Below, in pieces: positions 1 to 27,209 of a stretch of 27,209 bases of DNA. Positions within the stretch are counted from its first letter, which is position 1, and each line of letters opens with the position of its first letter. Source of the stretch: a virus (taxonomy: Duplodnaviria; Caudoviricetes); the IMG/VR virus record IMGVR_UViG_3300032373_000840, positions 1 to 27,209 of that record; one strand, 5' to 3'. The notes under the pieces were generated by a model, which saw only the letters and a list, made by a program, of their open reading frames with translations, was not told the origin of the DNA and ran no database searches. The translations under genes were made by a program, and so were the position numbers.

Positions 1-192
1 TTCCATTTTAAAGTCTGCCAGCTCTTCACGTACGTTCTTGGCTTTTTTGATCATTAACTTAACGACTTTGTCGCATTCTTTATCGCGATCAGATAACGCG
101 GACTTATGGACAAGATGCCCTTGGGCGTTGAGCACGTAGCCCTTGGGTATTTCAGTTTCTTGAACTGTTTCTTTTAATGCTGCTTTACTCAT
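1..192 (-). CDS. DUF3164-family Mu-like early protein, 5' part (runs off the window)
   Basis: Manual translation from ATG 192: MSKAALKETVQETEIPKGYVLNAQGHLVHKSALSDRDKECDKVV...; the IPxGY..NAQGHLV motif is typical of DUF3164; start overlaps the upstream stop. Confidence 0.8.
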   Translation of the reverse strand, partial: MSKAALKETVQETEIPKGYVLNAQGHLVHKSALSDRDKECDKVVKLMIKKAKNVREELADFKME

Positions 193-776
193 GGTTCGAT
201 TCCTCTTCGATGGGGGTTTGAGACTGTTTTAAAGCTTGTTTTGTTTTGCGTCGCATTGATTGCTTTGCATCACTCGCAAAGCCAGTCGCGTTACTGCTTT
301 GCGCTGCCATTGTATTAATGGCTTTTTTCGGTTTTGCATTTCGATTGCTTGGCCTACTTTGGGCGCGTTGCTCTTTTTTCTTTTCTTGTTTGCCTTGATA
401 CTTCGATGCTTGGTTTGCGAGTATCGTATATAAGTAGCCGTGGTTTTTAAGTGGCAACGTGAGTGTGTCACGTTTTTCGATCACCGCATCAAAAGCTAAC
501 TTCCAGCTTTCTAACGGTGCTGGCCATACGCGGCCATTGCGTTCGATCTCGGCGGCTTTCACACCTGCCGATAGTTCTTATCAATTTTGCGAGGCGATCA
601 TTGCGTATGACACGTTCACCCGGAGAGAATAAATCAAGGTACATGGCAATGTGATCCGCCAAGCCAGGTGCCATTAATAAAAAACCCGCCATGGCTTTTT
701 TAGCTTGAGCATATTGCAACCCTGCCTGTAAGGGCTGAATGTAACCACACGCAATGCAGACAGATTTAACGACCAT
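185..776 (-). pseudogene. Conserved Mu-like early hypothetical protein split by a frameshift near 578
   Basis: ORF 489-776 (CxxCG...YLDLFSP...RLAKLI) continues in another frame as ELSAGVKAAEIERNGRVWPAPLESW...LPLKNHGYL; I recognise these motifs as halves of one protein in Mu-like phages. Confidence 0.75.
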
Positions 777-781
777 TGATA

Positions 782-1123
782 TTAATCCGCCTGCTTGCGT
801 AAAAAATGCGGGAGCTTTTCACCCTTCATGATTTCTTCTGTCAATGGATCAGACGGTACAACAGGATCACCGGCAAACGCGTTGATGCTTTCCCAGTGTA
901 GTTGTATGTTGCTGACCACTTCTTTGTTGTTGTCATTTTTACCGATCACACCCAATGCGTATTGTGCGATCGCGCCGATGTTATCCATAATCAAATCACT
1001 GTGTTCTAAAAACGTATCGAAGCGCACACCGAATAATTCCCAAACACCCAGCTTTACATATTGCTGCGCTTTGTCTTCGATCATCGCATTGCTGTAGAAG
1101 TTGTTATTAATTTGAGTCATCAT
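782..1123 (-). CDS. Hypothetical early protein
   Basis: 113-aa ORF coupled to the MuB stop codon, same strand as the operon, GGAG RBS upstream. Confidence 0.75.
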   Translation of the reverse strand: MMTQINNNFYSNAMIEDKAQQYVKLGVWELFGVRFDTFLEHSDLIMDNIGAIAQYALGVIGKNDNNKEVVSNIQLHWESINAFAGDPVVPSDPLTEEIMKGEKLPHFLRKQAD

Positions 1124-2199
1124 TACTTTGCTCCTTTGGGTTCTTCTAAACCCATGGCTTGTTTACCGGTTTCAATCACCAGGTCTACGCTTAACGGATA
1201 GTCTTTGCGTAAACCCATTTCAATTAAGTTACGTAATAGTTTTGCTAACACCCTTGCTCGTGCTTCGCACATATCCCAAAACGCATTATTTAACTTTGTA
1301 TTGGTTTCATAGCCGTAATTATTCAGCACGGTTTTCACAATCAAGTTGCAATCTTTCTTTGAGATACCCTCAATCAACGGGGGCCAAAACCCGACCCGCG
1401 AACTAATCTGTCCGTGTTTGCCATCGATCGACTTAACCAGCCCTCGCAACGCTTCCGCACCCGATAACACACAGCCGATATCTGCGAGGTCTGATATTCG
1501 ACGTGCGTACTCCAGAGTATTCGCGTTCACTTTTTCGGCCTCGTCTAAAATCAACAGCGCATCTTTTGATTTGAAATATTCGATAATAGCCGTCATCTTT
1601 TCATCCTTAGTGCCACCGCGTGAGCGATTAAAGGCGGTACTGCAATCAATCGAAATCTTGAGCTGTTTAACGATGTCACTTAAAAACAACATCGGCGTCA
1701 TTTGCGGAACGCCCTCGACTAGAACCGCACTTGGGGTCGTTGCTGCATAGTGCATGAGAGTAAAGGTTTTACCGATGCCTTTTTGGCCTGAGATAATCCC
1801 AAAGTCTCTATGCTGATGCGCACGTTGGCAAACGAGTAACACAGTGCTGTAAACGGATGTTTTGCACAGCGGGATTTCTACACCGGTTATCCCTCTGTGT
1901 GTATCACGCTCTAAAAAATCTAACGCAGCTGAGATAAACTTGCTGGGGCTGGATGTATACTTTCCGCTGAGTACCTGGCTAAACGTGCTGTCTTTAACGT
2001 TACACAAACGCGCTAAAGCTGCCTTTGTTCGTGGGTGGCCATTCTCTAATTGCGCATCTGACGATAACCATGAATTAATGATATTAATGCTTTGCACATC
2101 AACAGCCGTGTAATGCTCAGGCCATTTGTTTATGTCGGTAGCGCCCATGTCGGTACCGGCCACTACTCCTATGTCAGACCCTACTACACCAGTTTTCAT
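1123..2199 (-). CDS. MuB-like AAA+ ATPase (DNA transposition protein B) with N-terminal HTH
   Basis: Walker A GQKGIGKT, Walker B LLILDEAE, QISSRVG arginine-finger region, HTH KAALARLCNVKDSTFSQVLSGKY; adjacent to the transposase. Confidence 0.93.
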   Translation of the reverse strand: MKTGVVGSDIGVVAGTDMGATDINKWPEHYTAVDVQSINIINSWLSSDAQLENGHPRTKAALARLCNVKDSTFSQVLSGKYTSSPSKFISAALDFLERDTHRGITGVEIPLCKTSVYSTVLLVCQRAHQHRDFGIISGQKGIGKTFTLMHYAATTPSAVLVEGVPQMTPMLFLSDIVKQLKISIDCSTAFNRSRGGTKDEKMTAIIEYFKSKDALLILDEAEKVNANTLEYARRISDLADIGCVLSGAEALRGLVKSIDGKHGQISSRVGFWPPLIEGISKKDCNLIVKTVLNNYGYETNTKLNNAFWDMCEARARVLAKLLRNLIEMGLRKDYPLSVDLVIETGKQAMGLEEPKGAK

Positions 2200-3959
2200 A
2201 GCTCCCCCTTGTCGTTGTGTGAGTTACGTGATAAATCAATGGTTGATGTTTTTTCTTCTTCCACTACGTGATGGTCATCCAGAAATATTTCTGATTTTTG
2301 TTCATCCGCATGGGTAATCTCGTTTAACAGCGGCGTGAGTAAATCGATGCTGGGTTTAGTATCCTGCTCAAGCTTCGGCGTTTCTATTTCATCAAGTTCA
2401 CCGGTAAAATTATTGATGCCGTCAAGCACTTGGTCATGGGTGATATTGCTACCCACGCGTTTTTCATTCTCATCAATCCGTGATTGCAATCGTTTGGTTT
2501 GACCTTTGAGCCGCTTATGTTCATTTTCTTCAATACGTGATGCCGGTAAATAGTGTGCTTTGTTTACTAACTTGGCATCACATATCCAGCGTTCATCTTG
2601 GGTGAGTACTCTTACTATTGAATCATCATGAACGTTGTATTCCGCGACTAACTTTGTACCGTTGTATTGTTGTAGCTCTGGGGCCATGTACTCGCGTTTA
2701 TCTAGCCGGAAACCTTGGCGCTTAACATTCACTTCTTTCTGTGGCCAACAGATTGCGTGGGCGGGTATCTCTATCGGTACACGTTCTAAGGTTGCCCAAA
2801 GTTGAGCGGGTGTTTTGCCGTCTAATGCACTATGGACGGTGTTGTTGTATTGCTCGATAAAAGTTGCTAACGATGCGGTGTAATCTTGCAAGGTGGGCAG
2901 TTCGTATTTATTCGCTTTGGCATCACGTACTATTTTATTAAGTACATCCGGGGCCATGTCATGGCCGCAGTAGGTGTCGTACATTTTGTCATGTTGATCT
3001 CGCAAAGTGCGAAACCATCGCTCGACCTGGCCTTTGCCTTTTGGGTTGCCCGGTATACTAAAAATAGTCTCAATCGAAAACCGTGCGTAAAACCCACGGC
3101 TCTTGTCGTTGACCATTTTTGACTTAAAACCGGCTCCGTTATCTATATGTAACATCGCGGGTACATGGTCGTGCTGCATGAGTGCGTGAGACAAAGCAAA
3201 CAAAGTCGACAGTGCGGATTCGCTCTCTGAGATAAACCACCCGACAATGTAACGCGAGCGAACATCGATCCAAACCGTTAACTCTGGTCTCCAGCTTTTA
3301 CCGGTTTGCGGATGGCCGAGGTAAGCATCTATCGTATGGCCATCGCCTTGGTAGATATAACCAACTGGGATTACAGTTGTGTCACGCCGAACAAAACTTT
3401 TCTGAGTATCGCGGTGTTCTTTTGCACCTAAACGCTTACGTGAGTTTTCACTTAAGTTGGCTGGCATTGATTTTATATAACTGCGTACACGGGCATTAGT
3501 CGCCGTATCAAAGCCGTCTCGACGTAACCAAAGTGCTACCGTATCGATGCCCGGTTTTTGCGGTTGCGAGTAATAGCGCAAGGCCACGGCTTCCCATCCA
3601 TATATTTTACGCTCTGAACCTTTGTGTTTTTTAATCAAGCCCATAATGCCATGTTCTTTAAAAGCCGCTATCCAGTTATAGAGCGTGGCACGTGACGGTG
3701 GGTTGTCTTTCCGGCCCAGCTTTAGGGCAAGTTTATTAATGTCATTTGATAAACGGTTATACTTTACCTGGGCAATAAAATTATCAACGATGGCTCGCAT
3801 GCTTCCCCCTTGGTTTTCTAAATCGATTAAGTGCTTCACGATACGCTCACGGTCGCTGGCTAACTCACGCTTTACTTCGGGCAGTTGATCCCACTCGGTT
3901 CCAGCACTAGAGTTTGTGACCAGTGATAGCGAGGGCGCTTTTCGTGCGAGCTGGTTCAT
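2196..3959 (-). CDS. MuA-like DDE transposase
   Basis: HTH PSRATLYNWI; catalytic YQGDGHT, LHIDNGAGF and KGQVERWF motifs; Mu-type C-terminal barrel region. Confidence 0.95.
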   Translation of the reverse strand: MNQLARKAPSLSLVTNSSAGTEWDQLPEVKRELASDRERIVKHLIDLENQGGSMRAIVDNFIAQVKYNRLSNDINKLALKLGRKDNPPSRATLYNWIAAFKEHGIMGLIKKHKGSERKIYGWEAVALRYYSQPQKPGIDTVALWLRRDGFDTATNARVRSYIKSMPANLSENSRKRLGAKEHRDTQKSFVRRDTTVIPVGYIYQGDGHTIDAYLGHPQTGKSWRPELTVWIDVRSRYIVGWFISESESALSTLFALSHALMQHDHVPAMLHIDNGAGFKSKMVNDKSRGFYARFSIETIFSIPGNPKGKGQVERWFRTLRDQHDKMYDTYCGHDMAPDVLNKIVRDAKANKYELPTLQDYTASLATFIEQYNNTVHSALDGKTPAQLWATLERVPIEIPAHAICWPQKEVNVKRQGFRLDKREYMAPELQQYNGTKLVAEYNVHDDSIVRVLTQDERWICDAKLVNKAHYLPASRIEENEHKRLKGQTKRLQSRIDENEKRVGSNITHDQVLDGINNFTGELDEIETPKLEQDTKPSIDLLTPLLNEITHADEQKSEIFLDDHHVVEEEKTSTIDLSRNSHNDKGEL

Positions 3960-3962
3960 TTA

Positions 3963-4982
3963 CTATTTTTTACCCGACTTGTCTTTAGGCTTTGGCCCAC
4001 GTTTTTTACCGGCGTTTTTTTCTTTTTCGATTCGCTCTCGGTGCTCATCACGTAATGCTTTTTCGGCATGATGTTGCGAGGTCATGTAAGTACGTTTTTC
4101 CAACAGACGTTTGGCTTCTATGTCGGTCATCAATGCAATCTCACTATTTTCTAAAGTGAGTGCGCCGAAGGTTTTAACAAACGTATTCAGTGCTTGTGCG
4201 GCCTTGGCATTTATCGCATGTAGGTTTATCCAAAGGGTACTTAAAGCGGCTTCAACTTGGCTGGGATGGTCTTTTGATATCTCGTTAGCGTTACGCTCTA
4301 ATTCATCTATCAACGCGGCGATGCTATCAATATCTAAAAACGCGTGGTCGGTTAGTGCAGCACCTTCGATGCGAACTTTTTGGATTAAAGGGTGGTAGTC
4401 GATCTGCGGTTCTTCGTTTCTCTTAGCGCGTAGATCGTCTAATATTATTTGAGTGGTGTTCAGCTTGATCTGTGTAGTGGCAAGCTGTTGGCGAAGTTCG
4501 TCGTTTTCATCGCGGTGGGATTTGATTTGGTCTGATAGTTCGCGGACTGAATTGAGTTGGGCATCTTCGACGGTAATGCCGTGAGTTTCTTCACCTTTAA
4601 AAAAATCGTCTAGCTCGTCATCCGACCAAGCAAGTAATAGTAGTAATTTGCTAGGCTGTAAGTTTCGAAGTGTTGCAAAGTTTTCTTCCGATACTCTCGC
4701 AGAAAGCTTTGCAAGATTAATCGCACGTTGTGCGGTATCGCGGCCAATTCCTCTCTCGGCAAGTCCTGCCATATAAATGCCGTGACCTAGCTCGTCTTTC
4801 AGCCCAATCAATGCAAAGCCTTTATAAAGTACCCCGGCAAGCTCCAGGCGGTCGCCGGTCATCGCGTGGTCTAGCCTTTCCTCCGCTGGCATTTTCATGA
4901 GCTTATCCACTGGCACGAGTTCCAGTTTTTTTAAATACTTCACCACATGACTGGGTGGTTTTAGTAAGTTACTTTTTGGCAT
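3963..4982 (-). CDS. DUF3102-like protein with C-terminal coiled coil
   Basis: GFALIGLKDELGHGIY...GIGRDTAQRAINLA motif; typical position upstream of the transposase. Confidence 0.75.
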   Translation of the reverse strand: MPKSNLLKPPSHVVKYLKKLELVPVDKLMKMPAEERLDHAMTGDRLELAGVLYKGFALIGLKDELGHGIYMAGLAERGIGRDTAQRAINLAKLSARVSEENFATLRNLQPSKLLLLLAWSDDELDDFFKGEETHGITVEDAQLNSVRELSDQIKSHRDENDELRQQLATTQIKLNTTQIILDDLRAKRNEEPQIDYHPLIQKVRIEGAALTDHAFLDIDSIAALIDELERNANEISKDHPSQVEAALSTLWINLHAINAKAAQALNTFVKTFGALTLENSEIALMTDIEAKRLLEKRTYMTSQHHAEKALRDEHRERIEKEKNAGKKRGPKPKDKSGKK

Positions 4983-5022
4983 GGTGCTATTCCCTTCTTT
5001 TTATGCTGTATTTGCGTTAGTT

Positions 5023-5050
5023 TCAAATTACGCAACGTTGCGTAATTTGA
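5023..5050. repeat. Perfect 28-bp palindrome TCAAATTACGCAACGTTGCGTAATTTGA
   Basis: Two 14-bp arms that are exact reverse complements with no spacer; intergenic, about 40 bp upstream of the DUF3102 start. Confidence 0.97.
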
Positions 5051-5063
5051 GCTTAAAAAACGA

Positions 5064-5507
5064 TCAACGCTTTAGCGCACGTTCTTGTTGTTGTAGCCCC
5101 GCCCTGGCCAATGCAATGCGGCCCAGCTCTAACGCTTTGGCATCGTCGCTATCGATCAACTCAAAGCCCAACTCACTTGGCCCCACGTTGAGCGGTACAT
5201 AACAATCCGTTGCCCAACAAAATGCAGGTAGGTAGCGATACGGAAATTCTGAATACTCTTTACTCCTGGCTGTCCATGCGTTGAGTTGGCGCAAGGTGAT
5301 CGGTTTGTCTAAATCGGGTAAGCATAAATTCATGCGCTCAACGATGTGCTCACGTGACAATCCGCGCCGTGTTGCTTTTTTTAATGCGAGTGCAATCGCA
5401 CCTTGCAGCTCGTTAAAAATATCTAGGTCCGGTGGATTGGCGCGTGTGTTCGGTATGTCTAAATCAAATGCGCCTTGTTGTGCTTGTGTCGATGTGCGTG
5501 TGTTCAT
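5064..5507 (-). CDS. Phage regulatory protein, CII-like HTH
   Basis: LSREHIVERMN...ITLRQLNAWTA...LPAFCWAT pattern common in transposable phages; ATG 5507 preceded by GAGGGG (alternative start 5528). Confidence 0.7.
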   Translation of the reverse strand: MNTRTSTQAQQGAFDLDIPNTRANPPDLDIFNELQGAIALALKKATRRGLSREHIVERMNLCLPDLDKPITLRQLNAWTARSKEYSEFPYRYLPAFCWATDCYVPLNVGPSELGFELIDSDDAKALELGRIALARAGLQQQERALKR

Positions 5508-5657
5508 TTTATTTTTAGGCCCCCTCATTGTGTGATTTATAGTTGATGGTAAAAATCGTGCTAATGCTGGTAAAAATCAGTTCGGGTTTTACCAGTGACA
5601 CGATTGCTGATTACTCCTACACTGGTGATACTTAAAACAGACAAAAAGGAATGTGAT

Positions 5658-6131
5658 ATGAAATCAACAAAAGCGGTTGCCTCAGTCGCACGAGACTTTA
5701 ACGATATGACCTTGGTGGCCATGTCGATTGCAGATGTCACTATTGAATGCGATACATTGCGGCGTAACTTATTCGGCGATACACCCGCCCCAGAAACCGC
5801 ACCTGTTATTGATGATGCAGCCCAAGGCCGCTTGATGCGCTGGCTCATTGATTCGTTCCCTCATCACATGGCGAACGCGACCCCTGAACTAATGCGCTTT
5901 GGTTTGGATGAGCAAGATGCCCAGGCGTTACTCCATCGGCTGTGGACGATGCCTGAATGCCTTGATCGGCTTGTCCAAGAAGTGCAGCTTTTTGGTGTGT
6001 CTCCTGAATCCGCTCTAGGACGCGATGGTGTAATGCTATTGCCCTCGCTTTGCGGACATCGGCTAAGCGGCTTACTGGTATATAGGCATTTCCATTTTTC
6101 GCTGGCTTGGGCGGCGGTGTTTGAGGATTAG
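5658..6131 (+). CDS. Hypothetical protein antisense to the early operon
   Basis: 157-aa ORF with AAGGA upstream of the ATG and protein-like composition; overlaps a minus-strand ORF. Confidence 0.45.
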   Translation: MKSTKAVASVARDFNDMTLVAMSIADVTIECDTLRRNLFGDTPAPETAPVIDDAAQGRLMRWLIDSFPHHMANATPELMRFGLDEQDAQALLHRLWTMPECLDRLVQEVQLFGVSPESALGRDGVMLLPSLCGHRLSGLLVYRHFHFSLAWAAVFED

Positions 6132-6135
6132 TCAT
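5845..6135 (-). CDS. Hypothetical early protein (96 aa)
   Basis: AGGAG RBS before ATG 6135; start overlaps the stop of the upstream ORF. Confidence 0.5.
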   Translation of the reverse strand: MTNPQTPPPKPAKNGNAYIPVSRLADVRKARAIALHHRVLERIQETHQKAALLGQADQGIQASSTADGVTPGHLAHPNQSALVQGSRSPCDEGTNQ

Positions 6136-6373
6136 GCGTGTGGCTCCTGTTTTTATCAGTGACATTGTTTGACCGCCTTGCCATACCTTCCCGGCGTATC
6201 TTGACGATCTCTCGATGGCGCATAATCTCTTTATCCGACTTATGTTTATAAGGATGTACAAATGAATGACGTTTATAAATACGCCAGAAATAGTAGAAAA
6301 CTGGCCCAGGAAGTAATCGACGGAGTAGCGGAATCCGAGACCTTTGCCGTGAGTCCTTTTGATGATGCGTCAT
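6128..6373 (-). CDS. Small basic hypothetical protein
   Basis: 81-aa ORF with AGGAG RBS, on the operon strand. Confidence 0.6.
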   Translation of the reverse strand: MTHHQKDSRQRSRIPLLRRLLPGPVFYYFWRIYKRHSFVHPYKHKSDKEIMRHREIVKIRREGMARRSNNVTDKNRSHTHD

Positions 6374-6515
6374 GCTAAAAGCTCCTAATATTTATCGTGC
6401 GTTTAAACGCGTTTTAAGCCGCGCTTGAAGTAAACCTATGCAATGGGGTAGAAAAAATATGATCGTTGAACTATCGAGTTTTAATAGGCTTCGCTGTGCG
6501 CCTGTATATGTTTGT

Positions 6516-7118
6516 TTAGAGGTCTTCATCATGCTGTACCGAAACGGGATAAGTTCCTTTCAAACATTCGCTAACGGTCGATGCTCCAAACCCTACGAGC
6601 CTTGCTATTTCAACTTGCGCAATACCGCGAGCTTTCAGTTGTTTCATTTCTTTAACGTGCTCCATATTCAGGCGTGGTTTTTTTCTCGGTGGAAGTGCTG
6701 GCTTGGGTGGATGAATACTTCTTATGTTGTCGCGAAACTGTGCCGGAGGTAGATAGGTGTCTGCATGTTGAAACCAATACCAAAGCAAAACCCAAACGAT
6801 GCCTTGTCGATAGATGGCAAGTTTTTTCAAGATCGCTTCGTCTTGTGGCCGTGCGGTACGCAAGAACCAAGACAAGTCTTCAATCGGTATTGCATGCCAT
6901 TGTTTACCATCAACGGGGAATTGAATAATCACCAAGTCCGCATGGGCCGCTTGTTTTTGCAATCGCTTAATTTGATTTTTGACCTTTATCCCCAAGGAAT
7001 TACAAATAGGGTCAATCGGTACAAAGGGCCGTCCGTTCTGCGGGTAGATAAAAACCGAGTCACCATTGAATGGGATTTCAATTAAGTGGATGTTGTCGTT
7101 TTGTACGGTTTGGCTCAT
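6516..7118 (-). CDS. Antirepressor-like protein: P22 Ant N-terminal domain plus C-terminal HTH
   Basis: IPFNGD...PFVPIDPICNSLGI (P22_AR_N-like); C-terminal GIAQVEIARLVGFGASTVSECL HTH. Confidence 0.8.
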   Translation of the reverse strand: MSQTVQNDNIHLIEIPFNGDSVFIYPQNGRPFVPIDPICNSLGIKVKNQIKRLQKQAAHADLVIIQFPVDGKQWHAIPIEDLSWFLRTARPQDEAILKKLAIYRQGIVWVLLWYWFQHADTYLPPAQFRDNIRSIHPPKPALPPRKKPRLNMEHVKEMKQLKARGIAQVEIARLVGFGASTVSECLKGTYPVSVQHDEDL

Positions 7119-7151
7119 CTATCTATTCCTTTATATAGAGGTAGGTGGAAA

Positions 7152-7361
7152 TTAAGCAGCTTGGTTATACCGGCCATCGGGCCAGATTTGCTTAAGGGGT
7201 ATACCCGTCACTTCGGATATACGTCTTGCAATGGGAGATGAATTGTTTTTAGAGCGAATGACTTGATAGACAGCCTGACCAGTTACACCGCAATCGGCGG
7301 CTATTTTGGTCTGGCTATACGCGGCTTTGGTTAAAGCCGCTATAATGTCGGCATAGTGCAT
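7152..7361 (-). CDS. ner: Ner/Cro-like early transcriptional regulator
   Basis: MHYADIIAAL...QTKIAADCGVTGQAVYQVI...QIWPDGRY; first gene of the early operon, divergent from the repressor. Confidence 0.82.
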   Translation of the reverse strand: MHYADIIAALTKAAYSQTKIAADCGVTGQAVYQVIRSKNNSSPIARRISEVTGIPLKQIWPDGRYNQAA

Positions 7362-7373
7362 AGTTTTTACCTC

Positions 7374-7394
7374 AGGCGTTCCAGCGCCTTTTTT
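7374..7394 (+). terminator. Short terminator-like hairpin in the ner/repressor intergenic region
   Basis: AGGCG-TTCCAG-CGCCT followed by a T-run. Confidence 0.35.
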
Positions 7395-7445
7395 GTGACT
7401 AATGTGCTTGAAAATTGAAATTTATAACTAAAGTAAGGTGACTAT

Positions 7446-7463
7446 AGTGCACATATGTGCGCT
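7446..7463. promoter_or_regulatory. Candidate operator in the lysis/lysogeny switch region
   Basis: Perfect palindrome GCACATATGTGC (7449-7460), extendable to 18 bp with one mismatched pair. Confidence 0.55.
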
Positions 7464-7475
7464 TTACAAGAAAAT

Positions 7476-8209
7476 ATGGCAAATTCGTTCACATTATTTG
7501 GTGGAAGACTTAAGTCTGAAAGAAAGAGGCTTGGGCTTAATCAGACTCAGCTGGAGTTTCAAAGCGCTCGCAGCTAAATTATGAGGTGAACGAACGTGCA
7601 CCTGATGCAAAATATTTAATGCTAATTGGAGAAAAAGGCATTGATACGACTTATTTACTCACCGGCAACCGCACCCCTGCGCCGGAACCCATCGCCGCCG
7701 AGGGCCAGGGTGCTTATGATGTTGAGCCAATCAAAAAGCCCAACGTTGGGAAATTTGACGATAATCAACCCGCTTCTGATGCGGGTAGTTTTGATGCCTT
7801 ACTCGAAGTCGCCGAAGTCTTGCGACCGCTCAATACGGATGATCGCGCACAGTTTTTTGAGTTTTTTAAGATGTACCGCTATTTAGATGTGGACAAACGA
7901 GCATCATTGTTCGCCGGAGATGCGAAAGAAACAGCGCTGTCCCCTGGTCTCAGTGAATTAAATCAAAGTATCGACGCTTATAACGAAGCCGATCGGCTGC
8001 AATTTTTTGAATTTATTAAAATGTATCAATACTTGGATGATGGCCCCCGCATGCAGGTGATTAAAAAAGCTCAACACTTAACGAAGCTTGCATTGGCTGA
8101 GAATTATGCGAAAGAAATCGGGCTAAATGCCCAGGGTGATCGCCCGTCAAAGCATGCTAAGCAACAAAAATCCAAACGTCAGAAAGTCAAACAGCGCAAA
8201 GTGGGCTAG
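7476..8209 (+). pseudogene. XRE-family phage repressor with a frameshifting deletion in the HTH near 7552
   Basis: MANSFTLFGGRLKSERKRLGLNQTQ in one frame (stop 7575-7577); GVSKRSQLNYEVNERAPDAKYL...GIDTTYLLTG continues in another frame. Confidence 0.85.
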
Positions 8210-8254
8210 TGGGCTAGTACTTTAGTACTAGTTAACGATTACAGCCTAGTACTT
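8201..8254. promoter_or_regulatory. CTAG-rich operator-like repeat cluster
   Basis: Tandem GTGGGCTA x2; inverted repeat CTAGTACT-TT-AGTACTAG (8214-8231); third CTAGTACT at 8246-8253. Confidence 0.5.
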
Positions 8255-8314
8255 ATGGGCTATATATGATCCCTTATTTTTTTGTGTTAACGTTGAAGCG
8301 CGTTTAAAGACGCA

Positions 8315-8358
8315 GTGATCCGCGCCATTACCCCAGGGATGGGGCCGCGCGGATTCAC
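8315..8358 (+). other. GC-rich extended hairpin with a GNRA (GGGA) tetraloop
   Basis: GTGA-TCCGCGC...CCCCA GGGA TGGGG...GCGCGGA-T-TCAC. Confidence 0.5.
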
Positions 8359-8624
8359 CATCGGGGCCACAAATCGCTTCGGCACATACGTGACTGATAT
8401 CAAAAGTAGGTTGCACGTATACAAAGACAATAAATTGGAGGGAGTCGACGTGACGAATGTTGCGATGTTCCCTGCGTTGTCCGCGTGTGCGTTTTTGCGG
8501 TTTGCTGCAACTCAGGGTTTTAAAATAATCAAGTTTATACGTGATGCCTACGTAGTCTTTCGATCTATTTTTGTAGACCAGGTGGTCGATGTAGTTGGTA
8601 CGCAGTCAACCGAGCATCACGATC

Positions 8625-9170
8625 ATGTCTATCATTTTAGTCGTCGACGACGACAGCTTTATACGCGAATCATTAAAACACGCGCTGCAAACGCATACCG
8701 TATACGTAGTCAACGATGGTTTAGAAGCGATTGCGTTTTTAAAAACGATAACGCCGGATTTAGTACTTACCGATCAGAACATGCCGAACATGACGGGGAG
8801 TGAACTCGCTGAACACCTGCGTGATAAGCGGATAGCGTTTGTGATGATGTCGTCAGACCGGGAAGCGTTATTGCAAATCAGCGCGATGGATTTAGGCGCG
8901 ATTGATTATTTGATTAAGCCGTTGTCGCTGGATCAAACCCGCTTTAGTGTGGATACAATTTTAAAACGCTTGCCAGCTAATAGTAATAATGAAAACGATA
9001 TTTTACTGAATACTGCGATTGGTTTGTTGGTTGAGCGTTTTCGGTTGTCGCGACCTAGCGCATACCGGCGTTTACGCAAGATTGCGCGCCTTGAAAACAC
9101 TGATGTTGTAGTGGTGGCGCGAGACCTGGTGATCCATGTCGAAGGGCTGAATATTGGTGGGGATGGTTAG
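8625..9170 (+). CDS. Response regulator with REC and ANTAR domains (AmiR/NasT-like RNA-binding antiterminator)
   Basis: ILVVDDD, PDLVLTDQNMP, MMSS, GAIDYLIKP; C-terminal LNTAIGLLVERFRLSRPSAYRRLRKIAR...VVVARDLV has the ANTAR three-helix pattern. Confidence 0.9.
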   Translation: MSIILVVDDDSFIRESLKHALQTHTVYVVNDGLEAIAFLKTITPDLVLTDQNMPNMTGSELAEHLRDKRIAFVMMSSDREALLQISAMDLGAIDYLIKPLSLDQTRFSVDTILKRLPANSNNENDILLNTAIGLLVERFRLSRPSAYRRLRKIARLENTDVVVVARDLVIHVEGLNIGGDG

Positions 9171-9195
9171 ATTTTAAATAACAGGGAGTGTGCGC

Positions 9196-9804
9196 ATGCT
9201 TATATTTGCAGAAAGGGCTACGGTTCGCCCCAATACGGTGACCGAAGAAAAAATACGCCAATGTAATTTAGAGGCCACTCAGTGCATTAATGCAAAAAAT
9301 TATGCCAAAGCCATTGAGCTACTGAGAACATCTAGGGAGTTGATGCCAAAAACCAATACCAATTACTCGTTAGCCAGTTATTTAAGGTTGCCGTTAGTGC
9401 TTCAGAAAGCTGGCTTCTTTGATGAATCCGTGCACGACCTTAAGCATTTTTTAAATAAAAGAAATAATCCGTTTGATCTCGCAATTGTGCATGATAAATT
9501 GCGGCTTGTGTATCAGAGAGAGAAGGTGAATTACGAAACCGCCGTTGTGCATGCGGTGGCTTCTCTTGCCTGGGAGAGTTTAGGTCGCTTTGGTAATAGA
9601 GTTGATATCGCCGCCTTTCAGGAACCAGCTATCTGGCAGAAGAAAATTAAACCCTTATTGAAAAAACTCAAAATGGAAGAATGCTTAGAGCCTATCGTAT
9701 CTCGATGCGTTTTTTGTTCTGAGGTGCCAAACAAAGATGATATTGAAAGCTTAGTTAGGTTTACTCGCGAATTATTAAGCCATTCAGATGTCGCTCTGGC
9801 TTAA
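9196..9804 (+). CDS. TPR-like helical accessory protein
   Basis: KNYAKAIELL and YLRLPLVLQKAGFFDES helical repeats; GGAG RBS. Confidence 0.7.
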   Translation: MLIFAERATVRPNTVTEEKIRQCNLEATQCINAKNYAKAIELLRTSRELMPKTNTNYSLASYLRLPLVLQKAGFFDESVHDLKHFLNKRNNPFDLAIVHDKLRLVYQREKVNYETAVVHAVASLAWESLGRFGNRVDIAAFQEPAIWQKKIKPLLKKLKMEECLEPIVSRCVFCSEVPNKDDIESLVRFTRELLSHSDVALA

Positions 9805-9957
9805 CGAATACTGATCTATTATCTTCTTTAATTCTAAACTTGCTTGTGGGTATGGCACTTGATTTTGAAGTGACTCATTAATTTTAAGCCGACACTTTTT
9901 GAGTAAGTCTTGCGGTATGTTTCGTTTTGGGAGGGGTGGCATTTTTATCGTTTTCAT
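9784..9957 (-). CDS. Small hypothetical protein (57 aa), absent from the ORF track
   Basis: MKTIKMPPLPKRNIPQDLLKKCRLKINESLQNQVPYPQASLELKKIIDQYSLSQSDI, with AAAGGA RBS. Confidence 0.45.
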   Translation of the reverse strand: MKTIKMPPLPKRNIPQDLLKKCRLKINESLQNQVPYPQASLELKKIIDQYSLSQSDI

Positions 9958-9979
9958 TTTGGTTCCTTTGGTTTAGTGA

Positions 9980-10010
9980 GTAGCCTGGATGAAGCGTAGC
10001 GGAATCCGGG
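9980..10010 (+). repeat. GTAG-family REP-like element
   Basis: GTAG tetramer followed by the imperfect hairpin CCTGGAT-GAAGCGTAGCGGA-ATCCGGG. Confidence 0.65.
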
Positions 10011-10142
10011 GTTTGTGGTTTCGTTCTCCCGGAGAGTCTGCTCCACGAAGTGCTTTGGGTATTCCGTTACACTCCACCCAGGCTACGCTTGATTTTAATA
10101 ATTACATAACACGCCCTTTCTTTTCGTTTATTTTTACGTTTC

Positions 10143-10243
10143 TTGACTTTGCGATCAATCCCTATTAGCTTATAACACAACACGCACTCAGCAAGGCGGG
10201 TAGTATTACCCGCCTTAGCAACCTTTCTTTTGTGTCGTATCTT
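10143..10243 (+). promoter_or_regulatory. Late-operon control region: sigma70-like promoter plus 10-bp inverted repeat
   Basis: TTGACT-N17-TAGCTT (10143-10171); AAGGCGGGTA-GTAT-TACCCGCCTT (10193-10216); second -10-like TATCTT (10238-10243) just before the ATG. Confidence 0.5.
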
Positions 10244-10249
10244 TACGGC

Positions 10250-11494
10250 ATGCCAAATACACAAACACAAAAAAACCAAAAAAACAGTTTTAGTCTTAGC
10301 GATTATTTCCCTGCATTTAAGTCTGGCCCTCAAACCGATAGCGCGGGTAACGAACGAACGTGGACTAATGCCGACCTTGATCAAATCGTAGCAAACACCA
10401 ATTCTCGCATTGAAAAAAACATCTACAGTGGTACGCCGTTTGTTATCGGACATCCTGAAACCAATGATCCGGCTTATGCTTGGACTGCTGATGTGCGCCG
10501 TGTCGGTGATGAACTGCAAGTTAAGGGCGATAAGATTTATGATGCGTTCGAAACCGGTGTGAAAGATGGCCTTTGGCCGAATCGGTCTATTCGCATTGGG
10601 CAAGATGAAAGTGGATATTATTTAAAGCATGTCGGTTTTCTCGGTGCAGCGGCCCCTGCGGTTGATGGACTGGATGCGGTTTATTCTGCACGTGATGGTG
10701 ATACGTTTTTTGATTATGCCGCAAATTATGAGTTTTCATCCGATAGCTATACGCCGGGTATTGTTGCCCGTTTGTTTCGCCGATTTCGTGATTATGTTAT
10801 TGAAAAAGACGGCGTAGAAAAAGCCGATGAATTAATCCCGGACTACGAAATTAATTCGTTAAGCGAACATGCCATCGAGTTGCGCAACAAAGATAAAGAG
10901 TCAGATTCCCCTTCTAGTTTTAACAAACCCGCTTTTAATAAACCCGATGATGGAGACCCTATGCCTACTAAAGAAGAAATGGATGCTGCGGTTGCAGCTG
11001 CTGAAAAACGCGGCCGTGATTCGGCACAAGCGGATTTTTCCGCATCTGAAACAACGCTGAAAGAGCAGTTAGCCGATGAGCAAAACAAAAACAAACGCCG
11101 TGATTATCAATCGCAGGTTGATGGCTTAATTGATAAAGGTCAGTTAACCCCCGCACAAGCGAGTGGCATTGTTGATTTTATGCTGAACCTTGGCAGTGGT
11201 GACGATGTGACGCTTGAGTTTGCCGAAAGCAATGATGCAAATGCAAAAATGATCAAGATCGATCCGATAAAATGGTTTAGTGACTTTGTTGCGCAATTGC
11301 CCGTGCAGGTTGATATGTCACAGTCACCGGATGAGGATGTTGATGGTCAATCATCGAGTGATTTCTCTGGCCCTCAAGGGTCGCATGTAGATGCGGATCG
11401 CTTGGTCTTAGATCGCAAAGCACGGGATTATATGGCTAAAAACCAGGGCGTTGATTACGTTAGCGCTATCCGACACGTAGAAAGAGAGGGCTAA
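10250..11494 (+). CDS. Prohead protease/scaffold (Mu gpI-like)
   Basis: PFVIGHPETNDPAYAW, WPNRSIRI, YLKHVGFLGAAAPAVDGL; C-terminal AR.YM...GVDYVSAI scaffold tail. Confidence 0.9.
   Translation: MPNTQTQKNQKNSFSLSDYFPAFKSGPQTDSAGNERTWTNADLDQIVANTNSRIEKNIYSGTPFVIGHPETNDPAYAWTADVRRVGDELQVKGDKIYDAFETGVKDGLWPNRSIRIGQDESGYYLKHVGFLGAAAPAVDGLDAVYSARDGDTFFDYAANYEFSSDSYTPGIVARLFRRFRDYVIEKDGVEKADELIPDYEINSLSEHAIELRNKDKESDSPSSFNKPAFNKPDDGDPMPTKEEMDAAVAAAEKRGRDSAQADFSASETTLKEQLADEQNKNKRRDYQSQVDGLIDKGQLTPAQASGIVDFMLNLGSGDDVTLEFAESNDANAKMIKIDPIKWFSDFVAQLPVQVDMSQSPDEDVDGQSSSDFSGPQGSHVDADRLVLDRKARDYMAKNQGVDYVSAIRHVEREG
10961..11494 (+). CDS. Probable nested in-frame scaffolding protein (Mu Z-like)
   Basis: Internal GGAGA RBS and ATG (MPTKEEMDAAV...) after a low-complexity linker, followed by coiled coil. 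Confidence 0.6.
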   Translation: MPTKEEMDAAVAAAEKRGRDSAQADFSASETTLKEQLADEQNKNKRRDYQSQVDGLIDKGQLTPAQASGIVDFMLNLGSGDDVTLEFAESNDANAKMIKIDPIKWFSDFVAQLPVQVDMSQSPDEDVDGQSSSDFSGPQGSHVDADRLVLDRKARDYMAKNQGVDYVSAIRHVEREG

Positions 11495-11496
11495 AA

Positions 11497-11832
11497 ATGC
11501 CAGCGAATAAAGTACAACTTTTAACATTATCCATTGCCGCTACGGCTGATTTTAATGAGCACCTTGCGGTATCACAAGCCGGTGCGTTAGCCGTTGCGGC
11601 GGGCAAGATGTTTGGCGTGGCAACGACTGACGGCGAAACAGGTGTGCAGCTCGCGGTGGATGTGTTGGGTACATCAGTAGCGGTTGCCGGTGCTGCGCTT
11701 GCGAAAGATGCCGATCTCGAAGTCGGTGCGAACGGCAAGCTTGTGACTAAAGCCGCTGGGGTTACCGTTGCGCGAGCAATGCAAGCAGCCGGTGCGGACG
11801 GTGACCAAATAGAAGTATTGTTGTTGCCTTAA
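11497..11832 (+). CDS. Capsid cement/decoration protein (DUF2190-like)
   Basis: Ala/Gly-rich 111 aa ending ARAMQAAGADGDQIEVLL; lies between protease and capsid genes. Confidence 0.85.
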   Translation: MPANKVQLLTLSIAATADFNEHLAVSQAGALAVAAGKMFGVATTDGETGVQLAVDVLGTSVAVAGAALAKDADLEVGANGKLVTKAAGVTVARAMQAAGADGDQIEVLLLP

Positions 11833-11879
11833 TTATTTTATAACGAATTTAAAAGAACACATTAAACGGAGATTTATTT

Positions 11880-12809
11880 ATGCCTACTTCTGCACAACGT
11901 CAGGTTATCGACCCTATTCTATCCAACGTGGTGCAGGGGTATAAACACCCTGAACATATTGGCCATGCACTTTTTCCTCGTGTGCCGGTTGAATCATCCG
12001 GTGGACAGGTGATTGAGTTTAATAAAAACTCATTTCGCTTATACAAAACGGCCCGCGCTCCGGGTACGCCGTTTCAACGTATCCAATTTGGCTATTTAGG
12101 TAAACCCTATGCGGTTGAAAATCATGGTGTTGAAGCAGCGGTACCCCGTGAACATATGCGGGACGCGAGTATTGTGCCGGGTATTGATTTGGCCTCAGGC
12201 GCTATTAGCGGCGTAATGAGTGTTAATTCATTGGTGATGGAAAAGCAGCATGCAGATATTGCGCGTAATGCAGCAAGCTATGATGCGAACCACAAGGTGA
12301 CGCTAGCCGGTACGGATCAATGGAATGACTATGTGAATTCCGACCCAGTAAAAGATATTAATGATGCACGTGAAGCGATTCGATCAAGCACGGGTGTGTA
12401 TCCGAATGTGATATCAATCCCCTCTGCTGTTTTTGATATTTTGTGTGAGCATCCAAAGATTACCGATAAAATTAAATACACCCAAACTGCGATTGTGACC
12501 GAGCAATTACTCGCCGCCGCGTTAAAAGCAGATAAGGTTGTTGTCGGTAAAGCGATTGGTTTTGATGATGCAGATGCCTCGATTGATTTTTGGGGTAAGG
12601 ACGTGGTGCTGGCCTATGTGCCGAGTGTGATCAGTGGCGCACAAGAGCCAAGTTATGGTTATACCTATACGCTCACCGGCCACCCAAATGTTGAAGTACC
12701 GTATTGGGATAACTCTACCAAGAGTTGGGTGTATGGCATTGGTTATGAGCGTGTGCCGGTTTTATCGGGCATTACCAGCGGGTTTTTAATTATTAATGCG
12801 ATTGCGTAG
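11880..12809 (+). CDS. Major capsid protein
   Basis: VIDPILSNVVQGY...LFPRVPV...PSYGYTY...SGFLIINA; position in the head operon. Confidence 0.9.
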   Translation: MPTSAQRQVIDPILSNVVQGYKHPEHIGHALFPRVPVESSGGQVIEFNKNSFRLYKTARAPGTPFQRIQFGYLGKPYAVENHGVEAAVPREHMRDASIVPGIDLASGAISGVMSVNSLVMEKQHADIARNAASYDANHKVTLAGTDQWNDYVNSDPVKDINDAREAIRSSTGVYPNVISIPSAVFDILCEHPKITDKIKYTQTAIVTEQLLAAALKADKVVVGKAIGFDDADASIDFWGKDVVLAYVPSVISGAQEPSYGYTYTLTGHPNVEVPYWDNSTKSWVYGIGYERVPVLSGITSGFLIINAIA

Positions 12810-12833
12810 AGCAACATAAACCCAAGAGAGAGA

Positions 12834-12938
12834 GCCGTCCGGTCGTTGTTTGTCGTAACCGGGGATAGTGCAACTGTTCCGACATAGTTGCACTTGAAGG
12901 CCGAAAAGAGTGAGGGTGATTGTCGAGAAGTCACCCTT
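12834..12938 (+). ncRNA. Candidate structured RNA downstream of the capsid gene
   Basis: Three stems (12838-12863, 12867-12894, 12912-12938) with complementary loop sequences CGACA/TGTCG. Confidence 0.45.
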
Positions 12939-12958
12939 GCGTCTAAAAGGATTACATT

Positions 12959-13378
12959 ATGCCTACTCAAAAAACCGATCAAGAAACCAAAACATATATC
13001 TGTGAAAGTCGTGTAAAGCTGGATGGAGACGACTATGAAGCCGGTGAAGAGATTGAGCTGACTCAAAAACAAGCCGACCAAATGTTCGGAAATGCCACGC
13101 CGTCGATTAGTGAACTGAAAGCCGAACAAAAAACAGCGGCTAAGCCAGCAGACAACGCCAAGCCGGATAACACCCAGCCCGAATTATCAGATGAACAAAC
13201 GCAGAAAATTATCGAAGTGATTAACACGCTGGATAAAGACGACAAGGCCCATTTTACCGCATCGAATAAACCAGACGCAAAAGTGCTCTCTGAAAAATGC
13301 GGGTTTAATGTAAGTGCTAAGTTGCGGGATGTGATTTGGGCAGAGTTGCAAGCAGCTAACGAATCAGATGAATCATAG
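12959..13378 (+). CDS. Post-capsid protein (Mu gp35-position type)
   Basis: N-terminal DGDDYEAGEEIEL and C-terminal HFTASNKPDAKVLS...VSAKLRD motifs; synteny. Confidence 0.7.
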   Translation: MPTQKTDQETKTYICESRVKLDGDDYEAGEEIELTQKQADQMFGNATPSISELKAEQKTAAKPADNAKPDNTQPELSDEQTQKIIEVINTLDKDDKAHFTASNKPDAKVLSEKCGFNVSAKLRDVIWAELQAANESDES

Positions 13379-13387
13379 GTCGTTTAA

Positions 13388-13795
13388 ATGCCGTATTGCA
13401 CTAAGCAGGATTTGATTGATCGATTTGCTGAGTCCGAGCTGATACAGCTTACGGATAGAAGCAATTCCGGCTTGATTGACGATACGGTTTTAAATAAGGC
13501 GATTGCCGATGCCGATGCGGAAATTGATTCAAAGCTAAAAAATCGTTATACGGTACCGCTCTCTCCGACACCCGATATTTTAAACCTTAAAGCTTGTGAT
13601 ATTGCTCGTTACTTTTTGTATGAAGATAGCCCGACTGATCATGTGACCAAACGCTATGACGATGCCATTAAGTTTTTAAAAGAAGTACGAGACGGTAAAG
13701 AAAGCCTCGGTGTTGATACCCCTGCCCCTACTACATCACCGGGCCGGATGAAAGTAAGACAAGGTAATAGCGTGACCGATTGGGATACTTACTAA
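13388..13795 (+). CDS. Head-tail adaptor, Mu gp36/DUF1320 family
   Basis: MPYCTKQDL...AIADADAEIDS.L..RY..PL...ACDIARYFLY. Confidence 0.92.
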   Translation: MPYCTKQDLIDRFAESELIQLTDRSNSGLIDDTVLNKAIADADAEIDSKLKNRYTVPLSPTPDILNLKACDIARYFLYEDSPTDHVTKRYDDAIKFLKEVRDGKESLGVDTPAPTTSPGRMKVRQGNSVTDWDTY

Positions 13796-14247
13796 TGGCC
13801 GGTGTTGAATTCAACTATACGATTAAAGATACAAGCCCATCGATTCAAGAAGCACTTAAAAAGATCGAAAATTTTAATGCGCGGGCGATGTTCGATGATG
13901 TCGGTGAGTATATGGTAAGTACGACCGTTGATCGGTTTGCACGGGCGCAAGATAAAGATGGTAATGACTGGATACCGAGTCAAAGTGCAATTAACGAGGG
14001 TCGTAATACACTAACGAAAGGTGGTCATCTACGTGACTCGTATACCTATCTAACTTATATCGATGGCACCGGCGTTGTGCATGGGTCTGGTATGGAGAAA
14101 TATGCGGCCATCCATGAATTCGGCGGTGATGCCGGTATTAATCACTCTGTCCATTTACCCGCTCGCCCCGTGCTCGGCCTCAACAGTAATAACGAAGATG
14201 ACATTGATGCGATTTGTGAACGGTTCATACGTGAGGCTCTGCAATGA
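13795..14247 (+). CDS. Virion morphogenesis protein (Mu gpG-like)
   Basis: TLTKGGHLRDS, KYAAIHEFGG, LPARPVLGL. Confidence 0.9.
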   Translation: MAGVEFNYTIKDTSPSIQEALKKIENFNARAMFDDVGEYMVSTTVDRFARAQDKDGNDWIPSQSAINEGRNTLTKGGHLRDSYTYLTYIDGTGVVHGSGMEKYAAIHEFGGDAGINHSVHLPARPVLGLNSNNEDDIDAICERFIREALQ

Positions 14248-14804
14248 GTATTGAGGCAGTTGAAGATGCGATGCTCGCCACGATTACCACACAGTTGGGC
14301 AATAAGCTACGCAAAGTTGATACGTTACCTGGCCCGCTCGATGTTGATTTGTTAACGCGTTTAGCGGCTAGTTCACCGGGTGCGTATGTGAGTTTTTTAG
14401 GTGGGCGTAATAAAAAGACCGATAAAATCGCAATGGTTGATGGTGTGTTTGCACTGTATGTGTTGGTAAACCATGCCGGTGGCCACCGTGCAAAACAACG
14501 CGGTGCCGCAAATGTGATTGGGGCGTATGACATTCTAAATGCGCTTATCCCTCACTTGAATCATTTGGATATTACCGATGTGGGTGTGCTGCGGTTTCAG
14601 CAAGTGCAAAACTTATTTAAGGTAGATTTGGATAAAAAAGGCGTGATGGTTTATGCGGCCACGTTTTTATTACCTAACCTGGTTTTTGAGTTTGTTGATG
14701 ATACGGTGCTCGATGACTTTGAAACCTTCAACGCCGATATCGACATGGCCCCGGCTGATGGCACGATTGATATAACCGTTAACGAAACTTTACCGATTGT
14801 TTAA
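14244..14804 (+). CDS. Tail terminator-like protein, Mu gp37/DUF1834 family
   Basis: Synteny; IEAVEDAMLA...PGAYVSFLG...IGAYDIL. Confidence 0.8.
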   Translation: MSIEAVEDAMLATITTQLGNKLRKVDTLPGPLDVDLLTRLAASSPGAYVSFLGGRNKKTDKIAMVDGVFALYVLVNHAGGHRAKQRGAANVIGAYDILNALIPHLNHLDITDVGVLRFQQVQNLFKVDLDKKGVMVYAATFLLPNLVFEFVDDTVLDDFETFNADIDMAPADGTIDITVNETLPIV

Positions 14805-14815
14805 AGGAGCCATAC

Positions 14816-15106
14816 ATGGCGAATAAACCCGACAAATTATTTTTAAAACCGAATAATTTAGTTTCTATTGATCCAGAAACTAAAAAGAAAGTTGAGGGTA
14901 AAGCACTGGTTGTTCGTGACCCTACCACCAATCTCGCGCTTGGTGCAGATGGCGAATGGAAGCCGAATAATACGTATTGGAAACGCCGCTTGCGCGATAA
15001 GGATGTATCTGAAGTGAAACCGCCGAAAGAAGTTAAGAAAGTCGAAAAGGCGAAAGCAACAAAAGAAACCACGCCTGAAAAAGATAAAGACAAAGGAGCG
15101 AAATAA
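14816..15106 (+). CDS. Mu gp38/DUF2635 family protein
   Basis: VRDP...YWKRRLRDKDV motif immediately before the sheath gene. Confidence 0.85.
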   Translation: MANKPDKLFLKPNNLVSIDPETKKKVEGKALVVRDPTTNLALGADGEWKPNNTYWKRRLRDKDVSEVKPPKEVKKVEKAKATKETTPEKDKDKGAK

Positions 15107-16572
15107 TGTTTAACGAGATTCCGAACAATATTAAAGTTCCGCTCACGTATATTGAGTTTGATAACTCACGCGCCGTGCAAGGTACTCCGGCCATCCCTTA
15201 CAAATTATTGGTGATGGGCCAACGCTTAGCAGTGGGTACGGTAGCGGCGGATGTGCCTATACTTGTCACTTCAGAGGCACAAGCGGAGAAATATTTTGGC
15301 CGTGGTTCAATGCTCTCTGCGATGATTAAAGCCTTGAAAAAAGCAAACCGGTTTGTAGAACTTTGGGCGATTGCATCCGATGATAATGCGGGTGGTGTGT
15401 TAGCAGCGGGTACAGTCACCCCCACGGGTGCAGCTACAGCAGCGGGTACGATTCAGCTTTATATTGCCGGTAAAAAAATAAGTGTAGCCGTTGCGGTGGG
15501 TGATGATGGCGATGCCATTGCGATTAATATGGCCGCTGCAATTAATGCGGTGACGGATTTACCGGTCACGGCTGCGGTCGATGGTATAACGCTGAACGAA
15601 GTGGATGTAACCGCTCGCCACAAAGGTGAAGTCGGTAATGACATCGACATGCGCGTGAATTATCAAATCGGTGAAGAGTTACCGGCAGGTATTACTTGCC
15701 CTGTTGTTGCGATGAGTGCCGGTACGACTAATCCAGATATTTCAACCGCCATCGCGGCCATGGGTGACGAATGGTACAACGTGATGGTCTGCCCGTATAC
15801 GGATGCAACGAACCTCACCGCGCTGGAAACAGAGATGACGACACGCTGGGGGCCGACCAAACAAATTGATGGCCAAGTGTTTACCGCCTTCCGTGGATCG
15901 GTTGGCGTTACGCAAACCTTTGGTGATGGCCGTAACTCGCAACATGTGAGTTGTATGGGTACCGGGATCTCTCCCACACCGCCGTATATTTGGGCCGCTG
16001 TGAATGCAGGTGTTGCCGCAATGAGCTTGTCGATTGATCCGGCACGGCCTTTACAAACCTTATTTATGCCGGGTGTGTTACCGCCTGCAATTACTGATCG
16101 CTGGACGTTTGAAGAGCGCAATTTATTACTCGGTGATGGTGTTGCTACATCGATTGTAGATGCCGGTGGTCGGGTGTTGATTGAAAGACAAGTCACGATG
16201 TATCAAGAGAACGCTTTCGGTGTGCCTGATCCGAGTTATCTCGATGTGAATACCGGTGCGACCTTGTCTTATTTGCGTTACAGCACTCGTGCGCGGATTA
16301 GTTTGAAATTCCCACGGCATAAGTTAGCCAGTGACGGCACCCGCTTTGGGCCAGGGCAAAAAGTGGTAACGCCTTCGGTGATTAGAGGCGAATTGATCGC
16401 GTTGTTTCGCGAGTGGGAAACGGCGGGACTGGTTGAAAACTTTGAACAGTTTAAAGAAGATCTCGTGGTTGAACGCGATGGCAACGATGCCAACCGCGTG
16501 AATGTGCTAGCACCGCCGGACTTAATGAATCAGTTTCGGGTGTTTGCGGCTCAACTTCAATTTATCGTTTAA
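15106..16572 (+). CDS. Contractile tail sheath protein (Mu gpL-like)
   Basis: FNEIP.NI.VP..YIEFDNS, FGRGSML, DPARPLQTL, FPRHKLA.DGT. Confidence 0.95.
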   Translation: MFNEIPNNIKVPLTYIEFDNSRAVQGTPAIPYKLLVMGQRLAVGTVAADVPILVTSEAQAEKYFGRGSMLSAMIKALKKANRFVELWAIASDDNAGGVLAAGTVTPTGAATAAGTIQLYIAGKKISVAVAVGDDGDAIAINMAAAINAVTDLPVTAAVDGITLNEVDVTARHKGEVGNDIDMRVNYQIGEELPAGITCPVVAMSAGTTNPDISTAIAAMGDEWYNVMVCPYTDATNLTALETEMTTRWGPTKQIDGQVFTAFRGSVGVTQTFGDGRNSQHVSCMGTGISPTPPYIWAAVNAGVAAMSLSIDPARPLQTLFMPGVLPPAITDRWTFEERNLLLGDGVATSIVDAGGRVLIERQVTMYQENAFGVPDPSYLDVNTGATLSYLRYSTRARISLKFPRHKLASDGTRFGPGQKVVTPSVIRGELIALFREWETAGLVENFEQFKEDLVVERDGNDANRVNVLAPPDLMNQFRVFAAQLQFIV

Positions 16573-16584
16573 GGGGTAGCTATT

Positions 16585-16950
16585 ATGGGTAATAAGATAA
16601 CGGGTACAGGTACGATTAGTGTTGATGGCGCACAACTTGAGAGCTTAGACGATGGTATTAATATTGATATGGGTGGCTTTAAACGCGACCCAAAATCTGG
16701 CTCCGGTCAAGTGTCAGGCTATCAAGAGAAAGTCGAGCCGCCGATGCTTGAGGTTAAAGTGCATCATAAAAAAGAAACCTCACTGGTGTTTTTTAACAAT
16801 ATTACTAATGCAACGGTGACGGCCGAGCTTGATACCGGTGCGCAATACATTTATCAACAGTCATGGCTTGCTGAACCCGCAAAGATCGATGCCAGTGCGG
16901 GTGAAGTGTCGTTGAAGTTTCACGCTGTGCGTTGTGATGAGGTGCTGTGA
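16585..16950 (+). CDS. Tail tube protein (Mu gpM-like)
   Basis: 121 aa after the sheath; ITGTGTISVDG...NATVTAELDTG. Confidence 0.88.
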   Translation: MGNKITGTGTISVDGAQLESLDDGINIDMGGFKRDPKSGSGQVSGYQEKVEPPMLEVKVHHKKETSLVFFNNITNATVTAELDTGAQYIYQQSWLAEPAKIDASAGEVSLKFHAVRCDEVL

Positions 16951-17342
16951 TGGATGTCAAACTGGAAGATGGCGTTGAATATACGTTTCGCAGCAATCAA
17001 GGCGATGGGGATCGAAAAGAAAAAATTCGTGATTTAATTCTAGCACCGTTAGACGGTGGTAGCGTTATCGCGGCACAGCTGGAAAGTGAAGTACCTATTT
17101 ACCACGGCGGTGGTTTGCAACTAATGACTAGCCCCACGTTGATGGGTTTGAATGTATTGCGCCGACAAGTTAAAAAAGTCGGTGACTTGAATGGCCCTTT
17201 AACGATTGACCAGCTAAAACAAGTATCACCACGCGATATGGCGATATTACAGATCGCGGCTGAAAAACTCGACGAAGCCATGGCGAACACGGAGGGACTT
17301 GCCAGCCGGGGGCGAAATGAAACAGCTCAAAGCGCTGGTTGA
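16947..17342 (+). CDS. Tail assembly chaperone (Mu gp41-like)
   Basis: Lies between tube and tape measure; LRRQVKKVGDL.GPL....LKQVS.RD; slippery GGGGGCGA at 17308-17315. Confidence 0.85.
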   Translation: MMDVKLEDGVEYTFRSNQGDGDRKEKIRDLILAPLDGGSVIAAQLESEVPIYHGGGLQLMTSPTLMGLNVLRRQVKKVGDLNGPLTIDQLKQVSPRDMAILQIAAEKLDEAMANTEGLASRGRNETAQSAG

Positions 17343-17451
17343 TAACTGTTTATTGGTTTTGAGCTGTAAAACAACCATGAGCAGTGATTTCATTTTATCA
17401 CTGCCACTTCCTCAACTCATCACTTATACAAAGCGTGTATTAAATGGGTGA
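17317..17451 (+). CDS. Frameshift extension of the tail chaperone (GpE/gpGT-like)
   Basis: MKQLKALVDNCLLVLSCKTTMSSDFILSLPLPQLITYTKRVLNG in the -2/+1 frame directly after GGGGGCGA. Confidence 0.7.
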   Translation: MKQLKALVDNCLLVLSCKTTMSSDFILSLPLPQLITYTKRVLNG

Positions 17452-19114
17452 ACTAAAAACTTCATACATTATAAACCTTGCCGGTAATCTGTCACGTAAA
17501 GCGCGACAGTATACCCAAGACATGGGGCGCTTTTCTTCGAAGGGCCAGCGCTCTATGCGGTTCTTAAAAAAATCCACGGCGTTGGCCGGTAGAGGTTTGG
17601 ATAAGCTGGGTAATCGTTACACGGCGTTATTGACCGGTGGTGCTGCAATTGGTGCAGGCACGGCAACCGTGAACCTTGAAAGACGATTTACGCGTTTGGG
17701 TATTGATGCTCAACAGCCGATTGAAAAAATGAAAGAGCTAAAGAAACAGATTTTTGATGTAGCTCAAGCGCCTGATATCCGAATTGACCCGAGTCAGATC
17801 ATCAGTGCGATTGAAGAAATCACGCAGAAAACCGGAGATCTCGATTTTGCACAAGCCAATATGCGTAACCTCGCTTTGGCGATACAAGCAACGGGAGCAG
17901 CCGGTAAAGATATTGGCGGCATCGCGGCTGAGTTTCAAAAAATGGGAATCACTTCTCCCGATCAGTTATTACTAGCGCTTGATATTTTAAACGTGCAAGG
18001 TAAAGCAGGTGCATTTACTTTAGAAGAGTTGGCAACTTTAGGCCCAAAGGTCGTTTCTGCATATACCTCGATGGGGCGCGGAGGTCTATCGGCGATACGC
18101 GAAATGGGTGCAGCATTACAAGTTGTTCGACAAGGAACGGGAGAGTCTGCCAACGCCGCTACCGCATTTGAAGCAATGTTAAGCACCATTAGTGATCCCG
18201 TAAAAATTAAGAAACTAACAGCCGGAGGGATTAAGCTTTTTGATGAAAAAGAAGTAAGAGAAGATGGAACAAAAGTCTTTCGGTCTATCACTGATATTAT
18301 GGAACAGATTATCAAAGTTACCAAAGGCGATAAAATAAAAATAGGAACTATTTTCGATAGAGAGGCGATTCGTGCGTTTAATTCGTTGATGGGCGAATAC
18401 AAACTCACCGGTGATACAAAAAGCCTCGACCGGTTTTATGATGTGCATGCAGATGGTACAGAGACAATAAAAAATGCGACCCGTGCAGCACAAGACAGTG
18501 CCGCCGCATTTCGTAACTTACACACCTCCTGGCAACGTTTCGCAGATAATAAACTCACTGGGCCAATTAAAAGCTTAACCAATTTCCTCAATAGCGTTGA
18601 TGCTAAAACCGTGCAAACCTGGCTTGATATTGCAGCGGGTATTGCTGCGGCGGGTGCAGCAGCGATTGCGTTTAATATGGCCGTAAAGACAGGGCGCAAT
18701 GTTAAGTCTGTGTTGGGTGGTGGTGCGGGTAAAGGTGTAGGTAAATCATTAGCCACTAAAGTAGGCCTACCGGCTGCTGTGCTTGCCGGTGGTTATGTGG
18801 CGGGTGATGTCATATACAATAATTTTGTAAAAGGATCGGCGGCTGATAAAACCGTGGGCAGAGCCTTGGCCGAGTCTGACTATGTAACCAAGGTTCTCGC
18901 GTTTTTTGGAAACGATAAAGCCCAAACTAAGTTAGATTTTGACAAACAATTTGATTTAGCACGTCAGAGAAACAGTGCATCTACTACAACCCAACCACCC
19001 GAAGGCAAAGTCGTCATCGAGATCCAAAGCGAATCTCCCGTGGCTGTGCAATCACTCAACGCCAAAGGCATGCAACTCGATGTTGACACCGGCGTTATGG
19101 GAGCCGGTCAATGA
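17444..19114 (+). CDS. Tail tape measure protein
   Basis: Ala/Gly-rich helical 556 aa; QGKAGAFTLEELA motif; synteny. Confidence 0.9.
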   Translation: MGELKTSYIINLAGNLSRKARQYTQDMGRFSSKGQRSMRFLKKSTALAGRGLDKLGNRYTALLTGGAAIGAGTATVNLERRFTRLGIDAQQPIEKMKELKKQIFDVAQAPDIRIDPSQIISAIEEITQKTGDLDFAQANMRNLALAIQATGAAGKDIGGIAAEFQKMGITSPDQLLLALDILNVQGKAGAFTLEELATLGPKVVSAYTSMGRGGLSAIREMGAALQVVRQGTGESANAATAFEAMLSTISDPVKIKKLTAGGIKLFDEKEVREDGTKVFRSITDIMEQIIKVTKGDKIKIGTIFDREAIRAFNSLMGEYKLTGDTKSLDRFYDVHADGTETIKNATRAAQDSAAAFRNLHTSWQRFADNKLTGPIKSLTNFLNSVDAKTVQTWLDIAAGIAAAGAAAIAFNMAVKTGRNVKSVLGGGAGKGVGKSLATKVGLPAAVLAGGYVAGDVIYNNFVKGSAADKTVGRALAESDYVTKVLAFFGNDKAQTKLDFDKQFDLARQRNSASTTTQPPEGKVVIEIQSESPVAVQSLNAKGMQLDVDTGVMGAGQ

Positions 19115-20385
19115 GCTGGCGCGATACCTTAAAGCAAGCCAAATTCCGTGACGCGAAGTTTGAAGTCGATGTGGAAACCATGGGGTCATTCGGTCGTCGT
19201 TTAGCGGTACATGAATACCCTCGACGAAAATCAGAAATTGAAGACATGGGGCCGCGCACACCGGAGCATAACTTAGATGCGTATGTGATTGGGCCTAACT
19301 ATCACATTGCGCGTGATGCGTTGATTAAAGCACTGAACAAAGAAGGGCCGGGTACGCTGACGTTGCCGCGCCTTGGCGTTGTTAAGGCCCACGTTAAAGA
19401 TGCGCGTAAAATTGAAAGAAGTGATAAGGGTGGTTATTGCAAATTTGTATTGTCATTTATTGAGAGTGAAGCCGCCGAGAGTACGATTACGGTTAACACG
19501 CAAGCCGCTTTGGCGGTTGCGGCAAATAAGTCGATTGCAGATTCGATTAATGACTTTACTGAGAACTTTGCGATATTAGAAATGGCGGAGGATTTAGTGG
19601 CCGAGTTGCAAGACGACTTGGCCGATATTATCGGTGCGATTGACAATGTGGTGGGTTCTATTACCGGGCCTATCTCTGCGTTGATACGTGCGCCAGCCAA
19701 TTTTGCGGCTCAGTTATTGGGTGGCCTGGGTAAGATCAAAAACACCTTAACGGAACCGGTACGTGCTATCGGTATTTATAAAGGGCTGTTTGATTCCGGC
19801 AAAAAGAATGCGGCAACGGATACCGACGGTAAACAAGTTGATGTATCAACGGTTCCGCAATTAACACAGCAACGCAAAGACCAAGCCCAAGCACAAGAAC
19901 AACTCCGACAGTTAATAACCCGGCTTGCGATTGCGTTGTCTTGCCTTGTGGTTGCCGAAGATGACCCGAATGCCAGCGCGCTAGGCGCGGTAGACGATAT
20001 TGTGCGGGTGCGTGATGACTTGCTCGATGCGATTGATAACCAGCTTCGATCAACTTCAAATGTCATTAACGATCCTGCTACCAACAGTACATTGTTGGGT
20101 GATCCTGCGTTTAATACGGATGTGACCAACGCGCCGATTTCCGGTGTTGTGTATGCGTCATTTCAAGATCTATCAGGGGCGATTAATAAAGATTTAATTG
20201 ATCGCGCCGCGTCTGCACCTGGACTGGTTGATCACACGCCCTTAATCACCCTGCCAGCCATTGTGATTGCTTATCAGCAACACGGTGATGTGGCTAAGGA
20301 AAAAGACATTGTGCGCTTGAATAAAATAAAACGCGCTGGGTTTGTACCCGGTGGCGAACCGATTAAGTTGCTCGTTAATGCCTAA
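19111..20385 (+). CDS. DNA circularization protein (Mu gpN/gp43-like)
   Basis: MSWRDTLKQAKFR...GRRLAVHEYP...EDMG; C-terminal IVRLNKI...GFVPGG. Confidence 0.92.
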   Translation: MSWRDTLKQAKFRDAKFEVDVETMGSFGRRLAVHEYPRRKSEIEDMGPRTPEHNLDAYVIGPNYHIARDALIKALNKEGPGTLTLPRLGVVKAHVKDARKIERSDKGGYCKFVLSFIESEAAESTITVNTQAALAVAANKSIADSINDFTENFAILEMAEDLVAELQDDLADIIGAIDNVVGSITGPISALIRAPANFAAQLLGGLGKIKNTLTEPVRAIGIYKGLFDSGKKNAATDTDGKQVDVSTVPQLTQQRKDQAQAQEQLRQLITRLAIALSCLVVAEDDPNASALGAVDDIVRVRDDLLDAIDNQLRSTSNVINDPATNSTLLGDPAFNTDVTNAPISGVVYASFQDLSGAINKDLIDRAASAPGLVDHTPLITLPAIVIAYQQHGDVAKEKDIVRLNKIKRAGFVPGGEPIKLLVNA

Positions 20386-21436
20386 CGATCACCAAAGCAA
20401 TCATCAAAGCACGGTTGAATTATTAATAGGCTCACAAATCTATACCGGGTGGAAAGAGGTCAAGGTGATTCCTTCTATTTCCTCGATTGCTGGGTCGTTT
20501 GATTTAGCGATGACAGATATAAAAGCTAAACGCGTTCGTGAAGTGCATGAGGGCGATGAATGCCAAATCAAGTTAAATGGCGAGTTAGTGATTGATGGTT
20601 ATATTGATGATGTATTGCCTTTTTTTGATGCAAAAGATCATGGTGTACGGGTTACCGGTAGAGACAAAACAGCGGACTTGATAGATTGCTCGGCGGTGTT
20701 TGACCCTGGTGAATGGAACAAACAAACGCTCTTAGAAATCGCTAAAGATGTATGTGCAGTGTATAGCGTTGAGGTTGTCGCAGATGTTGACGTAGGGCCA
20801 GCATTTAAAAAGTTCCGGCTTGAGCCGGGTGAAAGTTGTTTTGATTTACTGGATAGAGCAGCCCGTATGCGCGGTGTGTTATTGATACCTAATAACGGAC
20901 AATTGTTAATAACCCGTGCGGGTACCGATGTAGCACCCACTGCATTGGTTGAAGGCGTTAATATCAAAGGTGGTAATGCGCTACGCTCGTATAGAGACCG
21001 ATACAAAACGTATATCGTTAAAGGTCAATCGGATGATGAGGGTTTTACGGAACCGGGTTTATCAGTAGGGCCATCCGAAACGGTGACAGATGATGATGTG
21101 ACACGTGAACGCACACTCGTAATATTGGCGGAAGATGCAGCGGATGCAACAGCTTGTGAAGCCCAGGCAATTTGGGAACGCAATGTAAGACGTGCGAGGT
21201 CTCGACGTGCTGAAATCGTTGTACAGGGCTGGAATCATGACAAAGGTTTGTGGCGAAGGAATACATTAGTGCCGGTGAAGTCGGAAATGCTGAGTATTAA
21301 CCAAGAGCTTTTGATTGAAACCATTTCTTATACGCTTAATAAAGACGGTACGCTCGCAACGATGAATGTGGTACCGGCTGAAGCGTATGAAGTGTTGCCT
21401 TTAAAAGAAAAAAAGGATGATGACCCATGGCTGTAA
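20378..21436 (+). CDS. Baseplate hub protein (Mu gpP/gp44-like)
   Basis: YTGWKEV, VIDGYID, GRDKTADLIDCS, VQGW...LW..NTLV. Confidence 0.92.
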   Translation: MPNDHQSNHQSTVELLIGSQIYTGWKEVKVIPSISSIAGSFDLAMTDIKAKRVREVHEGDECQIKLNGELVIDGYIDDVLPFFDAKDHGVRVTGRDKTADLIDCSAVFDPGEWNKQTLLEIAKDVCAVYSVEVVADVDVGPAFKKFRLEPGESCFDLLDRAARMRGVLLIPNNGQLLITRAGTDVAPTALVEGVNIKGGNALRSYRDRYKTYIVKGQSDDEGFTEPGLSVGPSETVTDDDVTRERTLVILAEDAADATACEAQAIWERNVRRARSRRAEIVVQGWNHDKGLWRRNTLVPVKSEMLSINQELLIETISYTLNKDGTLATMNVVPAEAYEVLPLKEKKDDDPWL

Positions 21437-22002
21437 TGCAGCTTGTAATACAGAGTGTTAATCGGCTTTTAAAGCCTGTTTATCGACGCATTAAATTGAT
21501 TGTAAATTTGGCGTATGTCGTATTGGTGAAAGACGATAAGGGCTTGCAACGCTTACAAGTTAAATCGCTGGCCGGTGAGGTGTTAGATGATGTTGAACGT
21601 GTGCAGAATTATGGATTTACGTCACACCCGCATGCGGATGCTAAAGCGGTCATGCTTTCTATTGGTGGCCGCCGTTCTCATGCCGTGGTTATTTGCGTTG
21701 ATGATGTACGTTATCGTTTAAAAAGTTTGGCGCAAGGTGAAGTGGCAATTTACACCGATGAAGGGGATTACATACATATAAAACGCGGTGGCACGATTGC
21801 GATTACGGCAGCGACAAAGCTGGAGATTAATGCACCTAATGTTTCTATTACGGGTGATTTGAGTGCTGCAAATGTTACGGCTACTGGTGATGTGAGTGAT
21901 AGCGCGGGCAGCATGGCAGATATTAGAACAACCCATGATGCTCATACTCACACATGTGCTGGCCCCGGCAACCCATCATCAACACCGGTAGTAGAGCCGT
22001 AA
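21427..22002 (+). CDS. Baseplate spike protein (Mu gp45-like)
   Basis: VERVQNYGFTSHP, GEVAIY, C-terminal HxH metal-binding motif HDAHTH. Confidence 0.92.
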   Translation: MAVMQLVIQSVNRLLKPVYRRIKLIVNLAYVVLVKDDKGLQRLQVKSLAGEVLDDVERVQNYGFTSHPHADAKAVMLSIGGRRSHAVVICVDDVRYRLKSLAQGEVAIYTDEGDYIHIKRGGTIAITAATKLEINAPNVSITGDLSAANVTATGDVSDSAGSMADIRTTHDAHTHTCAGPGNPSSTPVVEP

Positions 22003-22005
22003 TCC

Positions 22006-22464
22006 ATGACTGATCTCGCACTAATACATGATCCTAATAATTATTCACCGCTGTTTGATCTTTCAATTCTAGGCGGAGAAATTGTAACGGATAACGGTTT
22101 GTACACCGCTGTGGTCTTAAGTTTGTTTTTAGATAAACGTGCCTCACCTGATGAGGTTGAAGATGATGATCTTCGTGGTTGGTGGGGTAATCAGTTTAAT
22201 GATGACGATGATGAGTATGGTTCTTTTTTATGGTTGTTAAAGCGTGAAAAGCAAAAAGAAGAAGTCGCAGGGCTTGCCGAAGATTATGCATTGGATGCAC
22301 TGGCCTGGATGGTTGAAGACGGTATTGTTAGTAATGCCGTCGTTGTAACGGAATGGGTAGAGCGCGGTGTGCTTGGAATGGTCGTTAAACTTAAGAAACC
22401 CAATGGTGATGAGATTAGTTTTCGGTTTAATAATTTGTGGAACGAGGTGTTAAATGCCGGTTGA
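22006..22464 (+). CDS. Baseplate protein (Mu gp46-like)
   Basis: LYTAVVLSLFLD.RA...RGWWG...GSFLWLLKREK. Confidence 0.92.
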   Translation: MTDLALIHDPNNYSPLFDLSILGGEIVTDNGLYTAVVLSLFLDKRASPDEVEDDDLRGWWGNQFNDDDDEYGSFLWLLKREKQKEEVAGLAEDYALDALAWMVEDGIVSNAVVVTEWVERGVLGMVVKLKKPNGDEISFRFNNLWNEVLNAG

Positions 22465-23515
22465 TAGACCAACGCTAGACCAATTAATCGCCCGTGGTCA
22501 ATCTGATATGGATACCCATTTGGTGGGTATTGACCCACGCCTACGTCGTCGGTTAGCGGATATTATTCTACGCATGCATGCGGGTGCTATGCATGGTTTG
22601 TATGACTACATTGAAAGTGTTCCAAAAAAACGGTTTTTTATTCAGACAGCAGATGCAGAAGGTTTGGATGATTGGGGCGGTGACTACGCCATACCTAAAA
22701 AAGATGTTGCGAATGCTAAAGGTAAGATTACATTTGCCGGCACGGACACGACTAATATTCAGGCGGGTACTTTTATACAACGTGCAGATAACGTTAAGTA
22801 CACCACCGATGCACTCGCGACGATTGCCGCCGGTGTTGCGCTGGTTGATGTAACGGCGGTAGAAGTTGGTAGTGATAGTAACGCGATTGCCGCTACCGTT
22901 TTAACGTTGATTAGTCCTATACCTGGTATTGATAGCACTGCAATAGTCGATGTAAATGCATTGACCGGTGGTGTTGGCGAAGAAGACATTGAAGACTACC
23001 GAGGCCGATTGATCGAGCGAAAACGACAAGCACCGCACGGCGGTAATGACGCTGATTATATTGCATGGGCAAAAGAAGTTCCGGGTGTTACAAGGGCATG
23101 GTGTTACCCACGTGAAAACGGAAATGGATCTGTTGTTGTTCGCTTTATGATGGATGATAGTTATGTCGATGGTATTCCTCTAGCCGGTGATGTAACCACG
23201 GTGTTTAATTATATCGATGCGTTGCGCCCTAATTCATATCAAGATTTTCAAGTACAAGCACCGATACCCCATATTGTTAATTTCACGCTTTCTGTTACGC
23301 CGGATATCATCGCGGTTAAGAATGCGGTTGAAGCCAGTATTAAGGATTTTTACACACGCAATTCCGAACCCGGTGGCACCATGTTACTCACCCAAACCAA
23401 TGAAGCGATTAGCTTAGCATCCGGTGAAACCGATCATGATTTAACAATACCTGCGGCGAATGTTGTTCCCACAACGCCTGAAATCGCGGTGGTCGGTGCC
23501 TTCACATGGGAATGA
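22454..23515 (+). CDS. Baseplate J-like wedge protein (Mu gp47-like)
   Basis: RPTLDQL, PHGGNDADYIAWAKEVPGVTRAW. Confidence 0.93.
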   Translation: MPVDRPTLDQLIARGQSDMDTHLVGIDPRLRRRLADIILRMHAGAMHGLYDYIESVPKKRFFIQTADAEGLDDWGGDYAIPKKDVANAKGKITFAGTDTTNIQAGTFIQRADNVKYTTDALATIAAGVALVDVTAVEVGSDSNAIAATVLTLISPIPGIDSTAIVDVNALTGGVGEEDIEDYRGRLIERKRQAPHGGNDADYIAWAKEVPGVTRAWCYPRENGNGSVVVRFMMDDSYVDGIPLAGDVTTVFNYIDALRPNSYQDFQVQAPIPHIVNFTLSVTPDIIAVKNAVEASIKDFYTRNSEPGGTMLLTQTNEAISLASGETDHDLTIPAANVVPTTPEIAVVGAFTWE

Positions 23516-24036
23516 GTGTTGATGATTACTTGCAGCAAATGTTGGCGTTACAACCGCCCGGTGATGCATTGCCCACTGACTTGGAATCTGATTGGGCATT
23601 ACTCTTAAAAGCGCTGGCTGAAGAATTTGCCCGTGCAGATGCAATGATCGAACAATTAACCACTGAAATATTACCGAGCAAAACGTCTGCGTTATTGCCT
23701 GAGTATGAAGAAATGCTAGCGCTTCCTGATTTATGTACGTTTGATTATTTAGCCCTTGAAGAGCGTGTAAAGGCCGTTCACGCACGTTTTACAGCGAGTG
23801 GTGGAAGTAATAATAAATACTGGATTGATATGGCGGCGGCGTTTGGTTTTACGATTACGATTGATAGCTTCCTGCATATCTGGCGCGTGTATGCACCTGG
23901 GCAAGCACAAATGGCCGTGGCCGGTGCAGCGGTAGCGGGTGACCCAATCCGCGAATGGGGTGCCGAAGCCGTGATGGAATGTACGTTTAAAAAACTAGGA
24001 CAATCTCACGCACGCGTTGATTTTGCGTATACCTAA
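23506..24036 (+). CDS. Baseplate protein, Mu gp48/DUF2313 family
   Basis: YLQQMLALQPPG...LLPEYE.MLALPD...ECTFKKL..SH. Confidence 0.88.
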   Translation: MGMSVDDYLQQMLALQPPGDALPTDLESDWALLLKALAEEFARADAMIEQLTTEILPSKTSALLPEYEEMLALPDLCTFDYLALEERVKAVHARFTASGGSNNKYWIDMAAAFGFTITIDSFLHIWRVYAPGQAQMAVAGAAVAGDPIREWGAEAVMECTFKKLGQSHARVDFAYT

Positions 24037-24053
24037 AATGTTAGAGGTGAAAA

Positions 24054-26156
24054 ATGCATAAGATAGGCATCGATACAAGTACCGCAGATGGTGCAAATGA
24101 ATTCACCGAAGGTGTGCCGGGTGTAACACCTGCTACTAATATCATGACACCGTGGTTGAACACAATACAGCGTGAAGGCGCTGGCCTCGTTGAAGCCTCT
24201 GGCCAAGCGTTAAATCCTGCCGATGATCTGCAATGGGTGAAGTCGGTTGGCGTTGTACTCAACACCATGGCCGAACTCGATGCGGTTGCTGACCCTACGA
24301 TTTATCGTTCAGTTTTTGTTTTGGGATACGACACACCCGGTGATGGGGGAGGAGGGCCGTATAATTGGAAAAGTGCATCGGTTTTAACGCATAACGCAGG
24401 TACGGTGTGGTTGCCGGCAGGGCATGTTGGGGCTGGAAGGTTTGAGCTACAGCATAACGACACAGTTTGCCTAGAGCAGTTTGGTGTTAAGTTTGACGGC
24501 GCTACAGTAAACACGACAGCCATTCAATATGCGTTTGATGCAGGCATCTCTAACTTGACATCAGGTGCCGGTATCGCGGTTACGGGCGCGATCACGATTA
24601 CAGCCTCAGTTAATTATGCAGCAAGTAAGTCAATATTTAAACTCGCTGCAAACTCAAGTGTCATTATTCAAGACACATCTAATGTAACCATTACAGGACT
24701 AGAGGTGGACGGTGATAATTATCTAAATTTAGACCACGGTATTTTAATTCAACGTGCTTCATATGTAAGAGTTGAAAAATGTTATTTTCATCATGTTAAG
24801 AAAAACGGTATTTCCGTGGGTGGTAACGAGACGAAGTCAGGGCATCGATTTATAGATAATGACTTCGATTTTATTGGAGCTGAGGGTGTAGACGGATCAA
24901 TTGAAGGCAATCCAATATATTCATATTATACCGATGATGTTGAAATACGATTTAACAGGATCTCAAAATGCAATGGTATCGGTATTAATGTTATCGGCCC
25001 TACAGACAATACATGGGTGGCCAATAATACGATAAATGATACATTCGCAACAGGTATCCAGCTAGGACTTGGTATCAAAACAAGAGCGCTAGTCACACAT
25101 AACACTTTAAAGAATATCGGCACCGAGGATGCGTCAACAGTCACAACTGGTAAAGTGGGTATATTCGTATGGGAAGTATATGCCGCAGATGTCTCGGTTT
25201 CACCGTGGGAGGTTATGGTGACACATAATAACATCGAGAATGTGATTGAAAATGGAATTGAGGGCGCGTGTTATGCGATATCAAATACAATTAAAAATAC
25301 CCATGTTAATCCTTTACACACAACTCCGAGCCGTGCGGGCATCTCGTTATCATCTCAAGCGTGCGCCATCAATAACACGGTAATCAATCCGGGTGGGGAT
25401 GGTATTTACTCAAACTATCCGTATAAACAGCGTATCACAGGTAATAAGATAATTGATCCGTTAGGTTATGCAGGTATAAGGGTAAAACTGTTATACGCAG
25501 TAAGTGGAGTCAATAAAGCTGAAAACTTTATATGTTCAGATAACATTATTTCAGATGCAGGTGCGAATATAACGAACGGTATCTTTCTGTTTAAAGATGG
25601 CTCAACCACAATTGATGCCGGGAGTTGCTCGGTATCTAATAACACAATAACGGGTCAATCAGCGGAAGGAGTTAAGGATTCTATAGGAATTACAGCTAGT
25701 CACAACACTGGTTTGGATGCTCATTCAATTAGTCTTCATAATTATACGTCTGAGTTAAAAGATTTAGTTCCTAAATCGGGTGCCAGCAACATGCGATGGT
25801 CGTGGAGCTATGGCATGCGCTATAGCGATGCAAATGATAACTGGGATTTAATCAGTAGTTCGACACGAACAATGATAGTACATGATAATAATGCAATATC
25901 TATGTTTTTAGTCGACAGCGCCGTGAGCACACCCATTAGCTCAACAACGTTGAGAAACAACCATACAGTTCTTCAGGTCACGAATAACAAAGTAGTCCAA
26001 TGTCCTGGCGGGGTTAGTACATTTACAAAAGCTGGTATACCCTCAGATGCTGATTTTAGTAGTCCGCCACCGAGCGGCACGATTGTTATTGACACAACAA
26101 ATAATCGTATTTATGCAAAATCAGGCGTGTGGTGGATGAGCGCGGCATTAAGCTAG
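24054..26156 (+). CDS. Tailspike/receptor-binding protein with a pectate-lyase-like right-handed beta-helix
   Basis: Mu-type anchor (FTEG.P...PAT.....WLNTIQRE), GYDTPGDGGGG domain, EQFGVKFDGATVNTTAIQYA start of the beta-helix, many I.NN.I repeats. Confidence 0.88.
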   Translation: MHKIGIDTSTADGANEFTEGVPGVTPATNIMTPWLNTIQREGAGLVEASGQALNPADDLQWVKSVGVVLNTMAELDAVADPTIYRSVFVLGYDTPGDGGGGPYNWKSASVLTHNAGTVWLPAGHVGAGRFELQHNDTVCLEQFGVKFDGATVNTTAIQYAFDAGISNLTSGAGIAVTGAITITASVNYAASKSIFKLAANSSVIIQDTSNVTITGLEVDGDNYLNLDHGILIQRASYVRVEKCYFHHVKKNGISVGGNETKSGHRFIDNDFDFIGAEGVDGSIEGNPIYSYYTDDVEIRFNRISKCNGIGINVIGPTDNTWVANNTINDTFATGIQLGLGIKTRALVTHNTLKNIGTEDASTVTTGKVGIFVWEVYAADVSVSPWEVMVTHNNIENVIENGIEGACYAISNTIKNTHVNPLHTTPSRAGISLSSQACAINNTVINPGGDGIYSNYPYKQRITGNKIIDPLGYAGIRVKLLYAVSGVNKAENFICSDNIISDAGANITNGIFLFKDGSTTIDAGSCSVSNNTITGQSAEGVKDSIGITASHNTGLDAHSISLHNYTSELKDLVPKSGASNMRWSWSYGMRYSDANDNWDLISSSTRTMIVHDNNAISMFLVDSAVSTPISSTTLRNNHTVLQVTNNKVVQCPGGVSTFTKAGIPSDADFSSPPPSGTIVIDTTNNRIYAKSGVWWMSAALS

Positions 26157-26330
26157 TAATTAGCAGGTAGGGTGTGCTATTCAACTATCAAGTTAAGTGT
26201 CGCACGATGTTTTAAAACACATTTAATCACTGGATCAAAATTGAATTATTAAAGCGTATTTTAAACACTGGATGTATCCATGAGTTAATAAGGGGAATAG
26301 GGGTGTCGCACAGGGCCTTGAAACCGGTGT

Positions 26331-26379
26331 AACTCTCAAGTTACGTGTCGCAAGCTCTCAAGTTAGCCGCCGCGCTACT
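26331..26379. repeat. Inner (probably relic) Mu-type right end
   Basis: CTCTCAAGTTA at 26333 and 26355 (22 bp apart), a related copy at 26183-26204, terminus CGCCGCGCTACT. Confidence 0.7.
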
Positions 26380-26392
26380 GGGGGCATTATAG

Positions 26393-26476
26393 TTGTCTTA
26401 AAATGACTGTAAATAGCCTTTAAAACCCCGTCTAAAAATGACTGCCAGATTGTCTAAAAATGATCGCCGGGCTACA
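26393..26476. repeat. Outer (probably active) Mu-type right end, attR
   Basis: GTCT(T/A)AAAATGA x3 (26395, 26430, 26452), terminus CGCCGGGCTACA with the canonical CA-3'. Confidence 0.85.
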
Positions 26477-26540
26477 TAAATAACCACTTGGGTAGTTAAT
26501 CTGGGATTGAGAATTAGAGAATCAATTAGCGCAACATGAG

Positions 26541-27050
26541 ATGAAATTCATTTACAATGACATCTCTTTTTCTCAATCTAAAAAGATGTGTGTAATTATG
26601 TTTTCTGTTGACGACAAAAAAGCAGTTTATGTTTCTCGAACCGATGCTGATAATCCGCTATCGAGTTATTCAAGCCACGCCTTCGAACTCGATGGGGATA
26701 CATGGCCATCGGTTGAACACTACTATCAAGCGAATAAGTTTGAAGACGAATCGATAAAGGAAAGTATAAAAACAACGAGCAACGCAGAAGAAGCGCGCAA
26801 AATCGCGAAGAAACGAAACATTCGCTCAGACTGGAAAAAAAACAAAGTAACGTTTATGACCCGCGCGGTTTACATTAAGTGCTGCACCCATGAAGATGTT
26901 CGGCGCTCACTACTCAGCACTGGCGACGATGACATCGTCGAAAATAGCCAATATGATTATTTCTGGGGTTGCGGGCGTGACTTACGCGGCGATAATGTTT
27001 ATGGAAAGATATTGATGGATGTGCGAAAAAAGATAACCGCAAAAGAGTAA
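26541..27050 (+). CDS. NADAR/YbiA-family protein (host gene; real start may be 26598)
   Basis: WPSVEHYYQANKF, IRSDW, LLSTGDDDIVENS.YD.FWGCG...N..GKILM.VR. Confidence 0.9.
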   Translation: MKFIYNDISFSQSKKMCVIMFSVDDKKAVYVSRTDADNPLSSYSSHAFELDGDTWPSVEHYYQANKFEDESIKESIKTTSNAEEARKIAKKRNIRSDWKKNKVTFMTRAVYIKCCTHEDVRRSLLSTGDDDIVENSQYDYFWGCGRDLRGDNVYGKILMDVRKKITAKE

Positions 27051-27063
27051 CTACAACTAAATC

Positions 27064-27090
27064 GTCTCCGGCATAACCGGAGACTTATTT
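27064..27090 (+). terminator. Intrinsic terminator after the NADAR gene
   Basis: GTCTCCGG-CATAA-CCGGAGAC followed by TTATTT. Confidence 0.6.
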
Positions 27091-27209
27091 ATCGGACAAC
27101 GTTCTACAATATTAGCCCATTTACTAGTGTTTTTTTCTCGCCAAGGTCAGCCCATCGCCAATAGGAACAATGGATAAATCCACCCTTTCGTCAGATTGTA
27201 GTTTTTTGT

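Follow-up and report, generated by a model that had tools for sequence, protein, structure and literature searches.

The stretch of DNA analysed here (27,209 nucleotides, referred to as the window) comes from part of the genome of a transposable phage resembling Mu, and the markers of such phages, a DDE transposase, a MuB-like ATPase, a Ner-like gene and a Mu-type head protease, were all found; the contig is ~66% complete. On the minus strand lie genes for a MuB-like AAA transposition protein (1123–2199), a Mu-type DDE transposase of 587 aa in which the PF02316 N-terminal domain was not detected (2196–3959) and a DUF3102-like protein of 339 aa (phrog_1748; 3963–4982). Upstream of the last of these is a perfect 28-bp palindrome (5023–5050), followed by a gene for a transcriptional regulator (phrog_2345; 5064–5528, minus strand) whose stop codon ends 13 bp from the palindrome. 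Several other features were noted in the window. A P22-antirepressor-like gene with a C-terminal helix-turn-helix (6516–7118) comes after ner. The repressor-like gene, read by eye, has an apparent frameshift in its helix-turn-helix (7476–7600): translation from 7476 yields an N-terminal portion that ends prematurely, and the remainder is in another frame, giving ORF 7586–8209. This could be a genuine lesion or an assembly error. A gene with a response-regulator receiver and an ANTAR domain (8595–9170) is flanked by the immunity region on one side and the head genes on the other, an inverted repeat with 26-nt arms, 85% complementary and 55 nt apart, is found just 5′ of the head protease gene (9980–10086), and a NADAR-domain gene occupies the right end of the window (26541–27050).

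The palindrome at 5023–5050 is the longest in the window, the runners-up being 14 bp. It is of a type that recurs in the relatives described below, CAAA followed by nine variable bases and then mirrored, and is likely to be the main binding site of the neighbouring protein. An earlier note on this DNA had pointed out that both of its strands read S-N-Y-A-T-L-R-N-L and that the DUF3102-like protein contains E-N-F-A-T-L-R-N-L. Both readings were confirmed, the latter as residues 100–108 (4685–4659). Over the eight residues from N (101–108 in the protein) the two peptides are identical at seven, as the note had counted, and six of these seven codons are synonymously different; at the DNA level 16 of 28 nt agree. 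The symmetry has been lost in the gene, where 6 of 13 pairs are retained, and by coordinate arithmetic the palindrome is out of frame with the gene, being separated from the ATG by 40 bp with a reading frame that begins 65 nt before it. When peptides from all six frames were scored, the palindrome itself reached 41 and the in-gene peptide 37, and all others were at or below 25. Moreover, of the 330 nine-mers in the protein, residues 100–108 alone could be encoded by a perfect palindrome of 12 pairs at that register. The in-gene DNA (4659–4685, minus strand), which overlaps a predicted helix (residues 99–105), is a decayed copy of the site. A third, imperfect copy that the note had missed lies at 7731–7758 inside the repressor-like ORF; it has 10 of 13 pairs and matches 22 of 28 nt, and 300 Markov-simulated windows peaked at no more than 20. 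One relative (L021) has a distal copy too, in an oppositely oriented ORF of 195 codons. Chance, or a remnant of a recent gene duplication, is the least probable origin of the palindrome and hardly a credible one. In some relatives (L002, L027 and L072) an additional short ORF does show similarity to the N-terminal part. However, the flanks of the palindrome and of the in-gene copy are unrelated (4–10 of 30 nt), so the palindrome is not a piece of a duplicated gene; only the 16 of 28 nt are common, and the same type of site is found family-wide.

The assignment of the protein to DUF3102, made in the earlier note, holds in part. It is DUF3102-like in that 17 of 144 homologs match PF11300, but the window protein itself falls below the Pfam cut-off (13.7 versus 24.4 bits for PF11300), and a Pfam scan of it gave no match at E≤0.01. 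Among its structural neighbours, Atlas clusters contained 12–21% DUF3102 proteins and the top structure row was a DUF3102 protein. A DNA-binding domain (residues ~46–162) is predicted to resemble ParB/Noc in fold (PDB 6S6H, 6Y93 and 7NFU), with a recognition helix at residues 81–96 (4695–4742, minus strand); a long helix (146–189) and a C-terminal helical domain follow. The ParB/Srx N-terminal CTPase domain had no Pfam match, and ~45 all-helical residues precede the aligned domain. The dimer prediction scored 0.69, compared with 0.00 for the control, and placed the dimer core in the C-terminal region (residues 196–275; 4158–4397, minus strand). In the model, contacts occur at the head and in the C-terminal bundle, with none along helix 146–189. 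The overall prediction is of a dimer whose DNA-binding domain has a ParB/Noc-like fold.

We surveyed such sites in relatives. A profile search yielded 915 proteins at E≤0.001, with 150 among the matches listed. Loci were gathered by way of the adjacent transposase, plus a few from genome searches, giving 153 non-redundant loci and 45 held-out ones. The earlier note had proposed to test whether the segment after the domain is palindromic at the DNA level in homologs. For the segment after the helix-turn-helix, at the exact 100–108 register, this was so in 27 of the 153 loci, using at least 10 of 12 pairs as the criterion (background at other offsets, mean 0.02%). Nearly all of these 27 palindromes are distinct, the two arms having changed in concert. 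L238 (68%) and L031 (62%), the relatives closest to the window protein in this domain, have kept the in-gene palindrome at the segment. Under a strict definition 84 sites were obtained: 33 in N-terminal coding sequence, 28 in the loop after the helix, 9 within 350 bp upstream and 14 further upstream. Sixty-one of the 84 are inside coding sequence, and in-gene sites occur in all three frames. Their density was 84 in 574 kb near the gene versus 6 in 866 kb downstream. A relaxed scan found a site in 111 of 195 loci (84 loci were without one at that threshold) compared with 8 of 381 control windows. A site just upstream of the start, as in the window, is also present in L025, L003, L028 and L348. 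Since 61 of the 68 sites of even length have a complementary central pair and no G-U bias is seen, the palindrome is a DNA element; it is a family-wide DNA site located in the gene or just upstream of it.

Some loci departed from the common arrangement. Distal clusters of two to four sites were seen in L204 (−2661 to −2607 from the gene start, spaced 27 bp), L207 (−838 to −660) and L078 (−1126 and −1087), and some clustered distal sites misfit the helix of their own locus. A betaproteobacterial/Methylomonas subclade (L233, L413, L439, L450, L454 and related loci) has one or two sites whose outer bases differ; they lie in an insert that precedes the helix-turn-helix and escape the strict filter. 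The short extra ORFs mentioned above, similar to the N-terminal part only, lie directly upstream of the full gene (L002:3598–3984, L027:4630–5016 and L072:1874–2275).

Residues 55–124 were scanned for co-variation with the eight half-site bases in 65 loci. The top three pairs were 86/N6 (z=21.6), 82/N4 and 85/N3, all in the predicted recognition helix; 83/N5 ranked sixth, behind the non-helix pairs 116/N8 and 60/N8 as well. Among the 48 loci without a site at the segment, the four strongest pairs, 86/N6 (z=15.3), 83/N5, 85/N3 and 81/N2, all involved helix residues. In an independent-pairs test on a tree of the C-terminal part, three of four pairs passed (p=0.016, 0.002 and 0.001), and 83/N5 failed (p=0.25). 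The helix-base rules were picked after the scan and were therefore tested on held-out loci, where 35 of 41 predictions in 13 loci, several of them related, were correct (null 22.2±2.9). The half-site of the window's upstream palindrome agrees with these family rules, with C at N6 alongside R86, C at N4 alongside D82 and no T at N3 alongside Q85, and so fits its own helix. Base N3 is where the one residue that distinguishes the peptide from the palindrome's translation (F versus Y) is determined, and T at N3 occurs in none of nine loci with Q85 proteins; this would fit a drift in specificity after the site had moved. Proteins with near-identical C-termini and yet different helices and sites exist, including P0003/P0006 and P0001/P0002, which suggests that the recognition helix and the site are exchanged between phages as one cassette.

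The earlier note had interpreted residues 100–108 as a specificity segment that recognises the very DNA that encodes it. This model is largely refuted by the comparisons made here, and we regard it as very improbable. Its attraction is the match of seven of eight residues in the window, together with matches of six of eight to a second site in L021 and L296; in these two loci the segment is itself a site, and common descent explains the match. Among 31 other loci with a site away from the segment, in contrast, peptide-site identity was 1.29 of 8, compared with 1.29 for shuffled pairs (p=0.54), and with the window added it was 1.47 versus 1.34 (p=0.17). In L025 and L003 the site is located upstream just where it is in the window, yet their peptides match it at just 2 and 3 of 8 residues. 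The occurrence of sites in every reading frame and at various places within the gene also speaks against the model, as does the alignment, a weak one, of the segment with the ParB helix between recognition helix α4 and α6; this helix is absent from the contact regions given in section 9 of PMC7383237. The residues that do co-vary with the site (82, 83, 85 and 86) lie 14–26 residues upstream of the segment, in the recognition helix. What survives of the note's proposal is the common origin of the site and the in-gene segment, with the site having moved out of the gene here (the closest relatives still encode the segment with a site), and the probable binding of the site by the protein. From the absence of peptide-site co-variation and the mismatches in L025 and L003, the window likely represents an early stage of site relocation, not a rule.

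Taken together, we believe it probable that 5023–5050 is the docking site of the neighbouring dimer, read per half-site by the recognition helix, and that the peptide is the fossil of an older in-gene site. That the protein binds 5023–5050 is probable from the sequence comparisons. The dimer would read each half-site through its helix-turn-helix, the helix and site would travel as a unit, and a working upstream copy would have let the in-gene DNA decay at synonymous positions with the peptide kept as a structural helix. The peptide is likely to be such a fossil because the site of the closest relatives still encodes that segment. Alternatively, the palindrome could act as an RNA hairpin or be bound by another factor (Ner, a repressor or a host protein), with the helix co-variation reflecting linkage only; the helix and an in-gene site are ~40 bp apart and would hitchhike together. 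We consider this improbable. The co-variation persists for sites away from the segment, and for a hairpin there is no loop, no G-U bias and no Rfam match in 3900–8300. If the docking-site reading is correct, the self-spelling peptide is explained as a fossil and not as a new recognition principle, a widespread uncharacterised phage protein family gains a predicted target and a simple helix-to-base code, and the family would provide orthogonal pairs of protein and site made by nature. Within the portion of the literature that they covered, our searches turned up no report of DUF3102 sites.

The use to which such binding is put can be judged less firmly. MuA binds its enhancer through its N-terminal domain. 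The transposases beside the gene have ~70 fewer residues ahead of their first catalytic Asp: 95 of 96 partner transposases have fewer than 250 aa before this residue, versus 33 of 35 others with at least 260 aa. PF02316 was found in none of 26 partner transposases, compared with 10 of 30 non-partners, in the subset scanned (56 of 189). The partner gene state changes only once on the tree, thus as one event. Because the partner transposases are shorter and without PF02316 and MuA offers a precedent, we rank first, as a tentative choice, a role for the protein as a stand-alone enhancer factor that would replace the N-terminal enhancer-binding domain missing from the adjacent Mu-type transposase. 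What these Mu-like phages use instead of the MuA enhancer domain is now testable. Repression and ParZ-like spreading are close rivals, and both would involve the same binding. Early regions of Mu-like phages contain repressor operators, and KorB acts at its operators as a transcriptional repressor or roadblock; the dimer might similarly repress or roadblock its own operon (its gene, the transposase and MuB) from a site 40 bp before the ATG, a position shared with L025, L003, L028 and L348. This job is possible but somewhat unlikely, for the 61 of 84 strict sites in coding sequence are poorly placed for promoter occlusion, a weak test for sigma-70 matches on the minus strand of 4900–5700 was negative, and the shorter transposases would be left unexplained. 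Less probable again is a ParZ/ParB-like role in which the dimer would load, spread over kilobases and mark the DNA of the phage as self; it might, for instance, protect against self-insertion by clearing the MuB ATPase, or aid segregation or packaging. The ParB-like fold is consistent with this role, and modelled contacts at the head and C-terminal bundle without contacts along helix 146–189 would suit a ring. The window protein also matches phrog_1733 (2e-5), as do the two Borreliella ParZ proteins scanned (3e-20 and 4e-21) and 72 of 144 family members, and according to the ParZ report Borrelia ParZ (BB0432) binds within its own gene, spreads ~8 kb and is proposed to be phage-derived (PMC9712426). 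However, the direct profile match to ParZ (hhalign, 80 columns, E=4.7e-4) has a probability of just 32.5%, or 2.8% with a shallow alignment; the ParB CTPase domain was not detected, and no ParA family match was found among the 16 window ORFs scanned of a contig that is ~66% complete.

The comparison with ParZ extends to the DNA. In all six Borreliella genomes from which ParZ sequences and loci were taken, parZ contains an imperfect inverted repeat immediately downstream of the codons for the helix-turn-helix (L491–L496:1841–1865, 9–11 of 12 pairs), at a position that aligns, weakly, with residues 100–108 of the window protein. With a G+C weighting chosen post hoc, it is the top repeat in five of the six 3-kb loci and tied in the sixth. 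All 33 ParZ-like peptides, which are closely related and not independent, allow 10–11 of 11 pairs somewhere within the ten residues that follow the helix; in each protein, <2% of centres attain this value. The repeat is a candidate ParZ loading site. No paper naming it was found in searches of article text, and the string 'palindrom' is absent from the main text of the ParZ paper (PMC9712426). Where Borrelia ParZ loads within its own gene is also testable now. Borrelia ParZ and the window protein are alike in matching phrog_1733, in having a binding site, for the window protein a probable one, at or in their own gene and in the phage origin proposed for ParZ. They differ in that ParZ (237 aa) is chromosomal, acts together with ParA and carries an N-terminal peptide that stimulates ParA, whereas the window protein has 339 aa and adjoins a transposase. 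A wider scenario, which we offer as speculative and think rather unlikely as a whole, is that a Mu-like clade swapped its built-in enhancer-binding domain for a separate ParZ-like dimer with an exchangeable, self-addressed cassette of recognition helix and site whose helix-to-base code can be read, and that the same design gave rise to the ParZ of the Lyme spirochete, whose centromere would be the inverted repeat after the helix-turn-helix.

Other known systems resemble this one in part. In Mu, the transposase's own domain acts on the repressor operators. Here a separate protein of another fold, beside a transposase without PF02316, would act on its own palindrome. The analogy is with the enhancer bound by MuA, described in PMC5977238 as an element that the transposition machinery uses in cis and that is situated in the early region, close to the repressor gene. 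ParB-parS and Noc-NBS resemble this family in DNA-binding fold and in having a dimer on a palindrome, both of which are predicted here, and a few helix residues switch ParB/Noc specificity (PMC7383237). In contrast, a CTPase domain was not detected here, the site is 25–28 bp long, highly variable between phages and usually inside the protein's own gene, and the specificity positions appear different (82/85/86, aligned, weakly, with ParB 174/177/178). Lambda O and KorB-OB likewise have binding sites that lie within or next to the gene of the protein itself. The intragenic iterons of lambda O are direct repeats that serve to initiate replication, and KorB is a ParB-family protein used as a regulator; we know of no cassette-like turnover of helix and site in either of them.
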